Source: Escherichia phage vB_EcoS-611R1 | Length of the DNA stretch: 21,467 nucleotides | Strand: one strand, 5' to 3' | Sequence record: ON470586.1 | Shown here: positions 1 through 21,467 of the stretch, piece by piece | How positions within the stretch are numbered: the first letter of the stretch is position 1 | Layout: each line of letters begins with the position of its first letter | Made by a program: the position numbers and the translations under genes | The notes under the pieces: model-generated | Databases searched by the model: none | The model's input: only the letters and a program-made list of their open reading frames with translations | Told to the model about the DNA's origin: nothing

Positions 1-300
1 TCAGTGAGTGACCTCTTCAAAGGTACAGTTAAAATCGGTATACATGGCATTATCCGAAATGCTCCACTCCCTGCAGACAACCCGGACAGCCCTGTTGTGT
101 TTTGGCGGACGCCACAAAAAAGCACGAACCCCGGCATGACGGGATAAAAAACTGTCCAGCGCGGCACGGGAATATTCATCCGTGACACGAAATACCGGTT
201 TAAACGTTTTCAGATCTGCATTCAGACCACCAGCCCGTCGCTGTTCATATCCGTCACCGAACTTTACCGTAATAACAGATGGCTTTCGTGTCGTCTCCAT
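1..300 (-). CDS. phage minor tail protein M (lambda gpM-like)
   Basis: ORF 1..387 ends with a stop at 1-3. The internal Met (METTRKPSVITVKFGDGYEQR...) gives a 99-aa product that resembles lambda gpM from memory, and it sits directly downstream of the tape measure gene. The longer N-terminal extension has no RBS logic. Confidence 0.7.
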   Translation of the reverse strand: METTRKPSVITVKFGDGYEQRRAGGLNADLKTFKPVFRVTDEYSRAALDSFLSRHAGVRAFLWRPPKHNRAVRVVCREWSISDNAMYTDFNCTFEEVTH

Positions 301-334
301 CCCCTCGCGGGGGATCCAGTTAAAAACTTCAGAC

Positions 335-3300
335 TCAGGCACTGCATAATCCTCCGTCCCGACGTGATGACTGCATAATTGACACAACCCTGCTGTCGAT
401 CAGATCCACCAGTCCCCTGGCTGAGCGCGCATCTATCTCGCCATTGCTCCCTTGATTCTGAATGCTGATGTGATACACGGGAGAATAAACAAATCCACCG
501 CCACCATTCACATTTCCAATGGCCCTGACCCCAAGAGAGCCGTCCGCTGCCCGTGTCAGTGGCATGATTGCTTCAGGCCCGGCCTCGCCCATCAGCCCGG
601 CACCTTTCGCAAAAGCAAAATACGTCGGGGTATCCACAATGGTGTTACTGTAAGCACTCAGATTTGCCGATGTATAAACACCACCTTTTGCGTTTGCCAC
701 TGCACCGGAAAGCCAGTCGCCGACTGTACCAAGCCATCCTCCGGCACCGGACATGCTTTTGGAAAGTGACTTCAGCCCGTTAACGATGGCAGCGTTCATC
801 AGAATTTTTGAAACTTCCTGGAGAATTGAACTCCCCCAGTTTCTCCAGTCCACAACATTTCCGGCCAGTGCATCGGAAATATTTGATACCAGTCCGTCCA
901 TAGTGGAAACGACAGCATCTGCCGCCTGCGAAGCATAATCGGTGGCACTGTCTGCCCAGTTGGTCAGCCCCTCCTGGAGTCCTGCATTCCAGTTATTACG
1001 TAAAGCATCGGCCTTTGCATAATAATCCTGCTGATCGCTGAGACGCTCTTCCAGATATTTTTCATTCAGAGATTTTTCCTGTTTCCACAGGGCTTCTTCA
1101 ATTTCTCCGGCCTGATACTGTCTCAGCAGCTCGTTATTTTTCTGCTCAAACTCCTGCCGGATGCTCCACATTTCCTGAAGTCGTTCACGCATCCGTGAGC
1201 CTTCACCATATCCCAGTAACTGAGCCTCATTTGATGCTCTGACACTGGCATTACTGTCCGCCAGACTGCTCTCATACGCAGCAAGCTGCTCACGAATCTT
1301 TTTCTGGTCGATGAGTGCTGCATTCTGCAAAAGCGTTTTTTTCTGCGCTTCTGACAGGGTTGATAATTCGCCCTGGCTGACCTGATATTTCATCTTAGCC
1401 AGTTCAGTATTCTGCCCTGCCAGTGCTATTTGCTCTTTTTGCTGTTTAATCAGTTGCTTATAAGTATCTTCTATTTTTTCCGCTTCGGTCTTTTTATGCG
1501 CTTTGGGTTTATTTGCCTGGTTATTTCGCCATGCATCCAGTGAGTTATTTATATAATTCAGTCTTGCTGTCTGATACGCCTCTCCCACAAAGCCGAGATC
1601 ATCCGCAGCATAACCCAGGCGGGCACGCTCACGAGCTTCCCCCTTCAGGCGGGACAGAGCCAGTTCGCGCTCGCTGTTATTCAGTGCGGTCTGCTGTTTA
1701 TCATCCAGGGTTGCCTGTGGTAGCCGTAACGGTACATTCACCAGCCCCTGTCGCTGCTGAAGTAATTCATTACCGAGCCCGAGAAGGCGATTAAACTCGG
1801 TATGCTGCCCATTCATGATCAACAGGGACTGATACGCTTTGTTTTGTTCCGCTGCCTGTTGACGGATCAACGCCACCCGTCGCTCCTCCAGCCCGGCAAG
1901 CACATCCTGAATGGATTGCGCTTTGCCCTGCATTTGAGTGAGGCGAGACTGTTCAACTGCCAGTTGATTTGTTGCTTCTGCAAGCCCTTCTGTGACAGTT
2001 TTTACCGACGTCATGTGGTTAATCATAAAACCGTTATCGGTTGTCCAGCCCGGGTTTGCCAGCACATACTGATAGCCAGCAATTTTTTCCTGTAAGGATT
2101 TAATCTTACTTTTCTGCTCGTCAATTAACCTGTTTTGCTCCTTCAGTGCCTGTCGCGTCTTTTCCTCATTATCTGACGCTTCAGGAAGCGACATTGCCGA
2201 CGTTTTCTGGCGAATTTCGTCGATTGTTGCGGCATACTGTCGTGCAGATTCTCTGGCCTGCTCCTGATTCTGATACATCGTGTACCAGGCCGCAGCCCCC
2301 AGCATGACGAGTCCCGGCACACCACCAACCAGCCCCAGCGCGCCACTTAATAAACGACTCCCCACTGACGTAACATTATTCAGCGTTGTCTGTGCCGCTG
2401 TTCTGGCCGCAATATTACGGGTAAGTGACACCTGGGCAGCTGTCAGCTTCGCTTCTGCTGCGGCCTGCCTTTCGGTACCGCGAGCAGCAACAACCGCCTG
2501 TTGCGCACGATAAACCGCCGCACGCGCCCTGGCGGTTGCTATCTGTGTCCCCCGAAGTTGCACTTCAGCAAGAGCCACTTCGTTTCTGGCTGCAGTAATT
2601 AATCCGGCAGTTGCAGATCCAGCAGACGACGCCATATTGCCAAAATATCGGGCTACCCCGACGGCAACCAGAGCACCAGCAGCGGTTGCCACGGTGTCAA
2701 TATTGCCTGCAATACCATTCAGCACACCGGAGAGCGTCTTCGTCACTCCGCTTGCCTCGTTCGCACCACCAACCCAGGCCATAAAGGCGTTTTCAACTTT
2801 GGTTGCAGAGGATGAAACCGTATCAGGCATTGCTGCATATTCATCACGCAACGCCCCAAGCTGACTAATCAGTGCAGGAACAACCTTATCAGCGGTCAGT
2901 TTTCCGTTATCCGCCATGGCCTTCAGATCCTTACGGGCAACCCCCATTCCCGCAGCCAGCGCACGAATAACACGATCGCCGTTCTCATTCACCGAGTTAA
3001 ACTCTTCACCGCGCAGCACTCCCTGCGCCAGTGCCTGACTGAACTGCGTGATCACCGAACTGGCTTCTGCTGTACTGGCACCGGATAATTTCAGGCCCGT
3101 GGAGATCGCCTCGGTGACTTTCAGTACCTCCTCAGAACTGTAACCATACTCCCGCATGGAAGCTGCAGAACGGGCAAAAAGGCTGGCGTTATCAGAAAAC
3201 GCCGTCCCCGTTCTCTGGCTGATCGCCATTAATTCACGCTGTGATGACTGAAAATCATCACTGGACTGTGAGGCCTGCTTCAGACGGGCATTTACTGAAT

Positions 3301-3580
3301 TCCACTCATCGGCGAGAGAAATAAGATGACCGGTAGCAAAAGCCCCGGCAAATGCCCCCGCCATGTTCAGTGCCGAAGATTTAGCTGTATTTATCTGATC
3401 CGTCACTTCTGCCAGTGCACGCCGCATTTCACGGGATGCAGCAGCGGACTGTCGGCCTCCGTTCTGCATGGTACGGTAGTAATCCTGCCCCATACGCGAA
3501 GCCCGGGAGATCTCTGACTGGAATGACCGGGAATTTGCCGAGATTTTAATAATCAGTTCACGTAATGTCGCCACACTCAT
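335..3580 (-). CDS. tail tape measure protein
   Basis: 1081-aa ORF, Ala/Gln-rich with long predicted coiled-coil stretches and a Gly-rich C-terminal region. It lies between the G/T chaperone pair and M, and has RBS GGAGA upstream of the ATG at 3580. Confidence 0.9.
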   Translation of the reverse strand: MSVATLRELIIKISANSRSFQSEISRASRMGQDYYRTMQNGGRQSAAASREMRRALAEVTDQINTAKSSALNMAGAFAGAFATGHLISLADEWNSVNARLKQASQSSDDFQSSQRELMAISQRTGTAFSDNASLFARSAASMREYGYSSEEVLKVTEAISTGLKLSGASTAEASSVITQFSQALAQGVLRGEEFNSVNENGDRVIRALAAGMGVARKDLKAMADNGKLTADKVVPALISQLGALRDEYAAMPDTVSSSATKVENAFMAWVGGANEASGVTKTLSGVLNGIAGNIDTVATAAGALVAVGVARYFGNMASSAGSATAGLITAARNEVALAEVQLRGTQIATARARAAVYRAQQAVVAARGTERQAAAEAKLTAAQVSLTRNIAARTAAQTTLNNVTSVGSRLLSGALGLVGGVPGLVMLGAAAWYTMYQNQEQARESARQYAATIDEIRQKTSAMSLPEASDNEEKTRQALKEQNRLIDEQKSKIKSLQEKIAGYQYVLANPGWTTDNGFMINHMTSVKTVTEGLAEATNQLAVEQSRLTQMQGKAQSIQDVLAGLEERRVALIRQQAAEQNKAYQSLLIMNGQHTEFNRLLGLGNELLQQRQGLVNVPLRLPQATLDDKQQTALNNSERELALSRLKGEARERARLGYAADDLGFVGEAYQTARLNYINNSLDAWRNNQANKPKAHKKTEAEKIEDTYKQLIKQQKEQIALAGQNTELAKMKYQVSQGELSTLSEAQKKTLLQNAALIDQKKIREQLAAYESSLADSNASVRASNEAQLLGYGEGSRMRERLQEMWSIRQEFEQKNNELLRQYQAGEIEEALWKQEKSLNEKYLEERLSDQQDYYAKADALRNNWNAGLQEGLTNWADSATDYASQAADAVVSTMDGLVSNISDALAGNVVDWRNWGSSILQEVSKILMNAAIVNGLKSLSKSMSGAGGWLGTVGDWLSGAVANAKGGVYTSANLSAYSNTIVDTPTYFAFAKGAGLMGEAGPEAIMPLTRAADGSLGVRAIGNVNGGGGFVYSPVYHISIQNQGSNGEIDARSARGLVDLIDSRVVSIMQSSRRDGGLCSA

Positions 3581-3588
3581 TCTCCGGA

Positions 3589-3612
3589 CGAAAAAAAACC
3601 GCCGAAGCGGTT
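3589..3612 (-). terminator. intrinsic terminator/attenuator between G-T and the tape measure gene
   Basis: On the minus-strand RNA: hairpin AACCGC-UUCG-GCGGUU followed by a run of U (plus-strand A8 at 3591-3598), placed 8 nt after the T stop and just before the tape measure RBS. Confidence 0.45.
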
Positions 3613-3620
3613 ATGTTGAC

Positions 3621-4294
3621 TCACTGAGACACTATTAAAAGCGCGTTTTCCAGTCCAGCAAATGGATCTGATACGCCTTCTGTCTGCTCCTTCTCCCACT
3701 GAAGAAGCGCATCATTCAGTGGCACTTTGACCCCCTGCGCACCGTAAACAGCTGAAACAATCTGGGCAGCCCGGATATCAGCCCGTTCGTCCCCCAGCGG
3801 GCTGAACCTGTCAAATTCTGCCCACATCATGATTTCTGATGCGGACATTTCCCGGCGTAACTCTGACAATGTGCGCCCCATCCTGAGCGCCAGCATCATC
3901 AGAAAACGCATCCCCGGAAGCGCTACTTTTTTTTAACCTCGCCGGCATCACTGATTAGTTCCAGAGACTGCCGAAGAAGCCGCGCATGCACCGGGCCATA
4001 CACGGCAATCACCTGTTCACGATCATCCTCTGAAAATACAGGTTGCAGTCCGGTATCACACAGAACATCGATGAACAGTTCAACATCCGCTTCCAGATTT
4101 CGGCGGGCGCGCTCCGCAACGGATAACGGTGTCTCATCATCTTTTGCTTTAACGATCTCCTGCCAGCGCAACCAGGCTTCTGCAGAAGGTTCCCGTAATA
4201 CAACCGTTGCCCCTTCCCATTCAGGCACATCAACAGTTTTATGGCGAAACCCCGACATCGTTGCCAGTGCCAGATTACGGATATTTTTAGTCAT
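3621..4294 (-). CDS. tail assembly chaperone G-T fusion, made by -1 programmed frameshift
   Basis: The G frame ends GEVKKK-stop at 3923-3925. The mRNA reads GUU AAA AAA AAG UAG, which contains the slippery heptamer A_AAA_AAG (3926..3932). A -1 slip enters the frame of ORF 3621..3911 (MRFLMMLALRMGRTLSELRREM...), exactly as in lambda G/GT. Confidence 0.75.
3923..4294 (-). CDS. tail assembly chaperone G
   Basis: ORF 3923..4309; the likely start is the internal ATG at 4294 (MTKNIRNLALATMSG...), preceded by AGGA. It lies between the major tail protein and T, and ends in the frameshift site. Confidence 0.75.
   Translation of the reverse strand: MTKNIRNLALATMSGFRHKTVDVPEWEGATVVLREPSAEAWLRWQEIVKAKDDETPLSVAERARRNLEADVELFIDVLCDTGLQPVFSEDDREQVIAVYGPVHARLLRQSLELISDAGEVKKK
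3926..3932 (-). other. -1 ribosomal frameshift slippery site A_AAA_AAG
   Basis: Heptamer sits immediately 5' of the G stop codon. The -1 frame is open through the T ORF; the junction would read ...GEVKKK/VALPGMRFLMM... Confidence 0.7.
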
Positions 4295-4308
4295 CACATC
4301 TATCCTCA

Positions 4309-5013
4309 TTAACTGACGGTAACAGTGCAGGAAGTAGAGGTCACTTTGTTAACCGGGCTTGCTGAATCAGAAATCTCGCAGGTATATGCACCCGCATCAC
4401 CGGATACTGCCGATGCCTTACTGAACGTTGCCGCCGTCTGTCCGGAAACAGGAGAACCACCTTTCTTCCAGACATAAGAATAAGGCGGCACACCACCCGC
4501 AGCCTCAACCGCCATTTCAAGTTTCGATCCGGAAGCAACCCGCAGCGTGCTTTTTAAATCGACCTTCACTTTCAGCGGCTCTGTCGTCAGCACAGGTTTA
4601 CCTTTCAGGCGCAGAGAAAACGTTGCAGCCACAACACCATTGGTTCCTGCAGACCAGGTATGCTGACGCACCTCTGCCATAAAGGTAAATCCGTTGCCTG
4701 ACGGAAAAATAACTTTAAAGCCATACGTGGTGTCATTGTCATAGGCACTGCGCAACGCGTTCTGGGCAGCATTGAGGTAAAAGTTGCCTGACATGGAAAT
4801 CTCTGAAGCAGCACCAAGGCCGTTAATATTTTCCTGCTCAACAGAACACAGCGTGGTGACATCAATATCCTGCTTTTGTCCTGCAGTAAACTGCACCTCT
4901 TTGATTGTACAGCTCAGGCCAAGATAGCTGGCAGAATCCAGGGTTTCTGCTGTTACCGGTGCAGACGAAATCATAATTTTCGTCAGTTGCGAACGCTCAA
5001 AATTAGAGGACAT
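4309..5013 (-). CDS. major tail protein (lambda gpV-like) with C-terminal Ig-like domain
   Basis: ORF 4309..5064; the start at 5013 (MSSNFERSQLTK...) has an AGGAGA RBS. The C-terminal ~90 aa (..GGVPPYSYVWKKGGSPVSGQTAATFSKASAVSGDAGAYTCEISDSA..TSCTVTVS) looks like a Big_2-type Ig domain typical of siphovirus major tail proteins. Confidence 0.8.
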   Translation of the reverse strand: MSSNFERSQLTKIMISSAPVTAETLDSASYLGLSCTIKEVQFTAGQKQDIDVTTLCSVEQENINGLGAASEISMSGNFYLNAAQNALRSAYDNDTTYGFKVIFPSGNGFTFMAEVRQHTWSAGTNGVVAATFSLRLKGKPVLTTEPLKVKVDLKSTLRVASGSKLEMAVEAAGGVPPYSYVWKKGGSPVSGQTAATFSKASAVSGDAGAYTCEISDSASPVNKVTSTSCTVTVS

Positions 5014-5025
5014 ACTCGTCTCCTG

Positions 5026-5052
5026 AAAATAAAAAACCCGCCAGCGGCGGGT
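5026..5052 (-). terminator. intrinsic terminator-like hairpin upstream of the major tail gene
   Basis: Minus-strand RNA: stem ACCCGCC/GGCGGGU with a 3-nt loop, followed by a U run (plus-strand A run 5026-5036), placed between the gp11-like stop and the major tail RBS. Confidence 0.4.
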
Positions 5053-5072
5053 GGGTAAAATCATTAACGACC

Positions 5073-5417
5073 TCAGGCTATTACCTGAAATTCAAGCGTG
5101 GCTCTGCTCAGACGGGAGTCAGGATCATACCCCTGCGTTTTAGAAATAACGGAGGGTGCCAGTTTCCTTACTGCATCAAGCGCCTGCTCACGAATATCAT
5201 CTGCGTCATCAGGTACTGTCGCCCAGACATCGATCTGCACGGTAATTCTGGATTCAGCCTGCCCATCAAGCACATCAGATGCCGTGTCAGACACCACAGA
5301 AAACACCAGCCACGGCGGAGATACCGCAGGCTTTCCCTCCGTCAGCGGGACCACATAAGGATAAACCTGTCCTCCGGCCAGCTGAGACAACAGGGAATAC
5401 AGTGTGCCCTCCCTCAT
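5073..5417 (-). CDS. tail component protein (gp11/DUF3168-like, tail completion candidate)
   Basis: 114-aa ORF located between the HK97-gp10-like gene and the major tail gene. Assignment rests on synteny and size more than on sequence. Confidence 0.5.
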   Translation of the reverse strand: MREGTLYSLLSQLAGGQVYPYVVPLTEGKPAVSPPWLVFSVVSDTASDVLDGQAESRITVQIDVWATVPDDADDIREQALDAVRKLAPSVISKTQGYDPDSRLSRATLEFQVIA

Positions 5418-5863
5418 TTACTTAAGACCTCATCAATAGCCTGATTCATTCGCTGTATGGCAACCTGCGCCGCCAGCTCCTCTGTCGTATCGAAAGCCGG
5501 GCGAATGAATGGATGCGCGGGCATGTTTATCGTTCCCAGCTCCACAAAGCGCCAGTAAAATGCATTTCGGGGATCGCTGGCTTTCATGCTGTTATCACTG
5601 TTTCCGGTTCGCAGGTTCCGTCCGCGAATGTGGACACCCGAGATAATTTCCCCCCGACGCTTTGAACGCTGAGTGAGAACAACCACATTTTTCTTCAGTT
5701 TCCCGGTTCGCTCCGGCGCACGTTCAACAACTGCATCCCGCATAACTTCAGCACCGGCACGGGTGGCATCGCGCAGAACCTTATTGTTTTCTGCCCTGCT
5801 GAGCGTCTCCAGATCCCGTGCAATATCCGCCAGGCCGGAAAAATCAAGACTGAAATCCATCAC
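5414..5863 (-). CDS. HK97 gp10-family protein
   Basis: 149-aa ORF whose start overlaps the upstream gene's stop, in the usual position between head-tail adaptor and tail genes. Confidence 0.6.
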   Translation of the reverse strand: MMDFSLDFSGLADIARDLETLSRAENNKVLRDATRAGAEVMRDAVVERAPERTGKLKKNVVVLTQRSKRRGEIISGVHIRGRNLRTGNSDNSMKASDPRNAFYWRFVELGTINMPAHPFIRPAFDTTEELAAQVAIQRMNQAIDEVLSK

Positions 5864-6198
5864 ACATTCCCCTTCAGGCTGCAGAGTATTTCAAGCCGGG
5901 TAGCGCGTGCATCCGGTATTGGTGGACCTTCTATACCCAGAATGGCCCCTTTAAATGCACCGGTCAGCACTTTCAGACGTGAAGTCGCTGTCACATCGCG
6001 CCGGAATCTCATCCAGACTCTGACCGTAGCCTGAGCGGTTTCTGCTCCGCCTGAGATTATCTCCCTCCCGCTGATACCCTTAACTTCTGCCCATACGGTA
6101 GCTCCCTCCGTCACCGTCTCCACCGGATGCCCTGACGGAGAGCGGGCGGTGGTGACATTCAGAATAATTACGCGATCACGTAATCTGCCCGCCTGCAT
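5860..6198 (-). CDS. head-tail adaptor / head closure protein
   Basis: 112-aa ORF (MQAGRLRDRVIILNV...EGATVWAEVKGISGREI...) with the pattern of head-tail joining proteins, downstream of the connector gene. Confidence 0.6.
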   Translation of the reverse strand: MQAGRLRDRVIILNVTTARSPSGHPVETVTEGATVWAEVKGISGREIISGGAETAQATVRVWMRFRRDVTATSRLKVLTGAFKGAILGIEGPPIPDARATRLEILCSLKGNV

Positions 6199-6206
6199 GT
6201 CTCCTC

Positions 6207-6524
6207 CTACAAAGGAATAAAACGATAAGGCTCCAGCAGAGAAGAAAAACCAAACGGGACTGGTGCCTTGCTGACATCTGAGGAATTTTCCCGGTTTTCG
6301 TACCAGTGCCCGACCAGCAACATGAGCGCCAGCAAAACATCATCAGCTATAAGCACCCCTTCAGGATCACCTTCCGGCACCGTCTCCTCATAAAGCTTAC
6401 GGTTGATAAAATTTTCTGCCTTGCGGCAGGCAGCCCGGAAATACAGCATCAGTAACTCATCATCAGTTGCATCATCTGTATCAATACGGCACTGCGCCCT
6501 GAGTTTTTCCACTATTGCTGCCAT
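6207..6524 (-). CDS. head-tail connector protein (gp6-like)
   Basis: ORF 6207..6704; the start chosen is the internal ATG at 6524 (MAAIVEKLRAQCRIDTDDATDDELLMLYF...) with a GGAG RBS. The longer form would overlap the capsid gene and the terminator. Confidence 0.6.
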   Translation of the reverse strand: MAAIVEKLRAQCRIDTDDATDDELLMLYFRAACRKAENFINRKLYEETVPEGDPEGVLIADDVLLALMLLVGHWYENRENSSDVSKAPVPFGFSSLLEPYRFIPL

Positions 6525-6555
6525 CAGAAACTCCTGCCCGCAACACTGTGCGGGC

Positions 6556-6580
6556 ATAAAAAAACCGCGTCGGCGCGGTC
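6556..6580 (-). terminator. intrinsic terminator after the major capsid gene
   Basis: Minus-strand RNA: stem ACCGCG/CGCGGU with loop CCGA, followed by U7 (plus-strand A run 6558-6564), about 21 nt after the capsid stop. A second hairpin (6537..6554, CCCGCA/UGCGGG) lies between it and the connector RBS. Confidence 0.5.
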
Positions 6581-6600
6581 TGTAACTGAACAACGAGTGG

Positions 6601-7818
6601 TTATTTGCCAGTGAGCGCCTTGATGGCTGCCACATCTTCCAGCACACAGTCAAAACGATGGAAAGCCAGAAATGCCACCTGATCAAACTCAGCATAACGC
6701 TCAACCAGACGTTTCAGTTCCATATAAGTAACGCGGCGAATGATAAAGCGGTTGAAATCCCCCAGGAAAATGAATTTTTTTCCGGTACCAATCCCGTCAA
6801 TAGCCTGATCAATAACATAAGGGATCCCCAGCACAGTAGCCGGCGTACCGCCTGCAATATCCGGCAGCCATAACGGGCGTTTCTGCCCATCCTCCATCTC
6901 TTCAATAGTCTGCAATGTGGCATCATTGAATGCCCAGCGGTATTTCGGCCCACCACGATATGCCGGATCAATGGCATGTTTCAGGGCATTCATTTCTTTC
7001 CAGGTGAAAGCGGCAGAGGCTGCAGTCTGGATGGTTCCCGTCACCGACGCTGCCAGCCCTTTTGGCTGTAACGGTGATCCCGTTCCGGTCCCCTGAACCA
7101 GATATTTTGCCTCTCCACGACCAATACGCTGGGCAATACGGTTTGCCAGATAAGATTCAATATCCACCCCACTGTCCTGGAGCAGCTCATTGGACACACG
7201 AATTATTTTTGATGACAGCTTTTTAGCCCCCAGAATAGCGGTCCCGAACGTCACATCCTGTTCCGTTGCGGCTGTATTTTCCGCCAGCAGTTCGCCCTCT
7301 TCAGTCGTGCCATCAGACGTTGACCAGGTGATATCCTGCCCGGTTGATGTGGTCAGAAGTTGCGCCACACTGGCAATCCCGCCATAAGCCTTCATGGTGT
7401 CAATGATTTTGTTACGCATCTGCGTGGGCACCGTATATCCGCCCTGAGAATCCGTTGTTACACTCTGAGCCCGCAGTTCACGCATCAGATTACGCTCTTC
7501 AGCATTCAGTTCTGCAAATCCGGCACGCAGAAAACGGTTAAATGCCGCAGCGCGCTTCTCTTCCACCGCCTTTTTCCCGTTCTCCGCCTCATTATTCTGG
7601 CGCTCTTCCGGCCCGGACTCATCCACATATGCCTGATCCTGACGGCGCAACTCTTCTTCACGGGCGATTTGCTCATCCAGCGCATCCAGCTCAGCTTTCG
7701 CCCTGTTCCACTCTGCCCGTTGCTCATCAGTCCATGCGTTATCACCAATTTTTTCATGCAGTGCACGCATATCCTTTGCAATGGTGTTTCGTTTTTGCTT
7801 CATCTCATGAAGTTTCAT
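6601..7818 (-). CDS. major capsid protein, HK97 fold, with N-terminal scaffold-like delta domain
   Basis: 405-aa ORF. The N-terminal ~110 aa are highly charged and helical (delta domain); the rest has the general look of HK97-family capsid proteins. It directly follows the protease gene. Confidence 0.85.
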   Translation of the reverse strand: MKLHEMKQKRNTIAKDMRALHEKIGDNAWTDEQRAEWNRAKAELDALDEQIAREEELRRQDQAYVDESGPEERQNNEAENGKKAVEEKRAAAFNRFLRAGFAELNAEERNLMRELRAQSVTTDSQGGYTVPTQMRNKIIDTMKAYGGIASVAQLLTTSTGQDITWSTSDGTTEEGELLAENTAATEQDVTFGTAILGAKKLSSKIIRVSNELLQDSGVDIESYLANRIAQRIGRGEAKYLVQGTGTGSPLQPKGLAASVTGTIQTAASAAFTWKEMNALKHAIDPAYRGGPKYRWAFNDATLQTIEEMEDGQKRPLWLPDIAGGTPATVLGIPYVIDQAIDGIGTGKKFIFLGDFNRFIIRRVTYMELKRLVERYAEFDQVAFLAFHRFDCVLEDVAAIKALTGK

Positions 7819-7832
7819 CGTCAGTAGTATCC

Positions 7833-8432
7833 TTATGCATTAAGAAGGGTCAAAAGACGCTCACGCGCCATTCGTTCGTTAACAGCTTTCTTCAGCGCAC
7901 CACTCGCCCGCGCTTCCTGCCAGGCTTTCATTGAGCGGACACCAGAGTCTGCGTCCTGATAGGCCGGATATGTCACCGGGCTGACGTCATACAGACGAGA
8001 AATGCGCGTGATTTCCCGGATAACAATCCCCTCGTCGTCTTCATACCAGCTCTCTCCGTCACGGGCGACACGAAACGCGAACGAGGACTGATTAATGTCA
8101 CCACGCAACATTGGAGACAGCACCAGGTCACAAATAGTCGGAGTATCCGGTGCAACAATGTCATAACGTAAACCGCGTTCATCCACCGACAATGACAACG
8201 TGCCGGCAGAACTTCGTCCGAGAATGAAATTAGGATCATGATTAAACAAGCCACGTACATCATCATTCAGTACATCATCAAAAGCCCCCGGCTTGATGAT
8301 TTCACGAAATCCCCACAGAGGTTCTGAACGACTGTTAAATACCGAGCCATACCCCAGAATGTGGGTCGGGGCATTATCATATTGTTCCGCCCGCACCTCC
8401 CCGCTGTAACAGCGCGTTTCACGGTCATTCAT
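7833..8432 (-). CDS. prohead maturation protease (HK97 family)
   Basis: 199-aa ORF between portal and major capsid, overlapping the portal stop, consistent with the HK97-type protease. Confidence 0.75.
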   Translation of the reverse strand: MNDRETRCYSGEVRAEQYDNAPTHILGYGSVFNSRSEPLWGFREIIKPGAFDDVLNDDVRGLFNHDPNFILGRSSAGTLSLSVDERGLRYDIVAPDTPTICDLVLSPMLRGDINQSSFAFRVARDGESWYEDDEGIVIREITRISRLYDVSPVTYPAYQDADSGVRSMKAWQEARASGALKKAVNERMARERLLTLLNA

Positions 8433-9651
8433 CGTTCTTTTCCTCTTTGCCTTTCGTATCTTTAAAGTTATTCAACGGATTTGCTGCATTTACGCTGACC
8501 AGCATTTCATCCAGACCGTCAACCGGGTTCATATCCTCAAATGCCCTGGCTTCATTCCGACTCATCCAGCCATCTGTAATGGCAAAGTGATAGAACTGCG
8601 CACGCTCCTGTGGGGTCCCACGGAGCAACCCCGTGAGGTTGAAACGAACGTAATACCCGGCAGCCCGTTCTGTACGGGTAAACAGGCGACGGTTAAGCTC
8701 CTGCTCCCAGTTCGCAACCCAGGGCATCATCGTGTAGCGAACAAACTGAATCGCCTGCTGCGTAATATTCGAAAATGTGGCTTTTTCCAGGTCATTAATC
8801 ATGTGCGCCGGGACATTAAAAATCCCGGCAATCATCGACCGGTTCAGCTTGGTCATATCAATGATCTGAGCATCCACCGGAGAAACTGTCAGAGCGCGGT
8901 AATCCAGTTGCGCAGGCAGCAACATGGTTTTATTTTCCTGGCTGCGAAGCGCTGTCACCGCCCGCTGCCACATATTTTTAAGCCTGCCCCAGCTTTGTTC
9001 GTTCAGTTCATTTTTCACAGAAATAATACCGGCAGGACGGGCATTACCGTTAAAAAAGGCGCTGGTATACTGCTGGCCACTCATTCCCATACCAATGGTT
9101 TCAGCATGCTGCATGATCGGGCTCAGTCCCATTTTCTGATTGTTTCCCAGCGCCCTGATATGGATCATGTCGTCCGGACTTACCGCAAATGCACCCTCTT
9201 CGTTATACACCCCGTAAGTATGACGCCCACCGGTGTTAAGTAACGTGGTTTCCCATGGCATACAGCATTCAAGGCTGGTAACCTCTCCACGACGATTACG
9301 TTTTACCCACGTATAACCATTGCCCCACCCCAGCACATGACGCTGCTTCAGTTCCCGCCACTTATAGCTGGTCTGCCAGGCATTAGGTTCATCATGAACG
9401 AGCCAGAACAACGGATGATCGCGTGCCGGCTGAACATGCTCATTCGTTTTTCGCATCACATGCAGGGGCATCTGAGCCACACTGGATGAAATAACATAAA
9501 TACAGGCATAGACAGCAGCCAGCTTCATGGATGTTTCCGGACTGACATACACATCCCGGGCAAAAATATTATCCGTCTCAGCGGCCTCTCCGGTTACCGG
9601 AACCGAGGGATTTTCCAGAGGCTCACTGCGAAACAGAGCATCAAGAAGCAT
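8425..9651 (-). CDS. portal protein
   Basis: 408-aa ORF with an acidic C-terminus, lying between large terminase and protease, with RBS AGGAGAAAAC before the ATG. Confidence 0.85.
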   Translation of the reverse strand: MLLDALFRSEPLENPSVPVTGEAAETDNIFARDVYVSPETSMKLAAVYACIYVISSSVAQMPLHVMRKTNEHVQPARDHPLFWLVHDEPNAWQTSYKWRELKQRHVLGWGNGYTWVKRNRRGEVTSLECCMPWETTLLNTGGRHTYGVYNEEGAFAVSPDDMIHIRALGNNQKMGLSPIMQHAETIGMGMSGQQYTSAFFNGNARPAGIISVKNELNEQSWGRLKNMWQRAVTALRSQENKTMLLPAQLDYRALTVSPVDAQIIDMTKLNRSMIAGIFNVPAHMINDLEKATFSNITQQAIQFVRYTMMPWVANWEQELNRRLFTRTERAAGYYVRFNLTGLLRGTPQERAQFYHFAITDGWMSRNEARAFEDMNPVDGLDEMLVSVNAANPLNNFKDTKGKEEKNDE

Positions 9652-9781
9652 GTTTTCTCCTCATGGACACCACCAGTGCATAAAGCAGCAACAAACAGCC
9701 CGACAGCATCAGAGACGCTGGCAGACCTGCATACAGATAAACGCCAGCAGTGAGCAAACCGAAACCGATCAGCCCGGTCAT
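9641..9781 (-). CDS. small hydrophobic protein (46 aa, predicted membrane peptide), hypothetical
   Basis: Hand translation of the minus strand gives MTGLIGFGLLTAGVYLYAGLPASLMLSGCLLLLYALVVSMRRKHAS-stop. It fills the gap between the large terminase stop (9799) and the portal start (9651), overlapping the portal start by 11 nt. It is below the ORF-track cutoff and has no strong RBS. Confidence 0.3.
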   Translation of the reverse strand: MTGLIGFGLLTAGVYLYAGLPASLMLSGCLLLLYALVVSMRRKHAS

Positions 9782-9798
9782 ATCAGTAATAAGCTGTT

Positions 9799-11556
9799 TC
9801 ACAGAATTAACAGGTCCTCATCAGGATCAAGCGTGGACAGAAAGTCATTCACGCCCCCTCCATTTACCAGAAAGCGGCTCATGGCTGTAAAAAGCGCAAC
9901 AGGGCCGTCGATTTTGGCTTCCGGCGTGGATTTATTCGGGAAGATGTTGTCGTTTTTGTCCGGTTTTACAGTAACGTTAGACATCATCCAGTTCATGACC
10001 GGATGATTGCTGTGATGGAAACGCCCGGCATAAACCAGTGATTCCGTTTCCTTCATGGCCTCTGACAGATTGCGGACCGTCTGCGGAACCTCCACCAGCG
10101 GTATCCCTTCTTCAGCCAGTGCCAGGCTGAACTGCATTGCGCTCCACGGGTCAAATCCCAGTTCCCTGAGGTTTTCACCGCCAATCCATTCCAGTAAGTC
10201 ACTTTTTATCTGAGCATGATCGATAACATCACCATCCGTCAGGATGAGCTTATCCATCTCCGCCCACTTCCGGTAAAGTTCTGCCTGCTGCCGCGAGCAT
10301 CGTTCCAGCCGTCCTTCCGGAAGCCAGAATTTAAAATCAGCATGAACATGTCCGTTATCGGTTCGCCAGAGTTTTGCCGCCGCACAGATATCAATCTTAT
10401 GAGCAAGGTCGACGCCGACCCACATGGGATATGTTTTCAGCTCATGTTGTGGAGCAATGTATTCGCACTTCTCCCACTTAATCATATCCATCCAGGCAGA
10501 TTCGGCAGTGACCCACACATTCATGTGTTTGGTAAAAAAATTCACCCGCGCAGAGACCTGCTCCTTCGCTTTTTTCGCCAGACGACGCAGATCATCCCAG
10601 CGTTTACAGATGCCCAGGCCAGGATTCGCTTTCTGCCAGACCGTTTCATCAAACGGATCATCTCCCTCATCAAGCGTGTAAATGATCGCAAAGTAAGAGT
10701 CGTCTTTTACAGCGCCCTCCACGTCGCTGTTATAGCCTCGCAATACCTTGATGGCGTAATCACGCTGCTCGTAACAAATCCCTTCCTTGTTAAAGCCAGC
10801 CGTGGTGATACCAAATAACAGGGACTGCAGACGGGCACCGGTTGCCGTTTCCAGAACGTCCCACACGTCGCGGGTTTTATGTGCATGCAGCTCATCAATA
10901 ATGGCGCAGTGGATGTTCAGACCGTCCAGGTTGTTTGCATCCGAGGAAAGCGGTTCAAATTTTGATGCGCTCTGCTCCTGGTAAATCGCCAGCTTGTTGA
11001 AATCAAACAACCGCCCGAGTGTCGACCGGGCTTTTCTGACCATATTTTTGGCGTCTTCAAACACGATTCTGGCCTGGTCACGCGTGGTTGCGGCTGAATA
11101 CACCTCAGCTCCGCCTTCACTATCTGCCCCCGTCATATACAGGCCGATACCCGATGACAGTGTTGATTTTGCGTTTTTACGGGCGACTTCGTTGTACGCC
11201 GTCCGGAACCGGCGCACCATCACCGGACGTCCGCTGCCATCGCTGCGCATGACAACTTCCCCGGTTTCTTCATTGACCAGCGGAATGACAAAACCAAAAA
11301 TATTAATGAGGATAAATACATGCCAGTCCATCAACTCAATGGGCTGGCCTGCCAGTGCCCCTTTTACATGAGGCACAAATTTGTAGAAATTCAGGATGTG
11401 CTGCGCACGGGGTTCACTGAAATAAATCCCCCGCTTTTCGCCGTACTTCAGATCATCAAGAAAACGCTGGCAGGCCAGGCGGACAAATTCGCCAGCAACA
11501 ATTTCTCCTGCAACAACACGTTCGGCGTAGCGGATCCCGTCAGCCACTTTTGCCAT
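9799..11556 (-). CDS. terminase large subunit
   Basis: 585-aa ORF whose start overlaps the small terminase stop at 11556, with the size and position expected for TerL. Confidence 0.9.
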   Translation of the reverse strand: MAKVADGIRYAERVVAGEIVAGEFVRLACQRFLDDLKYGEKRGIYFSEPRAQHILNFYKFVPHVKGALAGQPIELMDWHVFILINIFGFVIPLVNEETGEVVMRSDGSGRPVMVRRFRTAYNEVARKNAKSTLSSGIGLYMTGADSEGGAEVYSAATTRDQARIVFEDAKNMVRKARSTLGRLFDFNKLAIYQEQSASKFEPLSSDANNLDGLNIHCAIIDELHAHKTRDVWDVLETATGARLQSLLFGITTAGFNKEGICYEQRDYAIKVLRGYNSDVEGAVKDDSYFAIIYTLDEGDDPFDETVWQKANPGLGICKRWDDLRRLAKKAKEQVSARVNFFTKHMNVWVTAESAWMDMIKWEKCEYIAPQHELKTYPMWVGVDLAHKIDICAAAKLWRTDNGHVHADFKFWLPEGRLERCSRQQAELYRKWAEMDKLILTDGDVIDHAQIKSDLLEWIGGENLRELGFDPWSAMQFSLALAEEGIPLVEVPQTVRNLSEAMKETESLVYAGRFHHSNHPVMNWMMSNVTVKPDKNDNIFPNKSTPEAKIDGPVALFTAMSRFLVNGGGVNDFLSTLDPDEDLLIL

Positions 11557-12038
11557 CAGTCTCTCGCTTTTAAAAGCTCTGCCAGCGGATCAACATTATC
11601 CGGTCCGGCGGTATTTACTTTTGCCCGGCTTGCCGGTGACATACCAAATTCTGCAAGCATCGCCCGGATCCGCTTCCAGGCATCCGCTTTCATCGCAGCA
11701 GCCGGGTGTGCCTTAATCAGCACATCACCGTTCTGCGTTTCCGAGCGGTAGGTGTACCCCTCAACATCGAGTGTTTCGCAGTGATGCCGGTATTCGGTAT
11801 AGGCTTCCACCAGTAGCTCAAGCGCACGCGCATCAAGCTGAGAAATGATCCCTTCCGCATTCAGCTCTTCCGCCATTCGCCTGAACCAGTACTTCCCCTG
11901 CGCCCCTAAATGTTGCGGAATTTTAGGGAGACCTTTTTCATCCTTTTTAGCGGTTTTTTTGAGGTCTTTAACTGGCCGCTTTGAGGGGTTGCCTCGTATC
12001 AAATGCAGGCGTGGCGGGATTTTCGGGGGTCCAGACAT
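11556..12038 (-). CDS. terminase small subunit (P27-family-like)
   Basis: 160-aa ORF (MSGPPKIPPRLHLIRGNPSKRPVKDLKK...) immediately upstream of, and translationally coupled to, TerL. Confidence 0.7.
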   Translation of the reverse strand: MSGPPKIPPRLHLIRGNPSKRPVKDLKKTAKKDEKGLPKIPQHLGAQGKYWFRRMAEELNAEGIISQLDARALELLVEAYTEYRHHCETLDVEGYTYRSETQNGDVLIKAHPAAAMKADAWKRIRAMLAEFGMSPASRAKVNTAGPDNVDPLAELLKARD

Positions 12039-12185
12039 AATCGGTTTTACCTATCAATCATTTAATCACATTCCAAAAAAAAGTTTTCGAACCTGCGGCG
12101 ATGCGAGGAAAGGTCAGGCGGCGGTACTGAACAGCCAGGGTTGCAGAGATTTGACCCGCCCCTCCCCTGCAGATGGGAGCTGTTA

Positions 12186-12536
12186 TCAATTGATGCGTTC
12201 GCGCGCTGTTTTTGCTTTATGACAGGGCCAGCACAGACTCTGCAGGTTACTGTCTGCATCCGTGCCACCATGAGCTTTCGGAATGATGTGGTCCACAGTT
12301 CTGGCTTCAACGGCTCTCCCATTGCGCAGGCAGTTCTGACACAGATGATTATCACGCTTCAGTATGCGCGCACGTATGGCATCCCATTTCGAGCCATAGC
12401 CACGCTGGTGGCGGCTCAGTCCGCGTTGATGCTGTACCCATCCTTCGCCACGATGTTTATCGCAGTAACCAGAACTGTCTGTGGTTGTACCTGCACATCC
12501 ACGCTTACGGCAGGCGCGTGGGATTAGTGCTGGCAT
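12186..12536 (-). CDS. HNH endonuclease (terminase-associated, HK97 gp74-like)
   Basis: 116-aa ORF with CxxC pairs and an HNH core (DHIIPKAHGGTDADSNLQSLCWPCHKAKT), in the conserved position just before the small terminase gene. Confidence 0.85.
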   Translation of the reverse strand: MPALIPRACRKRGCAGTTTDSSGYCDKHRGEGWVQHQRGLSRHQRGYGSKWDAIRARILKRDNHLCQNCLRNGRAVEARTVDHIIPKAHGGTDADSNLQSLCWPCHKAKTARERIN

Positions 12537-12674
12537 GTTTCGCCCTTATATAAATCAAAGGTGACCTGCATTGAGTATCTCCATGGAATAGATTTGCTGC
12601 TGATATGAGACAGATCAATAGACTTCATGAGCCAACGGGTGTAGATATTACTTTTTACTTCAGAGGGTTAACTC

Positions 12675-13214
12675 ATGGATATTAAAGATAAAATCAATAC
12701 CATTTTGTTATGTGACATTGCCATCCACCTAGGTATCGAAACTGATATTGATCCACAGCTTGTTAAATATGCTGTGTCATCTGGTAATGATTGGGTTATC
12801 AAGGCCGAATATTCACATTTGGATGTTGACGAACCAAGTAAAGAAGATCGTGATTTTGTTACTGCTGTCTTGAATATGTATCGCGGACTTTCCAATGCTT
12901 TCAGGAAACTTAGTGATGACGAGCAAAAAGAATTAGTCCGTGACCATCATCTAAAAATACATGATGGGGCAATTCAGCTCCCAGGTTTCGACGGTAATAA
13001 TGAATGCGATTACTTCAGTATCATTGAGGCATATCAGAAAATTGATCGCTTCCCCGAACAGAAACAGCCCATTGCCAATACTCATTCACGTACAGAACAT
13101 CTCTATAACGCAATGCTTGATGAGTTTAAGAAAATTGACGCTGTAAATCGAAGCTGGGATTTATCGAAGGAAGAACTGGCATCCATTCTTTCCACAGCTC
13201 CACGCAGTTTCTAA
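12675..13214 (+). CDS. YfbU-family-like protein (tentative), cargo/moron gene
   Basis: 179-aa ORF on the strand opposite to all phage late genes, with RBS GAGGG 7 nt before the ATG. It is AT-rich by hand count. The C-terminal two thirds resemble my recollection of E. coli YfbU (UPF0304); this is unverified. Confidence 0.5.
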   Translation: MDIKDKINTILLCDIAIHLGIETDIDPQLVKYAVSSGNDWVIKAEYSHLDVDEPSKEDRDFVTAVLNMYRGLSNAFRKLSDDEQKELVRDHHLKIHDGAIQLPGFDGNNECDYFSIIEAYQKIDRFPEQKQPIANTHSRTEHLYNAMLDEFKKIDAVNRSWDLSKEELASILSTAPRSF

Positions 13215-13219
13215 GTGCT

Positions 13220-13486
13220 TTAGGCGGGTTTCCAACCCGCCTTATTATGCTCGTATATAGAGAAGGAAGCACCCAAATTAACCAGCGCGGATTTCTTTTC
13301 CTCAATACGGCTGTTAAGTTCAGCAACTGCATGCGGGCGTATGGCCTCAAGAAAAGCACTATATTGATAGGCAGACTGGATTGTCACACCAAGCCCTGCA
13401 CCACTTTCCAGTATACCTTTCTGTCGCTGTAGCTCTTTCATCTCGTTATAGATGTAATGTGCGTTACTTAGGTTTTCTACGTTCAC
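13220..13486 (-). CDS. hypothetical protein (88 aa)
   Basis: ORF with a GTG start preceded by AGGAAG; it is convergent with the YfbU-like gene, with stops about 5 nt apart. Its last codons are encoded by a hairpin (13222..13242), so the ORF call is uncertain. Confidence 0.35.
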   Translation of the reverse strand: MNVENLSNAHYIYNEMKELQRQKGILESGAGLGVTIQSAYQYSAFLEAIRPHAVAELNSRIEEKKSALVNLGASFSIYEHNKAGWKPA

Positions 13487-13604
13487 GCCCTAAGTTCTTC
13501 CTGCAGTTAGCCTGCACTGATTTGTTATGCGCCAATATGTCCCGCTTCGTCTGTTGCATTATCATAAGTAATAGCGTAGGTTGACACCTTGGCTCTCTTT
13601 CGCC

Positions 13605-13645
13605 ACCGGCGAATCTTTAGCGGATTATCCTTGGCCGGTTTTTAT
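13605..13645 (+). terminator. plus-strand terminator-like structure before the Rz stop
   Basis: Stem ACCGGC/GCCGGU enclosing a 23-nt loop that contains a 4-bp inner stem, followed by TTTTTA on the plus strand. It would stop plus-strand read-through from the cargo region into the lysis genes. Confidence 0.3.
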
Positions 13646-14124
13646 CTGAGACATTGCTCACGAATGTATAGCTGTGCCCCTTCCAGTTGCTTCTGCATCG
13701 TCATCAACCGTTCTCTGAGGGTGAAATAATCCCGTTCAGCGGTGTCTGCCAGTCTGGGGCTGGTTGCATTATCCACGCTGGTGGGTCCGGTGGCTTCACG
13801 CACGGCTGCGGAGCAACTGGCATTGACCCGCAGGCGCTTACGACCAGCGGCAACATCAGCGCGCAGAGTTTCATTTTCAGCTTTCGCATTGGCTAATTCT
13901 CTCGAGTACTTTGCATCGAGCGCAGCAACATCACGCTGACGCTGCTGCATGTCAGCGATGGTGGCGGTCAGCTGCTTCAGCTCACTGACTTTTTTATCAC
14001 GCTGTTCTTTGTAGGTGATGGCGTTATCACGGTAATGATTGACCGCCCACGACAGGCAGACGATGATGCAGATAACCAGAGCATAAATAATCGCGGCGAC
14101 TCTGCTCACTGATCTATTCCCCAA
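13642..14124 (-). CDS. Rz (i-spanin)
   Basis: 160-aa ORF with an N-terminal transmembrane segment ([20 protein letters not shown]) and a coiled-coil periplasmic domain; it overlaps the endolysin 3' end and has Rz1 embedded in the +1 frame. Confidence 0.8.
13704..13889 (-). CDS. Rz1 (o-spanin lipoprotein), embedded in Rz
   Basis: 61-aa ORF lying wholly inside Rz in another frame. It has a signal peptide with lipobox LVVSAC and a proline-rich mature part ([16 protein letters not shown]...). Confidence 0.8.
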
Positions 14125-14639
14125 CAGGCTAATGCGCTTTCTTGGTCACGACGAATAACCTGTCCATAGCAGTTATTTGAACGTATGCGGCAATCGCGCC
14201 CACCATCTTTTATCCACCAGCGAATCGCCTCGCATGCGCCCTTACGATCACCAGCATTCAGCCGCTTATAAAACGTCGATGGAAAACACTTACCGGGGCC
14301 AATGTTATAGGGACAAAATGACGCGATACCCGCTTTTTGTGGTTCGGTCAGTGGTACTTTAATATTGCGCTCCACCCATGCCAGCGCCTTATCACGCTCA
14401 ATGGCGTTGACCTGGTCGCATTTTTCCTTCGACAGTTTCATACCGGGAAAAACGGGTTTTCCATCCACCATCGTGGCACCCCGACAGATGGTCCAGATGC
14501 CGGAACCATCGCGGTATGCCGTTGTGTGGTTACCTTCTTTTTCATCCAGAAACTGGTCGAGAATATCAGGCGCGGGCGCACCGACGGCAATCAGTGCCAG
14601 AACGGCAGCCGACAGGCCGTATCTGATTTTTGCGTTCAT
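14106..14639 (-). CDS. SAR endolysin (T4-lysozyme-type, phage 21 R-like)
   Basis: 177-aa ORF with a weakly hydrophobic Gly/Ala-rich N-terminal signal-anchor-release segment ([18 protein letters not shown]) followed by the lysozyme catalytic region [20 protein letters not shown]. Confidence 0.85.
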
Positions 14640-14702
14640 GGATATTTATCAGGATTTATCGGTTTCTGCCCACGGACAGGTTTATCTGTTCCGGTCAGTG
14701 AC

Positions 14703-15053
14703 TTAAGGTTGTGATTCCGGAGGAGTCTTCAGAGAACCAGTAATTCTTCCTGGTAGCTTTCCTTTGTAGGTTATCCACACATTCTGCGCCTCTAAAATTA
14801 CGGGGCGCTTTTCCGGCGACTGCTCATCCCCTTCACATAACCCGGCAGCAACATCCAGGAAGACCTGTCTGATGCTCCTTCTGGCTGCTGCCTCATAAAA
14901 CTCCAGCGCGGCACCTTCAACACGGTCCAGCGAGATGTCCAGGTCAAAAATTTCACCGTCAAAGCGTTTTTTGTCCCGTAACGCTAAAGTTACCGTAACT
15001 TTATTCTCAAAATTGCGGATCCCTTTCACAATCAGTTCATAGTTTTGAGTCAT
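14703..15053 (-). CDS. uncharacterized protein inside the lysis cassette (possibly YdfR/DUF1327-like)
   Basis: 116-aa ORF that exactly fills the gap between the pinholin stop (15058) and the endolysin start (14639). It has no hydrophobic segments. I recall ydfR occupying this position in the E. coli Qin prophage; the family name is from memory. Confidence 0.55.
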   Translation of the reverse strand: MTQNYELIVKGIRNFENKVTVTLALRDKKRFDGEIFDLDISLDRVEGAALEFYEAAARRSIRQVFLDVAAGLCEGDEQSPEKRPVILEAQNVWITYKGKLPGRITGSLKTPPESQP

Positions 15054-15057
15054 TGAA

Positions 15058-15273
15058 TTACTCTCCCCGTGCAGCCTTACGCTTGTCTTCTCTGATTTTG
15101 AAGTACAGATTTGTCAGATAAGTCAGGAAGCCCAGAACCAGACTCCCCAGTACACCAATCGCAGCCCACTGTGACGGACTGACCTGATCAAGCCACTGTA
15201 AAAACCAGTAGCCAGCACTGCCTGCGGAGGTGCCGTAGGCAATGCCCGTTGAAATTTTGTCCATGGATTTCAT
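15058..15273 (-). CDS. pinholin (phage 21 S-type class II holin) with dual-start motif
   Basis: [71 protein letters not shown] closely matches my recollection of S21/EssD-type pinholins, including the Met1-Lys-Ser-Met4 antiholin/holin dual start. The ORF-track extension to 15372 starts at GTG and is unlikely to be translated. Confidence 0.85.
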
Positions 15274-15410
15274 AGCCTCACCTCCGCAGCGAACGGATGG
15301 CGTAGTTATAAGGGGAGCGAAAAAGAAAGAATGCGCGATTGCGCAATATGGTAACGTCAGGGTATTATCCACTGGCTGAATAGATCACTTCACGTTTTTT
15401 GTTCCTTGCC

Positions 15411-15439
15411 GCCCGTATCCATATGCGGGCTTTTTTTTT
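15411..15439 (+). terminator. plus-strand intrinsic terminator
   Basis: Hairpin GCCCGTAT-CCAT-ATGCGGGC (8 bp including one G-T pair) followed by T9 on the plus strand. Confidence 0.5.
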
Positions 15440-15445
15440 GCATGT

Positions 15446-15475
15446 AAAAAGGCCCCAACACATGTGCGTGGGGCC
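15446..15475 (-). terminator. minus-strand intrinsic terminator between the tRNA cluster and the holin
   Basis: Minus-strand RNA: stem GGCCCCA/UGGGGCC around an 11-nt loop, followed by UUUUU (plus-strand AAAAA at 15446-15450). Confidence 0.45.
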
Positions 15476-15675
15476 TGAGAGTATACATGGTTTCAGTCAA
15501 CTGCATGGTGCCGTGTGCCTCCCGGTGAATTCAGTACCAGCACCTGAATCCGCGATTATCCCATATACCTACTCGCTGATTGCCCCTCCGCACAGGGGGA
15601 TTCACCATGCCAGTTTCTTTTGACAAACTCCCCGCAAAACAGACAACTGTCAACCGTCTGAATTGTGAGACATTT

Positions 15676-15700
15676 AAAAAAAGGCCCGCAAAAGCGAGCC
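15676..15700 (-). terminator. minus-strand intrinsic terminator after the tRNA cluster
   Basis: Minus-strand RNA: GGCUCGC-UUUU-GCGGGCC with one U-G pair, followed by U7 (plus-strand A run 15676-15682), about 15 nt downstream of the 3' end of tRNA-Arg(UCU). Confidence 0.55.
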
Positions 15701-15714
15701 GGGAAAAATAAGTC

Positions 15715-15791
15715 TGGCGCGTTGTACTGGATTCGAACCAGTGACCGATTGCTTAGAAGGCAATTGCTCTGTCCGGTTGAGCTAACAACGC
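15715..15791 (-). tRNA. tRNA-Arg (anticodon UCU)
   Basis: Hand-folded 77-nt cloverleaf on the minus strand: acceptor GCGTTGT/ACAACGC, D stem GCTC/GAGC, anticodon stem ATTGC/GCAAT with loop CTTCTAA, T stem ACTGG/CCAGT with loop TTCGAAT, then an encoded CCA. Confidence 0.8.
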
Positions 15792-15804
15792 AGGGTACAG
15801 ATAA

Positions 15805-15881
15805 TGGACCGCCATCGAGGACTCGAACCCCGCGCAACCAGCTTCGAAGGCTGGCGCTCTATCATGATGAGCTAATGGCGG
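15805..15881 (-). tRNA. tRNA-Arg (anticodon UCG by hand fold)
   Basis: 77-nt cloverleaf: acceptor CCGCCAT/ATGGCGG, D stem GCTC/GAGC, anticodon stem CCAGC/GCTGG with loop CTTCGAA, T loop TTCGAGT, encoded CCA. The D loop lacks the usual GG, so the call needs tRNAscan-SE confirmation. Confidence 0.65.
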
Positions 15882-15888
15882 TATGTGA

Positions 15889-15965
15889 TGGTGGCCCTTG
15901 CTGGATTTGAACCAGCGACCTGGCGATTATAACTCGCTCTCATCATTTAGCTAAAATGGCTGGGG
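15889..15965 (-). tRNA. tRNA-like element, ileZ/ileX-like, possibly degenerate (pseudo-tRNA or atypical tRNA-Ile UAU)
   Basis: The 3' half matches tRNA-Ile2 (ileX) as I recall it (..GGTCGCTGGTTCAAATCCAGCAAGGGCCACCA). The anticodon arm is about 4 nt short relative to ileX (GAGTTATAATCGCC) and the acceptor 5' strand (AGCCATT) mispairs at two positions. Confidence 0.4.
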
Positions 15966-16085
15966 GAGTGATGATACATCAGTCACATTAAACATGAAAA
16001 CAAATCGTTTTAGGTGAAATACAAAAAGAATAGTGATTAAATATCAAATGGATATGCTTTAAATCTAACCACAGTAAGGACGAGT

Positions 16086-17030
16086 ATGATTTTTCTCAAG
16101 AATGGCGAAAGTTTTATTCGCGTGAATGACTGGGCAGAAATTCAGGCGAGAGAGTCTTACTATCCCAAATTAGAGTTAAATGATCAGCAACTCTCTGACG
16201 TTTTTGGTTACTACGATGACCTACCAGAGGAAATTCCATGTGGAAAATCAAATTGCCGCAAAGGGCATAAAAAGGGATTTCTGGTAGTTACGAAAGAAGG
16301 ATTTGAAACGAATATCGGCCATGTATGTGGAACTAATGTTTTTGGTATAGCATTTGATAATTTAGCAATAGAACTTTGCAGAAAAGCAGATTTCCATCGC
16401 TTACTTACCGCACTTAAAGAGGCAAAAGATGATATTTTTAGCTATTACAAACTCAAAGCCAAAATCGAATCTGGGCGTCCATCACTAACTGAGGTTGCTC
16501 ATAGAATACTTGACATGAAAGACCCTAAAATCATCGGGCGTGCGGCTTATCAAACATTGAAAAAGATGGCTGCTTCTGGTGATGGGCGTGTTTTCCGCTC
16601 AAGATTAAAAAATACAGAAGAGCTAGAACTGGACGAAATTATGTCCCAGAAGCAAACAAGCGACTCAGCTCCAAAAGTTAACAACAAAAACAAAACCGTA
16701 AATGAACTTATTGGGGTAATACAATACCCTGAATGCTTGCTGAATGATTATGACATTGCTCTTCTTTATGAAAGAGATATAAAAATGGTTCTGGAAAAAT
16801 TAAACAAATGTACCCCAGATGAATTGACTGAAAGAGAGGTGTTGTCTTTTGGAATAAAGGTTTCAAGATTAAGAGAACGCTTTAACTTTGTTCAGGAACG
16901 CTTAGAAAAATCCAGGGTTTTTGCAACAAGAGAAAACCTTAAACCTTTACGTGCATTACTTAACATTCAGAAATCTGTAAGCAATAAAGACAAATTACTA
17001 TTTAAGAAATTTATGGAAAATTTACCATAA
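16086..17030 (+). CDS. uncharacterized protein (314 aa), AT-rich cargo gene in the Q-to-lysis moron hotspot
   Basis: Opposite strand to every flanking phage gene, with RBS AAGGA 7 nt before the ATG and a hairpin terminator right after the stop. Hand-counted GC is about 38-42% against about 52% in a capsid gene sample. The N-terminus has a Cys/His cluster (PCGKSNCRKGHKKG...NIGHVCG); the rest is Lys/Glu-rich and likely helical. I recognise no family. Confidence 0.75.
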   Translation: MIFLKNGESFIRVNDWAEIQARESYYPKLELNDQQLSDVFGYYDDLPEEIPCGKSNCRKGHKKGFLVVTKEGFETNIGHVCGTNVFGIAFDNLAIELCRKADFHRLLTALKEAKDDIFSYYKLKAKIESGRPSLTEVAHRILDMKDPKIIGRAAYQTLKKMAASGDGRVFRSRLKNTEELELDEIMSQKQTSDSAPKVNNKNKTVNELIGVIQYPECLLNDYDIALLYERDIKMVLEKLNKCTPDELTEREVLSFGIKVSRLRERFNFVQERLEKSRVFATRENLKPLRALLNIQKSVSNKDKLLFKKFMENLP

Positions 17031-17032
17031 TT

Positions 17033-17056
17033 AAAAAACCCGCTATAAAGCGGGTT
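17033..17056 (-). terminator. tR'-like intrinsic terminator (bidirectional hairpin)
   Basis: Stem AACCCGCT/AGCGGGTT (17037-17044 with 17049-17056), loop ATAA. On the minus strand it is followed by U6, a strong terminator for transcripts from the promoter downstream of Q. On the plus strand it follows the 314-aa gene's stop with a weaker T-rich tail. Confidence 0.6.
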
Positions 17057-17097
17057 CCGTGTTAATTTTTATATTGGCGCTAAACCCCATAATTAAA

Positions 17098-17127
17098 ATG
17101 ATACAAGACAATTTTATGCAAAGTCAA
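17098..17127 (-). promoter_or_regulatory. candidate late promoter (PR'-like) downstream of the Q-like gene
   Basis: On the minus strand: -35 TTGACT (plus 17122-17127), 18-nt spacer, -10 TATCAT (plus 17098-17103). It lies about 45 nt after the Q-like stop and about 40 nt before the tR'-like terminator, predicting a short roughly 60-nt leader RNA as in the lambda PR'-qut-tR' unit. Confidence 0.5.
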
Positions 17128-17166
17128 GTCGGTTGCTCAAAAATCTCTCCGCCAAAGCTGTTCAGA

Positions 17167-17982
17167 TCAGTAACTCGTTGCCTTCTCAAATTCTCTAGCC
17201 GCATGCCGCTCACCTTGATGCAGGATATCAATCAATTTTTCATAGAATGGTTTCCAATTGCGCGACCATGAAGACTGGTGCAGATCGGGAATGTATATTT
17301 GAATAGCTCGATGAACATTAGCTGATTTGATAGATACGAATCCCTTTCCACTACAACGCTCGCAGATTTTAAACACTGGCACACCACGCTCGCTTGTGGC
17401 TTTGCGGTCCAGTACCTCTCCCTTTCCACCACAACGACACCTGGCACTTATCACTCCCTTCCCTTTACATACATCGCAAACGACTGGTACAACTTCCGTT
17501 ACCTCTGTCCATTTTTCCCAGTCTGACGGTCGAACAGCACGGGAGCGACTGGCCCAATATGGTGCTTTACCCCATGGGTATGAAACCTTACGAATGACCT
17601 GCTTACGGGGTGTTAGTCCGGTACCACTGCAACTATGGCATGTTACGCTGGTGGCCGCCGATCGGGAATACTCAGCAAAAGCAAACTGAGCCAGTACCAG
17701 CATACACCAGCCAAATTCACCACCAGCTGCTTTACGCACATTCTTCGGTGCAATTTCCATCGCGTGACGCGCCAGCGCCTGGACTGCCATCTGCTCATCA
17801 GTCTTGCTGATACCGGCCTTCCCGAAGAAGGCCGCCAGGCCAAACCGCTCACGATTACTGGTGGTACCAATAGCCGCCATAACATCGGTGCCTGTAAGAC
17901 GTTCCGGAGAGGTTCCTTTCACATCGTCGCCGATATACATTCCCTGAGGACTGAAGTATTTTAGCGATGCCTCAAGCTTCAT
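17167..17982 (-). CDS. Q-like late antiterminator candidate with four CxxCxGxG zinc-finger repeats (QuuQ/YdfT-like)
   Basis: 271-aa ORF with the motifs CHSCSGTG, CDVCKGKG, CRCGGKG and CERCSGKG. It sits immediately upstream of the PR'/tR'-like unit and the lysis genes, and its start overlaps the stop of the preceding gene. The family name is from memory. Confidence 0.55.
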   Translation of the reverse strand: MKLEASLKYFSPQGMYIGDDVKGTSPERLTGTDVMAAIGTTSNRERFGLAAFFGKAGISKTDEQMAVQALARHAMEIAPKNVRKAAGGEFGWCMLVLAQFAFAEYSRSAATSVTCHSCSGTGLTPRKQVIRKVSYPWGKAPYWASRSRAVRPSDWEKWTEVTEVVPVVCDVCKGKGVISARCRCGGKGEVLDRKATSERGVPVFKICERCSGKGFVSIKSANVHRAIQIYIPDLHQSSWSRNWKPFYEKLIDILHQGERHAAREFEKATSY

Positions 17983-18839
17983 TATTCACACTCCCCAACC
18001 AGATTGAGAATGACCGCTGCACCGTCGTCTTCCATGCATTCACCCTTACCACTTGCCAGAAACCAGCGGCACACCTCCACGGCTTCAGCGCGTGTCACCG
18101 GTTTGATGGTTGCCAGCAATTTTTCAAGGTAGCGCTCGCGGTCATATACCGATTCGTGATGCTCAGAGTAACCAAACTCATCGCCCTGTTCTTTAGTTGC
18201 AGTGTGGCGAACACTGTAGAGCCAGTCCCAGTAAACGAACTCGCGAACAACATCAGACAGCGTATAAGGCTCAGGCAGCACATCGCGATATCCATCAACA
18301 AATGCCCGACGCTGTTCATCAATTTCGTTCATGCGGCTGCCGCCAATGCTTCCGGCTTTTTTCTCTGCCGCAGTCCAGCCCCAGAGATGATCGTTGATAA
18401 ATTTCTGGGAAGACCTGATGACCCGCTCTGCTTCCACATCTTCGAGCGCTGCTTCATAGCTACCAAACGTAGCCCTGACTGATGCCGCTTTTTTGATGTT
18501 CTCCCGGGCGTTCCTGATAACCTGCGCAGGGTTATCCATGCCGATGATGCCGAACGCAACCTGGAAAGGTTCGTAACCATTCGCCAGCAGATAACGCGAA
18601 TAGCGTTCCTGAGCCTCTTTTGGGGAAATTTTAATTTTCACCAGCGCAGCCTCAGCAGCATCCAGATGTGCGGGTTCGTTCAGACGGATAACCTCCAGCA
18701 CCCAAAGATAAGCATCAGTCTGCTTATGCCCGGTGATTCTCCGTTGCTCTGGCAGGGGCTTGATGTTTGCGAGGGCGGAGCTGTACGCTGCCGTCGGGAT
18801 GGTGAATAGTGCTTTATGTTCGTTATTATCAGTACGCAT
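17982..18839 (-). CDS. hypothetical protein (285 aa)
   Basis: ORF translationally coupled to the primase upstream and the Q-like gene downstream (shared-nucleotide stop/start overlaps). No motif recognised. Confidence 0.6.
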   Translation of the reverse strand: MRTDNNEHKALFTIPTAAYSSALANIKPLPEQRRITGHKQTDAYLWVLEVIRLNEPAHLDAAEAALVKIKISPKEAQERYSRYLLANGYEPFQVAFGIIGMDNPAQVIRNARENIKKAASVRATFGSYEAALEDVEAERVIRSSQKFINDHLWGWTAAEKKAGSIGGSRMNEIDEQRRAFVDGYRDVLPEPYTLSDVVREFVYWDWLYSVRHTATKEQGDEFGYSEHHESVYDRERYLEKLLATIKPVTRAEAVEVCRWFLASGKGECMEDDGAAVILNLVGECE

Positions 18840-19807
18840 TACGCAACCGCCTTTTTCTTATGGAAAACCAGCTCTCGAACCTGATCACCGTTCATGAGCA
18901 TATTGTTGAAATCATCGTGATCCGGCCAGTACACGCTCACGCGCTGCAGGTCATTCTTTGCCATCAGATTGGCATGAGCACATTCGCAAGCCGCAGCCAG
19001 CCCGGTGGCGCTGTTCTCGTCACGGTCGGCAAAAATAATCAGGTGCAGAACACCAGCTGGTACGCGAAACTTTTTCATAAAGCCGCTGTTAATGGTTGCC
19101 CAGGTGTTCACGTTATAAATCTGGTGCGCTGACAGCGCTGTTTCGATGCCTTCGGCGATACCCAGAGTGCTGGCGACAGGAAACATGCGGATAGCTACAG
19201 AACGAGCGTGATCCAAATAGTTATCTTCCTGCAGGGATTTGAGGCGCTTTGCACTGCTACCGATATCTGCTTTTTTATCACCATCAAGCAGAGTCTGGTG
19301 CAGATAGCACAACTCCCCTTTATCGTCCGTAGCAAGTGAATAAAGAGACTGGAACACACTCCCGTTGTGTCTCTGCCTGGCATTGAACCGGATCGCCTCA
19401 GCAGGAAGACTGAATATTCCACGAGAATTAAGATACGCTGCGCCGGATGTACCACGCAGTGCCTCCAGTTTTGAAAACTTGCTCAATACCCGTTTGCGTA
19501 AGCTGGTGGCGCTGCTGGTTACCGGGATTTTAACCCGTTGGTAATCATTACCGATCAGGCGGTCTATTTCGGTACAAATCTCGTTAAATGGCTTCGCCTG
19601 TGTCAGGGTGACAAGTTTCATACCATCGCCACTACCACATACACAGATCCACGTTCCTGCACCGTCGCGGTCGTCAATTCGGAACTTGCCACGTGCACCG
19701 CATACCGGGCATTCACCCTTGAAGTGATTTTTTCCGGTTATCGGCGGCAGACCGAAGTGCTCTAATATTTCAGGCCAGCGGCCTTTCGCTGCATCTGCTG
19801 TTTTCAT
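18839..19807 (-). CDS. DNA primase (zinc-binding domain plus Toprim domain)
   Basis: 322-aa ORF with an N-terminal zinc-finger-like element (CPVCGARGKF...WICVCG) and a Toprim-like acidic motif (EGIETALS ... IIFADRDEN). Confidence 0.75.
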   Translation of the reverse strand: MKTADAAKGRWPEILEHFGLPPITGKNHFKGECPVCGARGKFRIDDRDGAGTWICVCGSGDGMKLVTLTQAKPFNEICTEIDRLIGNDYQRVKIPVTSSATSLRKRVLSKFSKLEALRGTSGAAYLNSRGIFSLPAEAIRFNARQRHNGSVFQSLYSLATDDKGELCYLHQTLLDGDKKADIGSSAKRLKSLQEDNYLDHARSVAIRMFPVASTLGIAEGIETALSAHQIYNVNTWATINSGFMKKFRVPAGVLHLIIFADRDENSATGLAAACECAHANLMAKNDLQRVSVYWPDHDDFNNMLMNGDQVRELVFHKKKAVA

Positions 19808-19808
19808 C

Positions 19809-21467
19809 TTACTGACTCAGACTGTTTATATTTTTCTGGAGTTGGTGCTTTGCCTGCATGATGCGCCAGGCCTCACTGCCTGCCGGTATCTCACGTCGTT
19901 CATCACGTTCCTGAGATAAATCAATCGTTGTTTGTGCGTTTTCAGTGACCTTCTGAACCCGCTGGTGGCCTTTGGCAAACCGGATCAGTTTGTGTCTGAT
20001 GTAGTTATTTACCTCAGGGGTAATTTCCATCGGAAAGTTACTCAGTCCGTCAGGCCACTCACCGAACTTTTCCCGGAAAGTGTGAGCACACCATCCGTCA
20101 CTGACTGGACGCCCCAGCGAAGCACGCTGGCGCTGATAAAATTTGATCTGACTCCACCAGGACTGTTTCTCTGCCTTCGTCGACTGATGCTGATTTTTAC
20201 CCAGCTTATTAAGTTTGCGGCTAGTGTCAGTATCAACGTCTTCACCTCGCAGCGGCTTGTGTCCACATTTCGGGCAAACATAGACGCCTGCTGGCTTCAT
20301 GTAGTGGCATTGAGGGCATTCATGTGGCAGTTTTTCGGCCCGTTCCTCAACTGCCCGGCGCGCGCTTTCCTCCATGCCGTCAGACTTACCGGGAAGCTCG
20401 TCGTACTCGATTGAATCCGGATAACCCAAACGGTGCACGGTGCCGCTGTGATCGAAGATAAGGCAGGACTCTTTACCCGGTGCGGTGCGCAGCCCACGCC
20501 CGAGCGCCTGCAACCAGCGAATTTCGCTTTTTGTTGGTCTGGCGTAGATGATGCAACGAACGTCACTATCAAAGCCGGCCACCAGAACGCCCACACTAAC
20601 GATGATTTTCGTTGCACCGGTTTCAAAGCGGTGAATGATGGTCTGGCGCTCATCTACCGGAGTGTCTGCGGTCATTACCTCAGCGTTAACACCCGCCAGG
20701 TTAAACTGGATTGTCAGGTAATTGGCGTGGGCTACGTTGACGCAGAAAGCGATGGTAGGTAGATCCCGACCATTCTCCAGCCAGTTCTGTACAATGTCGC
20801 CCACCAGCGTAGAGCCGCACATGATTTCAGCCAGCTGTGTTTCGTTGTAATCGCGGCCGTACTCAAGCGAAGATGTGGTTTTAACACCTTTCAGATCCGG
20901 CTTAGTTGGCGCGTAAAATTCGTATTTACTCAGATCGCCACGCTGGATTAACTCGCCGATGGTGGTCGGTTTAATCAGTCGGTCATAGTATTTGCCCAGG
21001 AACGGGGAAAACGGAGTACCCGACAGGCCAATCACCTTTACGCCTTTGCCGCGCAGACGTTCGATATCCTTCAGGATGCGTTTTTTACGCAGGTGCGCTT
21101 CGTCGATAATCAGCAGATCGATATTTTCAGGAAAAACACGACGAATAAGCGTATCAGCGCTGGCAATCTGAATTTTCCGGTCCGGATCGTAGTTCGGGTG
21201 ATCCGCCCAGATATAACCGATTTCATCTCCAGGTAAACCATACTGCACGAACCGATTAGCCGTCTGACCAATCAGGATGGTGTACGGAACACAGAACAGA
21301 ACACGCATACCACGGCTGACAAAACCAGCAACTATGAAGGCTGCCAGACCCGTTTTACCGCTACCTGTTGGCGAGTAAACCATGAAGGTGTCGTTTGCCT
21401 TCCAGTCACGGCGCAACATGTTTAACGCTCGTTCCTGTGCAAAATTCGGCGTGATCGTCAGCTCCAT
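19809..21467 (-). CDS. SF2 DEAD/DEAH-box helicase with C-terminal zinc ribbon; N-terminus at the window edge
   Basis: 552-aa ORF with Walker A SPTGSGKTG, DEAH box IIDEAHL, motif III GLSGTPF, motif VI QALGRGLR and a C-terminal CPQCH...CPKCGH element. The ATG is the last codon of the window, so the true start may lie beyond it. Confidence 0.8.
   Translation of the reverse strand: MELTITPNFAQERALNMLRRDWKANDTFMVYSPTGSGKTGLAAFIVAGFVSRGMRVLFCVPYTILIGQTANRFVQYGLPGDEIGYIWADHPNYDPDRKIQIASADTLIRRVFPENIDLLIIDEAHLRKKRILKDIERLRGKGVKVIGLSGTPFSPFLGKYYDRLIKPTTIGELIQRGDLSKYEFYAPTKPDLKGVKTTSSLEYGRDYNETQLAEIMCGSTLVGDIVQNWLENGRDLPTIAFCVNVAHANYLTIQFNLAGVNAEVMTADTPVDERQTIIHRFETGATKIIVSVGVLVAGFDSDVRCIIYARPTKSEIRWLQALGRGLRTAPGKESCLIFDHSGTVHRLGYPDSIEYDELPGKSDGMEESARRAVEERAEKLPHECPQCHYMKPAGVYVCPKCGHKPLRGEDVDTDTSRKLNKLGKNQHQSTKAEKQSWWSQIKFYQRQRASLGRPVSDGWCAHTFREKFGEWPDGLSNFPMEITPEVNNYIRHKLIRFAKGHQRVQKVTENAQTTIDLSQERDERREIPAGSEAWRIMQAKHQLQKNINSLSQ

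Follow-up and report, generated by a model that had tools for sequence, protein, structure and literature searches.

YfbU/UPF0304 structures have been solved since 2004, and the molecular function of these proteins is still not established. In phage lambda, the slot downstream of Rz is used for bor, which encodes an outer-membrane lipoprotein linked to serum resistance. The closest described system to the gene that we analyse here is Kamadhenu, a 180-aa single-gene YfbU-domain protein from the Lactococcus plasmid pUCCL624_130, which gives abortive-infection-type phage resistance (Grafakou et al., NAR 2024, PMC11381338). The phage escape mutants reported for Kamadhenu in PNAS in 2025 all had a change at residue G22 of the phage's single-strand annealing protein, which is Sak-like (PMC12184496), so that the statement in the initial annotation of this locus that YfbU-family proteins have no established role was outdated by these two reports. 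Regarding the E. coli protein, strains deleted for yfbU resemble mazEF mutants in surviving DNA damage, and YfbU is one of the proteins whose synthesis continues after MazF induction (PMC2646832). A further precedent is BstA, a prophage-encoded single-gene abortive-infection protein (PMC8585504). GiPD474, a defence gene of a Gifsy prophage (PMC12724215), was also considered and set aside, as it carries an ATPase domain and has no stated YfbU link.

The window, meaning the whole stretch of 21,467 nucleotides of Escherichia phage vB_EcoS-611R1 (ON470586.1) that was analysed, covers the late region of an HK97-like lambdoid E. coli prophage in which every phage gene lies on the minus strand. The gene order starts with the tape measure, capsid, protease and portal genes and continues with the packaging module, composed of TerL (9799-11556, minus), TerS (11556-12038, minus) and an HNH endonuclease (12186-12536, minus; Pfam HNH, 1.9e-16) that forms the left flank of the slot under study. 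The right flank is the Rz i-spanin gene (13642-14124, minus; Pfam Phage_lysis, 1.6e-49), in which the ORF list places an intact embedded Rz1 (13704-13889, minus). Beyond Rz come the lysozyme, a DUF1327/YdfR protein, a P21-type holin and two tRNA-Arg genes, and the far end of the window carries antiterminator Q, a primase and a helicase. The interval in question is the 1.1 kb between HNH and Rz. It holds the gene of a 179-aa YfbU-domain protein, the cargo gene (12675-13214), which is encoded on the plus strand amid minus-strand neighbours and is therefore reversed between the lysis and packaging modules, as the initial annotation had described. Convergent to it, on the minus strand, runs an 88-aa ORF with a GTG start (13220-13486). 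No Rfam family was matched in the region 12400-13800.

The proposal that the 179-aa protein is YfbU-like was borne out by profile and structural comparisons. Pfam PF03887 (YfbU) matches its residues 46-172 with an E value of 6.5e-12 and 46.3 bits (cutoff 25), its AlphaFold model is confident (pLDDT 89), and a profile of its subfamily compared with the PDB matched the E. coli YfbU structure 1WPB over the full length (E 1.3e-29). The protein is a full-length two-domain helical YfbU fold and belongs to a mobile-element subfamily that comprises, in its wider extent, more than 5,500 clusters at 90% identity (5,558 matches). To judge from its sequence, it is not an orthologue of the housekeeping YfbU, because it reaches only 34.8 bits against the cutoff of 90 of the NCBIfam equivalog NF003936, because its identity to the solved YfbU is only 15%, and because the subfamily carries an invariant GFDGNNE...N-x-H signature where housekeeping YfbU reads GFDAATE...NAQ. 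RefSeq already names it 'YfbU family protein' (WP_000351660.1). Searches for membrane or secreted protein families gave no match for the 179-aa protein, and PADLOC, in a library dated 2023 and thus before Kamadhenu, contained no model matching the window proteins or their YfbU relatives.

Comparison with related phages showed that the insert is variable, in agreement with its description as a moron. Phage vB_EcoS-689R5 carries the same insert with 98.8% identity, whereas the slot is empty in vB_EcoM-606R7, phi467 and Evi, in which HNH and Rz are 42 bp apart, and the boundaries are sharp, as homology to these empty-slot phages ends at 12536 and restarts at 13672. In vB_EcoS-640R1 and other relatives the same place is occupied by bor, and in PhiR49_2 by other genes. 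The insert is also AT-rich, as had been noted, with a GC content of 0.37-0.40 over 12550-13150 versus 0.51-0.55 in the flanks, and of 39.3% for the 179-aa gene versus 50.1% for the window. These observations support the classification of the 179-aa gene as a moron of the bor slot, variable in presence, rich in AT and reversed in orientation. Among 5426 complete E. coli genomes, the HNH type of this phage was found at 1106 places in 1011 genomes, and the YfbU-like gene at 231 places, all chromosomal, in 225 genomes, that is, in about one fifth of the E. coli prophages with this HNH type and in about 4% of the complete E. coli genomes. The same slot also houses YfbU-like genes in Klebsiella and Enterobacter prophages that have different lysis and terminase modules. 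Further relatives were located elsewhere: a P2-like Yersinia phage has one behind its tail genes, conjugative plasmids carry them close to a RES-Xre toxin-antitoxin pair, one lies beside an 'Abi family protein' gene on an Acinetobacter plasmid of 8 kb, and others are on chromosomes outside phages. In 6 of 80 genomes the YfbU relative is adjoined by an FRG-domain protein with a match to PDC-S15, a candidate defence family of PADLOC.

We then turn to the signals that could allow the cargo gene to be read against the late operon. The 138-bp region upstream of the YfbU-like gene (12537-12674, plus), which also holds the HNH ribosome-binding site on the opposite strand, is kept in Klebsiella and viral-contig loci. 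It contains, as previously pointed out, a ribosome-binding site of the gene's own, AGAGGG at 12662-12667, with the ATG 7 nt further. A promoter may be formed by GTGACC (12561-12566) and TGGAAT (12584-12589), separated by a 17-nt spacer; this is a weak candidate, whose -10 element is TAGAAT or TGAAAT in relatives and here does not have the position-2 A of the TAGAAT relatives. A sigma-70 scan returned no passing plus-strand site upstream of the YfbU-like gene, and the total yield of that scan was 3 sites versus 2.8 expected by chance. At the other end of the gene, between the 2 convergent genes, lies the hairpin that the initial annotation had recognised (13222-13242), with a 9-bp GC-rich stem and a 3-nt loop. 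Its folding energy is -16.2 kcal/mol (z = -3.0) for the plus strand and -15.5 kcal/mol for the minus strand, with z near -3 overall. On the plus strand the hairpin is followed by TATTAT; it also overlaps the final codons of the 88-aa ORF, and maintains its stem with a different sequence in the Klebsiella locus L005 and the viral contig L165. This hairpin is likely the terminator of the YfbU-like transcript. A second plus-strand terminator, postulated at 13605-13645 as a shield of the lysis genes against antisense read-through, did not withstand analysis. The proposed stem is missing from the minimum-energy fold of this segment, the fold's energy (-11.9 kcal/mol, z = -0.5) is indistinguishable from chance, with 54 of 200 shuffles folding at least as well, and the terminator scan gave no report of 13605-13645. 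What is real there is only a run of five Ts (13640-13644) placed right after the proposed 3' stem arm (13634-13639).

This arrangement bears on the idea that the 179-aa protein serves the lytic growth of its own phage, either as an anti-defence protein or as a modulator of replication or recombination. The promoter scan, which offered no clear lysogenic promoter, would fit such a role, as would the genetic link of Kamadhenu to phage recombination proteins, since the fold may bind these proteins or DNA intermediates. However, the gene runs opposite to the whole late operon, it has a ribosome-binding site and a terminator hairpin to itself, near-identical phages are viable without it, and its relatives occur on plasmids and on chromosomes outside phages, so we regard a function in lytic growth as decidedly unlikely.

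The convergent 88-aa ORF had been reported as being of unknown function, and it proved to be a real, conserved gene. It consists of a conserved 76-aa core (13259-13486), the residues matched by PHROG 5415 (1-76), and a 12-codon tail (13223-13258), and its family, present in Citrobacter, Salmonella and Klebsiella, numbers more than 276 protein clusters, most of them 76 aa long. Compared with the Klebsiella and Citrobacter versions, the E. coli version has lost a TAA stop and thereby reads 12 extra codons through the hairpin. Its dN/dS is 0.19-0.23, and the protein is predicted to fold as a helical hairpin (pLDDT 78). Sequence, profile and fold (Foldseek) comparisons with the PDB gave no significant match for it, and Pfam, NCBIfam and PADLOC no informative one. 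In Citrobacter, Salmonella and Klebsiella prophages, the start of the 76-aa gene overlaps the end of the spanin gene, so that the 76-aa gene stands last in the late lysis operon.

The initial annotation had treated the 2 ORFs as a gene pair and joint cargo, and one could accordingly imagine a two-gene module, formed by a toxin and its antidote or by a defence protein and a late self-immunity factor. The genes are adjacent and convergent and have the terminator hairpin in common, the same arrangement exists in Klebsiella, and within E. coli they are nearly always inherited together, with the YfbU-like gene in 225 genomes and the small gene in 242, of which 208 carry it with at least 99% identity. 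The distribution outside E. coli argues against a pair. We fetched 80 viral contigs with the small gene and set aside 23 near-identical E. coli copies; in the 57 diverse contigs that remain, the YfbU-like gene accompanies the small gene in 9 and is missing in 48, and the YfbU-less contigs have either an empty gap of 244-291 bp from the small gene to HNH or unrelated orphan genes of 126-226 aa in that slot. Citrobacter prophages carry the small gene alongside an unrelated 192-aa protein, in phage Chris1 no reverse gene accompanies it, and distant homologues are found among the small early-type genes of virulent phages, while, conversely, Enterobacter lambda-like prophages have the YfbU-like gene in the lysis-terminase gap without the small gene. 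As to the 192-aa Citrobacter protein, the possibility that it was a diverged YfbU was considered and ruled out (BLASTP E 0.27, no Pfam match). Moreover, Kamadhenu works as a single gene, and co-inheritance in E. coli is explained by the acquisition of one Klebsiella-type block, so that both ORFs travel together within E. coli and not elsewhere. Because each gene occurs without the other across lineages, the 2 ORFs are not a pair: the 88-aa ORF is a backbone late gene, neither cargo nor a functional partner of the YfbU-like gene, and we consider a two-gene module very improbable.

The origin of this block can be read from the segment 12011-13553, which is colinear with, and 82% identical to, the Klebsiella prophage loci L005 and L006, in the order TerS, HNH, YfbU-like gene, 76-aa gene and o-spanin 3' end. 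The last element is present here as a fossil, the 3' end of a Klebsiella-type o-spanin gene (13464-13553, minus) that reads QQTKRDILAHNKSVQANCRKNLGRERRKPK up to a stop; its translation matches the C-terminus of a 67-aa ORF of L006, and it overlaps the start of the 88-aa ORF by 23 nt, as in the Klebsiella loci. Next to it, the junction segment 13554-13671, which holds the Rz stop codon, the last approximately 10 Rz codons and the segment proposed as second terminator, matches neither parent type in the homology comparison. Given the colinearity with Klebsiella, the o-spanin fossil and the phage's own intact Rz1, the sequence comparison indicates that in the E. coli phage a P21-type lysis cassette was joined to a packaging module that already bore the cargo.

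The block thus contains debris, both the o-spanin fossil and the small gene's missing stop, and this could suggest that the YfbU-like gene is itself a hitch-hiking remnant without current function, all the more as an insertion sequence interrupts one related copy, which also means that the gene is dispensable. But 224 E. coli genomes carry an intact ORF, its dN/dS of 0.12-0.13 denotes purifying selection, the conserved residues and invariant motifs are held across 30 homologues, and the fold prediction is confident. It is hard to reconcile a functionless remnant with this degree of conservation, and we assign that explanation very little credence.

Regarding function, a lysogen-expressed exclusion or toxin-like role, as first suggested from the placement of the gene in a cargo slot, is a reasonable guess. 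By analogy, we favour the reading of the 179-aa gene as defence cargo that resembles Kamadhenu and is expressed in the lysogen, a proposal to which we give an even chance. It is favoured because of the Kamadhenu precedent and because YfbU relatives are found where defence genes usually sit. Under this proposal, the 179-aa gene, a single-gene moron of an HK97-like E. coli prophage in the slot between lysis and HNH/terminase genes, would be transcribed opposite to the late operon, starting in the region upstream of it and stopping at the conserved hairpin. The protein would be made constitutively and would act as a single-protein, abortive-infection-type defence, protecting the lysogen from other phages in the manner of Kamadhenu, and its trigger, direct or indirect, would be the recombination machinery of the incoming phage, specifically a single-strand annealing protein. 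The sequence analysis shows the family and fold of the protein, the variable presence, orientation, composition and purifying selection of the gene, the hairpin, and the independence from the 88-aa ORF; that the lysogen expresses the gene, that the protein acts against phages and what sets it off are what we infer.

Several observations on the gene run against a defence role, namely that no PADLOC model matches, that identity to the solved YfbU is low, that the gene is dispensable and that no promoter passes the scan. Another such observation concerns the housekeeping YfbU, which has been tied to DNA-damage-triggered cell death and not to phages. On this basis, the 179-aa protein could instead be a YfbU paralogue that alters the stress or DNA-damage response of the lysogen, its choice between death and survival or the outcome of prophage induction, with no antiphage activity. 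The mazEF-like survival of yfbU deletion mutants after DNA damage (PMC2646832), the fold common to both proteins and the fact that prophage induction is itself a DNA-damage response are all in line with such an activity. Nevertheless, the protein misses the NCBIfam YfbU equivalog and has a different signature motif, its relatives are carried by phages and plasmids and in some cases have Abi, toxin-antitoxin or candidate defence genes as neighbours, and the sole tested mobile-element YfbU protein, Kamadhenu, is antiphage. We therefore see a purely host-directed role as unlikely, and keep the Kamadhenu-like defence gene as the preferred reading.

Extending the defence reading to the whole subfamily, one may speculate that the GFDGNNE-type YfbU proteins constitute a very large and mostly unrecognised mobile class of abortive-infection-type sensors of phage recombination functions, spread over prophages, plasmids and chromosomes, with a solo clade and a sister clade paired with a conserved membrane protein of about 166 aa, and that in HK97-like enterobacterial prophages the slot after the 76-aa gene is a defence hotspot not described so far; we put this forward tentatively and as rather doubtful. 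The clade of the 179-aa protein has no conserved partner gene. If the broader idea were true, the orphan cargo of the slot with HEPN-like RNxxxH motifs (several proteins) would represent new defence genes, and the sensor class would supply the first mechanistic handle on the housekeeping YfbU. More immediately, a prophage YfbU relative in E. coli, Klebsiella and Enterobacter offers a model-organism route into what the YfbU fold senses, and could show whether enterobacterial prophages share the phenotype that Kamadhenu confers on Gram-positive plasmids. The gene is common in clinical E. coli lineages, such as that of the meningitis strain CE10, and if it is a defence gene, it could narrow the host range of phages used in therapy; if it had no antiphage effect, it would be an ordinary orphan cargo gene.

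The comparison with the known systems places the 179-aa gene as follows. With lambda bor it shares the slot between Rz and the packaging genes, the orientation reverse to the late operon, the variable presence and the low GC content, but the 179-aa protein is unrelated to Bor in sequence and is predicted to have the fold of the cytoplasmic E. coli YfbU. With E. coli YfbU/UPF0304 (PDB 1WPB, 4LR3) it has in common the two-domain helical fold, recognised through Pfam and profile homology, whereas the 179-aa gene is prophage-borne and variable and yfbU is a core chromosomal gene. BstA is alike in concept, as a prophage accessory gene that guards the lysogen and must spare its own lytic cycle, yet the 179-aa protein has no sequence or fold relation to it, and no self-immunity element was identified here. 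Regarding Kamadhenu, the carriers differ, a Gram-positive plasmid in one case and an enterobacterial prophage in the other; no Lactococcus record was obtained when the window protein and a Bacillota homologue were searched by tblastn against a plasmid collection, and none of the best 120 of 5,558 matches in the homologue search came from Lactococcus. The trigger by a Sak-like annealing protein is known for Kamadhenu only. The likeness, which lies in the shared Pfam domain, length and fold and not in a direct alignment, is that both are single genes encoding one YfbU domain in proteins of 180 and 179 aa, and by this analogy the 179-aa gene would be a plausible anti-phage gene and would not represent a system of a new type.

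The slot occupied by the YfbU-like gene (window 12675-13214, plus strand), the variable cargo position between the small 76-aa gene or Rz and the HNH gene, may be a defence hotspot. Three related viral contigs carry orphan cargo proteins there, of 187 aa (L139, 5306-5869), 196 aa (L149, 5264-5854) and 204 aa (L182, 5306-5920), none of them matching any Pfam profile. They contain RNxxxH motifs (LRNAFLHE, ARNSAHH and MRNDLAHN), a type of motif characteristic of HEPN RNases, and one of the three gave a weak match to the PADLOC CARF_HEPN profile (E 0.0039). In a further related contig (L135, 4316-6062), the YfbU-like gene itself is interrupted by an insertion sequence encoding a 326-aa transposase (Pfam DDE_Tnp_1, E 4.5e-35).

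The YfbU-like proteins of a sister clade, of about 183 aa, are preceded by a conserved co-oriented gene in 28 of 80 species, as exemplified by 5468-5968 with 5971-6537 in genome locus L038, an arrangement repeated at 27 further genome loci. This upstream partner is a protein of about 166 aa with an N-terminal membrane helix, for which searches of Pfam and PADLOC returned no match, and the two proteins may form a two-gene system. Saccharibacteria homologues have a longer N-terminus. The additional residues of L091 (3999-4703) form a DNA-binding domain of the ribbon-helix-helix type (Pfam RHH_1, E 1.1e-5); for L059 (1642-2361) Pfam reported the YfbU domain alone, and the extension looks RHH-like by eye. 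Additionally, the P2-like Yersinia phage vB_YenM_324 encodes a 32% identical YfbU-like protein (L022, 3447-4034), its gene immediately following the tail-fibre and baseplate genes and close to the end of the genome record.

On the late strand, the convergent 88-aa ORF (window 13220-13486) has lost the TAA stop of its 76-aa family and reads on through 12 extra codons (13223-13258, minus strand), which traverse the terminator hairpin (13222-13242); short extensions of family members differ in other lineages. Its start shares a 23-nt overlap with the C-terminal fossil of a Klebsiella-type o-spanin gene (13464-13553, minus strand), which reads QQTKRDILAHNKSVQANCRKNLGRERRKPK up to its stop. This foreign remnant is present although the phage keeps an intact Rz/Rz1 of its own, and it marks the joint at which two different lysis cassettes recombined.

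The window holds one more AT-rich ORF in reverse orientation (16086-17030, plus strand; 314 aa, GC about 0.36-0.40). This ORF, with no match in Pfam or PADLOC, is placed between antiterminator Q (17167-17982, minus strand) and the tRNA and holin genes. Immediately upstream of holin are two tRNA-Arg genes with anticodons UCU and UCG (15715-15881, minus strand); related phages have tRNA-Gly, tRNA-Thr and tRNA-Met at the equivalent position. In Stx phages, the slot equivalent to that of the 314-aa ORF, from Q to the tRNA and holin genes, carries the toxin genes.

Follow-up and report, generated by a model that had tools for sequence, protein, structure and literature searches.

An optional YdfR/DUF1327-family gene lies between the pinholin and SAR-endolysin genes of an Escherichia coli lambdoid prophage

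Introduction

Phage 21 lysis has been reconstituted with the genes S, R, and Rz/Rz1, which suffice on their own. What, then, is the role of an additional 116-codon gene that sits between the pinholin (S) and SAR-endolysin (R) genes of an E. coli prophage? A preliminary description of DNA from Escherichia phage vB_EcoS-611R1 (sequence record ON470586.1) drew attention to this gene on the basis of the nucleotide sequence. We analyzed the gene within the whole 21,467-nucleotide stretch of that record (hereafter, the window), examining its identity, its junctions, its relatives, and the functions that its product might serve. The gene lies inside one of the best-studied lysis systems, and the locus presents a clean minimal allele of it, comprising an N domain plus a middle module. 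Many Stx1 and Stx2c phages also carry the gene in their late operon, near the genes that release toxin and virions.

Results

The lysis cassette and its additional gene

The window belongs to a lambdoid prophage of E. coli whose late operon runs along the minus strand. In minus-strand order, the relevant features are:

17167-17982, Q antiterminator gene
15715-15881, two tRNA-Arg genes, the only tRNAs called by ARAGORN in the window
15058..15273 (-), S21-type class II holin (pinholin) gene S, 71 aa, dual-start MKSM; PF04971 'Bacteriophage P21 holin S', E 1.3e-35
14703..15053 (-), YdfR/DUF1327-family gene, ATG start, 116 codons plus stop; from the ORF list and Pfam PF07041
14106..14639 (-), SAR-type lysozyme gene R, 177 aa; PF00959, E 1.4e-24
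13642..14124 (-), Rz i-spanin ORF; PF03245, E 1.6e-49
13704-13889 (-), Rz1 o-spanin ORF, embedded in Rz; PF06085, E 1.4e-18
beyond Rz/Rz1 along the minus strand, HNH, P27-type small terminase, and HK97-like head and tail genes

In the related prophage L001, the same holin is labeled 'class II holin family protein'. Lysozyme R has a Gly/Ala-rich, weakly hydrophobic N-terminus (Kyte-Doolittle maximum 1.87), and E35, D44, and T50 can be read from its sequence. We take this combination to be the SAR-endolysin pattern of phage 21 R. The catalytic domain of a SAR lysozyme is periplasmic.

The ORF list places a 116-aa reading frame between pinholin and SAR endolysin exactly where the preliminary description had put it. 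The same description held that this frame fills the S–R gap precisely, which is correct on the S side, where the ORF starts 4 nt past the S stop, but not on the R side, where it ends 63 nt ahead of the R ATG.

The gene encodes a soluble member of the YdfR/DUF1327 family

A Pfam check for DUF1327, suggested in the preliminary description, was clearly positive: the protein matches PF07041 over residues 1-112 with 145.1 bits against a cut-off of 25 (E 7.5e-43). Its two PHROG matches, 406 and 2091, are both labeled 'unknown function', and an NCBIfam search with the protein gave no match. E. coli 98198 encodes an identical (100%) ORF with the same neighbors, annotated in RefSeq as 'YdfR family protein' (WP_000193280.1). 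The locus thus adds no new entity – the family is known (Pfam DUF1327, NCBI 'YdfR family') and the allele is already annotated – and what can be refined is the earlier picture of the gene, which proves to be optional, to be modular with a fixed S-side junction, to capture a Shine-Dalgarno (SD) element embedded in S, and to have relatives in tail modules.

The N domain is under purifying selection, with dN/dS of 0.2-0.4 between deep allele classes (at a dS of 1.3-2, which is saturated), and its alleles are deeply diverged (dN about 0.44). The Pfam score, the dN/dS values, and hundreds of syntenic copies rule out a chance or antisense ORF artefact. Two observations had been named as ones that would count against a conserved gene at this position, namely a lack of homologues there and an unconserved frame; homologues occupy the same slot, and the dN/dS range points to a conserved frame.

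The description of the protein as soluble also holds. Its highest 19-residue Kyte-Doolittle mean is 0.69, versus 1.7-1.9 for the holin and the SAR segment; it has no transmembrane segment, and its pI is 5.5. The GC content of the gene is 47.3%, versus 50.1% for the window. We regard its identity as a YdfR/DUF1327 family member, together with the architecture described below, as practically certain. The ORF product is a small soluble cytoplasmic protein, encoded by an optional accessory gene of the late operon in enterobacterial lambdoid phages.

A conserved N domain is joined to exchangeable modules

Alignments and an AF2 model divide the gene into three parts:

14826..15053 (-), N domain, the DUF1327 core, codons 1-76 (alignments, AF2 model)
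14718..14822 (-), middle module, codons 78-112, SPEKRPVILEAQNVWITYKGKLPGRITGSLKTPP (alignment A1)
14703..14717 (-), variable tail ESQP plus stop (mosaic breakpoint after codon 112)

In the AF2 model, the N domain (pLDDT 87.5) consists of three antiparallel strands (E5-14, E18-27, and E33-43) followed by one long helix (H50-71). A domain of about 72 aa with a Y-E-L-x-V strand and an invariant Y53-E54 at the start of the helix is present here (alignments A1-A3). This is the sole part common to all family members, and it also occurs alone as proteins of 72-76 aa. The ancestral stand-alone unit of the family is this beta-beta-beta-alpha domain of about 75 aa.

The middle module (EKRPVILEAQNVWITYKGKLPGRITGSLKTPP) is nearly invariant among many E. 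coli members (alignment A1) and has no confident predicted structure (pLDDT below 50). Its dS is 0.04-0.26 between lineages whose N domains differ at a dS of 1.3-2, from which we conclude that recombination has exchanged the module. In K-12 YdfR, Evi, and mEp460 it is either absent or degraded. What follows codon 112 varies: ESQP in the window, KW, EF, or LA elsewhere, or extensions of 60-150 aa. Extended forms reach 161-268 aa, and tails across the family range from 0 to about 190 aa.

Comparison with phage 2H10 locates the mosaic edges. Homology between the two stops at position 14718 and resumes at 14666 (27 nt before R), with a 51-nt unique segment of the window standing in for 510 nt. The R-proximal 27 nt are conserved among the window, mEp460, H-19B, and 2H10. 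The S–R interval is a mosaic hot spot in which the S-proximal edge is fixed and the R-proximal side is fluid.

The closest characterized comparison is YdfR of K-12 (b1555, P76160), from the Qin cryptic prophage. The preliminary description had placed ydfR between the holin and lysozyme genes of Qin, and the K-12 order essQ-ydfR-rrrQ bears this out. Like the gene in the window, ydfR begins 4 nt after an S21-type holin gene, precedes a lysozyme gene, and encodes a PF07041 protein; the N domains are 81% identical over residues 1-74. In contrast, K-12 YdfR (103 aa) has an unrelated C-terminal third with a different tail and no middle module. The Qin arrangement – essQ, 4 nt, ydfR, a 4-nt overlap, rrrQ, and rzpQ/rzoQ – also differs from the window in lacking the 63-nt spacer.

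Shiga-toxin and lambdoid phages encode longer relatives. The H-19B ORF, Stx2 phage 86 orf5, BP-4795, 2H10 gp52, and mEp460 gp55 occupy the same slot with an N domain of the same class or a sister class, and most DUF1327 proteins of Stx/lambdoid phages share the middle module with the window. Through added coiled-coil-like and other modules their lengths span 72 to 268 aa, and the window carries the shortest 'N + middle + ESQP' form. Unlike the window, some of these cassettes have an extra opposite-strand ORF before R.

The inserted gene uses a ribosome-binding site embedded in S

The two junctions of the gene differ in their translation signals:

15061..15068 (-), Shine-Dalgarno GGGGAGAG inside the last S codons, serving the DUF1327 gene; anti-SD duplex -8.6 kcal/mol
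14640..14702 (-), 63-nt spacer before R, with no SD; anti-SD duplex +0.3 kcal/mol

The element GGGGAGAG sits 7 nt before the ATG of the DUF1327 ORF. In phage 933W, which is without the insert, the same SD element precedes R, and R starts 4 nt after S. Among 80 IMG/VR relatives, the 4-nt spacing from S to the ATG is kept in 79 and the 63-nt spacing before R in 62. The insert has therefore captured the strong S-embedded ribosome-binding site, and R has to initiate from an A/U-rich, SD-less leader. By contrast, the DUF1327 stop overlaps the R start (ATGA) in Qin and Tritos.

A consensus scan of positions 14640-15075 found no sigma-70-like promoter and no intrinsic terminator flanking the ORF. We also considered a regulatory RNA or terminator within the 63-nt spacer and rejected it, as the spacer folds no better than shuffled sequences (z-score -0.30) and contains no consensus sites. 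The DUF1327 gene is transcribed within the Q-dependent late transcript, and its protein is translated from the SD embedded in the 3' end of the pinholin gene. Cassettes without the insert have the endolysin gene in exactly that slot; with the insert, R is displaced to a position behind the SD-less spacer. A probable secondary effect in cis is that the insert alters the translational context of R and possibly the holin:endolysin ratio.

The gene is common in E. coli and optional for the cassette

A megablast search found the gene in about four of five complete E. coli genomes (4305 of 5426), at 8347 places and in up to 8 copies per genome. The family itself is small and to date known only from enterobacteria: when 1.84 billion cluster representatives were searched exhaustively with HMMER, 85 clusters emerged, word-indexed searches yielded 320 and 239 proteins, and the source organisms, wherever named, are Escherichia, Shigella, Citrobacter, Yersinia, or Sodalis.

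Where the gene is part of a lysis cassette its position is strict. In nine E. coli phages that we inspected (mEp460, Stx2 phage 86, Evi, Stx1_499, H-19B, 2H10, PPyecE_EH1910, Tritos, and PhiR12_2), the DUF1327 start always lies 4-5 nt after S. Because R of 933W starts exactly where the DUF1327 gene starts here, the gene is optional for an S21-type cassette. Nor is the family bound to a holin/endolysin pair: homologues occur in tail modules, and among phage records DUF1327 is found in 100 versus 437 for the S21-type holin, such that about 23% of S21-type cassettes carry it. The preliminary description of a conserved lysis-cassette passenger agrees with the Pfam match, with Qin of K-12, and with every E. 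coli lambdoid phage inspected.

The H-19B record (AF034975.3; locus L094, 1801-2145) leaves a 114-codon DUF1327 ORF between S and R unannotated.

Distant relatives reside in tail modules

Family members of 72-94 aa, about 25% identical to the N domain of the window, are located in tail modules rather than lysis cassettes. Their positions vary:

after the tape-measure gene, Citrobacter stand-alone DUF1327
just before gpL, Sodalis stand-alone DUF1327
after gpL and before gpK, metagenomic stand-alone DUF1327
before gpJ, a further stand-alone DUF1327 locus
at about 4001-4285 in most loci, tail-module DUF1327 genes of lambda-like tail modules (L006-L013, L099-L102)
L103 4001-4517 and L104 1305-1788, tandem DUF1327 ORFs after a PF16080 holin

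Behind each tail-module DUF1327 gene comes a small unrelated ORF, in most cases on the opposite strand. We considered a conserved two-gene module and rejected it, since the opposite-strand ORFs that follow DUF1327 in the Evi, Stx2-86, Citrobacter, and metagenomic loci are mutually unrelated. A different lineage, represented by the last entry above, follows a holin of another family (PF16080) and has two tandem DUF1327 ORFs. Two single proteins, P0187 and P0192, contain two fused DUF1327 domains. Together with the tandem ORFs, these fusions suggest that the domain may work as a dimer.

The tail-module location of these relatives argues against a function that requires the pinholin or the SAR endolysin. 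DUF1327 is a small accessory gene of late operons, established at various junctions that tolerate insertion, and does not encode a dedicated lysis protein.

Resemblance to known accessory proteins is limited

Small accessory proteins encoded in or near lysis cassettes are an obvious point of comparison. T4 RIII is a cytoplasmic antiholin, P1 LydB is encoded in such a position, and Mu releasin is an accessory lysis regulator (PMC9239132). DUF1327 shares this genomic setting but has no sequence or profile similarity to any of the three, and unlike them it has members outside lysis cassettes. More broadly, our searches revealed no homology to a known antiholin or endolysin-regulator family: Pfam returned DUF1327 only, PHROG 'unknown function', and NCBIfam nothing.

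As an optional insert of patchy distribution between conserved late genes, the DUF1327 gene resembles lambda bor and lom and the 933W ant gene, which lies between R and Rz. A classic moron comes with a promoter and a terminator of its own, and the prophage expresses it. The DUF1327 gene has neither element (14640-15075) and is translationally wired to S. We therefore do not class it as a classic moron, even though it is optional in the manner of one, as the position of R directly after S in 933W illustrates.

Several virulent phages encode modulators of RNase E. T7 gp0.7, T4 Srd, and phiKZ Dip act on or through the C-terminal scaffold, or by phosphorylation. YdfR has instead been reported to bind the catalytic N-terminal half, and the structural match is too weak to imply homology.

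Structural searches were not decisive. Foldseek of the model against BFVD gave no match at E <= 0.001, and a profile search of PDB sequences gave nothing (the best was eL18, E 0.5). Fold-recognition matches were only to generic beta-beta-beta-alpha pieces of RNase H-like cores and double-stranded RNA-binding domains (dsRBDs). The protein lacks the alpha-beta-beta-beta-alpha fold and the sequence-profile similarity of a dsRBD, and we do not place it among these domains.

What the DUF1327 protein may do

Functional mentions of the family in the literature are confined to one study of RNase E and RNA (PMC13232886), a streptomycin-MIC screen, and the supplement of a CPRG screen. We found no paper that ties DUF1327/YdfR to lysis. 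The first of these means that the label 'functionally undescribed', used in the preliminary description, is no longer fully accurate. That 2026 RNA Biol study, of the K-12 orthologue, is the one source of the RNase E/RNA link. Three clones of YdfR residues 1-72 were recovered in a two-hybrid screen with RNase G as bait, and the two-hybrid signal of this fragment was higher with RNase E 1-597 than with RNase G (PMC13232886). A full-length, short-linker YdfR fusion scored only with Rne1-597 (PMC13232886). FLAG-Rne1-598 co-eluted with Strep-YdfR, in a manner that may be RNA-dependent, and DNase-resistant nucleic acid was strongly enriched in the Strep-YdfR eluate (PMC13232886). Overexpression of YdfR altered few transcripts (PMC13232886).

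We tentatively favor, as the best-supported mechanism though one that is less likely than not, a cytoplasmic action of the N domain on host RNase E and/or RNA late in infection; an effect on host RNA metabolism seems more probable than one on the cell envelope. We give it this place because the fragment that bound is the conserved N domain (81% identical here), because the protein is cytoplasmic, and because the family is untied to lysis genes. The N domain would bind RNA, the N-terminal catalytic half of RNase E, or both, in line with what has been reported for K-12 YdfR, and this binding would tune the decay or processing of late-infection transcripts; the N domain would not act on holin, endolysin, or envelope. 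A purely RNA-directed function does not explain why hundreds of E. coli prophages have the gene glued to the holin gene, which counts against this reading, as do the small number of transcripts altered by overexpression and the narrow scoring of the full-length fusion, though the linkage could simply mark where the insertion became fixed. If the RNase E/RNA lead is true, the few phage proteins that reprogram RNA decay in the host would gain a temperate-phage example, and one that works via the catalytic rather than the scaffold half. A broader version seems to us unlikely. In it, DUF1327 domains would form a group of temperate-phage effectors not recognized before, which bind RNA as well as the catalytic half of RNase E (and of RNase G). 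Lambdoid phages, Shiga-toxin phages among them, would make these effectors from their long late transcript in stoichiometric amounts with holin or tail proteins, and the effectors would shield or re-pattern late mRNAs during the final minutes of the cycle, just ahead of lysis.

The holin linkage invites a different reading, in which the protein is a cytoplasmic regulator of lysis timing that binds the N or C tail of the pinholin, or otherwise restrains the pinholin/SAR-endolysin pair. It would then be functionally like T4 RIII – a soluble antiholin that delays or sharpens triggering – and its modulation of pinholin/SAR-endolysin timing, if true, would affect the kinetics of Stx release. Consistent with such a role, all E. 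coli lambdoid phages and prophages that we inspected have the gene directly behind the holin gene, L103 and L104 have it behind a holin of a second family (PF16080), and the S-embedded SD ties its translation to that of S, which would give holin-proportional dosage. A Keio ydfR mutant is moreover CPRG-positive, that is, envelope-leaky (Paradis-Bleau et al. 2014, supplement of PMC3879167), and we found no essQ or rrrQ entry in the same supplement. The CPRG result points toward lysis unless it reflects a polar effect on rrrQ; such an effect is a plausible cause, because the kan cassette lies directly upstream of this SAR lysozyme gene and could drive it. Other observations weigh against a lysis regulator. 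Distant members reside in tail modules, a long way from any holin gene; roughly three in four S21-type cassettes do without the gene, and their S-R-Rz/Rz1 sets are still complete; the reconstituted phage 21 system works with those genes only; and the protein has no similarity to any PHROG or Pfam lysis family. On balance we consider lysis regulation improbable.

The gene might instead be a passenger of the late operon whose function concerns neither lysis nor RNase E, or which has none in the lytic cycle. It could encode a decoy, a counter-defence protein, or a factor that matters in superinfection or benefits the lysogen, or it could be largely selfish mosaic filler that persists at a recombination-tolerant junction. 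Several properties of the family fit this account, including its patchy, optional presence at two different moron-type hot spots of the late operon, its extreme modularity, with highly variable tails and unrelated opposite-strand ORFs alongside, its deeply diverged N-domain alleles, the existence of degraded variants such as mEp460, and its narrow extent in clusters. In addition, one screen recorded a 3-fold higher streptomycin MIC when K-12 ydfR was overexpressed (PMC12924614). Against this account, we found no PADLOC match, although the PADLOC library covers defence rather than counter-defence proteins. The purifying selection on the N domain and the large share of complete E. coli genomes that carry the gene argue for some retained function, and expression from a repressed prophage is unlikely since the gene has no promoter of its own. 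We rate a passenger of this kind as almost as likely as an action on RNase E and RNA.

Finally, the insertion could matter mainly in cis, with the protein of little consequence: capture of the SD, together with the SD-less spacer, would lower or re-time SAR-endolysin translation relative to the pinholin. The contrast in duplex energies between insert and R (-8.6 versus +0.3 kcal/mol), the use of a -8.6 SD by R itself in 933W, and the preservation of the R-proximal 27 nt across four loci are consistent with this possibility. It leaves the purifying selection on the N-domain protein unaccounted for, along with a deep conservation that extends to tail-module homologues with no endolysin gene behind them, and the ATGA overlap in Qin and Tritos is a form of coupling from which the same kind of drop in R translation would not be expected. 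We think it very unlikely that a cis effect is the main function.

Other features around the cassette

Additional insertions and remnants surround the late genes in the window and its relatives. A 314-aa ORF at 16086-17030 (+) runs counter to the late operon, with the Q antiterminator gene on one side and the tRNA genes on the other. Its GC content is 36%, versus 50% for the window, and it matched nothing in Pfam or PADLOC. The prophage of E. coli 98198 is otherwise near-identical to the window, but homology between the two stops at 15955; the ORF therefore resembles an insertion of foreign DNA, possibly a moron expressed in the lysogen or a candidate defence gene. A degraded tRNA-Ile copy is present at 15889-15964 (-); its counterpart in the related prophage L001 is intact and annotated. 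Just upstream of the holin gene, at 15411-15439 (+), is a strong terminator-like hairpin (an 8-bp stem, then T9) that points against the late operon.

On the far side of the lysis cassette, a YfbU-domain gene on the opposite strand (12675-13214, +) separates the cassette from the HNH/terminase genes and is probably an accessory insert. In the Qin-like phages 2H10 (L095), Tritos (L097), and Qin (L106), the ydfR-bearing lysis cassette is flanked by the cold-shock genes cspB, cspI, and cspF, which may explain the reported cold induction of ydfR.

Follow-up and report, generated by a model that had tools for sequence, protein, structure and literature searches.

A probable chimeric ileZ pseudogene in the ileZ-argN-argO tRNA island of a lambdoid prophage of Escherichia coli

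Results

Organization of the locus

The window, by which we mean the whole 21,467-nt stretch of DNA analysed here, is a lambdoid prophage of E. coli and is 100% identical to E. coli strain 19AR1724. Read along the minus strand, it contains a helicase, a toprim protein, a hypothetical protein and the antiterminator Q, followed by an antisense 314-aa open reading frame (ORF), the tRNA region, a small RNA (sRNA) of the STnc100 family, a holin, a lysozyme, Rz, terminase, and the head and tail genes. Q lies upstream of the tRNA region, and the lysis cassette (holin, lysozyme and Rz) lies downstream of it. In this island of 19AR1724, the PGAP annotation lists two tRNA-Arg genes and no other tRNA feature. 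The features considered below are as follows.

17167..17982, minus strand: antiterminator Q, 271 aa (Pfam PF03589, 171 bits; PGAP "antitermination protein")
17127-17098, minus strand: late promoter-like TTGACT-18-TATCAT found by scan, presumed pR'
17058-17035, minus strand: terminator-like hairpin found by scan just downstream of Q, presumed tR'
16086..17030, plus strand: antisense AT-rich cargo ORF, 314 aa, 945 bp, 36% GC (phrog_7003; PHROGs 2.4e-118)
15971..16000, minus strand: promoter-like TTTTCA-18-TATCAT found by consensus scan, ending 9 nt before the first base of psi-ileZ
15889..15961, minus strand: psi-ileZ, a putative chimeric tRNA-Ile2 remnant (no ARAGORN call; Rfam 32.6 bits; no cloverleaf; alignments)
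15926-15961, minus strand: 5' part of psi-ileZ, apparently an old pseudogene allele
15889-15925, minus strand: 3' part of psi-ileZ including CCA, equal to intact ileZ
15805..15881, minus strand: argN, tRNA-Arg(UCG) (ARAGORN; Rfam RF00005, 54.1 bits; cloverleaf as the minimum free energy (MFE) fold; aligns with annotated argN)
15715..15791, minus strand: argO, tRNA-Arg(UCU), reading AGA/AGG (ARAGORN; Rfam RF00005, 70.1 bits; aligns with annotated argO)
15683..15700, minus strand: terminator-like hairpin with a T run found by scan directly after argO
15440-15639, minus strand: STnc100-family sRNA (RF02076, 128.9 bits), in the interval from the argO terminator to the holin gene

Two of these features deserve a remark of their own. 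The hairpin at 17035-17058 also follows closely on the stop codon of the plus-strand cargo ORF and may be a bidirectional terminator for convergent transcripts. The STnc100 match fills the slot that is occupied by stx in Stx phages, and PGAP annotates this region on the opposite strand as a pseudo "hypothetical protein". The STnc100 sRNA is known from prophages and is related to PasD (bioRxiv 10.64898/2026.05.13.724894). In a relative with the CAT allele of psi-ileZ described below (L135, E. coli 10671), STnc100 is adjoined by an AgvB/AsxR-type anti-sRNA (3116-3175, minus strand, 56.2 bits), a feature for which the window gave no match.

Two intact tRNA-Arg genes in a Stx-phage island

In the 21.5 kb of the window, ARAGORN called two tRNA genes and no more, both of them tRNA-Arg on the minus strand. 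An earlier note, made from the sequence alone, had described a tRNA cluster here, with one Arg anticodon read as UCU and another, by hand folding, as UCG; ARAGORN and Rfam recover the cluster at those positions on the minus strand, and ARAGORN assigns tct and tcg to the two cloverleaves. Both argN and argO are intact, with the cloverleaf and an encoded CCA, and their presumed role is to add to the host tRNAs for rare Arg codons while the late genes are expressed. The D loop of argN (15860-15868, minus strand) reads AUCAUGAUA, in which one G of the conserved GG is replaced by U. The same loop, AUCAUGAUA, is found in the genome identical to the window, while other alleles read AGG, GGG or GUG; the G-to-U change is lineage-specific and may mean that constraint on argN, too, has begun to relax.

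The ileZ-argN-argO island was first described in phage 933W. In Stx2 phages, depositors have annotated ileZ-argN-argO directly 5' of stx2A, and the window island shares 92-94% nucleotide identity with these annotated islands. In the alignments, the order of an Ile-like element, Arg(UCG) and Arg(UCU) on the late-transcript strand agrees with that of the annotated islands, and the spacers of 7 and 13 nt are equal to those of the reference islands. Close relatives of the window module lie directly upstream of stxA2. Compared with the islands of Stx2a_WGPS8 (AP012540) and Lahn2, which share its order, spacing, orientation and Q-lysis position, the window also conserves the upstream promoter-like pair and the terminator after argO. 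It differs from them in that its ileZ appears dead, an antisense cargo gene stands between Q and the island, and the island is followed by the STnc100-family sRNA region and the holin gene instead of stx. The earlier note had remarked that the order and location mirror the tRNA island of Stx phages; judged from these alignments, the likeness can be put more strongly, in that the window island is the Stx-phage ileZ-argN-argO island by homology and not by mere resemblance. We also considered phi467 as an ancestral context, and its Q is 98.5% identical to that of the window, yet it has no tRNA island upstream of stx, and the comparison was uninformative.

The third element is an ileZ homologue without a cloverleaf

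The element that precedes argN, here called psi-ileZ, was aligned to intact ileZ (GGCCCTTTAGCTCAGTGGTGAGAGCGAGCGACTCATAATCGCCAGGTCGCTGGTTCAAATCCAGCAAGGGCCACCA). Its last 37 nt, from the 3' strand of the anticodon stem to CCA, are identical to intact ileZ, so that the T arm (GCUGG-UUCAAAU-CCAGC), A73 and CCA are the same in both. The 3' 32 nt, an exact copy of the ileZ 3' half, occur once in the window, with 0 occurrences expected in shuffled sequences. The 5' 36 nt carry all the lesions. In the acceptor strand, G1 is changed to A, an A is inserted and a C is changed to T; in the D arm, C13 is changed to A and two D-loop Gs are changed to A; and 4 nt are deleted within the repeat GAGCGAGCGA. 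In addition, the anticodon loop carries C32>G and C34>U, and consequently it reads GUUAUAA with the anticodon UAU, where intact ileZ reads CUCAUAA with CAU.

The acceptor stem of psi-ileZ has 5/7 canonical pairs in either register, one of which works only if an additional base separates the acceptor stem from the D stem. A13 stands opposite G22 as a mismatch. The deletion in GAGCGAGCGA leaves one GAGCGA to serve as both the 3' strand of the D stem and the 5' strand of the anticodon stem, and a D stem and a 5-bp anticodon stem are not both formed. The MFE structure of psi-ileZ (-19.4 kcal/mol, z = -1.4 against shuffles) and its centroid are both without a cloverleaf, in comparison with an MFE of -33.5 kcal/mol (z = -4.0) for intact ileZ. 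When the acceptor stem was forced, psi-ileZ gave a D-arm-less three-arm structure at -16.4 kcal/mol. A three-arm fold of this D-arm-less type, with a 7-nt GUUAUAA loop (U33, UAU, A37 and A38), lies ~2 kcal/mol above the MFE. Such a fold is not impossible, yet it is predicted to be far weaker than that of a normal tRNA.

ARAGORN did not call psi-ileZ in the window, nor in any of the 11/11 scanned relatives with the same 5' half. Rfam RF00005 matches 15892-15960 at 32.6 bits (E = 0.002), which clears the gathering score of 29 by a small margin and speaks against the pseudogene reading. The scores are graded: intact ileZ scores 72.5 and 68.4, a chimera with a CAT anticodon 36.0 and the window copy 32.6 bits, and the Stx2e/i-type copy of ileZ gave no Rfam tRNA match at E<=1. 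The Rfam alignment of psi-ileZ shows the loop GUUAUAA, 4 nt missing from the 5' strand of the anticodon stem, one mismatch in the D stem and two acceptor pairs that are non-canonical. A third element with an Ile2-like 3' half, a shortened anticodon arm and two acceptor mismatches, as the earlier note had put it, is what this alignment and the exact 3' match both contain. No tool called the element a normal tRNA with a CAU anticodon.

The E. coli tRNA-Ile2 genes, ileX and ileY, encode a CAU anticodon that is converted to lysidine by TilS. Intact phage ileZ is like this host tRNA in its CAU loop CUCAUAA and in overall sequence, and psi-ileZ is like it in the 3' half. Psi-ileZ departs from the host tRNA in its anticodon, UAU for CAU, in the mismatches of its acceptor stem and in the truncation of either the D or the anticodon arm. 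As far as the alignments and predicted folds can tell, the third element is a tRNA-Ile pseudogene homologous to ileZ.

The two halves of psi-ileZ probably have different histories

The earlier note had offered a decaying ileZ as one of two readings, and although the gene does seem to be dead, simple decay in place is not how it appears to have arisen. Against intact ileZ of Stx2a_WGPS8, the window matches at 29/40 positions in the 5' part and 37/37 in the 3' part (Fisher p ~0.0005). Against the Stx2e/i-type copy the pattern is reversed, with 36/36 matches in the 5' part and 27/37 in the 3' part (Fisher p ~0.001). When the Stx2e/i-type copy and intact ileZ are compared with each other, the differences are 11/40 and 10/37, that is, the two halves are equally diverged (p = 1.0).

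Among 5,426 complete E. coli genomes, the damaged 5' half with its flank was found in 22, which fall into three tiers. Five of the 22 are the same as the window, with the TAT allele. Eleven differ solely in having kept CTCATAA, and hence the CAT allele. The remaining six are Stx2e/i-type prophages (STEC276, STEC306 to STEC308, and two CFIA strains), in which the damaged ileZ lies upstream of stxA2, the 3' half is degraded too (TCGCC>TTGTT and AGGTC>CACTT, with T-stem pairing broken), argN is dead as well and the entire ileZ copy is ~27% diverged. The TAT anticodon is already present in this fully decayed lineage. The prophages of STEC276 and STEC308 have the damaged ileZ 5' half, the Q gene and the cargo gene in common with the window; they differ in that ileZ and argN are dead along their full length in the STEC276 type, whereas in the window just the 5' half of ileZ is. 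In stx2i prophages, "tRNA-pseudo-tRNA-Arg" variants have been reported (PMC13641118).

We also scanned IMG/VR and a metagenome collection, which yielded nine further loci with the damaged 5' half. What follows this unchanged 5' half varies, on its 3' side or further downstream, among four or more contexts: argN-argO (of which two allele types occur), argN-argO-stx2 with a dead argN, Arg(tct)-Gly(tcc), and a variant in the T loop. In a search of deposited phage genomes in distant mode, the damaged 5' half with its flank gave no match, and for this reason the allele is known solely from prophages and IMG/VR contigs. A mosaic map of the window places 18510-15679 with SCU-106 at 99.3% and 15955-14000 with FDAARGOS_1288, which has an intact ileZ, at 97.6%. 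The homology to intact-ileZ prophages begins inside psi-ileZ.

These observations bear directly on the possibility that a single copy of ileZ gathered all its lesions without recombination, its 3' half being spared by chance or by a constraint of its own. Some details of the damage would suit such a course. The 4-nt deletion sits in the GAGCGAGCGA direct repeat, as is typical of slippage; the six other changes in the 5' half all go to A/T (five GC>AT and the inserted A), as mutation bias predicts; and two further changes in the anticodon loop, C32>G and C34>U, complete the set. The distribution of the damage does not suit it: the 11/40 differences in the 5' part against 0/37 in the 3' part (p ~0.0005), the reciprocal pattern against the Stx2e-type copy, the identical 5' half on several 3' halves and downstream tRNA sets, and the start of the intact-ileZ homology within the element all argue for a junction. 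We consider decay in place improbable.

The reading that we prefer, and hold to be very probable, is that the region is an ileZ-argN-argO island with argN and argO intact and a dead ileZ, the latter being a recombinant with a dead 5' part and an intact 3' part. In this recombinant reading, the damaged 5' half would be an old pseudogene and part of the neighbouring Q/cargo module. Recombination with a phage bearing an intact island would have replaced everything 3' of the anticodon loop in the window lineage, and it would thereby have restored argN and argO and left ileZ as a chimera with a dead 5' half and an intact 3' half. We infer the direction of these events from the divergence patterns alone.

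Across the loci, the damaged 5' half was invariant in 17/17 cases, and the upstream flank differs from the Stx2e-type copy at ~7/50 positions. The invariance could be a hint of constraint, and it is also expected from hitch-hiking with the cargo module, which is 96-100% identical. Selection on the 5' half was considered and set aside, since zero differences in 36 nt are not significant when the adjacent cargo gene is 96-100% identical in the same loci.

Islands of this type frequently lose or exchange members

With the ileZ 3' half as bait, we surveyed 126 islands. The full ileZ-argN-argO trio was present in 61 of them, and 29 had no callable argN, an arrangement known from phiP27, where ileZ and argO are annotated. 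Fifteen contained ileZ-Lys(ttt)-Thr(tgt)-Gly(tcc), 16 had other combinations, and five, all of the window's lineage, had no callable ileZ. Loss of a member is common in the island, and a missing ileZ is thus no bar to island membership. Psi-ileZ followed by Arg(tct)-Gly(tcc), as well as ileZ-Lys-Thr-Gly, also occurs in IMG/VR loci (L009, L017, L139, L143 and others). The island is a modular tRNA cassette that is frequently reshuffled.

The phiP27 island (AJ298298) shows the opposite state to the window, with argN dead and ileZ intact, whereas the window has an intact argN and an ileZ with a dead 5' part. The dead argN of the 29/126 islands (L137, which is phiP27, 2572-2672; L133, ~2625-2715) keeps its acceptor, D and T arms but has, in place of the normal anticodon arm, a 6-bp stem with two G-U pairs and an 11-nt loop, and it is 4 nt longer. 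It gave no ARAGORN or Rfam call and is unannotated in phiP27. This odd form is widely conserved.

Predicted transcription of the island

The TTTTCA-18-TATCAT pair upstream of psi-ileZ is the positional homologue of a promoter conserved in the island. We compared 111 intact islands with 35 distinct upstream flanks. At -15..-10 from the ileZ +1, TATTAT was present in 102/111 and TATCAT in 3/111, and the -38..-33 hexamer was TTGCAG, TTGCAA or TTGCGG. A "pS tRNA promoter" has been mentioned in the q-stx2 interval (PMC2858043). At the other end, the terminator-like hairpin after argO is conserved by alignment in phiP27, STEC276 and Stx2a_WGPS8. From this arrangement, transcription would start at the conserved promoter of the island itself or reach the island by read-through with Q antitermination, and it would terminate at the hairpin that follows argO. 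Psi-ileZ would then form the first ~75 nt of an argN-argO precursor, and it probably persists for no other reason than its position, with the promoter on one side and argN on the other.

The cargo gene and the question of an AUA decoder

The cargo ORF between Q/pR' and the tRNA island belongs to phrog_7003, a family of unknown function, and it gave no Pfam, PADLOC, NCBIfam or PDB sequence match. Its N-terminus contains a Cys/His-rich motif (CGKSNCRKGH...HVCG). It may represent a moron or a defence gene not yet characterised. Distant homologues aside, the gene was absent from deposited phages, and in E. coli it occurs together with psi-ileZ in the same 22/5,426 genomes. It was present in 17/17 loci with the damaged half, at 95.5-100% amino-acid identity, and loci with the CAT allele and loci with the TAT allele encode one and the same cargo protein (100% amino-acid identity).

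The over-use of AGA and AUA that the earlier note had seen in this AT-rich ORF is borne out by the counts. AGA occurs at 28.6 per 1000 codons against 5.5 in the rest of the window (p = 1.7e-4), accounting for 9/20 Arg codons, and AUA at 19.0 against 6.3 per 1000 (p = 0.02). The ORF has zero CGA or CGG, the codons that argN would read. The bias is partly due to its 36% GC content. A link between argO and the AGA codons of the cargo gene is possible. A tRNA supply for the AUA codons of the cargo gene is not supported, given the AT-richness of the gene, its location on the other strand and its constant association with the dead AUA decoder.

The second reading of the earlier note, an unusual AUA decoder, is not supported. 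According to this reading, the third element is a functional, reduced tRNA-Ile whose UAU reads AUA without TilS lysidine and serves the AUA-rich cargo. Several features could be cited for it: GUUAUAA retains U33, UAU, A37 and A38, and the T arm, A73 and CCA are intact; the three-arm fold lies near the MFE (~2 kcal/mol); and AUA is three times as frequent in the cargo gene as elsewhere in the window, and psi-ileZ accompanies that gene in every case. The structure itself argues against the decoder, in that ARAGORN called no copy, the acceptor stem has 5/7 canonical pairs and the D and anticodon stems compete for the single GAGCGA. E. coli IleRS uses identity elements in the D stem and the acceptor, which are disrupted in psi-ileZ, and E. 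coli already has ileX and ileY. The relatives of psi-ileZ point the same way. The Stx2e/i copy has lost the 3' strand of the anticodon stem and T-stem pairing and has no Rfam match; because it decayed further, there appears to be no purifying selection on structure. By contrast, intact ileZ has a compensatory stem change at two loci (GCGGC/ACCGC). CAT and TAT alleles coexist on the same cargo background. Since TAT is already present in the dead Stx2e/i allele, the UAU anticodon is taken as a relic and not as a new adaptation. We give the functional decoder very little credence.

The same low probability applies to the broader proposal that psi-ileZ is transcribed and active, whether as a TilS-independent, D-arm-less UAU decoder of AUA or as a leader or decoy. 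In the leader/decoy version, a possibility in its own right, the psi-ileZ transcript would affect the maturation of argN and argO or sequester a tRNA-binding host factor. Either role, if true, would explain the invariance of the 5' half in 17 loci, but we think it very doubtful that psi-ileZ has one.

The least credible account, and one that we regard as extremely improbable, is that psi-ileZ is an integration scar, i.e., a partial tRNA copy at the att site of an integrative element that carried the cargo gene in. In its favour, integration into tRNA genes classically leaves an intact tRNA 3' half beside foreign DNA, and the cargo gene is AT-rich and foreign-looking. Against it, the 5' half is a diverged ileZ homologue (29/40) and not unrelated sequence, the ~1.1-kb cargo segment has no integrase, the position of the upstream promoter is conserved, and in the window the cargo gene is not flanked by another partial ileZ copy. 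The ileZ 3' half occurs once in the window, so that there is no att duplication, and on this last ground we rejected the account.

Discussion

The ileZ-argN-argO island and the decay of its members are already known, and the chimeric allele of the window is a minor variant. If our reading is right, psi-ileZ would provide a clean mosaic-recombination junction inside a conserved tRNA gene, with one dead 5' half and several 3' partners. In annotations, the third element is better given as a tRNA-Ile pseudogene than as a tRNA, its marginal Rfam score notwithstanding. The locus also gives reason for caution in a wider sense: rare-codon tRNAs that are co-located with a cargo gene rich in rare codons need not form a functional pair with it, because here the AUA-rich cargo is always linked to what seems to be a dead AUA decoder.

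Follow-up and report, generated by a model that had tools for sequence, protein, structure and literature searches.

The analysed DNA, here called the window, is a stretch of 21,467 nucleotides of Escherichia phage vB_EcoS-611R1 (record ON470586.1). An earlier note, made from the letters alone, had singled out one ORF of 314 aa on its plus strand as a candidate for a novel accessory or defence function. The features at and around this ORF are listed in Table 1. Its proposed position between a tR'-like terminator and the tRNA and lysis genes was confirmed, and the arrangement of Q, pR' and tR' corresponds to the annotated layout of phage phi80. The two tRNA-Arg genes are encoded on the late strand and are reached by late transcription after it has passed the ORF. 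The ORF had been described as the sole plus-strand gene in about 9 kb; this holds over a shorter distance of about 8.3 kb, from position 13215 to the end of the window.

Table 1. Features of the window at and around the 314-aa ORF
Feature	Position	Strand	Basis and remarks
YfbU-like gene	12675-13214	+	second AT-rich plus-strand gene
Holin gene	15372..15058	-	
Variable cassette	15308..17338		blastn of the window against L058; contains sRNA, tRNAs, family gene, tR'/pR' and Q C-terminus
Two tRNA-Arg genes (UCU, UCG)	15715-15881	-	ARAGORN; Rfam 70.1 and 54.1 bits
Shine-Dalgarno sequence AAGGA	16076-16080	+	read from the sequence; 5 nt before the ATG of the 314-aa ORF
314-aa ORF, orphan CCHC zinc-protein family	16086..17030	+	ATG start; phrog_7003; RefSeq WP_000576620.1
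N-terminal beta-rich zinc domain (predicted), aa 1-90	16086..16355	+	mean pairwise identity 42% vs 20-23% elsewhere
Predicted zinc ligands C52, C57, H61, C81	16239-16328	+	C52, C57, C81 in 68/68 members; H61 in 67/68
Hypervariable, mostly helical region, aa 91-314	16356..17027	+	AlphaFold secondary structure; per-segment identity and entropy
GC-rich hairpin, tR'-like terminator	17035-17058	canonical intrinsic terminator on the late (-) strand	terminator scan; abuts the stop codon of the ORF
pR'-like late promoter TTGACT-18-TATCAT	17127->17098	-	promoter scan, 10/12; between the Q stop and the terminator
Q antiterminator gene, 271 aa	17982..17167	-	PF03589, Pfam E 4.6e-51; convergent with the 314-aa ORF

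The GC content of the gene was 36.3% (30% at third codon positions), compared to 50-52% in the neighbouring genes and about 51% in the backbone. An earlier count by hand (38-42%) had recognized the AT-richness correctly but gave too high a figure. The dN/dS ratio was 0.05-0.15 within allele lineages of the family, and 0.05-0.10 when the ORF was compared to DNA copies of 97-98% identity. The ribosome binding site predicted for the gene was found as well. The ORF is a real accessory gene that is constrained at the protein level. Morons, in the sense of Hendrix and colleagues, are autonomous accessory transcription units within phage operons. The gene at 16086-17030 resembles them in its composition and in its presence, absence or replacement among related phages.

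The transcription signals of the gene itself were less clear. No sigma-70 promoter scoring at least 9/12 was found upstream of the ORF in the promoter scan; a weak 8/12 site inside a degenerate tRNA was the only candidate. The hairpin next to the stop codon had been interpreted as a dedicated bidirectional terminator. Folding of both strands supported the hairpin (z of -3.0 and -3.7), and it does abut the gene, but on the gene's own strand the stem is followed by only UU, which makes it a partial terminator there. In all 13 related loci with the gene next to Q the tR' abutted the stop codon of the family gene. Promoter-like elements comparable to pR' were legible by eye in several related loci.

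Searches in Pfam, NCBIfam, PADLOC and PHROGs with the 314-aa protein and 68 family members gave nothing beyond phrog_7003, a family of unknown function, whose profile of 309 positions was covered from 1 to 308 by residues 1-313 of the protein (E 2.4e-118). The RefSeq label of the exact protein is "hypothetical protein", and no mention of the accession was found in the main texts of the literature. A weak match to DUF6852 (E 0.054) was discarded. The N-terminal domain of single members had weak Pfam matches, e.g. to the RIG-I C-terminal domain at E 0.024, and these were regarded as chance. In the PDB, sequence profiles (shallow, deep and restricted to the N-terminal domain) found nothing better than E 0.07. 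By profile search, the family comprises about 550 clusters at 50% identity. Members are about 300 aa long and are defined by C-x4-C-x3-H...C near the N-terminus and by two invariant residues, Y43 and N284; the 314-aa protein has all of these, together with the motif context CGxxxCxxxHxxG[YF]LVxTxxGxxTNIGxxCG. The earlier statement that the protein could not be assigned to any family was borne out.

A deep alignment of 68 diverse members was used to count conservation. The Cys/His cluster that had been noticed (C-x4-C-x3-H...H-x-C) is present and C52, C57, H61 and C81 are near-invariant; the second histidine of the cluster is not, as residue 79 is variable (H in 21, N in 21 and K in 19 members). 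The CCHC motif is a predicted zinc site. Besides the ligands, only Y43, N76, F86 and several glycines are conserved in the N-terminal domain, and conserved K/R residues flank it. N284 is invariant in 68/68 members and located in an otherwise hypervariable region.

An AlphaFold model computed with 14 close homologs reached a pLDDT of only 59.8, compared to 95.8 with the 68 diverse sequences. In the latter, strands at residues 2-6, 9-13, 36-43, 64-69 and 74-78 precede a helix at 79-86, and a low-confidence loop is present at aa 190-203. The Lys/Glu-rich helical C-terminal region suspected before was seen in the model. No fold match was found for the model. The element strand-strand-helix at residues 64-86 was considered as a HNH or beta-beta-alpha-Me nuclease and rejected, since a conserved His is missing in the first strand and residue 79 may be H, N or K; Pfam gave no HNH match even for the N-terminal domain alone. 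A search with this domain for fusions to other domains returned only truncated fragments. No catalytic residues, transmembrane segment or toxin-like domain are conserved in the family. Because conserved catalytic residues are missing, the look of a typical abortive-infection effector ascribed to the protein was not evident.

Comparison of the window to a related locus (L058) by blastn showed how the gene varies among E. coli phages. Identity was 96.6-96.7% in the left flank and 95.8% in the right one, the cassette between them could not be aligned at all, and the two family proteins shared only about 25% identity despite flanks of about 96%. The exchanged cassette includes the last 57 codons of Q; homology to the phages with allele B begins at position 17339. 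Of 40 E. coli genomes with a Q of this type, about 37 have a family allele of one kind or another at the junction. Allele A, that of the window, was found in 22 genomes and allele B (WP_062860141.1) in 15. A 24%-identical allele is also present in E. coli, and the slot can be empty beside this type of Q. The gene is no isolated case, but its alleles diverge extremely. The earlier note had named conservation at this position with backbone-like GC as a sign against its reading; occupancy is indeed high, but backbone-like GC was never seen.

Related loci were collected with an 8-sequence sub-alignment of the family. Family members occur in Enterobacterales, Vibrio, Pseudomonas, Burkholderia, Acinetobacter and Ferrovum, on phages as well as plasmids, and span Gamma- and Betaproteobacteria. 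The 314-aa protein was found in STEC as well as in clinical isolates. In about 12 of 22 clusters the gene lies between the holin and Q genes and is convergent with Q. The Q proteins of these loci belong to three unrelated families (PF03589; DUF1133/PF06530; PF06323), and the holins likewise represent three families. In other lineages the gene is found antisense inside the early-left operon, adjoining cI, and in one lineage it follows a cI-like gene on the same strand at a distance of 45 nt, like rexAB. In 20 of the 22 representatives the GC content was 5-18 points below that of the flanks, in hosts with 34-64% GC; the exceptions were 3 points below and 1 point above the flanks. One allele is located between Q/pR' and stx2f in Stx2f prophages, so that the hotspot is shared with Shiga toxin as had been supposed. 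Together with the GC content and the dN/dS values this bears out the earlier description as an accessory gene of foreign-looking composition in the hotspot between Q and the lysis genes. Among 30 same-strand neighbours, neither a conserved partner gene nor an association with defence islands was found, and no known defence genes were detected near the family gene.

A defence function is predicted by a separate machine-learning study. In DefensePredictor (DeWeirdt, Mahoney and Laub, Science 2026, PMC13092281) the exact protein is a cluster representative, and Table S10 lists this cluster as "predicted novel defense gene" with a mean log-odds of 4.67 at a cutoff of 4. The sister allele WP_032207072.1 forms a second predicted cluster with 7.87 (PMC13092281). 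The validation rate was 45% overall and lower at lower scores; the family is absent from the 42 validated systems, and neither mechanism, structure nor genomic slot is analyzed for it (PMC13092281). In PADLOC-DB 2.0.0 the 314-aa protein had no match at E <= 10, and the 68 family members gave only two single-member matches at chance level. The DefensePredictor model reportedly takes neighbouring genes into account, so its score is not independent of the argument from genomic context. The idea of a defence candidate is supported by the listing of the exact protein as a predicted gene, but not by a match to a known defence family.

Three kinds of described prophage genes resemble the gene in part. 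TaiEcA (orf63) of phi80 provides defence through tail-assembly inhibition and lies in a "noncontiguous operon" (Nat Commun 2024, PMC11364771). Its expression in the lysogen is constitutive, it gives protection from other phages, and less of it is present once Q is expressed (PMC11364771). Like the gene at 16086-17030, it is a single prophage gene that runs against the late operon controlled by Q. However, TaiEcA has 204 aa, is located downstream of the lysis genes beside the packaging module and not at tR', and has a dedicated counter-defence partner, atiEcA, whereas the family considered here has no conserved partner. The Tai-type slot in the window is held by the YfbU-like gene and not by the 314-aa ORF. 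Identity with Tai was rejected (hhalign probability 0.06% with phi80 orf63; no conserved neighbouring partner).

BstA proteins are likewise encoded by stand-alone prophage genes, have a length of about 300 aa and are predicted to consist of two domains. They are found in diverse Gram-negative prophages and often adjoin the repressor locus, and, as in the present case, a means to spare the resident phage is needed (PMC8585504). Unlike them, the 314-aa protein matches neither the KilA-N-like domain at the N-terminus of BstA nor the BstA model in PADLOC. In addition, BstA self-immunity is provided by a DNA element inside the gene; here it is proposed to be transcriptional, and the main slot lies between Q and tR' rather than at cI. 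Identity with BstA was rejected, as no KilA-N in Pfam and no BstA match in PADLOC were found for the 68 members. A tblastn search of the phage collection gave four matches, none of them to phage BTP1 (assuming that BTP1 is included). Identity with HepS was rejected as well.

The morons between Q and S of lambdoid phages (stx1/stx2 with the ileZ-argN-argO tRNAs) occupy the same hotspot just downstream of pR'/tR' and share the AT-rich foreign composition and the presence/absence polymorphism. In contrast, the transcription of stx and the tRNAs follows the late direction and requires Q, while the gene at 16086-17030 is antisense to the late transcript. Moreover, those morons are unrelated cargo, whereas the family forms a homologous, hyperdivergent allelic series.

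Taken together, we tentatively propose that the gene product is a non-enzymatic protein which excludes or aborts other phages, being expressed in the lysogen and silenced on induction by head-on antiterminated transcription, and put the probability of this reading at somewhat below one half (about 0.45). The gene would be transcribed alone, against the late operon, while the prophage is quiescent. The conserved, predicted CCHC zinc domain may provide a common binding, assembly or nucleic-acid-contact function and the hypervariable helical remainder may determine target specificity, which would explain alleles of about 25% identity in near-identical phages. Upon induction, Q-modified RNA polymerase starting from pR' would read through tR' and run head-on across the whole gene; in the relatives next to cI, polymerase from pL would play the same role. 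This would shut the gene off and spare the resident phage its own product. Judged from the architecture, silencing by convergent late transcription is plausible and has a precedent in TaiEcA of phi80.

In favour of the exclusion protein we count the constraint on the gene, its moron-like unit, the recurrent antisense position, the allelic replacement, the conserved N-terminal domain, the lack of a partner or fusion, the DefensePredictor listing and the TaiEcA precedent. Counted against it are the absence of the family from the 42 validated systems, a score barely above the cutoff, the missing PADLOC match, the lack of known defence neighbours, the missing sigma-70 promoter of at least 9/12 and the lack of catalytic residues, a transmembrane segment or a toxin-like domain. 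Selection within lineages is furthermore purifying and not diversifying, and the plasmid neighbours (of antirestriction, Hok, ParA and PsiA type) fit anti-defence or establishment equally well. In a broader form, which we regard as doubtful, the gene would be the founding member of a large, structurally novel single-gene immunity family of temperate phages and plasmids. This family would combine a CCHC module with a hypervariable helical recognition domain and would achieve self-immunity by its position, head-on downstream of pR'/tR' with Q or of pL next to cI, being switched off at induction.

The plasmid homologs of Vibrio, Burkholderia and Pseudomonas lie near genes for antirestriction proteins, an ArdC-like zincin, Hok, ParA, HicAB, an orphan methyltransferase and DUF4942, and one homolog is located about 6 kb from psiA. 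Such neighbours suit an anti-defence or establishment factor, which would be expressed from its own promoter at once upon entry and help the incoming phage or plasmid past host barriers, e.g. by neutralizing a defence or DNA-processing protein. A non-enzymatic binder with a hypervariable surface would also suit an inhibitor, and allelic diversity is equally expected for counter-defence. However, the phage copies are always antisense to lytic operons, whereas phage anti-defence genes are usually part of early lytic transcripts. The position directly behind cI on the same strand implies lysogenic expression in that lineage, two alleles were classed as defensive by DefensePredictor and the plasmid homologs lie in accessory regions of mixed content, not in established leading regions. 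We consider this explanation unlikely.

The slot between Q and S is also known for cargo outside of defence, such as stx and tRNAs. A lysogenic-conversion factor that acts outside of phage-phage conflict (host-fitness, regulatory or virulence-modulating, for example a zinc-finger regulator) in slots shared with stx, porins and cold-shock genes would agree with this and with the occurrence in STEC and clinical isolates. With a pI of 8.8 the protein is basic as a whole, and this and the K/R-flanked, predicted zinc domain are compatible with nucleic-acid binding. On the other hand, no HTH or known DNA-binding domain was detected in the family, the broad range from Enterobacterales to Ferrovum argues against a niche-specific host function, and alleles of about 25% identity in otherwise identical backbones are unexpected for a housekeeping-type regulator. 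We rate such a role as quite unlikely.

Least likely in our view is a role in regulating or insulating late or early-left transcription of the phage itself, in which the convergent unit, or an anti-Q/anti-N, Nun-like protein, limits read-through from pR' or pL to lysis or toxin genes in the lysogen and might block the antitermination of superinfecting phages. The gene starts, in the late direction, right after tR' in 13/13 loci of the Q slot or just inside the pL operon, the exchanged cassette takes in pR' and the C-terminus of Q, occupancy in E. coli genomes of this Q type is high and one allele lies between pR' and stx2f; however, relatedness within the family does not follow Q type (an allele of 59% identity adjoins an unrelated PF06323 Q, one of 25% identity a Q of 87% identity), plasmids and the cI-proximal slots, which lack Q, also have homologs, slots beside this type of Q can be empty, and the strong purifying selection seen in the protein excludes a spacer that acts in cis alone.

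If the gene indeed encodes a defence or exclusion protein, it would represent a widespread new family of the size given above, and since neither a recognisable fold nor a catalytic motif is present, its mechanism would be one that has not been described yet. The near-identical E. coli backbones with alleles of about 25% identity would then be a natural experiment in specificity. Likewise, the position rule (antisense, abutting tR' or inside the pL operon, with any Q and holin family) could be used as a search criterion for genes expressed in the lysogen and would extend the logic of the "noncontiguous operon" shown experimentally for Tai in phi80. Should no phenotype be found, the family would stay a conspicuous conserved unknown in model lambdoid phages. 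The allele between pR' and stx2f may bear on Shiga-toxin expression; under the immunity-family reading, the family gene in Stx2f prophages could modulate expression of the toxin.

Of the initial description, the accessory nature, the hotspot and the orphan status of the gene were retained; the tRNA argument was not. Regarding the latter, the number of rare codons was exactly as given (9 AGA, 1 AGG and 6 ATA). However, co-adaptation of the gene to the adjacent tRNAs was rejected, as 14 of 18 loci with family genes had no tRNA and showed a similar use of AGA and ATA.

The 314-aa ORF is located exactly where the earlier note had placed it, on the plus strand from 16086 to 17030 with an ATG start, and it is preceded by a good Shine-Dalgarno sequence of its own (AAGGA, 16076-16080). 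Its flanks are also as described there, with Q and a terminator on one side and tRNA genes and the holin gene on the other, all on the minus (late) strand. The ORF was said to be AT-rich, and its GC content of 36.3% (GC3 30%) is indeed below the 47-52% of Q and the adjacent replication and lysis genes and below the 50.1% of the whole window. The hand-counted rare codons (9 AGA, 1 AGG and 6 ATA) were correct, and the Cys/His cluster C52-x4-C57-x3-H61 ... H79-x-C81 is present.

Other claims did not hold in full. The supposedly bidirectional terminator is a hairpin which is canonical on the late strand, but on the strand of the ORF it is followed by UU only. Upstream of the ORF no sigma-70-like promoter scoring at least 9/12 was found. 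The idea that the adjacent tRNAs serve its rare codons finds no support: 14 of 18 loci of the gene family lack tRNA genes and yet show similar AGA and ATA usage, as AT-richness alone predicts. Furthermore, the tRNAs are encoded on the late strand, whereas the lysogen is where the ORF is presumably expressed. The ORF is also not the only plus-strand gene, since 2.9 kb further left a second AT-rich one, YfbU-like, is found in the stretch separating the lysis genes from the HNH/terminase module. This slot is of the same type as that of the Tai defence gene in phi80; an hhalign probability of 0.4% shows the YfbU-like protein to be unrelated to the family under study.

Features surrounding the 314-aa ORF in the window
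Feature	Position	Strand	Remarks
YfbU-family protein gene, 179 aa	12675-13214	+	~40% GC, antisense
P21-type holin	15372-15058	-	
sRNA STnc100, strong match	15440-15639	- (late strand)	Rfam 128.9 bits, gathering score 47
Two tRNA-Arg genes	15715-15881	-	flank of the ORF
Degenerate third tRNA	15892-15960	-	Rfam 32.6 bits, just above gathering score
Hairpin terminator	17035-17058		canonical on late (-) strand only
pR'-like promoter	17127->17098	-	beside the ORF, late strand
Q antiterminator, 271 aa	17982-17167	-	PF03589, E 4.6e-51
285-aa protein of unknown function, phrog_6204	17982-18839	-	E 2e-182, between toprim/primase gene and Q

Along its whole length the encoded protein matched phrog_7003 (E 2.4e-118), a family of unknown function. 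Pfam and PADLOC, both proposed as checks in the earlier note, as well as NCBIfam and the PDB sequence set gave no match, whether queried with the protein itself, with profiles of 14 or 68 sequences, or with just the N-terminal domain. An exhaustive profile search yielded 550 clusters at 50% identity. Nearly all relatives were about 300 aa long and matched along their full length, and domain fusions were not found among them.

Conservation was counted in an alignment of 68 members with 19-48% identity to the query. Y43, C52, C57, G64, G78, C81, G82 and N284 were invariant, and H61 (67/68), N76 (65/68) and F86 (67/68) nearly so. Since C52, C57, H61 and C81 are invariant or nearly so whereas position 79 varies between H, N and K, the metal site is likely of the CCHC type, formed by these four residues. 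No conserved acidic or histidine constellation suggestive of catalysis was present in the alignment. Mean pairwise identity was 42% in the N-terminal 90 residues and 20-23% in the remainder. AlphaFold2 with a deep alignment produced a confident model (pLDDT 95.8, pTM 0.85), which predicts a beta-rich N-terminal domain whose final strand-strand-helix element surrounds the putative zinc ligands; long helices and one disordered loop come after it. The fold comparison suggested in the earlier note returned no significant match to this model, neither with Foldseek against the PDB (best E 0.9) nor among the BFVD viral structures (best E 0.048).

The genomic placement was surveyed in 77 IMG/VR loci (22 clusters at 80% identity) and in GenBank phages, and two recurrent positions were found. 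In the first (about 12 clusters) holin and Q flank the gene, which is convergent with Q and separated by 76-219 nt from the Q stop codon. This holds independently of the Q family (PF03589, DUF1133/PF06530, and PF06323 in a Ewingella prophage) and of the holin family (PF04971, PF16931, PF05106). A strong intrinsic terminator on the late strand abuts the stop codon of the gene in all 13 such loci examined, and in several a promoter-like element, read by eye, lies between the Q stop and the terminator; this layout resembles the annotated Q-pR'-tR' order of phi80. In the second position, seen in four IMG/VR clusters, Klebsiella phage ST13-OXA48phi12.2 and two Pseudomonas Hollowayvirus phages, the gene is antisense inside the early-left operon and adjoins a cI-type repressor. 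In one lineage it follows a cI-like gene on the same strand after a gap of 45 nt, like rexAB. Its GC content was 5-18 points below that of the flanks in 20 of 22 cluster representatives, with backbones of 34-64% GC. Neither a conserved neighbour gene nor, on the same strand, known defence genes were found alongside family members. The family is large, uncharacterised and structurally orphan, with a remarkably regular placement.

The exact allele of the window (allele A) was present in 22 of 5,426 complete E. coli genomes and almost missing from deposited phage genomes. Compared with L058, a locus with a divergent version at the same junction (allele B), the window is 96-97% identical on both sides of a 2.0-kb block, up to 15307 and from 17339 onwards. 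The block itself did not align; it comprises the family gene with tR'/pR', the tRNA genes and the STnc100-like sRNA, and extends into Q over its last 57 codons, so that the recombination boundary of the cassette lies inside the 3' end of Q (17167-17338, minus strand). The two family proteins are only ~25% identical. Because the last Q codons, pR' and tR' are exchanged along with the family gene, the C-terminus of Q and the promoter site appear to move as one specificity module. The Q type of the window is rare (40 of the 5,426 genomes); allele A accompanied it in 22 of these, allele B or variants in 15, and at least one had an empty slot of ~500 bp. A B-like variant examined directly, in strain 90-3040, encodes a 306-aa protein 24% identical to that of the window. 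A 59%-identical allele was found beside an unrelated Q and a 25%-identical allele beside an 87%-identical Q; the phylogeny of the alleles is out of step with that of Q.

In Stx2f prophages allele B is located between Q and stxA2f/stxB2f, intact on the chromosome of E. coli 2015C-4136CT1 (L095, 2513-3433) and as a frameshifted pseudogene in three pieces in phage phi467 (L008, 5001-5875). Here the late transcript must traverse allele B in antisense before the toxin genes. Another occasional pseudogene is an allele A copy (L021, 7001-7942) with a nonsense mutation at codon 16 (W16*), and both cases indicate that the gene is sometimes lost by mutation.

The family has already been flagged computationally. 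DefensePredictor lists a cluster labelled 'Predicted novel defense gene' whose representative, WP_000576620.1, is exactly the window protein (mean log-odds 4.67, min 3.58, max 5.63; cutoff 4); neither HHblits nor Foldseek links it to a known defence protein (DeWeirdt, Mahoney, Laub, Science 2026, PMC13092281; Table S10). A second, distinct cluster (mean log-odds 7.87) represents the sister allele WP_032207072.1. Wet-lab validation succeeded for 45% of predictions overall, in correlation with the score; since the family is absent from the 42 validated systems, its status is that of a computational flag (PMC13092281).

The most economical reading, to which we tentatively assign a probability of about 45%, is a non-enzymatic exclusion or defence protein divided into a zinc domain and a helical part. 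It would be expressed in the lysogen and exclude or defend against phage, with the conserved zinc domain carrying a shared function and specificity residing in the hypervariable helical part. Its conserved placement, head-on and right behind lytic promoters that permit antitermination, would turn it off upon induction of the resident phage. The nearest experimental parallel, as far as architecture goes, is phi80 TaiEcA, a defence gene antisense in a Q-dependent operon, which is expressed in the lysogen and drops in level upon Q expression (PMC11364771). Homology to TaiEcA was ruled out (hhalign probability 0.06%), and BstA is likewise unrelated.

Homologs on Vibrio, Burkholderia and Pseudomonas plasmids are stand-alone genes in accessory regions, and these contexts suggest an anti-defence or establishment factor, which we regard as unlikely. 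A conversion or regulatory factor without a role in phage conflict seems slightly less probable still, followed by a factor that regulates or insulates the antiterminated transcription of its own phage, with a Nun-like anti-Q activity as one variant. A purely cis-acting spacer is excluded, because dN/dS values of 0.05-0.15 within allele lineages indicate purifying selection on the protein itself. The observation in the earlier note is confirmed and its interpretation as a novel accessory or defence gene partly supported; the gene is a good experimental candidate, its defence role being a prediction.

Some minor observations concern the surroundings. The degenerate third tRNA sits at the margin of the AT-rich block, was not called by ARAGORN and resembles the ileZ-like tRNA-Ile found in Stx prophages (~85% similarity). 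The STnc100-like sRNA sits between tRNAs and holin, and RefSeq annotates a partial pseudo-CDS opposite to it over the same stretch. In Q of the window, two PF03589 stretches enclose a DnaJ-type CXXCXGXG zinc-finger signature (PF00684, E 5e-6). The replicon NZ_CP114132.1 (438,722 bp), recorded as an E. coli plasmid in both collections, carries one complete copy of the prophage region including the family gene and could be a phage-plasmid, a megaplasmid with a prophage or a mis-assigned replicon. Finally, the phrog_6204 protein is present in most related backbones, with an HNH/AP2 gene in its place in the related locus L005.

Follow-up and report, generated by a model that had tools for sequence, protein, structure and literature searches.

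The region downstream of the Q-like gene in Escherichia phage vB_EcoS-611R1 raises the question of how late transcription could reach the lysis genes, given that the one unusual feature of the predicted late control unit is an opposite-strand prophage gene ending 2 bases from its terminator, and the related question of whether that terminator belongs to the Q module or to the opposite-strand gene. The window analysed was the whole stretch of 21,467 nt (sequence record ON470586.1), to which all coordinates refer. Its phage genes are located on the minus strand in the order of a lambdoid prophage, namely helicase, primase, a 285-aa ORF, the 271-aa Q and the late unit. Downstream of this unit lie the 314-aa ORF, which is on the plus strand, a tRNA-like element with two tRNA-Arg genes, STnc100, and then the holin, DUF1327 protein, lysozyme, Rz, HNH, terminase and portal genes; the tRNA, holin, lysozyme, Rz, HNH, terminase and portal genes are all on the minus strand, downstream of the late promoter. 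When the segment 15650-17300 was queried, it was found to be 100% identical to the chromosome of E. coli strain 19AR1724. The genes and elements that frame the late unit are as follows.

17167..17982, minus strand: Q antiterminator, 271 aa (PF03589, phrog_127)
16086..17030, plus strand: 314-aa cargo, or moron, gene annotated without a function (phrog_7003; conserved C52, C57, H61, H79 and C81)
15892-15960, minus strand: tRNA-like element, called by Rfam only (32.6 bits), with neither an ARAGORN call nor a RefSeq annotation
15805-15881, minus strand: tRNA-Arg(tcg)
15715-15791, minus strand: tRNA-Arg(tct)
15683..15700, minus strand: second strong terminator, separating the tRNAs from the lysis genes (stem of 7 pairs, including 6 GC pairs, then T7)
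13642..15372, minus strand: lysis cassette (holin, DUF1327/YdfR, lysozyme, Rz)

The tRNA cluster (15715..15960, minus strand) is homologous to the ileZ-argN-argO cluster of Stx phages, and the tRNA-like element is probably a decayed ileZ/Met-like tRNA of that cluster. Between the tRNAs and the holin gene, the small RNA STnc100 was detected at 15440-15639 on the minus strand (Rfam 128.9 bits vs a gathering score of 47), with a TTGACA just upstream and the terminator at 15700..15683 preceding it; this slot is where the stx genes sit in Stx phages. It was also noticed that the late operon contains a second opposite-strand gene, a YfbU-family ORF of 179 aa (12675..13214, plus strand) between Rz and HNH/terminase, the stop of which is 5 nt from that of a convergent 88-aa ORF (13220-13486, minus strand); no hairpin terminator was found between these two ORFs.

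The product of the Q gene matched PF03589, which has been named as the lambda-Q family (PMC9388147), in two stretches (E = 4.6e-51). Comparison with lambda Q gave 30% identity over the full length with one 64-aa gap, and comparison with the solved lambda Q structure (PDB 7UBM) gave E = 6e-33. Relative to lambda Q, an insertion of ~64 aa was noticed in the zinc-ribbon arm (residues about 124-187), giving rise to two CxxC...CxxC sets and a weak DnaJ_CXXCXGXG match. In lambda, the Q arm contacts the DNA site and sigma region 4, and the insertion could alter the geometry of loading.

The first-pass annotation had proposed, in the interval between Q and the 314-aa gene, a sigma70-like promoter followed about 40 nt later by a hairpin-plus-U6 terminator, in the layout of the lambda 6S RNA. 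The elements that we located or predicted in this interval are listed below.

17122..17127, minus strand: -35 hexamer TTGACT of the predicted PR'
17109..17121, minus strand: spacer block TTGCATAAAATTG, candidate Q-binding element
17098..17103, minus strand: -10 hexamer TATCAT of the predicted PR', separated from the -35 hexamer by an 18-nt spacer
17085..17094, minus strand: -10-like hexamer AATTAT followed by GGGG, candidate sigma-dependent pause element
17033..17090, minus strand: predicted leader RNA, lambda 6S-like, ~58 nt, as deduced from the promoter and terminator positions
17033..17058, minus strand: intrinsic terminator tR', hairpin GGAACCCGC/GCGGGTT(TT) followed by T6

In a motif scan, TTGACT-18-TATCAT (17127..17098, minus strand) matched at 10 of 12 positions and was the top promoter-like site in 13500-19900. 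The hairpin, GGAACCCGC-TTTATA-GCGGGTTTT, spans 17058..17035 on the same strand, begins 40 nt past the -10 hexamer and runs into a T tract at 17038..17033; it folds alone at -13.7 kcal/mol, and a 64-nt leader folds at -20.6 kcal/mol (z = -3.8). The motif counts of the region were, however, at the level expected from shuffles (9 promoter-like sites vs 9.0 expected, and 8 terminator-like sites vs 6.9), and significance must therefore rest on the comparison with relatives.

For this comparison, the Q protein was used as the query in tblastn and in a scan of IMG/VR, which yielded phage records and 80 loci carrying Q relatives of 75-100% identity, which together with other loci gave 64 distinct 230-nt segments downstream of Q. 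Terminators were called by an energy-based search (hairpin dG of -9 kcal/mol or lower plus a T run), with 640 dinucleotide shuffles as the control. Sequence comparison revealed TTG(A/C)(C/T)T-18-TAnnnT at the same place in all 64 segments, so that the promoter proposed after the Q-like gene was found to be kept throughout; the -35 hexamer was TTGA(C/T)T in 62 of them, and the -10 hexamer conformed to TAnnnT in all, in 10 different versions. Other conserved bases were not imposed by the search pattern, as T6 of the -35 hexamer was present in 64/64 and TGTC-n-TG just before the -10 hexamer in 62-64 of 64. A single GC hairpin with a T-rich tail, equivalent to that at 17058..17033, was present in 61 of the 64 segments vs 6.2% of the shuffles, with its T run ending 57-74 nt (median 64) past the -10 hexamer. 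These hairpins comprised 48 distinct sequences, including the unrelated stem types CCCGC/GCGGG, CCCTGCC/GGCGGGG, GCCCC/GGGGC and CCCACT/AGTGGG. Structure and distance are thus kept while the sequence varies, which is the pattern of a terminator under selection. The exceptions were Yersinia phage YP3 and two loci with an interrupted hairpin (L039 and L048, both from IMG/VR); in the latter two, an unrelated GC-rich insert comes after CCCGCCACCGTGCG, some 60-110 nt past the -10 hexamer, and no recognisable tR' was found at the usual distance.

The sequence of the predicted promoter resembles that of lambda PR' beyond the -35 hexamer. The lambda promoter reads TTGACT-TA-TTGAATAAAATTG-GG-TAAATT-TGACTC-AACGAT-GGG, and that of the window TTGACT-TTGCATAAAATTG-TCTTG-TATCAT-TTT-AATTAT-GGGG. 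The spacer block TTGCATAAAATTG is identical at 12 of 13 bases to TTGAATAAAATTG of the lambda spacer, and in both cases the 13-nt block ends 14 nt before the -10-like hexamer. From this resemblance, we infer that the shared block corresponds to the lambda Q-binding element. Among the relatives, two spacer classes were recognised that co-vary with two Q C-termini: TTGCATAAAAyTGTCyTG occurs with a Q ending in ..EFEKATxY, and TTGTCCGAAGTTGTCGTG with a Q ending in ..SFxDDxN... This co-variation fits a Q-specific binding site.

Of the -10 positions, A2 and T6 are those on which sigma region 2 depends most. In the second hexamer, these two bases were invariant in 64/64 relatives over 16 hexamer forms, and the next base was G in 60/64. 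In lambda, AACGAT (+1..+6) together with the GGG "discriminator-like" bases induces the +16 pause (PMC4005639). The AATTAT of the window begins 3 nt after the -10 hexamer, whereas its lambda counterpart begins 6 nt after it. With the usual start site, predicted to be the A at 17090 within AATTAT, the 3-nt gap would make the second hexamer straddle +1 rather than occupy +1..+6. It could also be that a conserved TA..GCGCC around +7..+15 is the true pause signal instead.

A Q cassette has been described as consisting of the Q gene, PR', a Q-binding element, a sigma-dependent pause element, a terminator and the late genes (PMC9388147). The likeness of the window to lambda comprises a homologous Q (PF03589), the TTGACT -35 hexamer, the near-identical 13-nt spacer block, a -10-like hexamer plus GGG at the same distance from that block, an intrinsic terminator before the late genes, and lysis genes downstream. 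It differs from lambda in the leader (~58 vs 194 nt), the spacer (18 vs 17 nt), the position of the -10-like hexamer (3 vs 6 nt after the -10 hexamer), the insertion of ~64 aa in Q, and the opposite-strand gene between tR' and the lysis genes. The proposal that a late control unit of the PR'/tR' type, arranged as for the lambda 6S RNA, lies behind Q is borne out as a conserved arrangement, with a leader much shorter than that of lambda.

Three other explanations of these motifs were weighed. One is that they are chance matches in an AT-rich intergenic region, as motif counts equal to the shuffle expectation would allow. We regard this as extremely improbable, since both elements are fixed behind Q in 61-64 of the 64 relatives, with compensating changes in the hairpins, vs 6% of the shuffles; judged by conservation in sequence, the promoter/terminator pair is above chance. 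Another is that the late promoter is the overlapping TTGAGC-18-TAAAAT (17140..17111), with TATCAT being a transcribed pause element. This site scored 9 of 12 in the scan and would put TATCAT at about +2..+7, as AACGAT is in lambda. However, in a second promoter class (phi467, YP3, L033, L072 and others) ATAAAA is replaced by TCCGAA and a matching -35 hexamer is lacking, although TTGATT-18-TATGCT is kept, and the corresponding TAAAAT of lambda is part of the spacer rather than the -10 hexamer. The upstream promoter was rejected as not conserved, and we consider it quite improbable. The remaining explanation is that the short PR'-tR' RNA is the main product in the lysogen, acting either in trans as an Hfq-dependent small RNA like StxS or in cis as an antisense RNA to the 3' end of cargo transcripts that continue through the hairpin. 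An AU-rich single-stranded stretch, the terminator hairpin and a U6 tail make up a layout like that of small RNAs, StxS and the lambda 6S RNA provide precedents (PMC7547250), and the last ~25 nt of the leader would be fully complementary to any cargo transcript passing the hairpin. The leader body, on the other hand, varies widely among the relatives except near the start and in the shape of the hairpin, which argues against a conserved seed, and Rfam gave no family at the gathering threshold for the unit or its leader RNA. Permissive matches (Trp_leader, 26 bits vs 41; isrK, 17.9 bits vs a cut-off of 50) were driven by the terminator and were treated as chance. A main role as a regulatory RNA thus appears unlikely, though somewhat less so than the upstream promoter.

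As to the module to which the hairpin belongs, the promoter, the terminator and the length of the leader were found to be the same in relatives that lack the cargo gene, namely Fraca, Klebsiella phage ST846-OXA48phi9.2 and 39 further distinct loci. Because these cargo-free relatives keep the hairpin at the same distance, it is the tR' of the Q module, and its arrival together with the cargo gene is ruled out. One metagenome locus (L009, ENA contig k141_1975, ~4953-5200) holds a decayed cassette that still has its cargo gene and hairpin as well as some of the leader and -10 region. A truncated hok-like ORF (MKLPRNALICCVLIMCLTLLIFYSVCVE) stands in place of the -35 side, and a Q gene was not called in the vicinity. 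The locus had been entertained as a case of cargo without Q, a reading that was dropped as the leader and hairpin of the decayed cassette are retained.

The first-pass annotation had also stated that the hairpin, read on the other strand, terminates the cargo gene. The position agrees with this, as only 2 nt separate the cargo stop codon (17028-17030) from the final T of the run; as a function it is doubtful in the window, where the plus-strand tail after the hairpin is TTCCGTGTT instead of a T tract and a plus-strand terminator was found neither by the motif scan nor by a lenient test. The near-identical relatives L017, L018, L020 and L024 likewise failed the plus-strand test, while a U tract on each strand was seen in L011, L072 and L082. 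That the hairpin is a true bidirectional terminator, at which the cargo mRNA would end as efficiently as the short late leader, is therefore doubtful, with the failing TTCCGTGTT tail standing against several observations: in all close family members the cargo stop lies 2-6 nt from the T run; several relatives have a T-rich tail in the cargo sense (e.g., GGGGCTTTTCATT in L011, and also L072/L082); and in the window an extended AU stem followed by UUUAUAUU is possible on the plus strand (-13.1 kcal/mol, z = -2.35). In the lenient test, 17 of 22 cargo-bearing loci passed vs 21 of 39 cargo-free ones, but the gap between 77% and 54% is small, and these loci do not count as independent cases. Cargo-free loci have the A-rich stretch before the hairpin just as often, and hence no adaptation to the cargo gene is apparent. 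For the cargo transcript, the hairpin would be at best a weak terminator or a 3'-end stabiliser.

The 314-aa protein, with its conserved Cys and His residues near the N-terminus, had no match in Pfam, NCBIfam or PADLOC, nor did ten distant family members in Pfam or PADLOC. A profile search revealed a family of 551 representative clusters, mostly of ~300 aa, and a profile scan of genome contigs with the cargo alignment gave no confirmed locus. The AlphaFold2 model was mediocre (pLDDT 68, pTM 0.49), a Foldseek search of the PDB with this model returned nothing below E = 0.3, and a literature search on the RefSeq protein accessions found no mention. The GC content of the gene is 0.32-0.39 vs ~0.5 in the flanks, and it has a good ribosome-binding site and a candidate promoter of its own.

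16014..16042, plus strand: candidate cargo promoter GTGAAA-17-TG-a-TTAAAT, non-canonical

This candidate was absent from the motif scan because it is non-canonical (hexamer position 2 is not A), and the block nTGAAA-17-GTG(A/G)TTAAATAT is kept ahead of the gene even in family members whose proteins are only ~60% identical. It was also noticed that GTG(A/G)TTAAATAT (16030-16045, plus strand), with its homologous sites in L002, L011, L013, L052, L072 and L009, is more conserved than the coding sequence and contains a short inverted repeat, TGAT-n5-ATCA; the block could function as an operator, either instead of or in addition to a -10 region.

Directly behind tR', 22 of the 64 distinct loci carry a homologue of the cargo gene (25-100% identity), always antisense to Q. 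In Ewingella, a copy is placed and oriented in the same way behind a Q of PF06323 (the Q82 family), at a distance of ~70 nt from the terminator. Distant relatives were found immediately downstream of a cI-like repressor and in the same direction (L099, 2064-3933), a layout like that of rexAB, which follows cI in lambda, and close to the repressor/cro region (L097, 3001-3912; L016, 3501-4415). Slots by cI-like repressors or after tR' host lysogen-expressed genes, which suggests that the cargo gene is a moron probably expressed in the lysogen. Of the features of a moron, patchy presence (22/64) and deviant base composition were observed, together with the conserved promoter-like block; a separate terminator is absent, and the gene abuts tR'. 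Taken on sequence features, it is probably an independently acquired, AT-rich moron that is expressed in the lysogen.

With the opposite-strand cargo gene ending 2 bases from the terminator, late transcription must read through it backwards. An antisense passage through the cargo gene to the tRNAs and lysis genes, as had been claimed, is to judge from the gene order the only late route, and this order recurs in the 22 cargo-bearing loci. No terminator-like site was found on the minus strand inside 16086..17030, and in L011 and L013 the holin gene starts ~200 nt beyond the start of the cargo gene. The scan also found a weak promoter-like site at 16000..15971 (minus strand), from which transcription could reach the tRNAs independently of Q but would stop at 15700.

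The reading that we favour, with a probability of about 0.8 for the whole, is that 17033..17127 (minus strand) is the late cassette of a lambdoid E. coli prophage, driven by Q-dependent read-through, with a cargo gene inserted after tR'. Polymerase starting at PR' would make the ~58-nt leader and stop at the hairpin and T6 of tR'. After induction, Q would bind the conserved spacer block and load onto polymerase held at AATTAT-GGGG, so that tR' would be ignored. The modified polymerase would then cross the 945-bp cargo gene antisense and continue past the tRNAs and the second terminator (15700..15683), which would also need antitermination, to the holin, lysozyme, Rz and packaging genes. The cargo gene would have been inserted directly after tR' as an independent acquisition. 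What was observed are the sequence elements with their conservation and co-variation, the gene order and the homology of Q; from these we predict that the promoter is active, where it starts, that Q binds, that polymerase pauses and reads through, and that cargo expression is interfered with. Mutual interference between cargo and late transcription is plausible, and the "built-in switch" between lysogeny and lysis that had been suggested for this locus is speculation.

Short PR'-tR' RNAs are known from lambda, 21, phi80, 82, P22 and Stx phages, one of them being the functional small RNA StxS; it comes from a system with a short, 144-aa Q, in which a 258-nt PR'-tR' region is processed to 74 nt (PMC7547250). 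The window resembles the Stx phages 933W/Sakai in having Q, the promoter and terminator, tRNAs (ileZ-argN-argO-like) and then toxin or lysis genes, whereas it differs from the StxS system in its lambda-family Q and ~58-nt leader. A further precedent is the ant moron of P22, an embedded moron through which late transcription passes (PMC2629481). The cargo gene is similar in being an independently expressed, patchy gene of deviant composition in a late operon, and differs in its leader-proximal slot against tR', its antisense orientation in all 22 cases, and, for the close family, a stop codon that lies within 2-6 nt of the T run. The bor gene of lambda is a further example of a late operon with a gene on the opposite strand.

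It is unlikely, in our judgement, that the tight and always antisense placement of the cargo gene against tR' is a selected arrangement instead of an accident of insertion. If it were, poorly terminated read-through from the cargo gene in the lysogen would enter PR' and continue into Q in antisense, so that spontaneous late expression would be dampened, and after induction Q-modified polymerases would overrun and silence the cargo gene; in Stx2e/Stx2f prophages the cargo gene could then help to set toxin output and inducibility. The order of Q, promoter/terminator, antisense gene and tRNAs was found directly upstream of stx2e in STEC276 and STEC308, and phi467 carries a more distant, partly frameshifted cargo homologue upstream of stx2f. 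In a paper on Stx2e production, a "hypothetical protein" was reported upstream of stx2e in 17% of strains, with neither its identity nor its orientation given.

The unit itself is textbook biology, and the main use of the present result is in the annotation of this prophage group, including those carrying Stx2e and Stx2f. The set of 64 loci amounts to a natural mutagenesis map of a lambda-Q-type promoter, with an invariant A2 and T6 in the second hexamer, two spacer classes co-varying with the Q C-terminus and a constant terminator distance, and it could guide experiments on Q specificity. The recurrence of a large uncharacterised family (551 clusters) in slots of lysogen-expressed genes makes the cargo gene a candidate for a host-benefit or exclusion gene. 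Lying between the late promoter and the toxin genes in Stx2e/2f prophages, it could also contribute, in a way open to testing, to variation in Stx2e production that is so far poorly understood.

Follow-up and report, generated by a model that had tools for sequence, protein, structure and literature searches.

Three families of Q antiterminators, unrelated to one another in sequence and fold, have been described, and the Q-lambda family corresponds to Pfam PF03589 (Yin et al. 2022, PMC9388147). Lambda Q itself consists of a four-helix body with a helix-turn-helix (HTH; residues 61-113 and 153-207) and a zinc-ribbon arm (residues 114-152); residues 1-44 refold and take the torus/nozzle role, and residues 110-112, 117 and 122-126 contact the beta' zinc-binding domain of RNA polymerase (PMC9388147). 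The Q-binding element sits between the -35 and -10 elements (PMC4914094), and in lambda the hexamer AACGAT at +1 to +6 is the -10-like pause element, with GGG as the discriminator-like sequence (PMC4005639).

The window analysed here is the whole stretch of 21,467 nucleotides from Escherichia phage vB_EcoS-611R1 (ON470586.1), numbered from its first letter. On its minus strand, at 17167..17982 with the stop codon included, an ATG-initiated ORF of 271 aa encodes a lambda-family antitermination protein that is 100% identical to RefSeq WP_048956940.1, "antitermination protein". The first-pass annotation, made from the DNA alone, had taken this gene for the late antiterminator and had proposed a search of antitermination families as a check. 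That search, run with Pfam and PHROGs, returned PF03589 "Antitermination protein Q" at 171.4 bits (cutoff 26.7; E 4.6e-51) and a full-length match to phrog_127 "anti-termination protein Q-like" (E 4e-98). In a sequence search of the PDB with phmmer, the significant matches were lambda Q chains only, the best being 7ubm_Q (E 6.4e-33), and the alignment runs in two collinear pieces, query residues 1-123 against lambda 1-126 and 179-260 against lambda 115-197, taking in the N-terminal segment, the body and the arm. Foldseek likewise returned only Q-lambda entries (7ubn_Q, E 2e-8, TM 0.66), and the four-helix-bundle body with its HTH fold is present in the protein. The Q21 (PF06530) and Q82 (PF06323) profiles of Pfam gave no match to the Q protein at E up to 0.1.

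These family and lambda Q chain matches, read with the family definition in PMC9388147, show the earlier remark that the protein is unlike lambda Q to be mistaken. The mechanism of the family, given in the same annotation as structurally uncharacterised, has been the subject of crystal and cryo-EM structures of free Q, of Q on its binding element and of loading complexes (4MO1, 7UBJ-7UBN; PMC9388147). The call of late antiterminator, on the other hand, is borne out by the two family matches, by the homology to lambda Q and by the PR'/tR'-like unit directly downstream. On sequence grounds, we are confident that the gene is the late-gene antiterminator Q of an E. coli lambdoid prophage, that it belongs to an eight-cysteine, phi80-like subtype of the Q-lambda family and that, by homology, it should work as lambda Q does. 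It is already correctly named in the databases and is an ordinary Q-lambda member, not a new kind of regulator; the finding leaves the genome annotation unchanged and concerns a textbook family with solved structures.

The position of the gene is in keeping with this assignment. Helicase, toprim primase, a 285-aa ORF and Q form a minus-strand run in which stop and start codons overlap or nearly abut, and since Q ends this run we regard it as the last gene of the early-right operon, placed 5' of the late promoter, the terminator and the lysis genes. The promoter-like and terminator-like sites follow directly 3' of Q on the same strand. The 285-aa gene (17982..18839, minus), immediately 5' of Q, has a stop codon that overlaps the Q start by one base; it belongs to phrog_6204 (unknown function) and is found at the same place in phi467 and in ENT39118, and domain searches with it returned nothing informative. 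PADLOC found no defence-system matches for Q or its neighbours.

In E. coli strain 19AR1724 the chromosome contains the window region at 100% identity, as part of a complete lambdoid prophage adjoining yecE. Given in window orientation, the prophage starts with integrase, excisionase, early genes, a LexA-family repressor, helicase, toprim primase, the 285-aa gene and Q, and goes on with two tRNA-Arg genes, holin, lysozyme, terminase, HK97-type head genes and tail genes; RefSeq annotates no second antiterminator in it besides Q. Defective prophages are frequent in E. coli, and a 314-aa gene lies in opposite orientation between tR' and the late genes, both of which would suit an inactive relic in a cryptic prophage whose motifs are conserved by recent descent and not by function. 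We consider a relic very improbable, as the ORF is intact and full length against phrog_127, the family-invariant residues are all kept, and neither the promoter nor the pause element nor the terminator is damaged, all three being conserved. The full prophage set of integrase, excisionase, repressor, replication, lysis, terminase, head and tail genes also speaks against it, as does the occurrence of the same Q type in the isolated phages phi467, AsXd-1, ENT39118 and a Klebsiella phage.

After the Q stop codon, the minus strand carries in order TTGACT, TTGCATAAAATTGTCTTG, TATCAT, TTT, AATTAT, GGGG, TTTAGCGCC, about 20 nt and GGAACCCGC-TTTATA-GCGGGTT-TTTTTT. A consensus scan places a PR'-like promoter here, with TTGACT as the -35 hexamer (17122..17127, minus) and TATCAT as the -10 hexamer (17098..17103, minus), matching at 10/12 positions with an 18-bp spacer. 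Relatives have TTGACT or TTGATT in the first position and keep TAnnnT in the second (TATGCT, TACACT, TATTCT). Within the spacer lies TTGCATAAAATTG (17109..17121, minus), identical at 12/13 positions to lambda TTGAATAAAATTG and the sole match to the lambda 13-mer with at most one mismatch in the window, where 0.05 would be expected. The 13-mer ends 14 bp before the -10-like hexamer in the window and in lambda alike, and C-G-C occupies positions 16-18 from the start of the -10-like element in an identical register in both. We therefore treat TTGCATAAAATTG as a candidate Q-binding element, on the assumption that the 13-mer equates with positions 1-13 of Yin et al.; the lambda record NC_001416 carries no qut annotation.

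Just downstream, AATTAT followed by GGGG (17085..17094, minus) is a candidate sigma-dependent pause element, resembling AACGAT+GGG of lambda and AACGCT+GGG of phi80. A putative Q-binding element between -35 and -10 and a putative -10-like pause element can thus both be recognised in the DNA. The nAnnnT plus G-rich pattern is kept in about 30 relatives. In the window, a terminator scan identified a hairpin, of which relatives have an equivalent with a T-run, as a tR'-like intrinsic terminator (17029..17058, minus) with a 10-bp stem and a U6 tail; its RNA folds at -20.6 kcal/mol (z -3.4), and 0/200 shuffles fold as well. Later terminator-like sites lie beyond tR' at 15700-15683 and 15345-15332.

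An alternative promoter, TTGAGC-18-TAAAAT (17140-17111), in which TATCAT would become the pause element, was rejected because its TAAAAT reads TCCGAA in type-B relatives and is not conserved, whereas TTGAYT-18-TAnnnT and the downstream nAnnnT+GGG are. Between the -10 hexamer and the -10-like element there are 3 bp here, 6 bp in lambda and 7 bp in phi80. With so short a gap, a start at the usual distance would fall inside the -10-like element, giving a pause RNA of about 12-14 nt instead of the 16-17 nt of lambda, where +16/+17 is the pause site; the start site and the length of the pause RNA are uncertain, given that the promoter hexamers are shifted relative to lambda. A known sRNA at the PR' transcript was rejected, the Rfam matches being sub-threshold only (isrK, 17.9 bits against 50; Trp leader, 26.2 against 41). 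The isrK match (17033..17119, minus) is to a Gifsy-1 late-promoter sRNA and probably reflects a mere resemblance between promoter-proximal hairpins or terminators.

The layout of the control unit 3' of Q is conserved in the four phages compared (phi467, AsXd-1, Klebsiella ST11-OXA48phi15.1 and Cronobacter ENT39118) and in 27 enterobacterial genome loci. Four loci that seemed to have no promoter proved to have the same promoter type beyond 0.65-1.35 kb of inserted DNA. Extra DNA of this length between the Q stop and the conserved PR' was noted at the genome loci L011, L026 and L028, and Q and its target site are accordingly not always adjacent in the relatives. Two types of HTH can be told apart in this set. 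The HTH LHQSSWSRNWKP occurs with TTGACT and the spacer TTGCATAAA at 11/11 loci, and the HTH LHVRTWTRNWK(P/L) with TTGATT and the spacer TTGTCCGAA at 21/21, so that HTH type tracks spacer type without exception across 32 loci. In lambda, HTH (QPTWSRTVKP) and spacer alike come close to the type found in the window.

This association is what a cognate pair of HTH and binding element would predict. With fewer than 200 bp between the two features, linkage has a share in it and could produce it alone. The Q of phi467, which comes with the other type of spacer, is identical to the window Q at 212/216 N-terminal residues and at 24/55 C-terminal residues. In blocks of 102 nucleotides, the two genes agree at 99-102 positions until nucleotide 612 and at 57-62 thereafter, which indicates a recombination junction just after knuckle 4 and the exchange of HTH module and promoter spacer as one cassette. 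The mosaic segment inside Q corresponds to 17167..17334 of the window and to 2149..2331 of phi467 (L004). Being split between an N-terminal/zinc-ribbon part and an HTH/spacer part, the window Q and the phi467 Q are natural chimeras with which one could test which part of Q reads which part of the element.

The Q translation contains nine cysteines, and a regular expression places eight of them in four glycine-rich knuckles: CHSCSGTG (knuckle 1, residues 115-122), CDVCKGKG (knuckle 2, residues 169-176), CRCGGKG (knuckle 3, residues 182-188) and CERCSGKG (knuckle 4, residues 207-214). The four CxxCxGxG repeats of the first-pass annotation are therefore three exact ones and a third knuckle of the form CxCxGxG, one residue short of the canonical spacing. 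All motif cysteines (8/8) and glycines (8/8) are invariant in 48 homologues of 67-100% identity, from which we conclude that the knuckles are real and under selection and did not arise by chance.

Their description as DnaJ-type did not hold up. Lambda Q itself has such knuckles (CRDCHGTG, CGRCKGVG), and in Pfam the DnaJ central domain (PF00684) reaches 27.1 bits against a cutoff of 32.7, with TIGR02349 at 23.6 against 377.2, both short of the threshold for membership. Pfam detected neither a J domain nor the DnaJ C-terminal client-binding domains in the Q protein at E up to 0.1, and DnaJ structures in the PDB gave no match by sequence, even with an arm-only query at E up to 10. The scenario that the annotation had itself named as its refutation, in which the Q position is taken by a DnaJ-like chaperone or by an unrelated zinc-finger protein, could draw on the CxxCxGxG motifs and on these weak sub-threshold DnaJ scores. 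With the J domain and the DnaJ C-terminal domain both missing and the protein strongly homologous to lambda Q over its full length, in sequence as well as in fold, we find this scenario scarcely credible, and the lambda Q homology, the sub-threshold scores and the absence of a PDB match to DnaJ together effectively rule out a DnaJ chaperone identity.

The domain layout follows that of lambda Q with one addition. The N-terminal ~60 residues (17803..17982, minus) are homologous to the torus/nozzle segment that lambda Q places in the RNA-exit channel; they align to lambda Q residues 1-60, with GTDVMAAxG (here GTDVMAAIG) and G39 kept. AF2 gives this segment a pLDDT of ~40, a low confidence that is expected since the segment is disordered when free. 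[quoted passage not shown] This half of the helical body (17170..17334, minus) includes the HTH (…IPDLHQSSWSRNWKPFYEKL…) and aligns to lambda Q 154-197 (…IPNLTQPTWSRTVKPLYDAL…).

Between the two parts of the body lies the lambda-like zinc ribbon, or "Q arm" (residues 180-216; 17335..17445, minus), which aligns to lambda Q 115-153 and contains knuckles 3 (C182, C184) and 4 (C207, C210). These four cysteines stand opposite the zinc ligands C118, C121, C144 and C147 of lambda Q and are invariant, which points to a Cys4 zinc-ribbon arm in this protein as well. The hairpin between knuckles 3 and 4 (G.G..D...T...G..V.K.C.RC.G.G) is also conserved with lambda Q.

The addition is an insertion at residues ~111-179 (17446..17652, minus), a zinc-ribbon-like module made up of knuckle 1, a long beta-hairpin and knuckle 2. 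Its ~68 residues appear as a gap opposite lambda Q in three-way and seven-way alignments, and the loop of the hairpin reads KVSYPWGKAPYW..SRAVRPSDWEKW. The insertion site is bounded by the conserved YSRSAAT at the end of a body helix and by ARCR(D)C at the start of the lambda ribbon, exactly between the equivalents of lambda residues 113 and 115. In the arm-only AF2 model the insertion has a pLDDT of 74-84, and strands 111-114, 123-134, 157-168 and 177-180 flank knuckles 1 and 2 on both sides.

How widespread this form is was examined in a family set obtained by exhaustive search and reduced to representatives of 50%-identity clusters; 60 of these, of 180-300 aa, were aligned with the query, lambda Q and phi80 Q to give 63 sequences. 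Eight cysteines are found in 34 of the 63, only the last four in 17, and six in no intact sequence, so that the cysteines of knuckles 1 and 2 are jointly present or jointly absent across the family. The eight-cysteine form is thus the commoner one, accounting for about two thirds of intact Q-lambda-family clusters. The distance from knuckle 2 to knuckle 3 is fixed at 13 residues and that from 3 to 4 is 25-26, while that from 1 to 2 varies from 14 to 60. Among 249 matching phage records, 132 contain the long form as a single tblastn piece; phages with this form include ES18, mEp460 and Stx2c phages, and one such gene is annotated quuQ. The earlier impression that this Q carries something extra is thereby vindicated: none of the solved Q structures has the second pair of knuckles, yet this pair marks the majority form and is found in phi80 Q too, which has been studied experimentally.

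For the extra ~68 residues, the most likely arrangement in our view is a second Cys4 zinc ribbon, separate from the lambda-type ribbon and inserted at its base. Two tandem ribbons, made by knuckles 1 and 2 and by knuckles 3 and 4, are favoured because knuckles 3 and 4 are homologous to the knuckles that share a zinc in lambda, because 1 and 2 co-occur and because the loop between 1 and 2 is variable. The protein could also be a Q antiterminator whose arm is a DnaJ-like V-shaped hairpin, with the knuckles forming an interleaved two-zinc domain in which 1 pairs with 4 and 2 with 3. The knuckle motif is indeed the DnaJ motif, the sub-threshold Pfam match to DnaJ_CXXCXGXG (residues 169-216, 27.1 bits) covers part of the arm, and the distance between knuckles 2 and 3 is invariably 13 residues. 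Yet the lambda Q homologues of knuckles 3 and 4 share one zinc (PMC9388147), the 25-26-residue hairpin between them is kept in sequence and length in the long form, and knuckles 1 and 2 come and go as a pair. A variable linker of 14 to 60 residues between 1 and 2, next to a fixed one between 3 and 4, would be awkward if both linkers were paired as in DnaJ. In the AF2 models, knuckles 1 and 2 each sit at the turn of a hairpin, and the long strands 123-134 and 157-168 are neighbours in sequence order, as would suit a separate ribbon. We regard interleaved pairing as a plausible but less than even prospect.

As the insertion falls between the equivalents of lambda residues 113 and 115, the extra ribbon would project from the interface with the beta' zinc-binding domain. 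We suggest, as a rather doubtful extension, that the ribbon, with its hypervariable loop, could be a functional module in its own right, for example through an added contact with the beta' zinc-binding domain, sigma region 4 or upstream DNA. If so, this contact might replace the -35-like TTGACT at the pause element of lambda, which is missing in the window phage and in phi80, and it might permit loading at the pause with a shorter nascent RNA. On that view lambda Q would be an outlier reduced in size, and for most family members the loading mechanism as published would be missing a part. Lambda Q, the member characterised by structure, has the shorter four-cysteine form, and no Q-loading complex seen to date shows where the second Cys4 module sits.

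By homology to lambda Q, late gene expression in the prophage may be envisaged as follows. The HTH of the body and the lambda-like ribbon would bind TTGCATAAAATTG in the spacer of the late promoter TTGACT-18-TATCAT, and RNA polymerase still carrying sigma70 would pause at AATTAT+GGGG just downstream. Q would meet the paused polymerase there and contact the beta' zinc-binding domain and the flap-tip helix, as in the lambda model (PMC9388147). With NusA, the N-terminal segment (GTDVMAAIG, G39) would refold into a nozzle in the RNA-exit channel, and the polymerase so modified would read through the tR'-like hairpin (17058-17029) and later terminators to reach the tRNA, lysis and morphogenesis genes.

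Several other features were observed in the late region. The 314-aa ORF (16086..17030, plus) is convergent with Q and wedged between the tR'-like terminator and the tRNA and lysis genes, and a Q-modified polymerase would therefore have to transcribe it antisense. It has 36% GC against 50% for the window and matches phrog_7003 (unknown function), with no match in Pfam, NCBIfam, PADLOC or the PDB by sequence; in related phages the cargo at this place is a different one. A full-length match to the STnc100 sRNA family of Rfam (15440..15639, minus; 128.9 bits, gathering score 47) falls within the late transcription unit, after the tRNA genes and before the holin gene. A third tRNA-like element (15892..15960, minus) lies 5' of the two tRNA-Arg genes; Rfam scores it as tRNA at 32.6 bits (gathering score 29), and ARAGORN made no call. 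A degenerate tRNA is one possibility, with a parallel in the tRNA clusters that Stx phages have 3' of Q.

Among known systems, Q21 (PF06530) and Q82 (PF06323), with which Pseudomonas AlpA is grouped for comparison, do the same job from the same gene position and share a promoter-embedded loading site and a sigma-dependent pause, with no sequence match to the protein described here. The cysteine-rich domain of DnaJ/Hsp40 (PF00684; DnaJA2 7ZHS, BSD2 6EKB) likewise has four glycine-rich CxxCxGxG-type knuckles. It differs in that the Q protein has no J or client-binding domains and that the Q arm is embedded in a DNA-binding helical body. The knuckles of Q are spaced 54/13/25, and those of E. coli DnaJ 17/22/14. 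Pairing in Q is probably tandem rather than interleaved as in DnaJ.

Lambda Q (4MO1, 7UBJ-7UBN) is ~40% identical over the alignable parts and has in common with the window Q the N-terminal GTDVMAAxG, the four-helix body with its HTH (…WSR..KP…), the Cys4 ribbon with CxxCxGxG and the C-terminal helix. The gene position, the near-identical spacer 13-mer and the -10-like element with GGG 14 bp downstream are also shared. At 207 aa, lambda Q is shorter than the 271 aa found here, where the insertion of ~68 residues between lambda ~113 and ~115 brings in two more knuckles together with a long hairpin, and knuckle 3 is CxxC in lambda Q, as against CxC. The lambda PR' region reads TTGACT-TATTGAATAAAATTGGG-TAAATT-TGACTC-AACGAT-GGG, with a -35-like TTGACT beside the pause element that the window phage does not have, and the PR' transcript to tR' is 194 nt in lambda compared with ~60 nt here.

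The Q of phi80 and its binding element are reported to have been the subject of a genetic study by Guo and Roberts in 2004. Annotated in the phi80 record are pR', a Q binding site within the spacer and, further downstream, a terminator. The HTH region of phi80 Q differs from that of the window Q (…KKTAAYEQLQP…), and so does its annotated binding site, TCGCGGA. In its overall build, phi80 Q (gp17, YP_007947979.1; 269 aa, 41% identity) has the same eight-cysteine, four-knuckle architecture as the window Q, and the likeness is especially close within the insertion itself (KVSYPWGK.PYW..SRAVRPSDWE.W…C..C.GKGVIS).
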